NCBI GenBank assembly: GCA_965603825.1
Contig: CBFDEM010000037.1
Span: 496,001-560,000, forward strand
Length of the DNA: 64,000 nucleotides
Source of the DNA: Blepharisma stoltei ATCC 30299
Taxonomy: Eukaryota > Protista > Ciliophora
Direction: 5' to 3'
The notes under the pieces are model-generated. The model was not told the DNA's origin and ran no database searches. It saw nothing but the letters and a program-made list of their open reading frames with translations. The position numbers and the translations under genes were made by a program. Of the stretch, positions 1 to 64,000 are shown piece after piece (the first letter of the stretch is position 1; every line of letters starts with the position of its first letter).

Positions 1-1205
1 GATCTATGGTATTTGTGGTAAAGCCAAAGGATTGGGGGAGTAATTATGAAAAATTGCATATCATTAGCTAAATATCATGCTTGGCCTAAACAAGTGCTGG
101 ATTTTCAGTTGGGAACAAAATTATTTACGTATAAGATATCAGTTCACCAATACTTTTTGCAAGGATCGTTTATGGAATTTCCTCTATATCACAGTGGGCC
201 ATTCCCGATGTGCTTTTGGAGAGACCAATAGAATAAAATCACAAATAAGTATAAAGGAGTTAGACGGAGGTATCTATGAACATAAATCATGATCCAATTC
301 GCTTTCTTAGGAGAATTAATTTCAGCTATCAACAAATATGCAACTAATAGCCCAGCAAGCCAAAAAAAAGTATCAACTGATACTTCTCCACTCGCAGGAA
401 TAATCATATCAGAGCTCTTCAAAATATCAATAAAATGGTCACCATTCGAAATCACTGCCTCTGTTCAAAGCAATAAACACGTATGGCCAAGAATAACCCA
501 TCCAATTGAAAGGACCCTGACACTGTTTAATAACTCTAACGTATCTTTTTTCCCTAATCTTTCTTGGCTTCTGCTTATAAATAGTTTTTTTAAATTGGTA
601 ATCATTGAAAAACAAAGCAAGTATTTAATAGCCAAAGATCTCTCTTGTGGCTCAGAGCCAAGCTTATCTATACTTTGGGGTTTTGATATCTCGTAATACT
701 CTAAAATAGTGGCGGATAAGCATATAAAAGCAATAATTGCAATAAAAATTATCATTAATATTGCACCGGCTGAATAATCGCTGAAATTGTCATCAATGTA
801 TTCTTTGGGGAAAACTATTGGAGTATTTGGATACTGAGTAAGAATTTTCTGGGAATTTTGGGATTTTAGGGCAGATGGTAATTGGTGAAAAAAACTTGAA
901 TTTGTCAATATTTGGATATAATCCTCCTCTGTACAAACTTTTGGCCCACAAAGAGTAATAACCATAAACGGAAACACTATCTCAATTACAGTGTATTTTG
1001 CAATCGAAATATCCGTGCAGGGATCATATTCACCTAAGTTATTAATCATAAACCCTGAGTATCTAAACATCTTTGTATAGTCAGATGGGTTGGGATCAAG
1101 AATTCCTTCAGCTCCTTTCAAAACTTTTGCTCACTCCATCTCGCATTCCTTTAAGCTTGATTGAGAAAAAGCTAATGAGAAGATTAACATGAGAACCTGC
1201 CACAT
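1..1205 (-). CDS. NRF-6/O-acyltransferase-like (acyltransferase 3 family) membrane protein, 3' end beyond window
   Basis: ATG at 1205 with signal-like MWQVLMLIFSLAFS. Joins ORFs 465..1121 and 189..455 through in-frame TGAs (1131, 465, 189, 144 and two more below 120). Motifs VDTFF, HRYLRLTP, GPLW, CKKYWW, WYLANDMQF, with TGA at conserved Trp positions. Confidence 0.9.
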
Positions 1206-1698
1206 TTTTATTCTTGTAAGCAAAAATCAGAATATGGAGAGAAATTATTTTTAGAAATAGGTGAAGAATTATTTGCAAAAAATTTTATCATTTTTGTTTA
1301 CAGTATTTTAAGTTAAATTTTCAAAATTAGAATAATATATCCCGTTTTTTATATTTGATCTTAAAAAATAATAATAATTTAGCCAAAAATTGCAATCTCT
1401 TTTTGAGTATCCAAAAAATGTTTGCATCTATAAGCCATTATGAAAGTTTATCAATTTTATAAAAAAATAATTATAATAGCTGTTTTAACTATAGCAGTTT
1501 GAACCAAAAGCAATTAAAATTTTAGGTTTATTTAAAATGGTCTTCAAGTGGCAAACTATATCAATCGCTGCCAATGCTATAAATATTGTTTGAAAGGCTA
1601 AATTATAAGAATTTTGAATCTCTGATTGAAAATTGATATAATAAGCTAGCAGGTTTCATTATATTGAATAAGCGATATTTTAATTTTAATCATCCATT

Positions 1699-1917
1699 AT
1701 GAACTCAAAAAGGACTTTATCAAGTATGCCAAGCGACAACATGAGCATTGTTTCCTGTTACAATATAGAATCTTGTAACACAACTCAAAAAACTCCAACT
1801 GTCCTTGAATATTCCTTCGAGTCCCAGCTCATATCAAGATCAACTGCTCGAAAAAGCAATTTTTCATTAACAAGCTACTCCAAAGCTGAGACAAGCTGCA
1901 AGTGCTCAGTTTTCTAA
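1699..1917 (+). CDS. Small Ser/Thr-rich protein with C-terminal CaaX-like motif (CSVF)
   Basis: 72-aa ATG..TAA ORF with higher GC than its flanks; ends SCKCSVF. Confidence 0.55.
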   Translation: MNSKRTLSSMPSDNMSIVSCYNIESCNTTQKTPTVLEYSFESQLISRSTARKSNFSLTSYSKAETSCKCSVF

Positions 1918-1990
1918 AAATTTAAAGCTGCTAATTTATCTAAATCTTTAATCTATTTTATTTTCGAAACTCTATAAGTTAAGTTATAAT

Positions 1991-2551
1991 ATGGATCCTG
2001 GCCGTGAAGCTACTGGAAACAATTGTCTATACTGTTTATTTCTTACCTCAGCCGTCTCTTTACTGATAGTTGGGCTCGGAAATATTGCTGGAGGTGTCGC
2101 AGTCTGGAATAAAGCTGAAAGCTTCAATTGGTACAATGGAGCTTATATCATCCTAGGCGGTGTTTTGACATTACTTGTAATTCTATCAGGAACAACTCGA
2201 AAATCAATGGCTTGAATCTCGATTTATTTGTTTTTGCTTTTAGCCTGCCTATGTGCAGAAATTGGATTTACTTTGGGAATTATTTTTTATTCAGATTATG
2301 AATCAATATTAGGAGAAGAGTATGCAAACGCTATCAGATATTCAATGCTAGCTGGATGTGTCATTGTTTTAGTATGCTTTTTAATCGGATGCTGGTATAG
2401 AGGCAGCTTGAGAAATGCAGTGTTTTATAAAGAAAATGAGCACCTATTGAATCCAAGAGATGTAAAATTTGAGACACCACGAACAGATGCGAAAAGAGAA
2501 GAAATGGCAAATAAATATGACAAATTAAAAGAAAAATGGGAAAAAGCATAA
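1991..2551 (+). CDS. Four-TM, tetraspanin-like membrane protein (186 aa)
   Basis: ORFs 1991..2215 and 2228..2551 are in frame through TGA 2213; four hydrophobic segments and a charged C-tail. Confidence 0.8.
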
Positions 2552-2563
2552 AACTGTAATTAT

Positions 2564-3499
2564 TCAGATTAACGATTTCATGTATTTTCTCAAATTAACT
2601 CTGATGTTTTCATTTTTTGCTAAATCGATCGCCAACTTATTTCCTTCGCTATATATATTAGGATTCGCGCCATGCTCCACAAGCATTCTTATAGCTTTTT
2701 CATTGCCAGTCCTGCTAGCTAAATGAAGGGCTGTTCTTTTAAACTATATAAAAATTACATGGTCAACAACATCAATTAGTCCAGGTAAATCTAAAAGGAT
2801 TTTCATTATATCAAAATTCCCTCTTAGAACTGCCCAGTGCAGACCTGTCATATTTAATAAATCATAGGAATATGCTAAACTTTTCTCCTTTGCGAGATAT
2901 GTATAAACGAGGGTTTCATCACCTTCTTTGCAAGCTCTAATAAAATTTTTTACGTCTTGGTTATAAGCATGCCTATGAATCTGAGCATCGCTTGATGATT
3001 TGTGGTGGGTGAAGTTGATCGACTTAAAAAACTCGATTTTTTGGCTTAAATGGTATTTCGACGCTTCCGGTAATTTTACTTCTTCGTGAGGTTTTTGATT
3101 GGGTTGGGGTTTTATTTCGTTGATATTTTCCACAATCGAGCTTGCCAGCTGAAATGTATTTCTGGGTATCGCAACAATCCCAACAAACTCACTGGTATAC
3201 TTTCCATCCTTTTTGTTGTAGTTTTTGGCTAGATTTTCGTTTATTATGTATTCGGCTTGGTAATCTTCTTCCGGGATTTCTTTATACGAAAACCCTTTGG
3301 CTTTTGACTTATTCATTTCCTGAGTTTTATATATGTTGAAACCTTCAGACTTGGAATGTCCTCTTTTTTTCCTCTCTTTACGAGCTGAAAGAGAAGGAAG
3401 CACAGATGATGTCCTTGAGATTTTCGACAATTTTAGATCTCTTATTGATCTGGAAGTAGGTAGCAGAACTTCTAAGATGTCATGCTTTAATCGGCTCAT
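2564..3499 (-). CDS. Ankyrin-repeat protein; one 15-nt intron; ends at TGA 2564-2566 or, if read through, TAA 2525-2527
   Basis: TGLHWA repeat. Splicing out 2744-2758 restores VDH|FKRTALHLASRTGNEKAIRMLVEHGANPN. Confidence 0.85.
2744..2758 (-). other. 15-nt spliceosomal intron GTAATTTTTATATAG
   Basis: GT..AG, contains the in-frame TAG that ends the ORF-track call; removal restores an ankyrin repeat. Confidence 0.92.
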
Positions 3500-3513
3500 A
3501 TTAATTTATAATT

Positions 3514-6500
3514 TTAATTATTACGGCCAAATAATTGAAGTAGAGATGTGATTTCTTCTGAAACGACTTGGTTTTCATTATAATCGACGTTTTCTCTGAT
3601 TACTTCTTGTGGGGATTTTTGAACTAAATCTTCAGTGAGCTCATCTTTGCTGTTTTCTATGATGTTTTCTTTTGTATTCTTATAGACCTCTGCTTGATTC
3701 TCTCTTGCAGTGTAGAAATCCCAAATCACATCATATTGAGTTTCTTCTAAGGCATCAGCTTCTAAACTTACAGTTTTTCCTGTAACTGTCATAGTAAAAT
3801 CAGAAGGTCCAAGCCCAGTCTCATTGATGTTTTTAATTGAATCAATCCTATCAATCTCCACAAGTCGTCCAAACTCATAATTTGTCTTCATTTTATCCAA
3901 AATTTCTTCAAACCCTTTTAGCTCTTCCAAAGACTCTTCATATCCTTCTTCATAAGCCTCATATATTTCTTTGGCTTTATTATAAGTATTTTCAATCCAT
4001 TCACACCTCAGCTCGCATTCTAAATCCAATTTTTCTATTTTTTCACAAAGCCGCTCAGTTTGACTGCATTTTGAATAGTCTTTTTCTATGATTTTATCTT
4101 GGCATTCATCAGATCGGTCCATGCAGCTATTTTCCCATTTTTTGCAGACTGTGACTTCGCTTAAGCATTGGCATTCTCCATCACAGTTTCTTTTTTGCTT
4201 TATACAGATGACTTCAGATAAGGTGCATTCTACCTGAATATTTTCACAGCCTGTATTATTACTGGAGCAGGACTGTTTATTAGAATATTGAGTACATTCT
4301 TCGTTTATATTAGTTGTGCATTGCAATTTTGATGGGCAGGTTAGGGTGGAATTACATCTCATTGCATCCCAGTATGAGAGACTTTGAGTTAAATTATCAA
4401 TAAACAAGCCATTTTCGACTAGTGCGTCATAACCATAATTGACCCATTGATAAATAAGGTCTCTTGTGGATTCTTCAATAGAGTCTACGTGGTCTTCATT
4501 GATTTTGAAGTCAACTGAAAAAATAGCCGTGGATATATCAGGGTTGGTTTCACCTGTAAAGTCAAGAGTCACGTTATAAATGCCAGCGAAAATATATCCT
4601 GATGTAGAAAACTGGTATTTGTTGTTATTGATAGAAATTGACTCAGATTTTTCAATTTCCCAAGCGTAAAAATCACCTGATATAGTTCCTTCACTTTTTT
4701 CTTCTTCTCTATCTGTTTTAAGAAAAGCGGCTGGGCTGCTCATTTTAGCGTTTTCTCTTAAGAAATAAAAATCATCCAAGGTAACATTTATATCAAAATC
4801 TCCTGATACAAAAGAATCAGTTGTTCCTTCTAATTCTCCATATACTCCGCAATATTCAGCATTTCCTGAAAGGTAAAAAATTGAAGATTCATATTGGTGA
4901 TCTATAAATATCCCAGCAGGAAAGCTTAAGCATGCACTTGCTAATGGAATAGAGTCAAAAGATTGATAGGAATAGCCTCCAAGATAGTTATAAAACTCTT
5001 CAGTTGTAATATTTTGGATATATAATGAAAAATTGTTATAGGTGTAGCTATGGAAATTAAGATATAGCTCTGTATCTCCTGATAAGCAAGACTCACTAGC
5101 TTGATTGTTTTCCCAACAGTCTTCTCCTATTAAAGCGTTCCCAAGACTTGTGGATTCTATCAAAGTTCCATTTCCATCCACAAAGCCTGTGAGAGAAATC
5201 CCAATAATATGCAGCCGAAGGACTTCCATAGCATTTTCCCATAGGTCTTCACTCTGAGTTTTGAGCTCTGCAGTGTAATTTTCACCTTGACTAATTGTTC
5301 CGATGAACCTTAAAGTTGTTTCACTATCAACTTGTAAGTAAAATGCTCCTTCAACAATCAAAACTAAGCCTTGCTCTTCATATTCAGCACTTAAGCCTGC
5401 TTCTTCAAAATCTACTGAGTCACTAAGTGGGATATCACTCATATCACTTTCTAGAACTATTGTATTTTCTACAATATACCCATCTAGTTTAAGCTCAGTT
5501 TCTCCTTCTTCAACCCCATATCTTTGTAATATTCCACAAAAGTCATTTTTTTCGCAGTTATCATTAAAAGTGCATCTTATTTCTATTATAACCCCTTGTT
5601 TCCATTCCTCTCGATCTGCATCCAGCATAGATGCCATAATAGGGGAGCTAGTAACATTAATATCAGCGCTGCTCATATAGACTGTTGTTTCGTACACAGA
5701 AATTCCATAATCATATAGCCAATCAGGTCCAATTGTATACGAATTTATAACAGTTTGCACTGCTTCATGGACTCTTCCTGATATAACTTCAAGACTTCCT
5801 CCTTGAGCTTCTTCTCCATATATCGCATAGCTTGTATCAGGCTCAAAATAAAGCTGAATTTGTGGACTCATGATTGTTCCATTCTTAAAATCAGTCACCA
5901 CATAAGGATCTTCAGGCAAGAAAACTGGGAACATATCGTTATCTTCAGGAAACATTTGTTGGTAAAAATCTTTATCTATTTGTTCAACTGTAATTTCAGT
6001 TGGATCTGTAAAGACTCCATTAGCTTTCATATGCCCATCGTCTGCATCACTATAAACCATTAGTGATATAGTGTAATTATAATAAACCCAGTTTGTATAT
6101 ATCTTATAAATACATGTTTGTTCAGCTTTATCATTAACTAGAAACCCAGGCGCAGAGTCTACAGCGATTTCTGGAGAAATTGCAAATGGTGGGGTTGTGT
6201 AGCCTATGGTTTCTTCATTCATTATCATTTCATCACTATTGCTACTATATGTAAAAGTTTGTGTGCTAGATGTGCAGTGCAAGGATTGTAGTGAAGAAAT
6301 TCCTCTTGGCGGCTGTACTGATGTACAAGGTGAGTCTGCATCAAGGACTTTTGCTCATTCGTTAACTGTATAATCAGTTCCTATATCTAATGTGCTTACA
6401 AAAGTATCACTATAATTCCTATAATAATCAGTCTCTATTTCAAAGCCGACACTTACTTTATTGCTTCCGCTTTTAATGTCACAAGTCCCTGAGTAGACAT

Positions 6501-7113
6501 TGTAGCCAACTCCGTATTCAAAATAGGTATACATAGTGTCTAAATAATAAGTAGTGGATTCTGATACTTCTGCTGTATCCTGAGCATCATAATTCAAAGA
6601 GAGATAGTCATAGGAAGATCCATTATATCTGGTTCCAATATATGTCAATGTCGTGGAATTTTCTATATCAAAAATCTCAGGGACTGCTACATTAATTGGG
6701 CTAATTCCGAGGAAATAATCAAAAATTGCCTCGTAATCAGCCTCTTCTTTAAACTGAAACCCAGAAATGCAAATCATTGAATTATTGACTGCTACAGCGT
6801 ACATTTTAGCTTGAGGAATGTGATCACTCACATCAGTTAGAATGGGCTGAATTTGCTCTTTAGTCTCCTCATAATAGCCTTCAAGATATGCCACATCAGG
6901 GTATGGAGCTGTATATACAAAATCAGCTTGGCATAATGTGCACACTTCTTTTATGTAGTTTGTCTCAGTTGTAGAGCAATCATAACCTACGTATGAAAAG
7001 CCTTCTGGCAATGCAGGCTCTATATTAATATTACCAAGTTCTATTTGTGAAGAAGATGTACGGAGTCTCACAGAAGAGACTAGTGTGAATAGGGATATGA
7101 GCACGAAAACCAT
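3514..7113 (-). CDS. Large secreted acidic protein (1199 aa) with Cys-rich C-terminal region, function unknown
   Basis: Signal peptide MVFVLISLFTLVSS; ORFs 6355..7113 and 3514..6282 join in frame through TGA 6355 with no TAA/TAG between. Confidence 0.85.
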
Positions 7114-7668
7114 ATTTATCCGTTTCTTTTCAAATTAAAGTATTGCGATATGATTTTGGGATAGGATAAAGAAGAAAATAAATTTGAATAAATAATGATT
7201 TTGGATAAAATAAAGAGCATTATAGCTATATGATAGAAAAGGGATAGAAAAGGTTGTTATTGCGAGGCAATATGATAATTCATAAACTATTATAGTATAG
7301 GATAAGAATATAGATAGCCGTACAATTTTTCCTTCTTAATTTTAATCTTTTGAAAAAATTCAGAGCGGATATCTAGAAAATATAGGCAAAAATAATTAAA
7401 TAGTATTTAAAAGGACAATACTAAGAAATTGTGATGAAATAATTTTCTGTTTGCAATTTGCTATATGTACGTTGCTTATAAAAATAAATTAATTTATACT
7501 TTTGCAAATTTTATTTAAAAAATCATTTTATTTAAATCAATTTAAATACTAAAAGCAATTCAAGCATAACTTAATAAGTATATTTACAGCAAAATATAAG
7601 TTTACAATAACTTCTCTCAATGCAGCCTCAATAAAATAAAAATTTCTATATCAGTTATTAAACTTATA

Positions 7669-8778
7669 ATGGCAACAATAACTAAAGCAGAGCTCCTTTC
7701 CTTAATTTCAGATATTTTCCGTAAAAATCCTGATGACGTCTCCATTGAAGCATTACGTGTTTTAGTCCGCCTCCTCACAAATATTCAAATGAATCCCACA
7801 GACCCTAAATTTCGATCCATAAAGAAAACAAATGAAACAATTCAAAAAAAGCTTCTCCCATGCGAAGGAGTTTTACCACTAATTTATGCAATCGGCTATA
7901 AAGATAAAGGTGCTGAATTCCTCACAATTAAAGAAAAATTAGATAATATTAAGCTATGCTTAGAAGCTATTGAAGAAATCAAAGAACTAAGACCTGGAAG
8001 CGATTTTGGAAGAGACAGCTCAACACCAAACACTCCAATTGGAGGTAACAGCCAAAAAAGTTTAGAATCTGCATCAATAACAGACCAATTGCAAGCTTAT
8101 AGAGTCCAACAATCATCACCTTTGTCATCACTTCCAAAATCGCCTGAAAACATAGAAAAACCTCCTACTAAAGTATCACCAAATAAAAGAACAGGAAGGG
8201 CTCAAGAAGCCAAACAAGAAGAGGACCATGAGCCTGATTTCAAATTAGAATGGTCAGGAAGCTCATATGATGGCCCTATAAAGGATGGCTGGTTTGAAGG
8301 GTTTGGCAGGTTTAGGTTTCCAAAAGGAGTTGTATATGAAGGAGAATTCCATAAAGGCGAGTTTCATGGAAAAGGGACTTTAATTTTCCCGAATGGGGGA
8401 AGATATAAGGCATCTTGGGATAGAGGCAGAGCTGTTGATGGGGAATATGAGTATTATGATGGGCTAAAATATAATGCTCAGGACTGGAATTATTGTAAAA
8501 TTCCTGATAGAAGGTTTTATACGGAAATTAAAGAAGGGTTAAGACCGGCTGGGGCGACTTTGATTGTAAATGATCCTCAAGGTCCTAATGAAATACCTCC
8601 TGGAACATATGACATTGGAGAAGGGTATTATGATCCATCAGTAAAAGCTGCTTATTCATATGAAGGAGAAGAGCTTGAAACACCAATGGACAGCGATTTG
8701 ATAGATATTCTCAAAAAGTATAGGTATAATCCTGCAGAGGTTCAAGACCTTTCTGATGAGGAAGATTTATTAGTTTAA
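7669..8778 (+). CDS. PUB domain fused to MORN5-like MORN-repeat protein
   Basis: N-terminal NIQMNPTDPKFRSIKKTN (PUB); MORN repeats YEGEF..G; C-terminal WNYC..DRRFYTEI..GLRPAG and IPPGTYDIGEGYYDP typical of MORN5. Confidence 0.85.
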   Translation: MATITKAELLSLISDIFRKNPDDVSIEALRVLVRLLTNIQMNPTDPKFRSIKKTNETIQKKLLPCEGVLPLIYAIGYKDKGAEFLTIKEKLDNIKLCLEAIEEIKELRPGSDFGRDSSTPNTPIGGNSQKSLESASITDQLQAYRVQQSSPLSSLPKSPENIEKPPTKVSPNKRTGRAQEAKQEEDHEPDFKLEWSGSSYDGPIKDGWFEGFGRFRFPKGVVYEGEFHKGEFHGKGTLIFPNGGRYKASWDRGRAVDGEYEYYDGLKYNAQDWNYCKIPDRRFYTEIKEGLRPAGATLIVNDPQGPNEIPPGTYDIGEGYYDPSVKAAYSYEGEELETPMDSDLIDILKKYRYNPAEVQDLSDEEDLLV

Positions 8779-9190
8779 TAATTTATTTTTATATCAAGCT
8801 GTTTCTTTATCAAAATCAAATTAAAGAGCATCTAGTTAATAAATAAAGATGAAAAATGCATTTCAAATATCAAAAAATCCTTTTAAATTCATTTTAATTT
8901 GATTTTATTTTTTTAAGATACATGACATAATTACAATATCTCATTTTTCTTTTCAACTATTTTTGTCCAGTATATAATTTCCATTTTAGATATAAAAACT
9001 CAACCGCTGCCCGAGTTGAAAAATCCGAAAATAATAAGCTTCTAATCTTTTTTAATATAAAAAAAATCCATCTAATAGTTTCTTAGTAAATTATTTTGAT
9101 ATTAAATGCTGGATTTCTTTCAACTCACAAGATTATAATTTAAAAGAAATTTAGATAAAAATAACATTAAAATACATTTAAAATTGTTTT

Positions 9191-9400
9191 CTAGTTGACC
9201 TTGACGCTTTGTAAGCTCATTTCTGTTTTCATCTCTCTTGATCTGTTGCTTGCATTGAGGATTGAATCAAGTTTCTTGATGTAAAGCATGTAATCCTCAA
9301 ATGTCTCTTTGCTAGGTATTTGCTTTCGTCTGGATATAGATATAAACTTGGGCACTTGCTTGATGGTAGATTTCCGGTTACTACTTGAAGCACAACCCAT
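9191..9400 (-). CDS. Small predicted N-myristoylated/palmitoylated protein (69 aa)
   Basis: ATG at 9400 gives MGCASSSNRK; ends at TAG. Confidence 0.65.
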   Translation of the reverse strand: MGCASSSNRKSTIKQVPKFISISRRKQIPSKETFEDYMLYIKKLDSILNASNRSREMKTEMSLQSVKVN

Positions 9401-9871
9401 CTTAATATTTATTATCACACCATGTTAACTTATTTGGATTTAAGATTTCGGTCGAAAATGGAGCTATTAAAACCGATTATCATCATTTTTTTGGAAATTT
9501 TGCAAAAAAATTAGCTAAAATTTTTTGAAATCAGGAAATTAAACAATAAAATAAGGATAATGAAATAAATTCATCCTATTCGATTAATATTAATTTTAAA
9601 AATAAAACCAAAAATATTTTGCTTGATCTAAAGAATCTAGAAGGATTTTATATGTTTAAAAGTAATTTTATTTTAAAAGTCAAAAAGTTTTATCATATCT
9701 CAAAAAAATTAAAAATTTTTTATAGTAAATTAGTTTCTTATAATATGATCTCCTAAAATAAATGTTAATATTTTGTAATTTGATCTTCATAAATATAAGA
9801 ATTTAAAGAAAATATTAATTGATTTAGTTTACTAATAATCAATTAATCAAACGCGCTAAATAATTTTATAT

Positions 9872-10321
9872 CTAATCATCGAATTTATTATAAGCTAAGT
9901 AATCTTCAAGATCACTTTTGTGCATTTTCATTCAATCTCTTAGTATTTCTACATCATAACTGTCAAACGCAAGTATTGCAGACGTAACGCGGCACCTGTT
10001 TAATGAAGTAGGATGAGATTGCTGTCCCGCTAAATTTCCATCAATAAAGACTTTAGAAATTATTTTATCCCTTTCATGAGTAATTGTTTGTTTGAATTTC
10101 ATTTTATGCATCTCAAAGAATTTCTTTGCAAAGACAGTGATGCTTCGAATTTTCATTAGTTCTTCAACTTGATTCGGTTTTTTATTGATATATTCTGGGA
10201 AAGCATTTTTGAAAGAGGTGTATTGAGTTTCATGTGAGTAGTTTGCAAATTCTTGAGGAGAAATTGCTTCCATGCGAGACAAAAGACTTTGAGGATAAAG
10301 ATTGCAGCTTCTATTGCTCAT
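9872..10321 (-). CDS. Hypothetical protein (149 aa), possible divergent dsRBD-like fold
   Basis: ORF 9932..10321 extends through TGA 9932 to TAG 9872 (WMKMHKSDLEDYLAYNKFDD). Confidence 0.65.
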
Positions 10322-10550
10322 AATTTTGTAAAATAAAAGCCCCTTAATAATTACATATTTTGGATCAGTCAGAAGTTAGCAAAATAATGGGAGGCTAAAC
10401 GATTGCTCTATTAAAAAAAATATTAGCACCGTTTTATGAGCTTACCCCAAATTATTTCAGATATTTACTATAAAATTAATAAGGTCCATAAGCTAACAAT
10501 TTACTATTTATTATCCAAAAGTATTCGTTTTTCACTAAACAATTATAAAA

Positions 10551-11282
10551 ATGAAAGCACTGCTTGTTGCTCTTTTCTTGACTCTAACGTTAGCCAGTAC
10601 CGATTGCGAGGACAAAATCGAGTTCTCTCCTTCATCAGACACTTACGAATTCACCCTTGCTAACCTTCCTTATCCTCAGGATTTCTTAGAGCCCATCCTA
10701 ACGTCACAAATCCTTTATGCCCATCACGACCATCACCACCAAACCTACTACGACAAGCTAAATTCCTATATTGCCGAAGAAGCCGACCTTCAAGACGACA
10801 CACTTTTAGAGTTAGTCAAAGGTGCAACTAATGACGAGAGCTTACAGAAATATGCTGGAGGAGCATACAATCACAACTTTTATTGGTGGGTGTTGACTAA
10901 TCCTACTTGCGCTCAAGGTCAGCCTAGTGGAAGTCTATATGAGGCAATCGTAAATACTTGGGGCAGTTTTTCAGATTTCCAAACTGCCTTTGATGACTCT
11001 AGCACTAGCTTGTTTGGAAGTGGATGGACTTGGCTGTGTGTAAATGAAAGCTTTGGGCTTGAAATAAGAAATACAGCTAATCAGATCAACCCAATGATGC
11101 AGGTAGACGGAAGCATGTGCTATCCAATCTTAGCTAACGACATTTGGGAGCATGCTTACTATTTGAAGTACATGTGGGATCGTGCAAGCTATATTGATGC
11201 CTTTTGGAAGATTATAGATTGGGATATTGTAGAAAATTTCTACGAGAATTATGCAAGCCAATTGAAAGGTGTTCCACTTTAA
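10551..11282 (+). CDS. Fe/Mn superoxide dismutase with N-terminal signal peptide
   Basis: HHDHHHQTY, NHNFYW, FGSGWTWL, DIWEHAYY metal-ligand motifs; leader MKALLVALFLTLTLA. Confidence 0.95.
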   Translation: MKALLVALFLTLTLASTDCEDKIEFSPSSDTYEFTLANLPYPQDFLEPILTSQILYAHHDHHHQTYYDKLNSYIAEEADLQDDTLLELVKGATNDESLQKYAGGAYNHNFYWWVLTNPTCAQGQPSGSLYEAIVNTWGSFSDFQTAFDDSSTSLFGSGWTWLCVNESFGLEIRNTANQINPMMQVDGSMCYPILANDIWEHAYYLKYMWDRASYIDAFWKIIDWDIVENFYENYASQLKGVPL

Positions 11283-11749
11283 TGAAGAAATAAAATTAAT
11301 TATTAGTAATTTTTATAAATTCAGTAATCAGAATATAAAATGGCTTACCAATTAGAAAAATTTTCAATGATTATTAAGAGATTTAGAATAAATCCTTGCT
11401 ATTTAAAATTAATACAAAAAATTAATAAACTAATAATTAACTATAGAGTTTACTCTAAAATGATTAATAAATAAAGATGAATTATGATTAAACTCTATGG
11501 TTTATTTAGAAAATGGCATGGATGATTATAATAAATAAAATGATGATTACGACAAGCATATGTCTGCTCTTGATGAAAAATTTTTTCACTGATTTAATAA
11601 TTGAATACAATAAGAAATTGTTTCAAGTGTGAGCTTAAAAAGCTTCTTTTCATAGATATGATTTTATATAAACAATTGCTAGAGATTAGACTTTAATTAC
11701 TCTAATTAACCACTAAATAATAAGTGTATTAACTTGTCCAAGTGCTAAT

Positions 11750-11935
11750 AAGACGCGGGCTATTGAGAAATACAGCTAATAAGATTACTTAATGATGACA
11801 GTATATAGAAGCCTATAAGCTAAGCTTTAGCTAGCAATAAGTCATTTCATACTTAATTTGAAGTATATGTGGAACTATGTTAACTATATTACGCTCTTTG
11901 GAAAATTCTAATTAAAGAAAATTTCTATAGGAATT
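11750..11935 (+). pseudogene. Decayed duplicate of the 3' part of the SOD gene
   Basis: Collinear matches to about 11050-11250: AGAAATACAGCTAAT, ATTTGAAGTAyATGTGG, CTATATT, TTTGGAA, AGAAAATTTCTA; indels and stops. Confidence 0.75.
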
Positions 11936-12296
11936 CAAATTATTTGGTTTGATGAAGATAATGATGAATATGCTTATCAAATTGGCGTAAGTATGATTTA
12001 ACTTATTGGTGTTACGGATTTATTAATTTGTGAAGGTCTTAGATTTTATAATCAAAAGGAGCTTGAGCAACATAATGCTGAAGCAAAAATCAGTCATCTA
12101 TATCACAAAATAGAAAATCAACATTTATTTTAGTAAAAAATGATAAAAAATGCTTTTTATTCAAGCCCTTTAGTATTAGCCTCACGTATATTTACCAACT
12201 AAATCAGATATTAATACTGCTAATCTCTGCACAAGCTTAACATTATTCTTCACAATCCGAAAATCCTAGAATATTAAATATGGCAATAATTATTAC

Positions 12297-12914
12297 ATGA
12301 AAGAGATTGCCCTCTATGCTCTGCTTAACGGGATACAATTTACAGCTAATCTTCATGGGCTTGAAAAGGCTACCATAAAAGCATGGATTCGCGATTTAGA
12401 TTTTGACAGAGACCCTTTTTTCGTTAAATTAAGAAACCTTGTAATTAAAACTGCTAAAAAAATCGGGATAGAAAGGACTTGCACACTCTTTGAATTCCCT
12501 CGGCGAACTCTTGAAATATTGATGCAGGAGTTTGGAGATGAAGAAGTAGCAGTTGAGCTTCCAGCAAAAAGAAGCAAACCTAGTAATGGTGACGGTAAAG
12601 AAGCTAAAATGAGAGCATTAAAAATGCATATAAAAGGGAAATCTACTACAGAAATATCATTAGCTTTACAAATAGGACAAGAAAAAATCACAAAGTGGGT
12701 AGAGTTTTATGAGGCTAAGAAAAGAGAAAAGAAAATTGCAAAGAAAGAAGAAGCCCCTGTAAATGTGACTGTCATCAGTAGTGATTCTGATATCGATAGA
12801 AAGCCAAAAGTTGAAGAAATAATTAAAAAAGTTCCTGATCCAGTAAACTTGGAAGAAATCCAAGAAATTGACCCATTCGATTTAATGTTTGAGGAAAGTA
12901 TAAAACAGCCATAA
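12297..12914 (+). CDS. Protein with tandem helix-turn-helix-like motifs
   Basis: GIQFTANLHGLEKATIKAW, GIERTCTLFEFPRRTL and GKSTTEISLALQIGQEKITKW resemble HTH motifs. Confidence 0.65.
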   Translation: MKEIALYALLNGIQFTANLHGLEKATIKAWIRDLDFDRDPFFVKLRNLVIKTAKKIGIERTCTLFEFPRRTLEILMQEFGDEEVAVELPAKRSKPSNGDGKEAKMRALKMHIKGKSTTEISLALQIGQEKITKWVEFYEAKKREKKIAKKEEAPVNVTVISSDSDIDRKPKVEEIIKKVPDPVNLEEIQEIDPFDLMFEESIKQP

Positions 12915-13349
12915 ATAAATTTATTATATGGAGGATATGAAAAAATAGGGATAAAAGACTATCCCCCTTTGTTTTTAATTATAATAAATTTTTATTTATT
13001 ATCAAGATTGGCCAACTAAAAAAATTCATATAAACTGCTTAGCAATTTTTATAATTCGAAATCGAAAATTAATTCTAATTTAAAAATAATTTGGATATTT
13101 AATAATTTTTTAATAAATTTTTTAATTTAACTATAATAAATAATTGTTTACCTTTCATTATGCATATAATTACAGATCAATGTGTTGCAATATTGCAATA
13201 AAAATAACTATGCTAATAAAATCATAATTGAGATCTCTGCACTAACTTTAGAGCAAGCATATCGCTCTTTGATTCCATTTTACTATCATTTTAACTTTAA
13301 TTCAGTTTCTCAATTTCCAAAAAATCTCAAGCGATTCATAATTCCATAA

Positions 13350-13787
13350 ATGGCAGAGACGCAGCCAAAGAAAAGGGCATTCCGCAAGTACACCTACAGA
13401 GGAGTTGACCTTGACGACCTCGTGAAAATGGAAAAAGAAGACTTTCTAAAGCTCCTTGGCTGCCGTCAAAGAAGAAGACTTTTAAATAGAGAAGTTCCTC
13501 ACAAATACATCCGCTTTTACAAGAAATGTGTGGCTGCCAAAAAGGATACCCAAGTCGGAGAAAAGCCAAAACCTGTAAAGACTCATTTAAGAGATGCTAT
13601 AATTCTTCCTGAGTTAGTAGGGTCTGTTGTTGGAATTTACAATGGAAAATCTTTTGTCCCAGTTGAAATCAAGCCTGACATGATTGGCCACTATCTAGCA
13701 GAATTTTCGCTTACTTATAAGCCTGTTAAACATGGAAGACCAGGTATTGGAGCAAGTAAAGGTTCTACTGCCGTTGATCTTAAGTAA
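13350..13787 (+). CDS. RPS15: 40S ribosomal protein S15 (uS19)
   Basis: [39 protein letters not shown]. Confidence 0.98.
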
Positions 13788-14001
13788 GCTAAGAAAGTTA
13801 AAAATAAATCATTAAGATTCTGCCAGAAAGCATAGAAAATTCATATAATAAAATTGCGAAAATAACAATAAAAATTAGCAAATGCATTAAAGAACTAAAA
13901 GGCATCTAATGTGATCTGACATTCTTACATTTGGTTTAAAAATAATTCAATCATTTTGCTTGACTACCAATAATTACTTATTGACCGAAGTTAAAAGTTT
14001 T

Positions 14002-14442
14002 CTAGAATTTTTCTTCTTCTGATGCTTTCCTCTTCTGTGGCTTTGGAGGCCTTGGAAGTCTGCAGTTCAGAGCCCTTTCAATTTTTACTATAACTTGGTT
14101 GTCAGGAACAGCTCTGCCACTTTCATATTCGTTGACCACGCTTTGTTTCTCATTGATCCTCTTCGCTAAATCAGCCTGACTCAGTCCTGCAGCACTTCTT
14201 GCCTTTTGCATTTCAATCCTGAACTCATGAGACAGCTGTGGAACTTCAACCACATCGGTCTCCTCAGCCAATTTCCTGATATTCACTTGAGGACCATGAG
14301 TATTATGTCCACCTTGTGCCTTTCTCACTGTTTCAATATTGGCTCCTCTTCTCTGGGCGTCTTGCACTGCTTGTTCTCCTTTTTTGGCTTTCCCAACAGG
14401 ACCAGTAAACACAACTCTATTCCAGTCTTGATGTGGATTCAT
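14002..14442 (-). CDS. MBF1: Multiprotein bridging factor 1
   Basis: QDW N-terminus; Cro-type HTH SQADLAKRINEKQSVVNEYESGRAVP. Confidence 0.96.
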   Translation of the reverse strand: MNPHQDWNRVVFTGPVGKAKKGEQAVQDAQRRGANIETVRKAQGGHNTHGPQVNIRKLAEETDVVEVPQLSHEFRIEMQKARSAAGLSQADLAKRINEKQSVVNEYESGRAVPDNQVIVKIERALNCRLPRPPKPQKRKASEEEKF

Positions 14443-14498
14443 TTTCTTATTTATTATGAATTAATATTGATCAAAATAAATACACATCATTTTTAGTA

Positions 14499-15923
14499 AT
14501 GGAAGAAACAAAAAACACAAAGGAATGAATCACAATTGATACAGAAATTCCTCCACTTCCTGAAAAAAATGAGAGGCTCCCAGCCCCTGATGAAGAGAAA
14601 TATGAAAGCGAAATGAAAGTGATGGAAGAAAAAATTTCCAAGCTGAAATTACAAAAAAATAATGTTTCTCAACAAATAAATGAGCTTAAGAATGGGGGCG
14701 GGATTGAAAATAAGAGTATTTCGACGAAGCAATATATTACAGAGAAAATCCATATGTGCAAAGAATTGAATCTTGAAAAAACAAATAATCAAAAAAAACT
14801 AGAAAATTTTAAAAGTGATTTTAGAAGATTGTGTGAAGAACAGAAAAGGCTGAAACCGAAAATAAAATATTATGAAGAGGAAGATATCAATAAAAGAATT
14901 GAGTCTTTACAATACAAATTAGAAACAACTACTGTCACTTTGCAAGAAGAAAAGCAGATTGTAGCAGAGCTCACGCAGTTGCAGCAGGCGAAGCCACTTT
15001 TAGCACAGTTTAAGGCAGGGTCGTTGAAGCTTGATCATAATAAAAAGAAGCAGCAAGAGCTGAAAGATAGAATCAACGTTATATATAATGAAGTTAGAGC
15101 AATCAGTAAAGAAATTGAAGATATTAATCAAAATTTAAAATCAAGCCAAGAAAAGTCCAGGGAAACAATCCCAAACCTTATAGAAGAAAAGAAATTGATT
15201 TCTGATCAAATAAATGTGATTGAGACTGATAAAAAGCGATTATTTGAAAACTTCAAAAAAACAAAAAATGATTACGTAAAACAGCAAAAACTTATAAAAT
15301 ATATTGAATGGGCCGGAAAGCTAAAAAACAGACTTATCGAAGATGAAAAACGGAAAAAAGAAAAAGAAGCCTTAGAGCAGCTAAAACAGCTTAATAAGCC
15401 TCATCCTTATCAAAAAGAAATCAATCTCTGTGAAACATTTATCAACTACTTAACAAATATTCTCCCAAAGCCTCCAAGTCAATTAGAAGAAACCAAAGAA
15501 ATCCCTCAAGACAACACCTATTTATCCAATAAAGACGAAAGAAGAGAACTAGAAAATCAAGAATGATTCAAACAGAAAAAGAAGCAAAAAAAGAAACGCG
15601 ACAAAAACAAAGAAGACAAACTTCATTCCCTCCCTATTGAACTTTTAAATTTTTTCTCCTATACAAGCATCAAAGTCCCTACTAAACAAGAAGACATAGA
15701 GCCTGCTATCGAAGATTTAAAAGCCCAAAAAGAAAAATTCAAAGCCTTGACTGTAAGAGACGAAAAAATTGAGACTGAAGCCAAAGGAATTTTTAAACAA
15801 AAAATCCTTCCCAGCATGGAAGAATTCCCAGCCCCAGAAAACAGCAAAATAATCGTAAACTATGGGATATTTCAAGATGAAGGTCCTACTATTAAAGAAG
15901 ACCACAAACAAAGTGCTAAATAA
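14499..15923 (+). CDS. Bfr1-like coiled-coil protein (474 aa)
   Basis: ATG 14499, TGA at 14526 and 15564, TAA 15921. Motifs PAPDEEKY, LQEEKQIVAEL, PYQKEINLCETFINYL, IKVPTKQEDIEPAIEDLK. Confidence 0.75.
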
Positions 15924-15938
15924 TTATCTTTATAATAA

Positions 15939-16682
15939 ATGGAGGCCTTTAAAAGATTTTTAGATCTCCGAAATGCTGTATTTAAAATCCGCATATCAGG
16001 ATGCATTACAGAAAAAACTCTTGAAAAATTGAACAAGGATCTGAAGAAAAAAGCTTGGCGACGCCCAGTCGCCCTCGCAGTCGTGGTAAACTCTCCAGGA
16101 GGAAGCGCAGCACAAAGCAGCTTAATTAGACAACGGCTTTTGACGTTTAGTAAGCAGCATAATATCCCAGTCTTTGCGTTTGCAGAAGATCTTGCAGCAT
16201 CTGGGGGTTATTATGTAATGTCAGCTGCAAATGAAATTTATGCGACTCCTGCATCACTTATTGGGAGCATTGGGGCAAGATTCAGCTTGTTTGGGATTAA
16301 AGGGCTTGCAAATAAGTATGGGATTGAAAGAAGAAGCTGGGCAAGCTCACCATTGGATTTGAATGAAAGAATTGACCCTCTTAAAGAGCTTAAGCCAGAG
16401 ACCCAAAAATGGCTTGTAGGATTAGTGCAAGATACAGGAGTCGAATTTAAAAAAGTAGTAGAAGAAGCTAGAAGAGGAAAAATCAAGGTCGAAGAAGCAA
16501 AAAGAGATGAAGCTTTGTACAATGGAGATCTCTTCACTGCAGGTGAGTCTTTGAAGTATGGACTTATTGATAATTATGGAGTTTGTGACGAAATCATGAA
16601 GGAAATGTTTCCTAATTACCAAGTGGTGGATTTATCAAAGGTTTCTAAGTATTCAAAACTTCTTTCAATGCTCGAAGAATAA
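15939..16682 (+). CDS. S49 family (SppA-like) peptidase
   Basis: VNSPGGS, EDLAASGGYY, GSIG motifs. Confidence 0.93.
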   Translation: MEAFKRFLDLRNAVFKIRISGCITEKTLEKLNKDLKKKAWRRPVALAVVVNSPGGSAAQSSLIRQRLLTFSKQHNIPVFAFAEDLAASGGYYVMSAANEIYATPASLIGSIGARFSLFGIKGLANKYGIERRSWASSPLDLNERIDPLKELKPETQKWLVGLVQDTGVEFKKVVEEARRGKIKVEEAKRDEALYNGDLFTAGESLKYGLIDNYGVCDEIMKEMFPNYQVVDLSKVSKYSKLLSMLEE

Positions 16683-17591
16683 TTTTAAGCTCTCAGTACT
16701 TGATATTGTTTTAGCACTTATAATTTCCTAATAAATAATTCAAATTCTTTAAAATGAGATGTATTGCCACTTATGATACCTTAAATTGGATGCAATAAGC
16801 AAGAGCTTCAATCAAGAGTAGCTCCTCTCTTAAATAAGCATTGATTCTCACTCACTATATTAAAATGCATTCTTCGCTCTATATATTCATTCTTCCATTC
16901 ATACTATTAATTCTTTCACTTTGCTTGGTCCTAATCAATTTTTGCACTTTAGCTTATTTATGGCTAATAAATTTTCAGATTTTCATGGGTAGTGAACTCA
17001 CTAAGTTTTTTTTTACTCAACAGATTTTTGTTCTGTTCACACTATTTTTATGCTAACTCTCCAATTTATAATATAGTTCTACCATTAATTACTATTACGA
17101 TGATTTAATTTATTATCGAATATCTATTTATATATATAGCTTGCTCATCATTCAACCTATGAGTGCGAAAGCAGACTTCTAGGATTTTAAAAGATGTATT
17201 GAAAAGTATTTTGCAATAATTAATATTTTTTAGCCATTAAAATTAAATGGCTTATGTAAAAATGTAGCTTGTCACTTAATGGTAATACATGCTGAAGTGC
17301 TAGAAAAGAAAATTAAAGCCGAAGACGAAGTTTTACATAATGAAGATCCTTTAGTTGATTTCTGATTTATTAATTATCGGCTGAAAGATAGTCATGCCTG
17401 TTAAAATGCTATATAATAATCAAATTAAATTACTTATCGAAATAATTAATGCCTTTTGGAGGGTCCACAACTATTATCAGTCTTCGATATCTTTATTGAA
17501 TATTTAAGAGCATCTTCTAAGAATAAAATAAAAAACTACTTGAAAATAATTTTATTACATTTGGTCCTACTACTAATTTTTCATATTTCCT

Positions 17592-19232
17592 ATGAAATCT
17601 TTATTTTGGAACAAGCTCAGCACTCTTGGTACTTGCTACCCTACAAGCCGAGAAGGCCACTCTTGAATAAACTCCCAATCCCTTCGCAAATGAATTTTGT
17701 TTGGAGGAATCGGCACTTCTCGAAGCAACGAAATTTTCTTATATGACTCTGTAACTTCTTTATGAGAATCTCCAGCTGTCCAAGGTAAACCTCCACAAGA
17801 GCGCAACTACCACGTATCATGATTTGACGACTCCTGCAAATCTTTATTTATTTTTGGCGGCCAAAGTGACAAGCGCGACCCTCTTTACGATTTTTATGCT
17901 TTGAATTTCGAATTAAACGCATGGATAAGGCTTTATCCTTCAGATCAGCCGACAGGTCGTATTTATAGTTCAGGCTGCATTCTGGGTGATCGTTTTTATT
18001 TATTTGGAGGAGCTTCAGCACCTGAAGATTCTTTAAACAATGATTTATGGTCGTTTCCTTTTAAAGAAATCAATTGGACTGAAGCAAGAAGTGAAGGCCA
18101 CTGTCCAAGCTGAAATAAGCATCAGACCATAAATACACCAAATAGTAGAAAAGGACACTCTTTAGTAGGTTTTGGAGGAAATTTAATTTTGTTTGGAGGG
18201 CTGACTGACAAAGGGCATTCTAATGATTTATTTGTAATTTCAGTTAATGACTGAAGATGGAATAAAGCTAACACTATGGGGCATGGACCAAGTCCAAGAG
18301 CTTTTCATGGCGCCGCAATTGTAGCACAAAAAATCATGGTCATTTTTGGAGGCTTAGAAGCTATTAAAACTGGGAGGTCTGAAAGAATTAATATATTGAA
18401 TGATGTTTTTATATTGGATTTACAAGATATGCACTGGTCATCTCCTTTTATAGGAGGGTTTTCTCCTTCAAAAAGGCATAGCTTAGGTATTGCTTGGGGT
18501 GCAAACAGACTTGGAAGAGAGCAGCTTTTGATTGTGGGTGGAATTGAGCAATCGTTTGCAGGGATGGATATTTTCTCACTTGAAGAAGCTGAGCTAGATC
18601 CAGGCCAAGCTTGGCATCTTGAAGAGCCACAAAGCACTAAAAAGAAAATGTTTTCAATGACTGAGTCTGCGATTTTATCAAATCGTAAAAAAATAAGGGA
18701 CTTAGAAGGTCAAGTTTATAATACAAGATATAGAGTCTCAAATATAGAAGACGAAATTTTAAAACTGAAATCAACAAATGACGAAATGAAAAAAGTGGAC
18801 AAAATGAATGAAGACAAGCTACAAGATACCATAAATAGACTAGAAGAGTCAAAAAGAGAAAAAATTGATGAAGGATTTATGCTAAGAAAAGAAACAGAAA
18901 ATAAAGAAAAAAGATACAAATTATTTGTGGGGAGACTAGAAGTGCTAGAAGATTTAATTAAAAAGTCAGAATCACTGCTGATATCAGTTGACAGCATTTT
19001 TAATGAAGTTATTGCTGATAATGCAGGACCAAACTTTGTGTGCCTAAATAAAGAGAAAATGGGGGAAATTGACGATAGCCGTGCTCTTCATCAAGAAAGC
19101 ATAAAACAACTAAAAAATTTTATTGAAAAACAAGGAAATCGTATTGAAGAATTGAGTGTAAAAATTGAGGAAAGCGAAAAAGAGTTATTAAAGTTTGAAG
19201 GGGACACAAATATTTCGTTGGAAGATTTATAA
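17592..19232 (+). CDS. Kelch-repeat beta-propeller plus C-terminal coiled coil (546 aa)
   Basis: ATG 17592 (MKSLFWNKL). Six in-frame TGA (17664, 17691, 17763, 17820, 18111, 18252). Repeated PxxRxxH..FGG motifs. Confidence 0.9.
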
Positions 19233-19303
19233 TTATAGTAAAATCATTGTAATAAAGTTATTTCACAAACTAATAAAGAGAAACTTAATAATGGTTAATT
19301 ACC

Positions 19304-21901
19304 TTATTTTCCTGCCAAATAAGCAGCTGAGAGCTCTTTCCCTTTCTTGAATCTTTTCAAGTCATCTATAGTCTCTCTCAGTCCTCTTGAGATATCAAAC
19401 CTATCCTGTGGCAAAGTTGGCAGCAATTTTTCTAATTTTTCAATGACAACTCCTTCTTCCACATATCCAGGAACCAAAAAGAAGCAAAAATCTTTTGAAT
19501 ATTCCTTATCTTTGGTATTAATGACTTCTCCAACCTTTGCGAAATACTCATCACAGCACCAGCTCAATATATCAGCTTGTTTTTCTCTATTAAATCCGCT
19601 CATTGACTCTTCTCTTTCATATCTTGACATCTTTTCGCCTTCTGTCAAATAATTCTCCCATCTTTCTCTTTTTGCTTGCAAAACAGGATAGGCAGCTTCA
19701 CAATAAATTTTAGAAAGGTGGCCAGTATCAGATTGGTCTCTTTTAAGTTCTTCTTCTACAAGCGAACTAGCTTCAGGTGTGATTTCAGCATATTTTTTAA
19801 TGATACTCCATCTGTCAAGCTGTCCTAGTTTCCATCCTTCAATATTAGTGCTGTCATTTCTGACCCATTCTATAGCTCTATCAATGTCGCTTCTGTTGTA
19901 AATAGCGTGAATAGCTTTTTTCTGGAAAACAATGGCATCTTGAGGGTTTGCTGCATTTTTTATTTTGTCGAGAATTACTTCTAATAACTCATGGGCTAAG
20001 TCTTCTTTTGCTTGGCTATTAGGAATGTAGCTATGAAAAGCGGCAGAAGATATCTCAAGTGCGTAGTTTGCAATGCCAAAGTTATTTTCTCCAGGGATTT
20101 GATGAACTACGAATTCAATGAATTCGACTGCTGAGGTCTTGATGTCACGGACCATATCCCATAGAGCTCTGTAGACAAGTTGGCGGGTTAAAGGTTCTGG
20201 GATTTTATTTAAATGGTGCTTCAATATATTGAAAGACCCATCATCAATTCTTACCTTGCAATATCCCCAATCCCCAACATTAAGAATCGCACAGGATGCC
20301 TTGAGGCCATGGAATTCTTCAAGAACTGTCTCAGGCTGAGGCAAAATCAAGACTTCAGCTTGCTTTACTTGATTTAAATCTTCATCAAATACTTCTATAA
20401 TTATTTTATGGTCTCTCAATGTAGGATGAGCCTCCAAAGCAGGAGTTTGCTTTACAGTGAATTTTGTAATAACTCCTTGTTCATCTTTTTCTATTAGAGC
20501 AGCAAGCTCATTAAGCCCAGCAGTTCTAACCCACCTATCAGCCCACTGGTGAATATCAATAGGGTTCCCTGCAGCTTTAGCTTGTTCAGCAATTAAATCA
20601 ATCAAATTATTAAACTCCGCATTTGAGTATTGATACTTCTGCATATAATTCTGTAAGCTTTTCATAAAGGCATCTCTTCCTACTAAGAAATAAAGTTGCT
20701 TTAACACAGCTGACCCTTTAGCATAAGAAATTCCATCAAAATTGGTCTCACATTCATCAGTATCATTTACTGGTGTACAAATTGGATGGGTCGTGCTAAG
20801 CTGGTCAGTCGCATAACCCCAGCCTTTTCCGCCTAAGAAATCAAGCCATATTGTTGGATAGACGTCATACAGCTTGCCTTCCATAGCAAAGACAGACATA
20901 ATGCTAGCAAAAGATTCATTTAGCCACAGATCTTCCCACCATTTCATAGTGACGAGGTCGCCAAACCACATGTGGGCCATTTCATGGAGAAAAGTGTCAC
21001 AGACTCTGGTTAATTGGATATTTGATGGAGTGTCTTTTAAGACGTATTGGTCTCTGTAGGTCACACATCCGACGTTTTCCATAGCGCCCATATTGAACTC
21101 AGGGACAAAGACTTGGTCGTATTTGCCGAATGGGTAAGGATAAGCGAAAAATTCGTTGTAAAATTGAAGACCTTTGATGGTCCAGCCGAAGTATCGCTCT
21201 GGTATTAGATATTTGTTTAATGACTTTCTGCAGTAAAGGCCTAGTTTTATTCCGGTTGGATTGTCGTCACATCTATGCTCTACGTAGCTGCCTGCACATA
21301 GGGCGTAAAGATAGGTGCTGATTTTAGGAGTTTTTGGGAAGATGTGAAGGATTTGCTTTTCTGTGGTGCCAGGAATTAGAGGGATTGCTATTTTTTGAGA
21401 AGCATTGGTGTTGGAGATGACTAGCCATTCGCTTGGAGCTGCAATTGTAAGTTCTAGTGTGGCTTTAAGATCTGGCTGATCAAAGCAAGGGAAATATCTA
21501 TTGCAGGCAAATGGCTCATGCTGAGTATAAAGGTAGATTTCTCCATCTTCAGGGTCTTTAAAGTAATGCAGCCCATATCCATCATGAGAATACTTGTTTT
21601 CATATTCAATGACCACTTCATTTCTCCCTTCAGCCAAGCCTGAGAACCAAATTTTGTTGTCTTTATATCTGATTTCAATATTTGTTCCATTCACTGTCAC
21701 AGTTTGGACAAGCTTTCCTTTGAAGTCAACCCAAATTTCTGCTGAAGGGTCTTTATATGTGAATGAGACTTTTACCCAGCCAGAGTATTCTTCACCTTTG
21801 GAAAGGCCGAGTCTGAGTTCATAAGAAACATCTTCAATGGCTCGACTGCGGACTTTTGCTTCTTCATGTGTGAGCAAATATTTTTCCACTTGTTCCGCCA
21901 T
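19304..21901 (-). CDS. pepN: Aminopeptidase N (M1 family) with ERAP1-like C-terminal domain
   Basis: GAMEN, HEMAH..W..LNESFA, FDGISYAKG. Confidence 0.95.
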   Translation of the reverse strand: MAEQVEKYLLTHEEAKVRSRAIEDVSYELRLGLSKGEEYSGWVKVSFTYKDPSAEIWVDFKGKLVQTVTVNGTNIEIRYKDNKIWFSGLAEGRNEVVIEYENKYSHDGYGLHYFKDPEDGEIYLYTQHEPFACNRYFPCFDQPDLKATLELTIAAPSEWLVISNTNASQKIAIPLIPGTTEKQILHIFPKTPKISTYLYALCAGSYVEHRCDDNPTGIKLGLYCRKSLNKYLIPERYFGWTIKGLQFYNEFFAYPYPFGKYDQVFVPEFNMGAMENVGCVTYRDQYVLKDTPSNIQLTRVCDTFLHEMAHMWFGDLVTMKWWEDLWLNESFASIMSVFAMEGKLYDVYPTIWLDFLGGKGWGYATDQLSTTHPICTPVNDTDECETNFDGISYAKGSAVLKQLYFLVGRDAFMKSLQNYMQKYQYSNAEFNNLIDLIAEQAKAAGNPIDIHQWADRWVRTAGLNELAALIEKDEQGVITKFTVKQTPALEAHPTLRDHKIIIEVFDEDLNQVKQAEVLILPQPETVLEEFHGLKASCAILNVGDWGYCKVRIDDGSFNILKHHLNKIPEPLTRQLVYRALWDMVRDIKTSAVEFIEFVVHQIPGENNFGIANYALEISSAAFHSYIPNSQAKEDLAHELLEVILDKIKNAANPQDAIVFQKKAIHAIYNRSDIDRAIEWVRNDSTNIEGWKLGQLDRWSIIKKYAEITPEASSLVEEELKRDQSDTGHLSKIYCEAAYPVLQAKRERWENYLTEGEKMSRYEREESMSGFNREKQADILSWCCDEYFAKVGEVINTKDKEYSKDFCFFLVPGYVEEGVVIEKLEKLLPTLPQDRFDISRGLRETIDDLKRFKKGKELSAAYLAGK

Positions 21902-22113
21902 TAATGTATATTATGTCAGAAAATAGTGTGGAAATAGAAATAATAATTGAACTTAATGGAGTAACTTAATGTGCAAAATAATCAAAATAAAGAATTTCAA
22001 TTTTTTGATATAAAGGAGAAGATGATTTAAAAGCTAAAATGCAGAATTTCTATAGTAATATAGAATGCTTAATGATTTTATTTAAAAATAATATCTTAAT
22101 ACTCCTTTCCATA

Positions 22114-23112
22114 ATGGATAACAAATACAGAGAAATCGCTAGGAAAACACAGCGAGAAAAAAGCTCCTCAGTACTGCTGTCTCAAGGCCTAGCATTTTTC
22201 GTAGCAAACACAATTTCAGCCCCTTTTACTGTCCTAGGAACCTCACTTCAGCTTTCAGTGATGGCTAATAAAAAGTTTTATGGAGAGGAATCCAAAGAAA
22301 TTTCCAAACTTTTGCTTGCCAAAAGTCACGATTTATGCGTTAAAGAGCGCCAATTCAACATGCTGCAGCTTGCCGCAGGAGTAACTGGAGAAAATCGACC
22401 TTTTAGAGCGCCAATCTATAAGAATTATAGAGAAGCATTTTTAGCACTTGCTGGACAAGGCTACCAAGGATTTTTCAAAGGCAATTTTATAGAAACCCTT
22501 TTCAATGTAGCGTCAGTCATAGTAAAGTCGCAATTATTGTGAATTATAGGGCTAGATAAATATGAAGACGGAGGATGAAAAATTTTTCTTGGACTTACAG
22601 TAGCAGGTTTAGGAGACTTGGTGGCTCAGCCTTTGCATATGGCTCAAACACGATTTATTTTGCAAAACAGGCTGCCTGTATTTGCAACATATAGAAGCCT
22701 GCCTTTTTTATATGGAAAAATCGAGACATACGAAGTTTATCAAGGGTGGGCTGGGGCTTTCCCTCGCTCTTTTGGCACAAATGTGGCTTCAATGTCAATT
22801 TCTAATATTGGTGGACTTGAAGCTATAATCCTTGGAAATATATTTGCCTTTACAGCACTTTATCCTCTTCTTACTGTGCAGAGAAGACTTGAAGCTCAAA
22901 CTGATGATCATACTATGCTGCCTAGAAGATATTTAGGATACAGATTTGCGTTTTCTAGGATGTACCATGAAGAGGGGTTCAAATCGTTCTACCGAGGCTA
23001 CTTTTGTAACTTGATATCTTGTGGGATCAAAAATTCTCTGATTTTCTTGCTGACTGCAACTTTCCTCAACTTAGACAGGTTTTCAACATTTAAAAGAGAT
23101 AATTGGAATTAA
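22114..23112 (+). CDS. Divergent mitochondrial carrier (SLC25-like) protein (332 aa)
   Basis: Two ORFs joined through TGA 22540 and 22576. Three repeats with P-motifs and G..GF(F/Y)(K/R)G. The start at 22114 is preferred over 22039. Confidence 0.8.
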
Positions 23113-23235
23113 ATAGTTATTTAAGTGATATATCGGCTAATTTTTAATTTCAGCTAGACACTTTTATAGCAATTTTTTGTAGCGGAATTTCTTTTCGTCT
23201 CACATATAAGAAAAAAATTAGCAATCTAATTTTAT

Positions 23236-24969
23236 TTACTCAGTTTTTAAGTATTTTTTTTGAAGTTGCTTGATATCGTCGTCATCTGATGTGTCGCTTG
23301 ACGACTCGTAAATTATTTTAGGGATTGCAATCGTCACGTCAGAGTTTCCACGCTGGCTTGACCTCGTTGTAGTTAAAGGAGGAGCTTGAAACCTAGGCGA
23401 ATCTAGAGAGGACTCTGGAGAATATGAATGTCTTGTAGATATAGGGTTACTCGCAAATGTAAATGAAGATTTTGGAGAAGTCTCAGAAGATTCAGAGCCT
23501 TCTGTTGGAAGTCTTAAATTAGGGATCCTTGGGATCCTAGGCGGCAGTTTTGATTTTTCTTTGTTTGGACCTAAAAATGAAGTGTTTGTTGATCCTGGCC
23601 GTTTTTCAGGGAAAAGGATTCGGTTTGGAGGAAGTTTTTTATCAATTGTGGTGTTTGTTGAAGAGTTCACCATCTTCGGGGATAAACGAGCTGGGGAAGA
23701 AATTTTTGACTTAGGGCTTTCAAGCTGCGTATAGCAAATCTGATGCTGAAGCTCTTGGATTTGTTTTTCAAGCCGCTTCAGCATCTCTGACTGCTCTATT
23801 ATCAAATTTTCTGTTGAAATTCCGTTACAGGTTTCTATGCTTGATCTAGCTGACCTTATCGGCATATCTTTTATGCTTGAATGCCCATCACTAGACACGC
23901 TTGGGCTTAGAGTATTTCTAGGTTTCCTGACGTTTACTTTTGGCGACGCCAACATATCATTTTCCAGTTTGCTTTTCAAAAACATACACGTTTCTGATGC
24001 AAAAGTTCCATTTTCTCTGCTTGCCTCTATATTTGAGTTCGCAATGCATCAGGCTGGCTTATCTTGAGTGCTTACTTCATAAAATGTTGGCTTTGAAGAA
24101 AAATATACGAACAGGAACGTATTTTGATCAGGACTTGGTGAAATTCTGTCTTGGATGAGCTTGCTTTCAATAAACCTTACACAAGATGCCCAAACAAGTG
24201 GGTGAGTTAACGGATAAGGCTGATTTCCAGGCACGCCGACAGCTCAAACTCCTACAAGTGGGTATCTAAACGCTAAGGGATCAGAACACAGTAGAGGCAA
24301 AACCCGCTTTTTTTGGTCCAATGTCAAGTACCCAGTTTGAAACTTCGCTTTTTTGTTGGATTTTTGAGTTAGCTGGATACTTAAAGGGGTTGATACAATT
24401 TTCAATATTGGAATTGGCACGAACTGCAAATTTATGCTTGGGAACAACAGTTGGCAATTAGCTAACAGTCGTCCATCGTGCACACTAAAACTCAATGTGG
24501 CTTTACAAAGATCAAGCGGCTCTAAGTATTCTAGTTCTGCGTATGAGTCTAATTTAAACATCAGGCTTTGCAGCATAAACTCGAATTCACGCTTGTCTGC
24601 TTCTAATCTTCACATATCTCTAAGGAATAATCTAATTGTATATTCCCCTGTAGATCTTGGCGTTCTTGTGTGCCATTGACACTCTGTGATTTTTACGCTC
24701 AAATAATGCGTGGAACTATATTTCGATCCAGCTAAAAACCCGCCAAACGCAATTTGTGAATTTTCTCTATGACCAGCTGTATATAATGATTCTAAAACTT
24801 CAGGGCTAAATTTGATTACTGGCAGCATGGAAGGAATTGTTAGAAGAATTTTCTTGCCAGTTGGAGTGCGCGGCCATAATGAGCATTTAGAAGCTGATAA
24901 ATTAATTTGCTTGATAATAGGAAGGGTTCTTGTATCAAACGTGAATGGTTGTTCTTTATAGTTATCCAT
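23236..24969 (-). CDS. STIL: STIL/SIL-like centriole assembly protein (577 aa)
   Basis: Four ORFs joined through TGA 24610, 24244 and 24049. LWPRTPTG, GYLTLDQ..VLPLL.SDP...PLVGVW and VWASCVRFI match the STIL N-terminal domain as recalled. Also a central coiled coil and a C-terminal ..KKYL. Confidence 0.8.
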
Positions 24970-25150
24970 TTTAAATTATTTTTTGGTAAAATAAGCTGAA
25001 ACTCATATGCAAACTCTTATGAGTTTGCTTTGATGCAATTTTGACAATTCTAATAGATTATTTCCTATTAAAATAACGCATTATCTTATACCCAATAAAA
25101 TTCTCAATTATTTTAAAAATTTCATCAAAATTTAAATAACTTTCATATTC

Positions 25151-26167
25151 TTACACAATCCACCTCACCCTTTTCCCATCTTTCCACTCTCCTTTTTTCC
25201 TGCTCCCATCTGCATTTATCATCCACCCAACTCCTTCCTGTTTCCCATCTTTTCAGTTTCCTTCATACACTCTTCCATCCGCCCAATAATAAGATCCATA
25301 CCCATGTTTCTTATCATTTTTGTACTCTCCTACATATTTCCTTCCATCTTTCCACGTATAAGTTCCTCTTCCATGCATGCCTCCGTTAAGCCAATCTCCT
25401 TCAAACATTCTTCCATCACTTCACTCATAGGTTCCTTTCCCAGTAATAGAATTTTCAATCCATTGTCCTGCATAAGAAGACCCATCTTTCCATCAATATT
25501 TCCCAAACCCATGCTTTTTGCCATACCTATAATAACCTTCATAACGACTTGAGTCTATCCATGTTTCTTTACCAAAGCCATATTGCATATCATTTTTTCA
25601 GTCTCCTTCATAGATAGAGCCATTAGCTTGTTTATAAATCCCATAACCATTGGCTTTATTGTCTTTTCAGTCACCTTCATAGGTATCTCCAGAGGCATGG
25701 AAGAATTTTCCTTTCCCACAAGCATTGCCGAGGACTCATCCTCCTTCATATCGAGCACCGTCAGGCCAAGTCTGTGAGCCTTGGCCATCTCTGAACCCTC
25801 CAAGCCATTCTCCTATATAAGTAGCTCCTGATTTATATTTGTAAGGAGACCGTTGTTCTCTATGTGTAGATTTTGAGAGTTTTGATGATAAGGTTTCTTT
25901 GTATTCTTGAGGAGTAAAATAAGTAATATTGGTTCTTTGGGTTTTTTGGAGATGGGAAACTAATTTACGATCTTGGTAGCCTCTTCATAAAGATTGGATT
26001 TTTATAATAGAGTTGATATATGTAGAGGCTTGTTTAATTATATCTTCTTTGGCAGGAGGAGAAGATTGCTTTGTTTGGGGATCATCTGGAACGTATTCTA
26101 CATAAAGTTCAGTATTGAGCTCTGCTTCATTGTTTCGACAAGAAAGAGATGAGCAGTTTGATCCCAT
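25151..26167 (-). CDS. N-acylated IQ-motif + MORN-repeat protein (338 aa)
   Basis: [10 protein letters not shown]; IKIQSLWRGYQDRK; about 9 MORN repeats YEGxW, with Trp as TGA (7) or TGG (11). Mostly missed by the ORF track. Confidence 0.92.
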
Positions 26168-26242
26168 TAAGTTAGATAATAAAATTAGTGAGATATATAG
26201 AATTTTCTCATTAATTTAAAATTAACTTTGGCTGTTTGAGGA

Positions 26243-26566
26243 TTATTGAGAGGATTTAAGCTGCAGTCTGGTGATTGCTATTGCTCCTATTATAACAATA
26301 GCAGTCCCAATTACTAAGTACTTATTTATAGGTCTTCTATTATAGTTAAGCTGAGATTTTTCAATATTAGGTTGCACTATTAACTCAGCTTCTGCATGGT
26401 CATTATGACTAGAATCACTATCGCTTTCTGGAATAATAATATCTTTGAGCTCATCTTCACTTGGAAGTGATTGCGAAGAAATAGAAGAGGTCAATGGATC
26501 ACTATCAGAGTCTGTTGTATGTATTTCATCAAGGAAGCCAGTTTCGTAAACGATTTCACTTTCCAT
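26243..26566 (-). CDS. Small acidic tail-anchored membrane protein
   Basis: 107 aa, D/E/S-rich, single C-terminal TM YLVIGTAIVIIGAIAI. Confidence 0.7.
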   Translation of the reverse strand: MESEIVYETGFLDEIHTTDSDSDPLTSSISSQSLPSEDELKDIIIPESDSDSSHNDHAEAELIVQPNIEKSQLNYNRRPINKYLVIGTAIVIIGAIAITRLQLKSSQ

Positions 26567-26738
26567 ATTTAATCAATACTATTTAATAAGATTCCCAAAA
26601 GATATTTTACCTTGCAATTGATATGGGAGACATATATATCAATTCAAATAAAAAATAGAAAAAAATTGCTACATAAGATTTTAGTCAAAAATTATTTTAT
26701 ATAAAAATTCCGTTTATTTTTCAATTTGTTTACTTCTT

Positions 26739-27059
26739 TTATTCTTGCAAAAACCTATATTTATAAATCATTTCATTCCATCTATCTTGCATCTCATAAC
26801 TTACACTTGGACTCCTATATGTAACCCCTCTGAACTCATCAGCCTGCATTTCTTTATTAAATTTCACTATCTCATACCCCAAGCTTCTCAATTGTCACGG
26901 ATCCCTTTTTTCATCCCTCACCTCCTGACAATAGATTTCCCATGCTTTCATATACCTATTCACCCTTGTCTCATCTTCCACCATAAATATGCATTTCATC
27001 GTATCTTTTAATATCCCAGCCACAGCCTTCCTTTCCTGTAAAAAATTAAGCCTATTCAT
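26739..27059 (-). CDS. Hypothetical 106-aa helical protein (weak LYR-motif-like pattern), absent from ORF track
   Basis: MNRLNFLQERKAVAGILKDTMKCIF..RDPWQLRSLG..YRFLQE*, one TGA. The plus-strand ORF 26745..27011 is its antisense shadow. Confidence 0.75.
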
Positions 27060-27068
27060 TGCTTATAA

Positions 27069-28568
27069 ATGTCAACTCCAAGCGCTTATAAGGCTGGGGC
27101 CAACACCCAAGCCCGTGGCAAAGTCGGAAAAGTTGGAAAAGCCGCCCCTGCCCCAGCTCCCCGTGGCAAAGTTGCGACTGATACCAAGCACACCCCTAAG
27201 GACGCCAAAGAAATGTTTTTGAAAAGGGTTCAGCTGTGCAGTATCACTTATGATTATTCAGACGACAATAAAGACGTTAAAGCTAAATCTGAGAGAAATG
27301 CAGCTTTACAAGATTTAAGGGAGTTTTTAAATGACTCGAAAAATGTGGCACAGTATGTAATTCCGCATCTGGATCTTGTCATTGATATGATCAAGAAAAA
27401 TATCTTCAGACCTTTGCCGATGGATAAGAAAGGAGGAGATAAATTGGGACCAGGAGAAGCGGGAGCTGAAGGAGGTGATGAAGATATGGTCATTGACCCA
27501 GCGTGGCCGCATTTACAAGGGGTTTATGAGTTCTTTTTTGAGCTTATTATATGTGAAGCAACTGATGTGAAAAGTTTGAAGGTTTTTATAACTCCAAGCT
27601 TTATACAGGACTTTTTGCAGCTTTTTGATAGTGAGGAGCCTCGAGAAAGAGACTATTTAAAAAATATTTTACATAGGCTATATGCAAAATTAGTTCCAAG
27701 AAGAAAAATGATAAGAAAAGCAATAAACGACTCCTTCCTTACAATGATTCACGAAACACAAAGATTCAACGGTGCCAGCGAGCTCTTAGACATTCTCGCC
27801 TCAATTATCAGTGGTTTTGCAGTCCCCTTACGAGAAGAGCACGTTGTCTTTTTCAAAGTGATCATGATTCCTCTCCACAAAGTCCAAACTGCCCACATAT
27901 TCCACGAGCAGCTCCTCCGTTGCTCCATGCTTTTCCTCAGCAAAGACCACGCCTTAGCAATACCTCTTGTGGAAGGTCTTCTCCGATACTGGCCATTTGG
28001 AAACTCAGTTAAAGAAACTTTATATTTAACAGAGCTCCAAGAAGTCCTCGAAGTCTGCGAACTGGCGAAACTTGAACCTTTAATCCCAAAACTCTTTAAA
28101 AGGCTTGTTAGATGTATTTCTGGACCTCAACTTCAGGTAGCTGACCGTGCTATGTGTTTCTTTGAAAATGACTACTTTTTAGGGATTTTGCGTACCTTTA
28201 AACAAGTCACTTTTCCAATGGTCGTCCCTGTTATTGTAGAACTAGCCGAAACACATTGGCATAAAATACTTCAAGAATCGTTAAATGCACTTAAGGTGAT
28301 TTTGAAAGAAATTGACCCTGTGGCTTTTGATAGAGCTCTACAAACCGGATCAAGAGATCTGGCAAGGGCAAATTCATTGGGCACTATGCATAACTTGCCG
28401 GCAAGGGCTACGACTGAAGCGAAGTGGGATGCACTTGCTGCGAAAGCAAAAGCGATTGATCCGAGATTTAAAGCTCCTTGTGTGCCTTATGTAGATTCTC
28501 ATGTAGTAGGGCTGAATAATATGAATGGAATTATGCTGACGAGCCAAAATTTAATTCCGCCTACTTAA
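27069..28568 (+). CDS. PPP2R5: PP2A regulatory subunit B' (B56)
   Basis: PAWPHLQ.VYE, LFDSEEPRERDYLK, FNGASELL, GLLRYWP, QVADRA. Confidence 0.96.
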   Translation: MSTPSAYKAGANTQARGKVGKVGKAAPAPAPRGKVATDTKHTPKDAKEMFLKRVQLCSITYDYSDDNKDVKAKSERNAALQDLREFLNDSKNVAQYVIPHLDLVIDMIKKNIFRPLPMDKKGGDKLGPGEAGAEGGDEDMVIDPAWPHLQGVYEFFFELIICEATDVKSLKVFITPSFIQDFLQLFDSEEPRERDYLKNILHRLYAKLVPRRKMIRKAINDSFLTMIHETQRFNGASELLDILASIISGFAVPLREEHVVFFKVIMIPLHKVQTAHIFHEQLLRCSMLFLSKDHALAIPLVEGLLRYWPFGNSVKETLYLTELQEVLEVCELAKLEPLIPKLFKRLVRCISGPQLQVADRAMCFFENDYFLGILRTFKQVTFPMVVPVIVELAETHWHKILQESLNALKVILKEIDPVAFDRALQTGSRDLARANSLGTMHNLPARATTEAKWDALAAKAKAIDPRFKAPCVPYVDSHVVGLNNMNGIMLTSQNLIPPT

Positions 28569-28820
28569 ATAAATAATTAGAGATTCAGCATTAATTAAAC
28601 AATCGGGCGTAGAGATATTTATTGATTGACCATAGTTCTTATTTTTTTTTTTAATAAATACGATTTAATAAGATTCCCAAAAGATATTTTACCTTGCAAT
28701 TGATATGGGAGACATATATATCAATTCGAATAAAAAATAGAAAAAAATTGCTATATAAGATTTAATCAAAAAGTTATTTTATATAAGTATTCGATTTATT
28801 TTTCAATTTGTTTCATTCTT

Positions 28821-29140
28821 TTATTCTTGCAAAAACCTATATTTATAAATCATTTCATTCCATCTATCTTGCATCTCATAACTTACACTTGGACTTCTAT
28901 ATGCAACCCCTCTAAACTCATCAGCCTGCATTTCTTTATTAAATTTCACTATCTCATACCCCAAGCTTCTCAATTGTCACGGATCCCTTTTTCATCCCTC
29001 ACCTCTTGACAATAGATTTCCCATGCTTTCATATGCCTATTCACCCTTGTCTCATTTTCCACTATAAATATGCATTTCATCGTATCTTTTAATATCCCAG
29101 CCGCAGCCTTCTTTTCCTGTAAAAAATTAAGCCTATTCAT
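28821..29140 (-). pseudogene. Frameshifted duplicate of the 106-aa gene
   Basis: The plus-strand T6 run is T5 at about 28988-28992, leading to an early TAG. A homopolymer sequencing error is possible. Confidence 0.65.
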
Positions 29141-29149
29141 TGCTTATAG

Positions 29150-30649
29150 ATGTCAACTCCAAGCGTTTATAAGGCTGGGGCCAACACCCAAGCCCGTGGT
29201 ATAGTCGGAAAAATTGGAAAAGCCGCCCCTGCCCCAGCTCCCCGTGGCAAAGTTGAGACTGATGCCAAGCACACCCCTAAGGACGCCAAAGAAATGTTTT
29301 TGAAAAGGGTTCAGCTGTGCAGTGTCACTTATGATTATTCAGACGACGATAAAGACGTTAAAGCTAAATCTGAGAGAAATGCAGCTTTACAAAATTTAAG
29401 GGAGTTTTTAAATGACTCGAAAAATGTGGCACAGTATGTAATTCCGCATCTGGATCTTGTCATTGATATGATCAAGAAAAATATCTTCAGGCCTCTACCG
29501 ATGGATAAGAAAGGAGGAGATAAATTGGGACCGGGAGAAGCGCAAGCTGAAGGAGGAGATGAAGATATGGTCATTGACCCAGCGTGGCCACATTTGCAAG
29601 GGGTTTATGAGTTCGTTTTTGAGCTTATTATATGTGAAGCAACTGATGTGAAAAGTTTGAAGGTTTTTATAACTCCAAGCTTTATTCAGGACTTTTTGCA
29701 GCTTTTTGATAGTGAGGAGCCTCGAGAAAGAGACTATTTAAAAAATATTTTACAATTGCTATATGCAAAATTTGTTTCAAGAAGAAAAATGATAAGAAAA
29801 GCAATAAACGACTCCTTCCTTACAATGATTCACGAAACACAAAGATTCAACGGTGCCAGCGAGCTCTAAGATATTCTCGCATCAATTATCAGTAATTTTG
29901 CTGTCCCCTTACGAGAAGAGCACGTTGTCTTTTTCAAAGTTATCATGATTCCTCTCCACAAAGTCCAAACTACTCACATATTCCACGAGCAGCTTCTCCG
30001 TTGCTCCATGCTTTTCCTCAGCAAAAACCACGCCTTAGCAATACCTCTTATGGAAGGTCTTCTCCGATACTGGCCATTTGGAAACTCAGTTAAAGAAACT
30101 TTATATTTAACAGAGCTCCAAGAAGTCCTCGAAGTCTGCGAACTGGCGAAACTTGAACCTTTAATCCCAAAACTCTTTAAAAGGCTTGCTAGATGTATTT
30201 CTGGACCTCAACTTCAGGTAGCTGACCGTGCTATGTGTTTCTTTGAAAATGACTACTTTTTAGGGATTTTGCGTACCTTTAAACAAGTCACTTTTCCAAT
30301 GGTCGTCCCTGTTATTGTAGAACTAGCCGAAACACATTGGCATAAAATACTTCAAGAATCGTTAAATGCACTTAAGGTGATTTTGAAAGAAATTGACCCT
30401 GTGGCTTTTGATAGAGCTCTACAAACCGGATCAAGAGATCTGGCAAGGGCAAATTCGTTGGGCACTATGCATAACTTGCCGGCAAGGGCTACGACTGAAG
30501 CGAAGTGGGATGCACTTGCTGCGAAAGCAAAAGCGATTGATCCGAGATTTAAAGCTCCTTGTGTGCCTTATGTAGATTCTCATGTAGTAGGGCTGAATAA
30601 TATGAATGGAATTATGCTGACGAGCCAAAATTTAATTCCGCCTACTTAA
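29150..30649 (+). pseudogene. PP2A B' duplicate with premature stop
   Basis: TTA(Leu) changed to TAA at 29867-29869, plus many missense changes at conserved sites (HRLYAKLVP to QLLYAKFVS; ISG to ISN). Confidence 0.9.
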
Positions 30650-31228
30650 ATAAATAATTAGAGATTCAGCATTAATTAAACAATTGATTGATTATAGTCC
30701 TTATTTTATTTTTCTATTTTAGATATTTAAAATAGACAATATTTTAGCTATTTAAACAAAGTAAATTAAATTTCGATAGGTTTATTTATACAGAAATGAA
30801 GAGAGTGATCAATTTATTTTTAATTTTGATGAATTGAATTTGGATCAATTTTTTGTGTCATACAGAAATATGCAAATAAATTTATTGAATTGATGGATTT
30901 ATAATGAATATTTCATTACATTGCATTTCTAAACGTATTTAGAAAGAAATGCTAAATTAACCTGTATTCACGAAGCTAGGTATCCATTGATCCTTAGTCA
31001 TTCTGTACAACACAGCCTGCCAAATAATTTATAATTCCATAGCAAAAGCTAAATTTAATATAAATCCTTTAATGAAGCTAGGGCTAAAAAAATTAATAAA
31101 TATATGATAAAAAAGTATTTCTGCTTATCTTAATTAGCCAGAAATAATCTTTACGAAAATTATTAGGTTTTGCTATTTCATAAACTAAGTATGCAAATTT
31201 GATAAATGGAATAATTATTAGAATATTC

Positions 31229-32854
31229 TTATTCACTTATGTACTCCCAAGGACCTTGCCAAGCTTCTAACACTCTATAGAGAAGATAGCTCGACTTATT
31301 ATCCACATCACAAGTAACCGCTTCATTAAAAACATCACTTGTAAGTCTGCAATACAACGATTTTTGGCATTTTTCGTCACATTGCCCAGCCTCATCTGGA
31401 TATTGTGACAGCCAGTTTTCATAAAACTTCTGAGCAAACCCAGCGTCATTTAAAACTTGCTCTGCTATAAGCTCAAAAGAGCTAGGCGACATATCATTCA
31501 TTTTATACAATCCTTTATAGTCATAAGCCTTTTCAAAAACCGCTTCAGAAGGTCCTTGATTTACTTGATAAAGCGGCAGTCGGTATTGATGAATGTTTAC
31601 AAGATGTTTGGTTTCCCAATCATACTCGTACAGTCTGAATGACGGATTTATATATGAGTGCGTTGTAAAAGCAGGGGCAGTATGGATAACTCCTGGGTTT
31701 TTAGTATTTGGGATTATAGAATTTACTACAGTAAATTCATCATAATGAGTATGCCCAAAAAACTGTCCTCTAATGATATTTTGGAATCTGTTAACAATTA
31801 CCCTATAATGTCTTGCCCAATCTGAGTCCAAGAATTTGTCTCCATTTGGTATATGTCCTATAATAATAACAGGCTCGTTATTTTTTTCAGCTTGATATAG
31901 CTCATTTCTCAGCCATTCCAGCATTTGGCTGGGATCTGTATTATTGGGGACTAAAAATATATTTAAGTTGTCTCCCAATATATTATTAATCCCAATTACC
32001 CTAAACCCAGTATTTGGTTCTAATGCTGAATAAAATCCATTAATAGAAAACTGTTGAATTTCTTCAGGACTAAGCCACCCTTCCCACCATTCACTTAAAT
32101 TTCCTATTAAAACTTGTTCGTGGCCTGGGTTGAAGAAATCCATAGGAAAACAGTCATGGTTTCCTATAACTGGGAATACAGGAACGTCTATGTATTCTTT
32201 AAACCATTTCGTGATGGTTTTTGTATAGTTCAAAACTTGGTCTATATCATAATTCCACTGGTCATGAGGAGAATTATCACCTGTCCATACTACAAAAGAA
32301 ATATTATACTGCTTAAAATCTTGTAAAAATGCTAAAAGGGTGTGAGGGGGAAGGTCACAAACTGCACGAGTGCCCCAGTATCCTGCATCGCCTTCACCAT
32401 TTCTACAACAAAGGGGAGAGTTACAGTTAGATGATTGAGATCCAGGCTGATAAAGAAAATCTAAATGAATATCAGTGATTTGCAGCACAAAAAAGGTGTT
32501 GTTTCCTGTTTCAGGCCATGGATTTATAGCTGGCATGTCTTGTAAGACTTCTGCTTGGTATTTTTCAAAATTTTCAACAATAAATTGAGGCTCTGCACAT
32601 GCTTTAATTTTTGAACAAATTCTATCAGGGCTTAAATACTTGGCAGATAAAGAGCTAACATAAGCAGGCCCATATAAATGAACGTAGCCTTCACATACTT
32701 CTCGGTAGAGATATTTTGAGCAAAGTTCAGTAATAATAATGCTTATACCTTTAAGAACCAGTTTTGAGTTCGCGATCTCTTGAAGTCCTTTGGCAATATT
32801 TTGGCAAATAAAGCAGTCATATGGGGTATGAGAATTTACCTGTATTGCGAGTAT
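31229..32854 (-). CDS. Acid sphingomyelinase-like phosphodiesterase with N-terminal saposin-B domain; start codon unresolved
   Basis: TDIHLD, WTGDNSPH, GNHD, GHIP, FFGHTH. The frame stays open 106 codons upstream of ATG 32536 and encodes six saposin-type Cys (CFIC..C..C..C..C). Confidence 0.85.
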   Translation of the reverse strand: MLAIQVNSHTPYDCFICQNIAKGLQEIANSKLVLKGISIIITELCSKYLYREVCEGYVHLYGPAYVSSLSAKYLSPDRICSKIKACAEPQFIVENFEKYQAEVLQDMPAINPWPETGNNTFFVLQITDIHLDFLYQPGSQSSNCNSPLCCRNGEGDAGYWGTRAVCDLPPHTLLAFLQDFKQYNISFVVWTGDNSPHDQWNYDIDQVLNYTKTITKWFKEYIDVPVFPVIGNHDCFPMDFFNPGHEQVLIGNLSEWWEGWLSPEEIQQFSINGFYSALEPNTGFRVIGINNILGDNLNIFLVPNNTDPSQMLEWLRNELYQAEKNNEPVIIIGHIPNGDKFLDSDWARHYRVIVNRFQNIIRGQFFGHTHYDEFTVVNSIIPNTKNPGVIHTAPAFTTHSYINPSFRLYEYDWETKHLVNIHQYRLPLYQVNQGPSEAVFEKAYDYKGLYKMNDMSPSSFELIAEQVLNDAGFAQKFYENWLSQYPDEAGQCDEKCQKSLYCRLTSDVFNEAVTCDVDNKSSYLLYRVLEAWQGPWEYISE

Positions 32855-32880
32855 TTAATTACAATTAATAAAAAAGCTAC

Positions 32881-34434
32881 TTATTTTTTTTTGTGATATT
32901 TTCTCTTGTCTTTGTGGCTTAATTGGGCTTTATTTCTGCAGCCTTTTCCGCCTTCCCAGAAATTATTACCTTGATGGGGATCTCCAGCTTTCGTGACTGC
33001 TGCTTTGCATCTTCCACAGGACTCTTTTCCAATTGGCTGAAGCATTCCACAGAACCCGCAGACATAGTAATCAGCAGAGGAGGATTTATGGTCAGAAATT
33101 GCATCATGACAAGTGCTGCAAGGGAATATTTTTTGGCAGCAATTGTATTTAAACCATCTATAAGACTGTGAGAAATGCTTACAAGTCCCGTTTTTAGGTA
33201 ATGGCTTTCCAATGAATTTTTCTTTGTTTTCGCCTTCATTTTTCTTATCTGGTCTTTCGCTTAAAAAGTCTATTCCTTGGATTCTAAAAGACTGTTTTTT
33301 AAAGCACTGAGTGCAATTTTCAGTATAAAGATTGAAGCCTGCAATGTTTAATAAGGCTGATTCTGCTCCACAGTCTGCACATGTGAATTTAAATGATGAT
33401 TCGCGAAAATCAACAGGCTTGCAGTTCACAAAATTAGACGTCGCTATCATCAAATCAGTCAACTGATGCATGATTATTGGAAAGATAGTAAATTGAAGTA
33501 TAAGAGTGCATTGGCATTCCCCTGAGCCAAGCAGTGAATTTGTACCGGTTTTTATGTCAAATTCTCCTTGGGTTGTTGATAAAGAAGAAATACTTTGACA
33601 TCTCATACATTGGACATCTAAAATGCAGCTTTGCAAGGCTCCGCTGCTATAGTTTTTAAAAGTCAAGGCTTGGGCTATTATATTTAGCACGGCCCTATCT
33701 CTCATTTCAAATTTTCTCCTCCTTTGCTTTGTTTCTTTATTAGTCTCATCTTTAAACTCTTCTTTATCTTCTTCATAATCTTCCTCATAATCCTCTGATT
33801 TTTCAGTTCCTCTACTTTCCTTTCTTAAATTGATATTTTGATTGTTTATTTCTTGAATTTCATTGTTTTCTGCCTCATTTTCATTATTTTCCTCTTTTTC
33901 TTCTTCTATTGGCTGCTTCTTTTCTTCTTCAATTTGTTTTTGTTTTTCAATTTCTTCTTTTCTTTCTCTTATTTTATCTATCGCTTTCCCTGATATTATT
34001 TGCATGTGATTGTCTATGTATTTCATTGTATAAAATAAACTTTTATATTGTTTTGACAGTTCATTAAAAAAGACTTGCAAGACTTCTTTAAAAACATCAG
34101 TGATTTCGTCATTTAGGATTTTAAATATGCACCCATCTGTATCAAAATTGTCAGGGATTAAGACTTCTAGATGTAGTAATCCTGATTTTTTAACCAAAGG
34201 AGAAATATATTCGTGGACTTCTGATGGATTGGAAAACTTGTGAGTAAATCTTGCGTGGAATGGCTCTATTTCAACGAAAGAGCTTTGGTATTTTCTTTTA
34301 ATCTGAGCGAATTCTCTTTCTCTTTCGTCTGTAAGTGATTTTATGTGATTTAAGAATCCGTTGTTCCAGGTCTCCTCATTTACGATAAACCGCGAATATT
34401 CGTCCTGAGAAAGCCCTTTCCCTTTTTTTGACAT
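32881..34434 (-). CDS. CHY-type zinc-finger protein
   Basis: GKPLPKNGTCKHFSQSYRWF..CC...PC..CHD, CGFC, FWEGGKGCRN..KY. Confidence 0.85.
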   Translation of the reverse strand: MSKKGKGLSQDEYSRFIVNEETWNNGFLNHIKSLTDEREREFAQIKRKYQSSFVEIEPFHARFTHKFSNPSEVHEYISPLVKKSGLLHLEVLIPDNFDTDGCIFKILNDEITDVFKEVLQVFFNELSKQYKSLFYTMKYIDNHMQIISGKAIDKIRERKEEIEKQKQIEEEKKQPIEEEKEENNENEAENNEIQEINNQNINLRKESRGTEKSEDYEEDYEEDKEEFKDETNKETKQRRRKFEMRDRAVLNIIAQALTFKNYSSGALQSCILDVQCMRCQSISSLSTTQGEFDIKTGTNSLLGSGECQCTLILQFTIFPIIMHQLTDLMIATSNFVNCKPVDFRESSFKFTCADCGAESALLNIAGFNLYTENCTQCFKKQSFRIQGIDFLSERPDKKNEGENKEKFIGKPLPKNGTCKHFSQSYRWFKYNCCQKIFPCSTCHDAISDHKSSSADYYVCGFCGMLQPIGKESCGRCKAAVTKAGDPHQGNNFWEGGKGCRNKAQLSHKDKRKYHKKK

Positions 34435-34773
34435 ATATAAGGCCTGATCAATATGCCAAATATTTAATTAAAAGAAAATATTATCGAGGATTATATTGTC
34501 ATATAAAAGTAAATTGCATTTAATCTTCAGGTCGAAATTTAAAAATCATGATTAAATTTATTATTTTAATGTCTTAAATTTTAGAATAAATATTATTTGC
34601 AATTTAAGATAGCCCCATTTTAATATTAAAATACTTATTTTCAACCAATCATAAAGTAAACAAATTCAGACGAATTTTTCTGTATCTAAAGTTTGGTTAA
34701 ATCAGTTAAAGAATATTTTTTCTTTCGCAAAAGCATTTATATGATAACTTAATAATAATAAAATTTGCTTATA

Positions 34774-35377
34774 ATGATAAGATCATTGCTTCACAAACAA
34801 TTCCCAAGGTGCTTCTCCAGCTTCAAAAACGTGTCAGAAGAGGAATGAAAAGAACTAGAAAAAAAATCAATAAAATCAATGCAGATCTAAGTGTTATAAA
34901 TAAAAACTTAATTTACCTGTCAGCTCAAACAATTACAACGAGTCATCTAGATGAATTTCAAAATGATATAGCATATAAAGTTCTCTTGGGGCTTATCTAT
35001 GGGGCATTTGGTTTTGGTTTTTTATATTGGCAAATCTCAGCTCAAGGTGATAGCATTTATTCCAAAATTGAGAAAAAAGATGATAATTTGTATAAAAATA
35101 TTGAGAGAAAATTTGGAAACTTTGATAAAAATATTGAGAGAAAACTTGAAATTTTGGATGGAAAATCTGAACACTCGGATAAAAATATTTATGGAAAATT
35201 TGAAAATTTGGATAAAACTATTGAGAGAAAATTTGAAAACTTGAATAAAAATATTGAGAGAAAATTTGATACGAGTGATTGAAACTTTAAATCTTTAGTG
35301 AAAAAATTGATTGAAAATTTAAATCATTAGAGTCAAAAATTGATCCAAGAATTGAAGATTTAAAATTAAAGCATTAA
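34774..35377 (+). pseudogene. Frameshifted gene for a mitochondrial-type single-TM protein with 11-aa repeats
   Basis: ATG 34774 MIRSLLHKQFPRCFSS. Shift at the A8 run about 34859-34866 into ORF 34809..35282. Second shift about 35297 into EKIDWKFKSLESKIDPRIEDLKLKH*. Confidence 0.6.
35062..35270 (+). repeat. 33-nt (11-aa) degenerate tandem repeat, KNIERKFENLD
   Basis: Recurrent ATAAAAATATTGAGAGAAAATTTG. Confidence 0.8.
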
Positions 35378-36351
35378 ATTCTTACCATTAAAACAAAATC
35401 TAAAATTAAGATAAAATAACTGTCTTACATTTTTTAAACTTACTCAGTTGTGATCTCTATTGATCTGCTATTTTTATCCTTAGTTTTATAAGATTCATAC
35501 ATGATGTATCGCTTAATGCCTACCTTTTATAGTTGACCAAATACATTATATTTTTCTTTTATATAGCTCAAATTTTATATTTAGTTTTCCAGTAAGAAGA
35601 ATCCAAATAAAGTTTTCTTAAACAAAAAATTAAAAATTCATAAAAACAGCATGAATAAATTTATTAAGATAAATAAAAACTAAAACAAATATATCTAATA
35701 GTTCGCCAGCTTCCATGATTCCAAATTTATTTTAAATTAATAAAAAATCATTATAATTTTATTACTACTTATATATGATGCAACTGAAATTTGCATATCT
35801 CGACAATCCGTAAAACTTAATTTTAATATCAATATATTTTTATTTAGCTCTCTGTTGATAGGATGAATAATTTTATTGTAATATATAGTTTCAATTCATT
35901 TTTTAAAACATAGAAGTATTATATGAAGCCCCATTTTCTTATTAAAAAGTCAATTCTTAGCCAAGCTATATTTTGCAAACGAATCTAGAGTAGAAAATCA
36001 ATAAAATTTATTCAGAAAATTAAAGAAATCTGGATAAGCCCCCTATTTATTAACAGATTAATTTCTAATATAGATTTCATATGGATTCTTTTTGTGCATA
36101 TTTATACTTACCATATTTCAACCGTAGGAAATTGCAAAAACAAATCGATAAAATTAGCATTGAAAATAATATTCTCATTAATGATAAATTTCAATGAAAT
36201 AAATTCAAAACTTCTCGAATTGAAAAGCAAAATTAAATCAAGAATTGGTTCATTAATAAAAAATAAGCTAAATGGGCTATCCTTAACACCTTTTGACTAA
36301 ATAATATGATGAATACAATGCTAAATTTTACTTTTTAAAAAATATTAACTA

Positions 36352-37302
36352 CTACTTATTGCTATTTACATGCGGCCCCATAACAATAACAATTTGCGAT
36401 ACCTCAAAGTAGCTTTGTAAGGAGTATTTTTTCTTGATTGCTTGCAAAGGACTTCTTTCAGCTCCTTGCAGTAGAATACATAAATCTCTTGCGCATGGCT
36501 TTAATTCATTTTCTATATATGGCGTGTTATTTATAAGTGACTGCGGTCAAATATAGTCACTATTTAAAATTTTATTAGCCAGATACACTGCAGACGCAGC
36601 AATCATCGACGGCTTATACCTCATACTTTTATAATCAATGATAGAAAGCTCAATCATATACCTTGCCAAGCAATACGCTCTTTCATTCATCTCTGAAACT
36701 CTTGCATACCTCTCTATAAATTTCAGCGGGCTCACAATTGTGATATTAAAATTCAATTTTTTCAAAATTTCCCTTTCCATCCAAAGAACCTCTTCTTTTG
36801 TATAAGTATTATCAGTGATATATACAAAATCTTTTACTGATGGTGGATAAATTTCTTCATATTTAGAAGCTATTAGCATCGCAGCCACTCCTAAAAGCTG
36901 CAATTTGCCTCTAAGAATCGACGTTTTTTCAAGGTACCTATCAATAAGATTAGCACACAAAAATAAAGTTTCAGGGAGAAGCTTAAATTTTAAGTGGACT
37001 CCAACAAGCCAGTCAAGCAAAATCCCTCTCATCTTTTCATTGATATCAGTTTGGAATTTCATATAACCATATTGAGGAAGATATTGACTTTCAATGCTAT
37101 TAAGATAAGAAAAAATTTCTTTTGCGTAGTCACCAAGTCTTTGAGGGTTATGGGAGTCTGATGTATCTGGATCGAGCGGGCGAAGGAAATTTTTTGTGAT
37201 CTCGGTGCCGAAGGAGCGGGAATTATTGAGAGAAAATTGAGGTTTTTCTTTTAAAATTGCGTTTTCTTTGTCTTCTAAGATTTTTGTGAGTTTTGAGTTC
37301 AT
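36352..37302 (-). CDS. A/B-type mitotic cyclin (316 aa)
   Basis: MRGILLDWL cyclin box, IASKYEEIYPP; continues through TGA 36547 to TAG 36352 (LQAIKKKYS); D-box-like RSFGTEITKN. Confidence 0.93.
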
Positions 37303-37381
37303 CTCGTTTTAATATTTTATTTAACTGTTTAACGGTCTTTTTATTAAAAAGATACTTTACCTTAATAAACTGTTAAATTTA

Positions 37382-38176
37382 TTATCTCTTTAAATGGGCA
37401 TAATATCTATAAATCAAACGAAGTAGATCTTTATAAGCTTCATCGAGATCATCATTGGTAATGAAATGTGGGAAAACACTTGGATTTGACCTTGCTGTAT
37501 TAATTTCTAATTCTGCATTTCTAAGCCTGATTCTTAAAGTGTCATCATTATCAGTTCCTCTTCCTCTCAGCCTATCTTCTAAATCTTTAATGGTTTTTGG
37601 CATAACAAAAACCCTATTAAACTCAATATTTGCATCATAAATTTTTATAGCGCCTTGTACATCAATATCCAAGATGCAGATTTTTCCTCTTGACTTGATA
37701 TCTTCAACTGCAGCTTTTGAAGTCCCATAATAATTCTCGTGGACTTCTGCCCACTCAATGAAGTCTCCAGCTTCAATTTTTGACTTAAATTCTTCTTTTG
37801 TAATAAAATAATATTCAACTCCATTTTGTTCAGCACCTCTAGGCTTTCTTGTTGTGGATGAGATAGAGAATTCGAAAACCCCTGGGAATTGGTTCATCAA
37901 TGCTTTAATTAAAGTAGATTTTCCTACACCTGAAGGCCCAATTAAAGCTAGAGGGTTGAGCGATGGGGTTGGGCTAGATTTAGAAAAATATTCACGAGCA
38001 AAAGTGGTTATGTCTTGAGGCTTATGATTCAGCAATTCAGTAATAAAATCGTTAAGGATCTGCTGAAGTTCTGGATGCTGAGTAATGTAATCATCTTGGA
38101 TATGGGACAGCTGAATAACTCTTTCGTCGATAATTGAGTTTTGTTGGGCGTTTAAGATATCTGCTGGGTTCTCCAT
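37382..38176 (-). CDS. Guanylate kinase with N-terminal RIIa/DPY30-like docking domain
   Basis: GPSGVGKS, TTRKPRGAE, YYGTS, ILDIDVQG; N-terminal HPELQQILNDFITELLNHKPQDITTFAREYF. Confidence 0.92.
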   Translation of the reverse strand: MENPADILNAQQNSIIDERVIQLSHIQDDYITQHPELQQILNDFITELLNHKPQDITTFAREYFSKSSPTPSLNPLALIGPSGVGKSTLIKALMNQFPGVFEFSISSTTRKPRGAEQNGVEYYFITKEEFKSKIEAGDFIEWAEVHENYYGTSKAAVEDIKSRGKICILDIDVQGAIKIYDANIEFNRVFVMPKTIKDLEDRLRGRGTDNDDTLRIRLRNAELEINTARSNPSVFPHFITNDDLDEAYKDLLRLIYRYYAHLKR

Positions 38177-38236
38177 ATTATAATAAACTATTTTATATTG
38201 ATTTATTGGATTATAAAATTATTTAAAAACTATCAA

Positions 38237-38748
38237 CTACCTTTTAGAGAGCAGGTCTATGATTTTTTCTTCTAACTCCAAAGGTTCTTGTGTTGGTCCA
38301 TAATAATCAACAATATATCCTTCTCTGTCCAACAGAAACTTTCCAAAATTCCACCCAATTAGCATTCCACGTAAGCGGGATTTTTTTCTTAAAAATCTAC
38401 ACAAACCGCATGCATTTTTCCCATTTACTTCAACTTCGCCAAAGTTTACATTTATTTGTTTTTTTAAATGTCCGGATTCATGTTTCTGTTTATATAGGCC
38501 CATTTCTCGGAATTGCTCACAAGGAAAGCCTAGAATGCAAAGGCCTTTTTCGCTATATTTTGTATAAAGCTCATTTAGCTGGCTTTGTTTTTACTTGCCA
38601 ATTGGCAACCGCTCGCAATATTTACAATAATCATAACACTTCCAGAATATTTAGAAAATTTGATAGGATTATCCTCGCTATCAGGGAGTTCGAATTCATA
38701 TATTGAATTTTGTTTGATGTCTGGCTCTTTACTGTCACTGCAACCCAT
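38237..38748 (-). pseudogene. Cys-type glutathione peroxidase with a 1-nt frameshift
   Basis: MGC start; VNIASGC, then a shift near 38585 into QLNELY..GFPCEQF..WNFGKFL. Confidence 0.8.
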
Positions 38749-39042
38749 AGAAAATTTGTATAGTGATTAATAAATTATTAAAAAAAATTAAGCCTAAAAG
38801 AACTGTGAAAAAAACGAAAATGCCTCATAGAGCTCATGTATTATATAGAAATTTTATTAATCCTTATTATTATTTTATAAAAATCTTTTTTCTGTAAAAA
38901 TAAATATATGAAATAATTAATCGATAAAATAATTAAGGCTTCAATATATCTTTTAGCTTAATTATTTTATAAATTTGCTATAATATATTAAATATAATAT
39001 ATCAGAATCAAAATTATGTTTATTCTAATTTAAATAATTTAG

Positions 39043-39858
39043 ATGTCAGAGTCTCCACAGCTCAGAAATGAAAGTATCAAATTTGAGTGTTTGGCAGGCC
39101 GTATGATGCAAGTTGAAGGAAAAGTAAAGCCAGATCAGAGGAAGGGAAAAATAAGACTTAGTTTAGATGATCAAGGGATGATGCATTTTCAATGGATTGA
39201 TCTGGCTACTGGGAACATTGAAGAAGATATAGTAGTATTTACTTTTGATGGATTCTATAAAGTTTTACAGACAAAAAGTAGAGTTTATTTGCTTGAATAC
39301 TCTGGAGAAAGAGCCTTCTATTGGTTTCAAGAACCAGATCCTTCAAAAGATCTAGACATCTGCAAATCTATTGACGACCTCATAAAAAATCAAGAAATCA
39401 ACGATGATCCTGAGCCCGCTTCAATTCCAGAGCCTCAAAGACCTCAGCCCGACAACGCGAATCCTCTAGCTAAAATTTTAGCCCAATTTTCTCAAGGACG
39501 TATCGAGCATACCCCATCCCTTGATAAAATTCTGACCCCAGAAGTCCTCGATTCTCTTTCTCAAGACCCTGAATTTCAAGAAGTTTTAATCCCGTATCCT
39601 TTACTCAGATATTTACCTGAAGGACAAAATTCAGCTGATTTTTTACGAGAAAATCTCCTTAGCCCTCAGCTTCAGCAAGCTTTAAAAGTGATTTCTGCTG
39701 CAATAAATAGCGAAGCAGGACTTGCTGTGATAAGTTCATTAGGACTTCATCAATACATTCCTCCCATGAATGAATACGGAGATTGTAAGAATTATTTAGT
39801 TATCGATGCTTTGATTAAAGCTATACAAAGGAAAGCAGACGCAAACAGAAGGGAATAA
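39043..39858 (+). CDS. RPN13: Proteasome ubiquitin receptor RPN13/ADRM1; two probable 15-nt introns
   Basis: Pru domain AGRM..VKPDQRKG, FYWFQEP; DEUBAD LLSPQLQQAL. Confidence 0.92.
   Translation: MSESPQLRNESIKFECLAGRMMQVEGKVKPDQRKGKIRLSLDDQGMMHFQWIDLATGNIEEDIVVFTFDGFYKVLQTKSRVYLLEYSGERAFYWFQEPDPSKDLDICKSIDDLIKNQEINDDPEPASIPEPQRPQPDNANPLAKILAQFSQGRIEHTPSLDKILTPEVLDSLSQDPEFQEVLIPYPLLRYLPEGQNSADFLRENLLSPQLQQALKVISAAINSEAGLAVISSLGLHQYIPPMNEYGDCKNYLVIDALIKAIQRKADANRRE
39594..39608 (+). other. 15-nt intron GTATCCTTTACTCAG (in-frame, no stop)
   Basis: GT..AG; removal gives LIPYLPEG, matching the DEUBAD L.P.LP pattern. Confidence 0.75.
39785..39799 (+). other. 15-nt intron GTAAGAATTATTTAG (in-frame, no stop)
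   Basis: GTAAG..TAG, AT-rich; removal gives GDFIDALIKAI. Confidence 0.8.
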
Positions 39859-39891
39859 TAAGTATTAGATTAGAGATTTCATTAATTAAAG

Positions 39892-40053
39892 CTATGTAAA
39901 GTCTTCTTCGTCGAAGAGATCGCCAAAGTCGTTCCAGAAACGAGCGTCGATAAGGTGGGCTGAGGTTTTTGACATCTCTTCGATATTCATGAAGTCTTCC
40001 TTGAGCTCAGGGTTGTATTCTTCATCAGTGTCATAATCTTTTTGAGAGTCCAT
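39892..40053 (-). CDS. COPS9: COP9 signalosome subunit 9 (CSNAP/MYEOV2)-like, 53 aa
   Basis: MDSQKDYDTDEE..IDARFWNDFGDLFDEEDFT*, matching the F/D-rich CSNAP C-terminus (DFFNDFEDLFDDDD); below the ORF-track cutoff. Confidence 0.85.
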   Translation of the reverse strand: MDSQKDYDTDEEYNPELKEDFMNIEEMSKTSAHLIDARFWNDFGDLFDEEDFT

Positions 40054-40350
40054 TTATATTTATAACTTTTGGGAGATTGAAATTTGGGAATTATCGGATA
40101 TGGATTTGATTTTAAGTATAAATTTTATTTGTCAGTATTGTTTAAATATTTTTCAATTCTTAAGGTTAAGTGTTATATGTAATGGATTTTTTCATTTTAG
40201 TGCATTTTTTTCCCAAACAATTTATGTGGGTCGTTTTAGGATTGATAAATTCTTTAATGCTAATTTTGTAATATCTTGTTGCGGCATTTAAATTATATGG
40301 AGTAACGCTCAATAACTATAATGCTGACTGCTTTTATTCACCATAAATAA

Positions 40351-40626
40351 ATGTTAAATAGCCGTGAAGGATTTTTAAGAAAACTCCAAGATGAAGTTAA
40401 CCCTGGACAGCTTTTGAACAGCCAAGGAATAATGATGAATAGAATAGTCCGAGACCACAGACCTGAAAATAAAATTCTCCCAAGATCTGGAGCAAGTGAA
40501 CCCAGTAACTTCAAAAAAAGGACTGGGGTAGAGATTCCCTCTATTCCTTCATTTAACGAAAGAAAAAAACTTAAAAGCATACAAAATACAGCTGAAATAT
40601 CAGAAAAAATTGTAGATAGCATCTAA
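40351..40626 (+). CDS. Hypothetical 91-aa protein
   Basis: ATG..TAA ORF, raised GC, AT-rich leader. Confidence 0.5.
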   Translation: MLNSREGFLRKLQDEVNPGQLLNSQGIMMNRIVRDHRPENKILPRSGASEPSNFKKRTGVEIPSIPSFNERKKLKSIQNTAEISEKIVDSI

Positions 40627-40910
40627 CATATGTATTAGAAATTGTAATTAAAGAATTCATTTAGCAAATGGCCTTTTTTTAAGCACAAAGCATTTAATTA
40701 TAATTAAAGTGATTTTAAAACACAAAATGAATTAAATTACAATAATTTCTGAATAAATTTACTGATATGCTTAAAACGAAAATAGGGATTTTTTAGTTCA
40801 TTTTAATTTTTTATAAGTGATAAATTTTAGCAGATGCTAAGAGCTAGCTTGTAGAAATTTTTTTATAATGATATAGTAATCACACATATTATTCCTTATA
40901 GCTTATAAAA

Positions 40911-42125
40911 ATGGAAAACAGGCTTGCTATTGATAAGCTCGGAATCAATATTCTTGATCAAATTACAGACTTTTTGGCACCTTTAGAGATTGTTAGCATT
41001 TTTGGTATAAACCGATCTTTCCACAAACTTTGAAATTCAAAAATACAACAAAAAATATTCCAAGCATTCCCAGACTTTACCTTGCAAATGGATCCTAGAG
41101 AAAAATGGCTCCATCTTCAAATAAGAGTGACGTGTCAAAATAAAAATTACCCAAAAATTACAAAAATGACATCAGATAATAAAATATACGTCCTCGATAT
41201 ATCTTTTACGCCAGAGCCTGAGATTAAATTGTTCACAGATGGTCAAATAAATTTATGGAAGCCTGAGAGTCCTAATAAAAAAAATATAAAATGTTCAAAT
41301 ATCTCAGAGTTAGAATATCCAATTCAAGCCTGTGGTTATGAAGATAACCATCTTGCATTACTGCTAGAAAATGGCAAGGTCAAACACATTTACAATAATG
41401 TAGAAGTAAATGATTTTCAAGTAAGAGGTATAAATTACGAAAAAATAACCCAAATGTTTTTCTTGCTGAAATGTTCGAGACTTGTCATGCAGTGCTCGAA
41501 AAAAATTGTTTTTATGGATTATAATGGTAATATTTCCTTAAATATGAAACTTGGATTAATGGAAAAATATAAGGTAGTACCTTGGGCAAATGATGCATTT
41601 ATTACAGTTATTAATGAAAATTTATTATATATTGATGATACTTGGGGAAGAAAATTGTTGTGCAATTATTCTGGCCCAGCTCTTAAGAGAACGCCTGATT
41701 TCTGAATTGATGAAGAATCAAAAAAATATGTATTTCAGACTGGAAAGAAAAATAGTGGTTGGGCTAAAAAAGTGAATGCAAATTGAATAGATTTTGTTGA
41801 AAAAGGTACTAAAATGTTTAGGACTAAAGATCACCATTATATTTTAATTGATAGATACACACTTATAGATGAGTGTTGCAGCCATCAATATAAGATTACA
41901 CAAGATCTTGAAAACGTCTTACAGAATGGTGTTTACATTTTAACCCACTGCATAAGTCCACAAAATAATCAATTAATTCAGCTATTTATAGAAGGAGAAA
42001 CAAATCATATAGCTCTCAAGTGGCTGCCATACAATATCAATATTCTAAGCTTTGCTTTCCCTTATATAGTTTACTCAGCTGCTTTAGAAGAAGGAGATTT
42101 TGAGATAGGCATTCTAAAGTTTTAA
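40911..42125 (+). CDS. F-box-like protein, paralog A (404 aa)
   Basis: IDKLGINILDQITDFLAPLEIVSIFGINRSFHKLW F-box-like N-terminus; beta-rich body; TGA at 41031, 41703 and 41784. Confidence 0.75.
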
Positions 42126-42226
42126 TTTATTATTTCTTTAAACTTATAATCAGCATATAATTACTTGCAAATAATTTTAATTAATGAGTTTTATTGATAC
42201 CAATTTGTTCTGTTTATATATAAATA

Positions 42227-43439
42227 ATGGAAAGAAAGCTATCAATTGAAAAATTCGGGATAAATATCATTGATGAAATAACAAACTTTTTATTACCTCA
42301 AGAAATTGTATGTCTTTTTGGTGTAAATCAGTATTTTCATAAACTCTGAAGCTCAAGAATTTCTAAAAAAATATTTAAAGCTCTTCCGAATTTTACTAAA
42401 CAAATAGAACTTCAAGAGAGGTGATTGTATCATCAAATGAAAATGATGTGCCTAAATCATAATTATCCAAAAAACATAAAAATAACTTCAAGCCATTCCA
42501 TATATGTTTTAGAATATTTATTCAACCCAAAGCCTGAATTTAAGTTATTTATAGATGGCCAAATAACTATTTGGAGACCTGAAAGTGAAAATCAAAAAAT
42601 CACAACATATTCTGACCTCGCACACATAGAATTTGCTATTCATGCACATGCCTATGAAACTGAACATCTGGCATTAATGCTAACAAATAATAGAATCAAA
42701 CATATTTATAAAAATGAGGAAATCAACGAGTTTGATATTAGTGAATTTGGTTATTTGGCAATATCAAAAATGTTTTATTTGCCAAATGCAAATTTTCTTA
42801 TTTTTCAATGCCTTTCAGGGGATATTATTTATATGTCAAATAATGGAGAAATTATTTCAAATAGAAAATTAGGAGTTATACAAAAATATAAAAATTTGCC
42901 TTGAAAAAATGACTCGTTTGTAGCTATTATTAATAATAAATTTTTTCTTATTGAGCCGCACTCGATAAAATTATTATGCCAGTACTCAAAATCTGTTCTT
43001 GAAAAGCTTCCTGAATTCTGACTAGCAAAAGAAACAGAAAAACTTATAATCCACACTGGTAAGAAAAATAGTGGCTGAACGAGTAATGCATCACTGAATT
43101 GAATTTTTACCTATAGGTAAAAAAGTGTTTAAAATACAAAACCATCTGCTTTTTATAAAAGATCAAAGCCGCAATCTAACAGATTCATGTTGTGGATATA
43201 AATATAGAATTTTTCATAAAATCAAAAATATCTTTATTAATGGCAACTATATTTTAGTTCATTATATTAATCGATCTTATCATTGAATTCAACTATTTAT
43301 TGTTGGAGAAAAAGATGCAATTATTAATAAGCGAATTCCTATTTCCATTAAAGTAGTAAATTTTGCTTATCCTTATATTGCTTACTTAACTATTGGCTCT
43401 ACGGATGGTCTTGCTGAAGTTGGTCTTTTTAAGTTTTAA
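42227..43439 (+). pseudogene. F-box-like paralog B, frameshifted
   Basis: An apparent 5-nt deletion near 43082 relative to A and C gives a premature TAA at 43118; the homologous tail continues in another frame to TAA 43437. Confidence 0.75.
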
Positions 43440-43729
43440 TCAGAAATTTTAAAAGAAATTTATTTATCGAAATAATAATGCTCTTTATATGTATTATGAA
43501 TTTTGTAAATATTTCATTTTATAAGTGTTATCTATTAAAATTATATATTTTTAATAGTACGTCAAATGCATCAAAGTACTTAATTTGCCTTTCTTTTCAT
43601 AAGTTATAAAAGCTTCCCTGAAAGGATAAGTCTGGTAGATCTATTTAGATTATATAAAATTTAATTTGTTGAGATTTAATAAACTATTAAATTATGGTGC
43701 CATAATCTCAAATTATAAATATAAATAGA

Positions 43730-44923
43730 ATGGTAAAGCCGACATTTAAAGATTTTGGAATAAATATTATTGATGAAATAACAAACTTTTTATCAACTCA
43801 AGAAATTGTAAGTCTTTTTGGCGTAAACCAGTATACACATAAACTCTGAAACTCAAGAATTTCCACAAAAGTATTTGAAACTCGCCCGAATTTTACGATA
43901 GAAATAGAGCCTCGAGAAAGGTGATTATATCATCAAATGAAAATGATGTGTAAAAATAAAAATTATCCAATCAGCGTAAAAATAACTTCAAGCCATTCCA
44001 TATATGTTTTAGAATATTTATTCAACCCAAAGCCTGATTTAAAGTTATTTATAGATGACCAAATAACTATTTGGAGACCTGAAAGTGAAAATCAAATAGT
44101 TGCAACACTTTCTAATTTTGCAGACATGGAATTTGCTATTCATGCATATGCCTATGAAGCTGAACATCTGGCATTAATGCTAACAAATAATAGAGTCAAG
44201 CATATGCATAAAAATGAGGAAATCAACGAGTTTGAAATTAGTGAATTTGGCTATTTGGCAATATCAAAAATGTTTTATTTGCCAAATGCAAATTTTCTTA
44301 TTTTTCAATGCCTTTCAGGGGATATTATTTATATGTCAAATAATGGAGAAATTATTTCAAATAGAAAATTAGGAGTTATACAAAAATATAAAAATTTACC
44401 TTGAAAAAAAGATTCCTTCGTGGCAATCATTAATAATGAATTTTTATATATTGGGCCTCACTCTGCAAAGTTATTGTGCACTCCCAATGAATCTGCGATT
44501 ACTAATATTCCTGATTTCTGAATTGACAAAGAAACAGAAAAACTTATAATTCATATAGGAGAGAAAAATTGTGGCTGAATGAGAAAAGTCAAGCCTTGCG
44601 TAATTGATTTCATAGAAAAAGGCATAAAAATGTTTAAAACCCAAAACCACTCTTATATTTTAAATAAATATAATATACTCACAGATTTGTGCTGCGACCA
44701 TCATTATCAACTTACACCAGGAGTTGAAAATATTTTTGCTGATGGCATCTACGTCTTAGCTACTTATATTAATTTTTTTCAACTATTTAGAATTGGAGAA
44801 AAAAACGACATAGCCACCAAACTGTTACCACCAAGCCTCAAAGTCCTTAATTTTGCTTATCCTTATATTTTATACTCAAATACGCAAAGCGGTGAAGCTG
44901 AAATAGGTATTTTCAAGTTTTAA
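43730..44923 (+). CDS. F-box-like protein, paralog C (397 aa)
   Basis: Continuous frame with TGA=Trp; ends EIGIFKF, like paralogs A and B. Confidence 0.78.
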
Positions 44924-44946
44924 TTTACGAATTCTTGAGCTAAACT

Positions 44947-45118
44947 TATTTATCTAAATAGACTAATAACATTCTTGGATTACTTATTTTCCCTTCATTT
45001 TGTATACTATCTCGTTCACTTTGAAAATTTTGTAAATATTTTTGCAATTCTTTCAATGTCATTTATCAATGGCGGAGTGCCTTGGATAAGCTTTAAAAAA
45101 TAGATTTTTCGAATAATT
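44947..45118 (-). pseudogene. Decayed duplicate of the GRIP-encoding 3' end of the neighbouring golgin gene
   Basis: Collinear similarity to about 45217-45400 (AGACTAATAA, CAATTCTTTCAA, GGAGTGCCTT, AAAATAGATTTTTC). Confidence 0.8.
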
Positions 45119-45220
45119 ATATGACTTTAACCTTAAAAAAGAGAATTGCTGCATATGCATGATAAAATCTAATAAACAAATAAATAAAGTTTTAATTTTC
45201 ACTTTTTAAAATAAATTTAT

Positions 45221-48200
45221 TTATCGAAACAGACTAATAATATTTTTAGGACGCTTGTTCTTCCTTTCATTTTGGATGTTATCTTCTTCGCTTTGTGAAA
45301 AATTCAAAATTTTGTAAAATATTTTCACAATTCTTTCAACGTCATTTGCCAAGGGTGGAGTGCCTTTGATGAGCTCTGAAAATAGATTTTTCAAATAATT
45401 CAAATCTATCGATTCTAACTGTTTTATTTTAGCGTCATTTTCTCTGATTTGCTCTAACTGCTTTATTTTAGCGTCATTTTCTCTAATTTGCTGCTTTAAG
45501 ATATCAATCTGTTCTTGATTCAGCTTAAGTCTCCTCTTTTTTTCTAAATACTTAATGGTCTTTTTTTCTAGCTCATGCTTAATTTTTTCTAAATCACTTT
45601 TCAAATTACTAGAATTTGACTCAGACTCCACTTCTGATGTCAAATATATTTCAAACTCATTTTCAAAATCTACTGATACAAAAGGTGTATCTTTTATATG
45701 TGAAATTTCCCCAAAGACATCTCCAAAAATACACTCAGTCTGGCTTTCTTTAGCTTCAGTTTTTTTCGGTGGTGAAGACTGCTGTTTCAGCACATAAATC
45801 GATTTTAATATACTCCCTTGATAGTATTCTCCTAAAGCTGTTTTGATTTCATCTATATCTTCTTCTGATTCATTGACTTCATGAGATAAAGAAAGCTGGT
45901 TTTCCTGATACCAAATATAATTTCCATCAGATTCTTTAACGAGAACCCATTTAATGCCATCTACTTTGACGCATTTTGCAATTACAATAGGGACTGAGCA
46001 AGGATTAAGGTCTGGGTCTTCAAAATCTCTACTTTGCTTGCGAGAATGGGCTTTTAAGGATTTATTTTCTTGGACAAGGTTTGTTATTTGTGTTTTGAGG
46101 TCTTTCAGCTGAGAAATATAAGGCTCTTTTGTATCTAAGGTAGGAGATCTTGATGGAGATTTTGAGATATTTTCATTATAAAATTTAATAAGCATTTTTA
46201 AGTTTTCTGCTGTAGAAAGCTCATTAGACAGCTCTGATTTCAAAAGCTCGGAAATCTGTATATAAGAATCAATGCAAGTGCGAATAATTTGTATGTCACT
46301 TTCAGATTCCACTGCTATTAAATTGGATTTAATGATATCTAAAGATAGATATTTGATTTCATCTTCTAAGTCGTCTTTATTTTCATTAGGCTTTGAGGAA
46401 AGAGAGATTTCTATAAGAGATTGAAGACGCTCTATCTCTTTTTCTAAATCATTTTTGGCGTTGTTTGACTCTTCTTTAAAACTAGAAAGAATTTTGGATG
46501 ATTCTTCAATTTTTTGATTTTTATTAGAAATTTCCAATTGTAAGCTGTGGTTTTCTTCTGTCAATTTGTCTATCGTGTCCCTGTTACTAACATTTTTCTT
46601 ATAAATTTCTTCGTAGTTTCGCTTTCACGCCTCTAATTCATTGCTGATTTTTTTATTTATATCCCTTAAATTTTCATTGTCTTCTCTCAAACTTTTAATT
46701 GATTTTTCAAAATTTTCTTTTAAATCGCTCCAGCCTGCGCTTTTTGTTTGGCCTTCATATAATTTTATATGCAGCTGATTTATTTGTTCATTTAGAGCTG
46801 AATTTTTTTCAAATTCTTCCAAAATTTCTTTTTTGCTTAGTTTGATTTCTTCATCCTTTTTCAATATTATATTGCTGAATTCTTTATTTCGTTTATCGCT
46901 TTTATCAATGATTTGAGATATCATTAAATTGTTTTCTTCTTTAAATTCTTTAATCTCCTTTGCAATATCGCTTAAATTACCTTTGAGATTGTTTAATTTC
47001 AATTTATACCCACTCACATGTGAAACCAATAAAGCTTTTTCGTCTGAAAATTTTTTATTATTCAATAAAATTTCTTCGTCTTTTGTTCTTTTTATTTCAT
47101 CAATTTTTTTATCCAAATTATCATTTTCTATTTTGAGATCCTCAATTGTGCCATTCAAGCTTTTTAATTTGTTGTCAAAATGATTGGCTTCTTCTTTAAG
47201 CTGAGCAATTATTTTTTCTTTATCTTCTAATTGGCTCTCTGCCTCTTGTAGCCTAGCTTCAACTTCTACTAATTTGTCTTTTAAAAGATCTTTATTAGAG
47301 CCAATAACTTCTTTTAATTCATTTATTGTTGTCTCTTGATGAGAAATCGTTCTTTCATGATTTTCTATTTTTTCTTCTAATTTCTCAGTATTTTTGCTTA
47401 ATTTTTTATTGTAATTAGAAAGCTGATCTTTTTCTTCAAGAGTTATTTCATGCTTTTCTTTAATTTCTATCAGTTTCATACATAGAGAATCATTACTCTT
47501 TTTTTCCTCTTCAAGATCTTCACTTATTTTAGCTATTTCGGTTGCTTTTTGGTGTGCGAGAGATACTTTTTCATTTTCGAGACATTTTGAAATTTGCTGC
47601 TCATTTGTTAAATCTTTTTGAAGCTTTATAATGGCATCTTCTTTTATTTTTAGCTGGTTTTCTAATGATTGAATATCTTTTCTGAAATTATATATATCTG
47701 ATTTATATTTCTCAATGAGAGACTCTGATTCCAAAATATTTTCTTTGAGCTTGCTCATTGCAATGGAATGATCATTTAAGTCTTCTGAGAGTTTTTTGAT
47801 AATTTCATTTTTTTCATTGGACTCTTTATTTAAATCCTCAGTTAGTTTGCTGATAATTTGATTTTTTTCATTGGATTCTTTATTTAAATCCTCAGTTAGT
47901 TTGCTGATTATTTGATTTTTTTCATTGGATTCTTTATTTAAATCCTCAATGAGTTTGCTGATAACTTGATTTTTTTCGCTTGATTCTTTATGTAAATCTT
48001 CAGTGAGTTTACTGATTATTTGAGTTTTTTCATTGATTTCTTTATTTAAATCTTCAGAGAGTTTGCTGATTTTTTTATTTTTTTCGTTTGATTTATTTAA
48101 AGCTTCAGTAAGTTTGCTGATTATTTGATTTTTTTCATTGGATTCTTTATTAAAATCTTCAGTTAGCTTTGAAATTAATTGATTTTTTTCATTTGATTCC

Positions 48201-51200
48201 TTTATTAAATCTTCATTGAGTTTGCTGATAATTTGATTTTTTTCATTCAATTCTTTGCTTAGATCTTCAGTGAGTTTGCTGATTATTTGATTTTTTTCAC
48301 TAGATTCTTTATTCAAATCATCTGTCAGCTGGCTGATTATTTGATTTTTTTCATTCAATTCCTTATTTAAATCATCAATGAGATCGCTAATTATTTGATT
48401 TTTTTCATTGAACTTCTTATTGAAATCGTCAGCGAGTTTGCTAATTATTTGATCTTTTTCATTGATTTTTTCATTGAAATCTTCAGTGAGTCTGTTAATC
48501 ATTTGATCTTTTTCATTAATCTTTTCATTGAAATCTTCAGTCAATTCGCTGATTATTTTATTTTTTTCATTGTAATCCTCAGTGAGCTTGTCGAAAACTT
48601 GCTTTTTTTCATTGAGTTCATCATGCACATCTTTAATTTCGCCTTCTAGCTTAAGTATATTTTGAGATAACTCGGTATTTTCTACCTCACACATACGAAG
48701 ATTTTCAAATAAACGATCATTTTGCTCTTGATATTTGGTTTCTTTTGTTTCAAGCTCAATAATTTGATTTCTTAAAAATTCTAAGTCCTTATTCTTTTCA
48801 CTGCTTTTAGATTCTGCTAGTGAAATCTGGTTTAATAAGTCTGATTTTTCTGCTTTTAAGGCTTGCAATTCTTTTGATAGCATATCATTGTTACTTTTAA
48901 TTTCCTCAAAAATAGAGAGTTTTTGGTATAAATCATTAATTGTGTTTTTGTTAAACTCCATATTTTCAGTTAGCTCTTTATTTTGAATTTCAATTATTTC
49001 TTTATTCTTTGCTAATTTTTCTTTTTCTGCTTCAATAATTTCTAAATATTTTACCATCTCAAACTTTTCTGATTCAATTTCTTGTAAATTAGTTATCTTC
49101 ATTTTGAGCTCGTTTGTCACAATTTGCTGACTTTTATTTTCATTTTCCAAAACTTCTTTTTTAATTTTCAATATTTCAATGGATTTTAATAGCTCACTAT
49201 TTTCACTTTCTAAAACTTTTGAGCTATTTTTTAAAGACTCAATGGTTTCTTCTAATATATTTTTATCATTTTCTTCTGTTTCTAATTTTTTCTCTAATTC
49301 ATTTTTCTGGCTTTCAATTTCTTCACATTTCCTTCTGAATTCATCATCATGCTTTTCCAATATATTTTTTTCTGATTTAAGTTCCTCAACTTGTATAGAT
49401 AGTTTATTGTTTTCTGCGACAATTTTTTCATAGTCTAAAAGAGTTTGCTTTAGCTCATTAATTTCTTTTTGTAGAATCGATTTTTGCTTATCTAGTTGTG
49501 CTGCAGCTTCTAAAGCGTCTTTTAATTGGTCTTGCTGCTGAGAATAGCTTAGATGGTATGTATTTAACTCATCTTGCAAGTTTTCTAAATAGTCTTGATT
49601 TAATTTTAGTTCATCGTTAAGCTCTTTAGATTTTTGCTCATACTTTTTATTTGTGCCTTCCAATTTAACTTCTAAGTCTTTTATCAATAGTAATTTCGCC
49701 TCAATTTCATAAGTTAAATCTGTGTTTAAATTTTTCAAGCATTTCAATTCTTTTTCTAAGAAATCTTTTTCTTTAGATACAATAAGAAGCTTAGATTCCA
49801 CTTCTTTGACATTATTGATGCAAGCTTCGTGCTGATTTGATTTTTCATAAAATTGTGAAATTTCATTTTGTAGGATATTAATTTTTTCATTATTTGAGTT
49901 TATAGCCGATTCTTTTTCTAATATTTTAGCATTTAGCAGCTCAATAGTTTTATTGGAATTTTTGAGATTTATTTCATTATCATTATATGATTTCTTTAAT
50001 GATTCAAGCTCGTTTTCTTGCTTACTATGGGCTTCCTTTAAAGAATTTAACTCATCTTTTAATGATAAATTATCATTTTGAGTTCTAAGAGCGTCTGTGT
50101 TCAAAAGAATCACTTCTTTTGCTTGGTTCGCATATTTTAGTTCTAAATCTTTGTGCTCTTTTGTTAAATCATCAAATTTTAATTTCAATTTTTGAAGTTT
50201 TTCGTCTTTTGATTTGAGGTCTTGAATTAATCAATTTTTTTCTTCCAAAACGTTTTCTAGGTGCACTTTGCTAGCTTTTTCTTTATTTTCTAAAAAGTTT
50301 TTTGAGTTGGCTGCCTCTAAAAGCTCGTCTTTTAGTTCTTCATTGATAAAGTGCAAATTTTCAATCTCTGTAGATAGTGATGATATTTTGAAATTTTGGT
50401 CTTCAAATTTAGCTTTGTAATCGTCAAGACTTTGATTTAATCTTATAAGCTCATTCCGATATGTTTTGGCTTCATTTTCTGTGTCATATTTTAATTGAGC
50501 AATTTTTTCGAATAAATCTTTTTCTTTTTTGCAAGAGATATCTAATTCTTTTTTAAGCTTGGCATTTTCAGCATCATCTCCTTTATGTTTTTCTGCGTCT
50601 TTCCTCAGATTTAATATTGTTTGCTCATTAATTTGAATAGACTTTTGAATATTTTTTAGCATATCATTTGATTTCTCAATATCTTTTATCATCTCATTTT
50701 TTTCGTTCTCCAACTCATTCTTTTTATCCTTTAAATCATAAATTTCCATAAGTAATTTTTCTACTCTTGCTCCTGCAATAGATATCTCTTCTTTATGTTT
50801 TTTATTTAGTCCAATTACTTCGTCATTTTTATCATGCAATTCATTTTCAAGGTCTTTTATTTGTGATCCAATCCCTTGATAATTTTCATCTAATTCCTTA
50901 TATTTCTTTTGTAAATCTTGATACTTTTTATTCAAATCATTTTTCTCGGTCGTCAATTGAAGAATTTCAGAACTTTTAGCTTTGATTTTGCTATCAAGAA
51001 GTTCTTCCATAGAAATATGTTTTTCGAGTTCAGACTGAAGTATTTTTAATTTTCTTTCTAAGCTGTCAATTGTTTCTTTTCTTTTATTATTAAGACTAGT
51101 ATAAGAAATCATTGTATCAAAAATGCTCTGAAGCTTCCCATGCATATTTTTAAATGAGTTCTCAAATAAATCTATTTTATCTTCGACATTGCTATTTATC

Positions 51201-52627
51201 GCCCTCATTTGTTTTTGTATGTCATTTTCAAATTTTATTATCAAATCTTGGATTTTTTCTTTAGAAATTTTATTGCTGGCTTGCAAAGTCCTTTTCAAAT
51301 CATCAATGGTATCTCCGTAACGCTCTGTTATTTTAGGAGATCTTCTGTCTGCAGGCTTATTAGACCTTAAATGAGTTTTTCTTTCCGGCTTTTTAATAAA
51401 GGAATTAGTAGTTTTTCCAAAAGGCTTTGATTGTACAAATTCAATTGTTTCATATTGTGAGCATGAAGATCCTTTATTTGTTTCAGATGCTTTTGGAGAT
51501 TCTAGTGGACTTAGCATAGGACTTTCTTGTCTAGATCTACTTATACTTCGATTATCTTGAGTTTTATATTGAAGATTTCCCCAATCGCCACTTGTTAGTG
51601 TCATCTCGTGTCTAAAACTATCTTCAACTAAATTTTGTGCGACTTTAGAAAATCCTAACAGTTTTTTTTGTAAAGAATCTAATTTACTTTGAAATAAGGC
51701 TTTTTCATTTTCATAATCTTGAATCAAAGACTTTGATGTAGTTTCTTTTCATGTTTTAAGCAGGTCTCTTTCTTCTTTAATTCTTTGTAACTCTTCTTTT
51801 ATTTTTTTTAACTCAAATTTCAAATCTTCTGCACTACTTTTCCTATTTGGAGACATCATAGTTCTAAATCTATTGACTGGCTCATTACTCAAGTTTTTCG
51901 ATTTAGGCAATGTTTTTGAAAGTGCGTCGCCAATTTCAAAATCATTTTTAAGTTTTTTGTTCTCATCCACCAAAGACTCAATTTTGTTGTGAAATTGTTG
52001 GATTTTATATTCAAGTTTAATATTTTCAAGCTTTTTCTTATTCAAAAGGTCTTTTAGCTCTTCAATTTTTTCATCAGCTTCTTTTTTACTTTCTATTATT
52101 GACTTCAATATTTCTTGATATCTCTGGACTTCTCTGGCATTATGGGTTTCTCCTCCACTGTCAACGTCCATATCAGCTTTTTCAAACATTTGGCTTCAAA
52201 TATAATCTTTTAATTCCGAAAATAATTCTAAGGCTTCTTCTTTATAATTTGTCCTCCGAGAAAGCAATGGGATTATTCTTTCTCGAACAAACTCTATTTT
52301 TGTAACTATATTTTTAAAAATCTTTTGGATTCCTGCTTGCCCTATTTGATTGTAATAAGTTGAATCATACTTCGTACGGTCAGGGGATAAATGATTAAAT
52401 GTTGAAAGAAATTCATCTGAAAAGAAGCTATTCGGGGAGGTGTTTTGTGGCTTCTCGTCCATAAGTTGCGAGCACTGGCCGACAAATTGATTGTATTTTT
52501 TTTCTAATCCTGCTATTTTTTCGTGTAAACAAGTTACTACATTTGAAGGAGGTAAAATTTTGCCTGGATTTAGAGATGAAGAATTAGCGGCACTAGGTGC
52601 TGGCATATCTAAACTTCTGTGCCTCAT
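45221..52627 (-). CDS. Giant coiled-coil GRIP-domain golgin-like protein (2468 aa)
   Basis: Five ORFs joined in frame through TGA 52196, 51749, 50231 and 46625; C-terminal IDLNYLKNLF..KILNFSQSE GRIP motif. Confidence 0.85.
45414..45491 (-). repeat. 39-nt tandem duplication (QIRENDAKIKQLE x2)
   Basis: Two copies differing at 2 positions. Confidence 0.9.
47776..48600 (-). repeat. 54-nt (18-aa) coding tandem repeat, about 15 copies, KNQIISKLTEDLNKESNE
   Basis: Visible in both DNA and protein. Confidence 0.92.
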
Positions 52628-53100
52628 TTAAAAATTATGGAGCTATTATTTTACTTTCAAGTAAAAAGTTGGAGATAAATGGCTGACTAAACTTTTAAAC
52701 TTAAGTCAAAATATTATTTATTTATTATCTACGTCCCTGCTTCAACAGAATTAAGAATTTCTTAATGCAAAGCAATTAAAAAATAAAAAGGAAAATATTA
52801 TCCAAAATTATTTAAATTAATTTTTACTTTATTGTCGAGAAATTCCTTAAATAGTCAGAATTGCATTAAGCATAAAGAAATTAGCGACATTTTCTTAAAA
52901 AACTTTATAAATAGCAATCCATTCATATATAGCAAAAGCAACTCGTTCAGCCTGATTTTTGATATCTATTTAACTCTTTTAATTAAAAAATATTTTAAAT
53001 AAAAATACACTTTTCTTTTCCATATATTATAAGTGAATTTTTGGAAATTTCTTCCTAATGTTTTAAGGGCTTTATTTAGTAACTAGCCTTATAAAAATAA

Positions 53101-53376
53101 ATGGCTTCTATTGACGAAATTCTAGCTGACGAACAAAAACTCGCAGAGGTGACTAAAGCAGTCTTTGACCAAGTTGATGCTGATCAATCTGGCCAAATCG
53201 ATAGAAGAGAGCTCAAACTCGCCATGGCTCAAGTTGCCCGTGAAGCTAACATTGAAGCACCAAGTGACCAATCAGTTGACCAAGCCCTGAAAGTTTTAGA
53301 TGCTGATGGAAGTGGAACTATTGATGTCAATGAATTCAAAGTACTCATTAGACAACTTTTAGAAGCTTTAAGATAA
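53101..53376 (+). CDS. Small two-EF-hand Ca-binding protein
   Basis: DADQSGQIDRRE and DADGSGTIDVNE loops. Confidence 0.92.
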   Translation: MASIDEILADEQKLAEVTKAVFDQVDADQSGQIDRRELKLAMAQVAREANIEAPSDQSVDQALKVLDADGSGTIDVNEFKVLIRQLLEALR

Positions 53377-53710
53377 AAATTTCTTTTCACTCTTAAATTA
53401 AATGTCTCGGTTATTTAAGAAACGGCTTGGCAAATTAAATAAATATCCCACCATCAGGATTCTACAAGTTTATATATGATGAAAGCAATTTTCTGATTTA
53501 TGATGAATATTTTCAACTCAAGAACTTAGAAAATTTTTAAGTCGTTATTATGGAGCTTATAAGCTTCAAAACATTTAAAAATAATAGCTGCTTTTATATC
53601 AAAAAATGCCATCAGAAGCAATTTTCAAAAAATAAAATGTTTAAATACGGAGAAAATTTCGAACAGAAAATATCCATCTAATAGTAATATCTGACATTAT
53701 ATAATAAAGC

Positions 53711-54142
53711 ATGGAAGAATTATTTGGACCTACACTTATGAGCAAGCATGGGCCAGTCCCAACAGCCTCTCTCAGCAACGCCAGATACGTATTGATTTAT
53801 TTCTCAGCCCACTGGTGTCCTCCTTGCAGAGCGTTTACCCCTAAACTTGCACTATTTTATGAATCTGTGAACTCAGCCCATAAACAAGTTGAAGTTATTT
53901 TTTCAAGCGCTGATAGGTCTCCTGACCAATTCCAAGAATACTTTGAAACTATGCCTTGGCTTGCAATTCCATTTCCAGATCAAGCTCATAGGAATGGGGT
54001 AGCTCAAAGGTACGGGGTTTCAGGAATTCCTATGTTGGTTTTGATTGATAGACAAGGGAATGCAAAGAGAACTCAATGCAGAGAAGATGTCATGCAAAAA
54101 GGACCATTGTGCTTAGCTGATTGGGATAGTGCTTTACGTTAA
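53711..54142 (+). CDS. Nucleoredoxin/tryparedoxin-like thioredoxin
   Basis: YFSAHWCPPCRAFTP, MPWLAIPF, GIPML. Confidence 0.93.
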   Translation: MEELFGPTLMSKHGPVPTASLSNARYVLIYFSAHWCPPCRAFTPKLALFYESVNSAHKQVEVIFSSADRSPDQFQEYFETMPWLAIPFPDQAHRNGVAQRYGVSGIPMLVLIDRQGNAKRTQCREDVMQKGPLCLADWDSALR

Positions 54143-54610
54143 TAAATTAGATTCTGATAAGTATAAGTAATTCATATAGGTATAATTTTTGGAAATTTTA
54201 TATGACTGGATATCTTTTGTGCCTTTTAAGGACAAATTTAGATAGAAATTGAAGAAAACTTAGAAAGTAAAAGCAAAAAATTGATTTTAATTAAAAATCA
54301 CTTATAATAACTCAAAGGAAATTACTTTATAAAATTCTTATATAACTCCCCATATGGCATGTAATATTCCCAATTGTTGCATTATTCTCTATAAATTTCT
54401 TATAAGATGCTTATCTAATTCAATTTATCCTAAACTCTTAATCTTATTTACTAAATAATTCTTTATTTATTTCTTAATTTCTTTATCTTTTTCGTTTTAA
54501 GAATGTTGGAGAGTGTGTAGCAGGTAAATTAACTCACATTTCCCTGTTGTTGCCTCTCCGTTTTTACATTTATAAATTCCCTTTTTCATCGATTTTAATT
54601 CATATTTACT

Positions 54611-56692
54611 ATGAATAAGAGAAGTCTTGAAGGCCAGCGCGTCAAAAAGAACAAAGGCATGCTTGAAAAAGAAGAAATTGCCCAATACGATGATGCTGGG
54701 AATTTAATATCAGTTACCTACAAATATAAAAATCCAGTCCTTTCTATTTTTGAAGACGATCTTTATGCTGAGCTGTATAACGCCCGCTGCCATGACACAG
54801 GAGAACCATTAGATGCTGATGGGGCACGTAATTTCCGTGAAGACGTTTTAAAGCGAAATGACCAAAATACTGAAGTGATAAATTTGAATGGTATGCGCCT
54901 GGGAATTAACTCCATCATTTCTCTCGCTAACTCTTTAATCTGCCGAAAATTAACCAAGCTTAATTTAGCTGATAATGCTATATCAGACTATGGAATGCAC
55001 GCTGTAAAAAATATTTTGGAGTCAACTGATATTGAGCAGCTGAATTTAGCTTCAAATATGATATCTGGGGATGGGCTGGAAAATTTAGTCGATGTCATTA
55101 GTAATCATCCGACTCTAAAAGTCCTTAACTTAGGTCTACAAGAAGGAAGCATGAGGAAAAACTCCTTGGGTTTGCAAGGAGCAACTTGTTTAGCAGCAAT
55201 TTTATTAAAAAATTCTTCTATTGATACACTTATATTGGAAGATAATGATATTGGCGCCAATGGAGGAGAATGTTTTGGAATTGCGTTGACTCAGAATATG
55301 TCACTAAAAAACTTGAAAATCTCAGAAAATGAATTAAGGACTGAAGGTGCGATGTTTATTATTAAAAATGCGAATAAACTTGAAAGCTTAGATTTAAGCA
55401 AAAATTACATAACTGCTCAAGCGGGGCCGACTATTGAAAAACTAATCCTTTCCTCCAAAAAGCTCAAAAAATTAGTTTTAGAATATAATGAATTACTTCC
55501 CTCAGGCGCAGAGTTCGTTGCAAATGGTTTACGAAAAAATACAACTCTTGCATCTCTAAATTTAAAAGGCAACATCCTCGGAGATGATGGAATTTTCCAT
55601 CTCGTAGAAACTCTCAGAACCAATCGTACAATAAGAGAACTAAACATCGCCCTCAATGAAATCGGTCCCTTAGGTGCTTCAGCTGTCGCTCAAATGTTAC
55701 CACAAACCAAAATCCGTTCCTTAAATATGAGCAAAAATTATTTGGGCGATGAAGCTGCTATTGCATTTTCCAATATTTTAAGCTCCCCTGATTATCCTTG
55801 CAAAATTGAAAATCTAAACTTAGGGTCCTGCAGAATTGGTGACCGAGGTGTCGAGACTTTTTTTACTTCAATTGTCAACAACAAATATTTAACTCAACTA
55901 AATTTTTCTGACAATTTTATATCAGAAAAACTAGAAGGACTCCTCCTTGAATGCCTCGACGCTAATTATTTCCTCTGCAAAGTCCTTTTAGCTGGCAACA
56001 GACTCAGCCACGCCTGTATTTCTCGAATAAAAAAAATTTGTGAAAGAAACAAAAGGGAACGTGAAAACGCTGAGCCAAATCGTCTTAAAAATGAACAATA
56101 TAGGCTTGAATATGAACGAAGAAAACTCGCAGAAGCCGAAGATCTGCTACACAAGCAAATTAGTGAGGTAGACAAAGTAAAAGAGCTTAGAGAAGACGTG
56201 ATGACACAAATAGAAGTTTTAAGAGAAAATGAAAAAGCTAAAAGAGAACTAGAACGACAAAAAATCCAAGAAGAACAGACTATGATCGCTGACAAAGAAA
56301 ACAGAATTGCAAAGGCAAAAATGGAATTAGAGGCGATGAAAAATAAATATAGGAAAACTATTGAAGAAATGAAGCAAGAATATGAAGAAAAATTGGCGAA
56401 AAAAGAACAGATTCAACAGGAAATTAAACAGCTAGAAGAAGAAAATAGGGATTTAGAAACGGATATGCCAGAAATTATTAGAGAGTTGCAGGAGAAGATA
56501 CAAGCGACGAGGAAAGAAACTAATGCAATTGAAGAAGAAACAAGACTGGTGAGGGAGGAAATGAATAAGGTAGAACAAGAATTGAATGTCTTGAGAGCTT
56601 CGAGGCCCCCAGAAACTAATGTGCAGCCTGAGCCGGCAAGTGCAGCGAAAGAGCCAGCAAAAGCAAAAAAGAAAGGAAAAAGTAAAAAATAA
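54611..56692 (+). CDS. RNI-like leucine-rich-repeat protein with C-terminal coiled coil
   Basis: 28-aa LxxLxLxxNxIxxxG repeats; E/K-rich tail. Confidence 0.9.
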   Translation: MNKRSLEGQRVKKNKGMLEKEEIAQYDDAGNLISVTYKYKNPVLSIFEDDLYAELYNARCHDTGEPLDADGARNFREDVLKRNDQNTEVINLNGMRLGINSIISLANSLICRKLTKLNLADNAISDYGMHAVKNILESTDIEQLNLASNMISGDGLENLVDVISNHPTLKVLNLGLQEGSMRKNSLGLQGATCLAAILLKNSSIDTLILEDNDIGANGGECFGIALTQNMSLKNLKISENELRTEGAMFIIKNANKLESLDLSKNYITAQAGPTIEKLILSSKKLKKLVLEYNELLPSGAEFVANGLRKNTTLASLNLKGNILGDDGIFHLVETLRTNRTIRELNIALNEIGPLGASAVAQMLPQTKIRSLNMSKNYLGDEAAIAFSNILSSPDYPCKIENLNLGSCRIGDRGVETFFTSIVNNKYLTQLNFSDNFISEKLEGLLLECLDANYFLCKVLLAGNRLSHACISRIKKICERNKRERENAEPNRLKNEQYRLEYERRKLAEAEDLLHKQISEVDKVKELREDVMTQIEVLRENEKAKRELERQKIQEEQTMIADKENRIAKAKMELEAMKNKYRKTIEEMKQEYEEKLAKKEQIQQEIKQLEEENRDLETDMPEIIRELQEKIQATRKETNAIEEETRLVREEMNKVEQELNVLRASRPPETNVQPEPASAAKEPAKAKKKGKSKK

Positions 56693-56746
56693 CTTAAGAT
56701 TTTTAATGGAGAATTAATATTTAATAGAGGTAAATATGTAGTCGAT

Positions 56747-57718
56747 TTAAAGATCTACCATTTTTGGAATTTCTTCTCTAGGAATTTTCTTGTTCAATAT
56801 ATCCCAATCAAATAGGTCTGGAATCTTTGATGGAATAGGGAAATATTCTAATATTTCTTCAAAATAAGGATGTTGCAGACATTTTTCGGCGTCTCATCTT
56901 TTTAATGGGTTAAAAGCAAGCATTTTGTTAAGCAAATCTATCAATAATTTATCATCATGCTCTATTATATTTTGGCTTTCCGATGCTTGTAAAGATGATA
57001 ATTTTTTAAAATATTTATCCTCAACAAAAAACATATCATCTTCATTTGGCTTCCCTATTTTGCAAATAATTCCGATTAAAGTACTGAAAAGGCTTCTCTT
57101 TAAAAGAACTGATTTCCTCCTGGCTACAAGTTCATATAATAGTCATCCGCAGCTTCAAATATCAGCTTTCCCTGTTATAGCTGGGGCCTTACAGATTATT
57201 TCTGGAGCACAAATTGTTCAATCTGTAATAATATCATTATATTCTTTGTTTATTTCTGTGGCAAATCAAAAGTCTGCAAATTTCACATCACAATCTTCAT
57301 TAATCCAAATTGCTTGTGGGCAAATATGATTATGCACAATCCCAGCTGAATGCAAAGCATATAATCCTTGTAAAACTTGATAAATAATAAGCTTAAAATC
57401 ATTATTTTCCAAAGGGCAGTTAGAATATATAACTTCGTGTAAATCGCATAGTAAATATTCTGTCACCAAAAAGTATTTTTCATTTTTGTAATGTATACTG
57501 AAGCGATTCAATATATTTTCATGATCTAAATGCCTCATGATTTCTATGCATTTGAGCTGTTTTCTAGGATAATCTTCAGATAAAAGATTTATCTCTTCAA
57601 TAGCTGCTATATTGCCATTTTCCTTATTTCGAGCTTTGGTTCTTGGATACAAAAAGGTATTTCGCAAATAATCATTAAGTATGTCGTAACTTTTTCCATT
57701 ACAAAAATCAATTTGCAT
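56747..57718 (-). CDS. MAPK-like pseudokinase (323 aa)
   Basis: HLDHENI, YQVLQGLYALHSAGIVH, APE, DIWSCG, DLLNKMLAFNPLKR, CLQHPYF; five TGA; catalytic motifs altered. Confidence 0.85.
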
Positions 57719-57855
57719 TTTATAAAAGATAATTTTATTTAAAAGAGATATTAAAATTTGCAAATATATATCTCTCCCGAGAGATCTATAAATATTATTA
57801 TTTTAATTGAAAACCTTACTCCTTTATTACTATTTTAGCTAATCGTTATATTAAC

Positions 57856-58590
57856 CTACACACCAGTCCCTGCAAACTCTGAAATTCCAAGCTTTGGGAA
57901 AAGCCAAAAATTCGCAAAAATAATTCCCCCTACAATCACTATCATATGAACTATATTAAAATATCTCAGCCAGCCAAAATTGCTATAAGCTCTTCTGAAT
58001 TTATCGTTATAAACCATAAAAATGACCACTCCACTTTTCCCAGCCCTTCCTTTCAGCATCTGAATTTGTGCTTCTTTTAACCCAACAGTACTCAATGCAG
58101 AAATTGGCAACTCATAATATGCATTCATTAATCCGGCTTGTCTGCATATTTCTGGGTCAAAAATCATGTACTGAAATGGGTTCTTGCTGATTTTTGCATT
58201 TAAATTATGGATTTTTCTCTGTTTTTCATAGAATAAAAGTATAATAAACCAAATAGTAAAATCAATTATGTTCAAATACGGAATTATTCCTATAGCAAAG
58301 CTTGCTAAAAATGACAGCACTAAGAAAAGGCAGTTTGAGTCTGCACGAATCCTGGTAAACCACCTCAGCATTCAAGCTTTATAAAATCAATTATTTGTGA
58401 GTTTTTCATAATGACCATTCTCATTGGTGCGATTGCATTTAGCATTAAATTGTTTTATGGCATGATTGTATACTTCAATAGGGTCTTCTGAAGGGATATT
58501 CACTTTGCTTCCTGAGTCACTGCCTCCAGTTCCTTTAAGATTCTGAAAGAATGCTTCTTTCAACAGCTTAGTCGACATTACAGCAGCCAT
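57856..58590 (-). CDS. Hypothetical multi-pass membrane protein (244 aa)
   Basis: ORFs joined through TGA 58387 and 58372; three hydrophobic segments. Confidence 0.75.
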
Positions 58591-58740
58591 TTTATAATAT
58601 ATTTCATTATCTTTTATCTTGTTCCTGATTAATTTATCTCCTCTTTACATATATATTTACTTACATTTTTCATCCAAAAATCTTTTATGATGGAAGTTTC
58701 TTTTCATCAGTTATTTATCCTAATTTTCCTTATAATTTAA

Positions 58741-61287
58741 ATGTTCGAACATGGTATTCTTCGTATTCCAGGCGCCCGGCCTTTCCGCAGGTCTTCTAAG
58801 CATGATATCCAGATGCGAGAACAATCTTGGGACAGCCGATTTCATCTAGATAAACTTCCTGATTATGATGCAAATAAAGATCGGCACATACAAGTTCATT
58901 TAGGCGTGACAAAAAGGAAAAAAATTATTGCAGCACCAGGAAAAATAAGGAAAGCTAATGATATTCCGAATAGAGTCCCCAAATCTGCTTCAAATAAAGG
59001 AATTGGGGTAGGCAAACCGCCAGTATTGAAGGGACAGATCTTTAAAAAACTAACTGATAATTTAGTAGAACTGTGGGAAGAAAAAGGTGTGCCTGAGTAC
59101 CAGCAAAGATTATTTTTATCAGCTATTGAAAATCTACCAGCAAAACAAAAAGCAAACAAGATGGTTAAAGAAATTGATGAAACAAATAGTAATAAAAGCG
59201 TCCTTATACACGCAATTAAGACGATAAATGCAAGAGAGCAAGCTTTATTAGAGCTGAAAAAATTGACCCAAAAAGACAGAAACTCGATTTCCAGACAAGA
59301 ATTAGCTGACAAATTGTCAAATTTAAGAACACTTTCGCTGAATGCTGTGGAGCTGATACAAAACTGGAGAGAAAAATTATCAAATTTAAGCCAGAATATG
59401 TCGCTATCAAAAACCCAGTTTCTTATAAATGATGAGAATTATTTGATAAAAATGAAAACTGATACTATTTATCTTGCAGACACAATTATTGCTGACTTAA
59501 TTTACATTTCTAATAAATCAGACCCATTTTTCGTATATGCAAGCTCTGTGAGTTTGGGAAAAATAAAATCTCCAAGAAAATTGGAACTTCCAATAGCAAA
59601 TTCTTTACTTAGTAGGATAAGAAAATGTGAAATGATTCTATTAGAAGAAGGGGTGTCCGCTGCGCCTGTTCGAGAAACTTTATTTGACTTACGAAATAAA
59701 TCTCATGCTTTTAATAATGATCCGCCTCAAGTAAATTCAGACAAAGAAAATGAAGACTCTAAAAGCTCAAGAAGAAGTTCTTCCTGAGGCCGAAATAAAT
59801 CCAACAGATCTTTATTCTCAAGAGACAACAGCTGTAATGCATCTCCAGAAGAGTCAAAAATACACATTTTACCACCAGAAACGCCTGTAAATATAGAGCC
59901 ACAGCCCTTGGTAACTGAAAGGCTTTTTATTGAGTCTTTATCTGGAAACAACATAGAACAACAAATTGCGGAATATTCTAATAAAGTCCCTGAAAGCCTA
60001 AAAGAAGCATTAGGAAAGCCTGAAAACGCGTATGTCCTTTCCCAAACTTTAAGATTTCCAGCATATCTCTGGATAAGACAGCATCAAAATATCATAGGGT
60101 TTGTGATACTAAATTTAGAAAACCAAAAATCAGTACAAAAAAGGCTTATGATTTCACACATCTCAGCAGAATCTCTGCAAGCTTTTGGGGAAATTTTAAA
60201 TATGATGGTAGGGTATATTTGGGAAAACTACCCATGCATTGAAATTAGAAGTGGGATAATTTCAAAAGTCAATGAACAAGGGAAATATGAGGCTGATAAG
60301 TCAATTAAGGAGCATTTTGATAAATTGGGGTTTAGGTGGAAACAAATGATTTATACTGGAGATAAAACCCCACTGCAGTTGCTAGGGCTAAGAAGACCTG
60401 AAACTGCTCCATGCGATGAAAATTTGCCAGCAAAGCAGCTTTTTGGAGACTCTATAGAGCTTGCATATGGCTGTGCTGCACAAATTTCAAACAATTCCAG
60501 GACAATTCCTACCCATAGTCCTTATTTCAGCTTAATCGGGATTTCTTGCGCACTTCGTGCGCTAGGTCAATTTTCATCAGAATCTGACCTTGGCCACAAA
60601 GTCCAAGACCTAATCGGGAAAATGCAAGCATCATGGGTGCCTCCTGCTTTCAGATTTCGCAAAGAAAAATATGACGGCGCCTTAAACGACCTCCGATCTA
60701 TAGGACTTACCTTATCAGATTTCAAAGACGACTCAGAAACCTCCGTTTCATGTTCAGCATTAGGCCTTTCCTGGTCCAAATCTATGACAACAATAATTAA
60801 TGGGATTTCATATACCCGCATCTATCAAACCCAAATAAATATTATGAAATCTGATGATTTATTAGCATATATAGTACCCACAGAAGACCCAAATTTTAGT
60901 GCATTTTTTATCCCTTGTTCAGAAAGTAACGGATCTATGGCTTTTAATTACGCAAAAGAAGTTTTGTCACGGATAACCAAAGTGGAGGACGTTAAAGAAG
61001 AAATATGGATTCCTGCGTTTTCTATTGTGGATGAAAATAAGCTTGGCGAGCTCATCAACTCAAAAGTGGCTGATTTTTCCATATCTTCCTGCAGTGAAAT
61101 TGTAAATTTGAAGTTTTTAGCCCCTCTGCATCCTCAAGGATCTATTATTATCCATCCAGATCCAAATGCTTTAGTATTAGAAGACAGTTTTATTTTTGGA
61201 ATCATGCATAGCAAAATTGATGAAATGCTCGAAGTTCCATTCTTCGTCACTTTTGTAAGCCGAAGCGACTTTTCTAAAGCATTTTAA
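58741..61287 (+). CDS. Hypothetical 848-aa multidomain protein (helical N-terminus, GNAT-like middle, possible serpin-like C-terminus)
   Basis: ORFs joined through TGA 59785 with no TAA/TAG between. Confidence 0.75.
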
Positions 61288-61298
61288 CATATTAATTA

Positions 61299-61676
61299 TT
61301 AATTGATGAAATTTCCTAAAACTCCGCCTAATGTCACTTGCCTCTTTTTTGGCGAAAAATTAGTAAATAATTTTTCTTTCTTATGGGGAGATTTTGAAAA
61401 AAATTTTTGGTTTGTTGTAATGAATTCGCCTATTTGAGGAAGCGTGGTTCTTGTGATTGAAGAACTTCTGTGCTTTTTTAAGTAATTTATGCTGGATTCG
61501 TCATATCTTCATCCGTTTTCTTCTCATCTGTTAGGGACAATTGTTTTAAATTCATTCGTAATGCTATTGGAGTTATTGTATCTTGTAATTTCTATCGATC
61601 TTCTAAGCTTATGAGGGGGAATTGTTTCTTTTGCCCAAGTCCAGCCATTAGGAGACCATACAGAAGGTGTATACAT
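61299..61676 (-). CDS. Hypothetical basic 125-aa protein, absent from ORF track
   Basis: MYTPSVWSPNGWTW..PNRWEENGWRY..GEFITTNQKFF..LGNFIN*; two TGA; fills the gap between its neighbours almost exactly. Confidence 0.75.
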
Positions 61677-61683
61677 ATTTAAA

Positions 61684-63435
61684 ATGGATGGAAATTCCTA
61701 TTTTTTGATATTGTTTTCCCTTACTTTTTTATATGGATTTTCACTAGCTTATGCAATGACGAGGATTTACAAGCTACACAAATTTTGTTCAGATTGGAGA
61801 TATACGAAGTTATTTTATGTTTCTATTGCTGTACAAGTTCTGATTAGATTATGCACTTTTGCGTTTATGACTTGGGCTTTACCAGGAAGTATTGAAGGAA
61901 AAAAGGTGTTTTTTCTATTAATTTCGATACCTGATGCGGTGTTTTTAGTGAGTTATTTTTTATTATTCTTACAAATGATTAGGGTGTTTTATTTCAGCCA
62001 TATGGAAAATGATTTGCAGATGAGCCTATTAGTACATTTCACCAAGCCAAGGCATTTCAGTGCTACAAAAATATTAGGAGTTTTAACAATAATTTGGCTA
62101 TTAGTAGAATCAGGACTATATGTACTGTATTTTAAAGGGATAGTAAGAAATGAAGATATTCAATTCGAGCTGAGCTCAGTCAATTTACTATGTTCAATGT
62201 TTGTTTTTATTTTTTTGATATTTTTACATATAAATTACTCCTCAACTCCTTTTAAATCAAATACGGCTCGTGATAAGCTGCAAAGGATTACTTCAATTAT
62301 GTTTTTATGGACAATTGCTAGATACATAAAAGGGTTTTATGAAATTTTTGTAACAATTGAGCCTAATATTTTTATCAGAAATATTCATGAAATTGAAAAA
62401 GCGACACTTATACAAGCATGCTCACTAGTGTGTATGCTGATTTTGTGTGAGATTATTTGTTATATTACGGTGCTGGACTATTCGTTTATGGCAATATTTT
62501 TATTTCCAGATGATGAAGTAATTCAGCATGCTGGACTTTTTGATCACCATGGGAATGTGATAACTGAAGAAGATGAAGAAAGATCTTTATATCAGCCAAG
62601 AAGAAGTATAAGTGAAACTCCTAACCTTTTAATGGACTTTAATGATATCACAATTATATCATCCCTTGCAAATAAAAGCCAAGGCTTAGGCGAACTCTTC
62701 AAAGCTACATATAAAGGAAAAGATATTTTATATCGAAAAATAGAATTTCCCAGAATGAGTGGCTCAGTGCTAGAAGAAATAAATGCTGATATCGCCGCTA
62801 TGAAAGCATTAGATAACTCCATTTTAGTCCCATTCTACGGTGCTTGTTTTACTCTCCCAGCAATAGGAATCTCCACTCTTTATATGAAAGGTGGCTCTCT
62901 ATTCTCATATTTACATGAATCTGCCCGGATTCTTGATATAAAAGAAAAAATAAAGCTCATATCAATCATCGCAAGAGGACTGAGGGACCTTCACTCACAA
63001 AATAAAATCCATGGCCATTTATCCTCACACAACATTTTACTTGACGAACAAAATGAGCCAAAAATCGCCGATTTAGGACTAGAAAAAGTAAAAAAATACG
63101 CTGGAGCTGTCTTAGGATATGAAAATAAAAACGCATGAAGCAGCCCACAGATATTTAGGGAGCCTTATAAAACAATAATAAAAGCACAAAGTACAGATGA
63201 TGTGTATAGCTTTGGGGTCATTATATGGGAAATTATGACCCAGCAGATACCTCATGATGGAAAAACATTAAAAATTTTACAACAAAGTGTAGGATTAGAA
63301 GGAAATATTCTTCCTATACCAAATAATTTGCAGCCTGAAATAGTAAGACTATTAAGAGGATGCTGGGAATTTGAGCCTGAAAAAAGACCTGATTTTAGAC
63401 ATATATCAGTGACACTTTCAGGGCTATTAGTTTAA
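61684..63435 (+). CDS. 7-TM (TOM1/THH1 or GPCR-like) domain fused to a TKL-type pseudokinase (583 aa)
   Basis: Seven hydrophobic segments, then HGHLSSHNILL, KIADLGL, W(TGA 63136)SSPQ, DVYSFGVIIWE, CW..PEKRP. Confidence 0.85.
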
Positions 63436-63446
63436 TTGTGAAATAA

Positions 63447-64000
63447 TTATAAAATTTGAAAAGAATTTAATAAATTTGTATATGTGTCTTGTATGCAAGA
63501 CTGGTAGTATTGGGTTAGCTCTAGGTCATGAAAAGTGTATGATAAACTGTCATTTTGTACCAAAATTTTTAAAAGAGCTATAATTCTTGGTGACATAAAA
63601 GTATAAACGTGCTCATTTTCAAATCGAGCTTGGAATGGATATTCTTTAAGTACTTGTATGGACTGATGAAATAGGATTATTATTAAAATTTCTAGCTTAA
63701 AAACTTGAGATTTGTCAATATTTCTAGTTATTTCTTGGTAAGAAGTTCATGGAGACGTTGGAGATACTGTTAATTTTGTAATATAAAAAAGATGTGACAG
63801 AATTTGTGGAATTTTTGAGTTGTCCATAATTTCTTCATTTTGGGAATTTGTCTTGAATGCTGAATTAATAGGTTTTTATCATGATTATCCAAAATTTTAA
63901 ATTCTTGATCTTTATACATGCAGAGCATAAGCCTAACTGTATGATTTCCTACTCTATTAGACAGTCTATTAAGTTTGGATCATTCATTTGGTATAATATT
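63447..64000 (-). CDS. 3' part of an unknown gene with an apparent 1-nt frameshift near 63832
   Basis: One frame is open from 64000 to about 63770; an overlapping frame is open from 63875 to TAA 63447 (internal ATG 63827). Confidence 0.5.

Follow-up and report, generated by a model that had tools for sequence, protein, structure and literature searches.

An in-frame UGA near the end of an ankyrin-repeat gene of Blepharisma stoltei: tryptophan codon or stop?

Structure of the Locus

The window, that is, the whole 64,000-nucleotide stretch of the B. stoltei ATCC 30299 genome that was analyzed, contains near its start two convergent genes whose 3' ends lie very close to each other. Their features are as follows.

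2759–3499, reverse strand: exon 1 (247 codons) of an ankyrin-repeat gene, whose product is a public B. stoltei protein of 319 aa
2744–2758, reverse strand: canonical 15-nt intron, branch A at position 10, spliced out of the annotated protein
2567–2743, reverse strand: the 59 codons of exon 2 ahead of the TGA, with the last ankyrin repeat (Pfam Ank, E = 1.6e-8)
2564–2566, reverse strand: in-frame TGA, decoded as Trp by the published code and the annotation, candidate stop in the original prediction
2528–2563, reverse strand: 12 codons past the TGA, antisense of the 3'UTR and last codons of the neighbor
2525–2527, reverse strand: first genomic in-frame TAA, annotated stop of the ankyrin gene
1991–2551, forward strand: convergent gene for a 186-aa membrane-protein-like product, with one internal UGA-Trp and a paralog on contig C55
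2555–2565, forward strand: 11-nt 3'UTR element of this neighbor, TGTAATTATTC, identical in the C55 paralog

The Pfam Ank repeats exceed the curated cut-off. In the macronuclear genome of B. stoltei, introns are mostly 15–16 nt long (10.1101/2021.12.14.471607), and the 15-nt intron at 2758–2744 occupies the same position in six paralogs of the ankyrin gene; the annotation called it from RNA-seq under a threshold of 10 or more spliced reads. In the published code of the species, UGA encodes Trp and UAA and UAG are stops (NCBI table 4; 10.1101/2021.12.14.471607; 10.1101/2023.10.09.561518). In the public annotation of the 319-aa protein, the TGA at 2566–2564 is a Trp codon and the TAA at 2527–2525 is the stop, but because the annotation forces table 4, this read-through is not independent evidence on termination.

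Gene models came from a purpose-built gene finder in which very short introns and overlaps between convergent genes are permitted. Its training set comprised the window, nine short loci, and 200 kb of contig C1, and it reproduces the annotated ankyrin gene. The sample statistics given below rest on less than 1% of the genome and on our own gene models, in which single ends may be wrong. Searches with these models used single exons or the segments lying between TGAs as queries.

The original prediction had proposed that this TGA may act as a stop, and the geometry on which it was based holds. The ankyrin frame runs to LRKYMKSLI and then to the TGA at 2566–2564, which is separated by 12 nt (2552–2563) from the TAA of the neighbor (2549–2551). 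Reading the TGA as Trp adds the 13-aa tail WIITVLCFFPFFF up to the TAA at 2527–2525 and makes the two coding sequences overlap by 27 nt. This overlap had been described as the only one seen, and it was also the only one among the 36 convergent pairs of genes with at least 100 codons in our sample of ~300 kb, in which the next-tightest gaps were 4, 8, 11, 11, and 20 nt. At the transcript level, poly(A) transcripts of convergent genes frequently overlap in the B. stoltei genome.

The read-through tail has a Kyte–Doolittle hydropathy of 2.33, above all 172 other C-termini (maximum, 1.85) and inside the range of peptides obtained by reading through UTRs (90th percentile, 1.98; maximum, 2.64). Peptides of the latter kind are frequently hydrophobic in B. 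stoltei, and the character of the tail therefore calls for no special explanation. The coding-versus-UTR score of the 36 nt 3' of the TGA was 0.1, between the two classes.

The Convergent Neighbor and the Origin of the Short Gap

The neighbor and its C55 paralog share 86% amino acid identity with the stop aligned, and their codon differences comprise 64 synonymous and 26 nonsynonymous changes; on this comparison, the 186-aa neighbor is a real gene. The element TGTAATTATTC also stands directly after the TAA of the C55 paralog, where there is no ankyrin gene behind it. It is identical at 11 of 11 positions in the two paralogs, compared with 54% at fourfold sites, and it covers two of the three bases of the antisense of the TGA. 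GTAAT is enriched right behind stops in the sample (18 vs. 3). Because the paralog shares the element without an ankyrin gene, the greater part of the gap, together with two of the bases antisense to the TGA, belongs to the 3'UTR of the neighbor, and the tight 12-nt gap is explained by the DNA there being this conserved 3'UTR. A candidate decayed ankyrin relic behind the C55 paralog was rejected as not significant (54 of 500 shuffles reached its score).

The neighbor (1991–2551, forward strand) is absent among the called genes of the public record, probably because of the CDS overlap, which appears to have cost the public annotation one real gene.

UGA Codons Close to Stops in Other Genes

It had also been stated that no other internal TGA in an intact gene lies within about 60 nt of its stop. 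This does not stand: in 12 of the 182 sample genes, the stop is preceded by a TGA at a distance of 20 codons or less, in three of them within 3 codons, and five TGAs lie within 7 codons. Inside the window, the gene model at 34845–35330 has an internal TGA 48 nt from its stop, and homologous UGA-Trp codons precede the TAA of the gene at 42227–43120 by 18 and 42 nt. The latter gene, truncated at 297 aa, is the middle one of three tandem paralogs with an F-box-like N-terminus (40911–44923, forward strand).

Three genes end in UAA or UAG, as the published Blepharisma code prescribes, with a sense UGA near the end: FolD, a kinase, and a PLAC8 gene. In FolD, a TGA occurs 21 nt before the TAA. It aligns with a TGG followed by a tail of equal length, six residues, in Stentor coeruleus, which uses the standard code, and with W in Moneuplotes; in a second UGA = Trp heterotrich (run SRR24908292, syntenic contig L032), the corresponding TGA is followed by 11 residues. 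In the kinase, the TGA lies 33 nt before the TAA, right behind Pkinase profile position 261 of 263, and the aligned W is also TGA in the second heterotrich. We take this W to be that of the HPW motif of the family. In the PLAC8 gene, the TGA is 57 nt before the stop and within the domain (profile position 88 of 101). These alignments show that UGA serves as a Trp codon as near a stop as in the ankyrin gene, where the distance is 39 nt. The orthologous genes of the second heterotrich end in UAR. At aligned Trp sites, the two species showed 14 TGG–TGG, 14 TGA–TGA, and 21 mixed pairs, an interchange that shows UGA to be Trp inside genes.

Ambiguous codons located 24–66 nt upstream of a stop undergo translation in Condylostoma as well (PMC4967479); the FolD and kinase examples are therefore compatible with a rule based on the distance to the poly(A) tail.

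The L032 heterotrich (UGA = Trp, syntenic with B. stoltei C1, 33–75% protein identity) is a useful comparison genome, and its Mpv17-like gene has a TGA 21 nt before the TAA. TGAs 2–3 codons before UAR were also noted in L019:3841-5028 (reverse), L015:7328-7782 (forward), and L031:2683-3543 (forward); these could be Trp codons, fossil stops, or functional stops.

Ends of the Ankyrin Paralogs

The two nearest paralogs (L004 and L005) are 43% identical to the ankyrin gene in exon 2, and when left unspliced, both show an apparent TAG one codon beyond the aligned TGA. This first seemed to support a family-wide end at the TGA position, but both early TAGs are the ends of canonical 15-nt introns. These second introns have log-odds scores, calculated from sequence only, of 10.9 and 10.6 against a sample median of 9.9, and downstream of each lies a conserved exon of 10 codons, which shows several synonymous differences and closes with a TAA in aligned position. 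After splicing, L004 and L005 end 11 residues past a shared YM and five further paralogs end ~14 to 40 residues past it; in the gene studied here, the distance would be 4 residues for a stop at the TGA and 17 for read-through. No spliced paralog ends at the TGA, all ending at least 7 residues later. The second introns of L004 and L005 are predicted ones; isoforms that retain them would terminate close to the position of the TGA, which leaves slight support for a stop there. Paralog comparisons in this genome should be read with the warning that tiny 15-nt introns ending in TAG imitate early stops.

Orthologs of the ankyrin protein were also sought. A word search returned only the protein itself, a large search with part of the database record of the protein (P0001:75-306), which spans the intron, gave matches dominated by long multi-ankyrin proteins and no ortholog, and the JGI metagenomes gave no match.

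Depletion of UGA Before Stops and a Second Candidate Locus

The original prediction had called for a test of UGA depletion near CDS ends, and a partial depletion was found: UGA accounted for 12 of the 61 Trp codons within the last 30 codons and 217 of the 605 in gene bodies (20% vs. 36%, p = 0.011). The finding reproduces that of Swart et al. (2023), who observed UGA to be depleted 25–30 codons before stops and found only Trp for UGA in B. stoltei (10.1101/2023.10.09.561518). In the 300-kb sample, TGA was absent from all 1,820 codons lying 21–30 codons before stops (7.2 expected), with 12 TGAs within 1–20 codons; this zero may be chance, or true depletion mixed with mis-set gene ends.

At the ankyrin locus, the gene model kept the read-through when a TGA stop was given a 1% prior, and when the prior was raised to 5%, it ended the gene at the TGA. 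Among genes of at least 100 codons, this DNA-based model preferred a TGA end at the 1% prior in one gene in ~300 kb.

In L031:6047-6694 (reverse strand; G000:C1:396047-396694), a coding-like ORF ends with KNFYYKH and is followed by TGA and AT-rich, UTR-like DNA. Its next in-frame UAR is 78 codons further on, within the next gene of the same strand, and the model favors the TGA end even at a 0.1% prior. No paralog of this ORF was found. It is a stronger candidate than the ankyrin locus for a UGA stop or for a UAA completed by poly(A).

Possible Ends Downstream of the TGA

Two further features of the reverse strand bear on where translation of the ankyrin frame may end.

2551, 2548, 2545, 2542, 2536, 2533, and 2530, reverse strand: U positions at which cleavage and poly(A) addition would complete UAA
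2554–2573, reverse strand: lone GT..AG pair over the TGA, 20 nt, a poor intron candidate that the RNA-seq-based annotation lacks

Of the eight codons located 13–36 nt past the TGA, seven have U as their first base, and this pattern is a by-product of the A-ending codons of the neighbor. Because heterotrich 3'UTRs are 21–26 nt long, cleavage among these codons could complete a UAA. A comparable system is known from nuclear genes of Blastocystis, in which UAA stops are completed by poly(A) (PMC4159000); the likeness lies in a stop that is absent or distant in the DNA and in the U-first codons in the likely cleavage zone. In Blastocystis, about 15% of genes are concerned and a defined GU-rich signal is used, whereas in the ankyrin gene such completion is a possibility and a genomic UAA is present.

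Removal of an internally eliminated sequence (IES) that would alter the codon was considered and rejected: at the same locus in another assembly that carries germline inserts, these lie near 2280, 2825, 2939, and 3285, and none at 2525–2566.

Interpretation

Our preferred reading, to which we assign a probability of about 65%, is that the UGA is read as Trp and that translation ends at the genomic UAA or at a poly(A)-completed UAA. In this scenario, an ordinary ankyrin gene of B. stoltei would have lost its native last codons and stop, and its frame would then have come to extend into the antisense of the neighbor's 3'UTR. The UGA would mostly be decoded as Trp by the tRNA-Trp(CCA) with a 4-bp stem that has been published for the species, a role proposed here for this codon, and translation would end 4–13 codons later, at the UAA at 2527–2525 or at one of the seven U positions. 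The tail would be a non-adaptive antisense shadow, and minor termination by eRF1 at the UGA would be compatible with the Trp reading. Against this reading, it requires either the sole CDS overlap of the 36 pairs or exact placement of the poly(A) site, the tail would be the most hydrophobic C-terminus of 173, the mRNA could end upstream of 2525 given 3'UTRs of 21–26 nt, and UGA is depleted near gene ends.

The original case for UGA as a stop is weaker than stated: UGAs close to gene ends occur frequently, and conserved Trp codons are among them; no spliced paralog ends at the TGA; the gap is the neighbor's 3'UTR; and downstream there are a genomic UAA and seven codons that poly(A) could complete. 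[quoted passage not shown] Such a stop would abolish the unique overlap and the odd tail, and the resulting 12-nt gap would agree with the other tight convergent gaps. It would also accord with the UGA depletion before stops, with the weak recognition of UGA in vitro by B. japonicum eRF1 cited by Swart et al. (2023) (10.1101/2023.10.09.561518), with the unspliced isoforms of the two nearest paralogs, with the switch of the gene model at the 5% prior, and with the stronger candidate at G000:C1:396047. On the other side, the C-terminus would be the shortest in the family, the model retains read-through at the 1% prior, and alternative stops exist downstream. Furthermore, published surveys of poly(A) transcripts take UGA as purely sense in Blepharisma and call its stops unambiguous, and the UGA stops predicted for B. 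japonicum in Swart et al. (2016) were removed, none seeming genuine. Latent competition between eRF1 and tRNA in Blepharisma is an already published possibility, without direct support, and a literature search found no paper on ribosome profiling in Blepharisma.

UGA stops have been demonstrated by ribosome profiling in Condylostoma magnum and by poly(A) transcripts in karyorelicts (PMC4967479; 10.1101/2022.04.12.488043), whereas the TGA of the ankyrin gene is a candidate stop. B. stoltei resembles the ambiguous codes of Condylostoma, Parduczia, and karyorelicts in being a heterotrich relative with short 3'UTRs, a tRNA-Trp with a 4-bp stem, and UGA depletion near gene ends; unlike them, nearly all modeled B. 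stoltei genes end in UAR, and a UGA-Trp occurs 21 nt from a stop. The locus agrees with the papers on the Blepharisma code in that the genome is the same, UGA stands at Trp sites and is depleted before stops, and the 319-aa protein is read through; the CDS overlap and the tail unlike that of the family are not discussed there. UGA termination is unlikely as a lineage-wide rule and possible as a leaky or gene-specific event. It is improbable that B. stoltei stops at UGA within ~40 nt of the poly(A) tail here and in a few genes, which would make it a low-frequency ambiguous intermediate between Stentor and Condylostoma rather than a case of unambiguous reassignment. Were this so, B. stoltei, which can be cultured and whose code is at present listed as unambiguous, would represent a living intermediate with an ambiguous code, and it would offer a system for testing the poly(A)-proximity model.

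Less probable still is that the 3' end of the ankyrin gene is decaying, with mixed transcript ends, many of them stopless and leading to nonstop decay or to a protein degraded through its tail. The family-atypical end, the hydrophobic tail, and the failure to find a close paralog or ortholog would fit such decay, but the frame and the ankyrin repeats are intact and intron 1 was called from spliced reads.

The original prediction had named removal of the TGA by an intron as an outcome that would count against it. The sole GT..AG pair spanning the TGA (20 nt, 2573–2554) makes a poor intron, and its excision is very improbable: it lies within 2 nt of the second-intron position in two paralogs and 3% of B. 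stoltei introns exceed 16 nt, but it has no branch A at −6, its third base is non-consensus, splicing drops with length, it is missing from the RNA-seq-based annotation, and by our own reading of the sequence its removal would open the frame far into the neighbor.

The ankyrin locus is thus a handy place to test for residual UGA stop activity, not evidence of such activity, and the practical value of the analysis lies in a short list of test loci and in the warnings about tiny introns and about the apparent loss of a gene from the annotation. Elsewhere in the window, a 106-aa gene and its 499-aa neighbor are tandemly duplicated at 26739–30649; the second copies are broken, into 63 aa for the former and 239 plus 234 aa for the latter.
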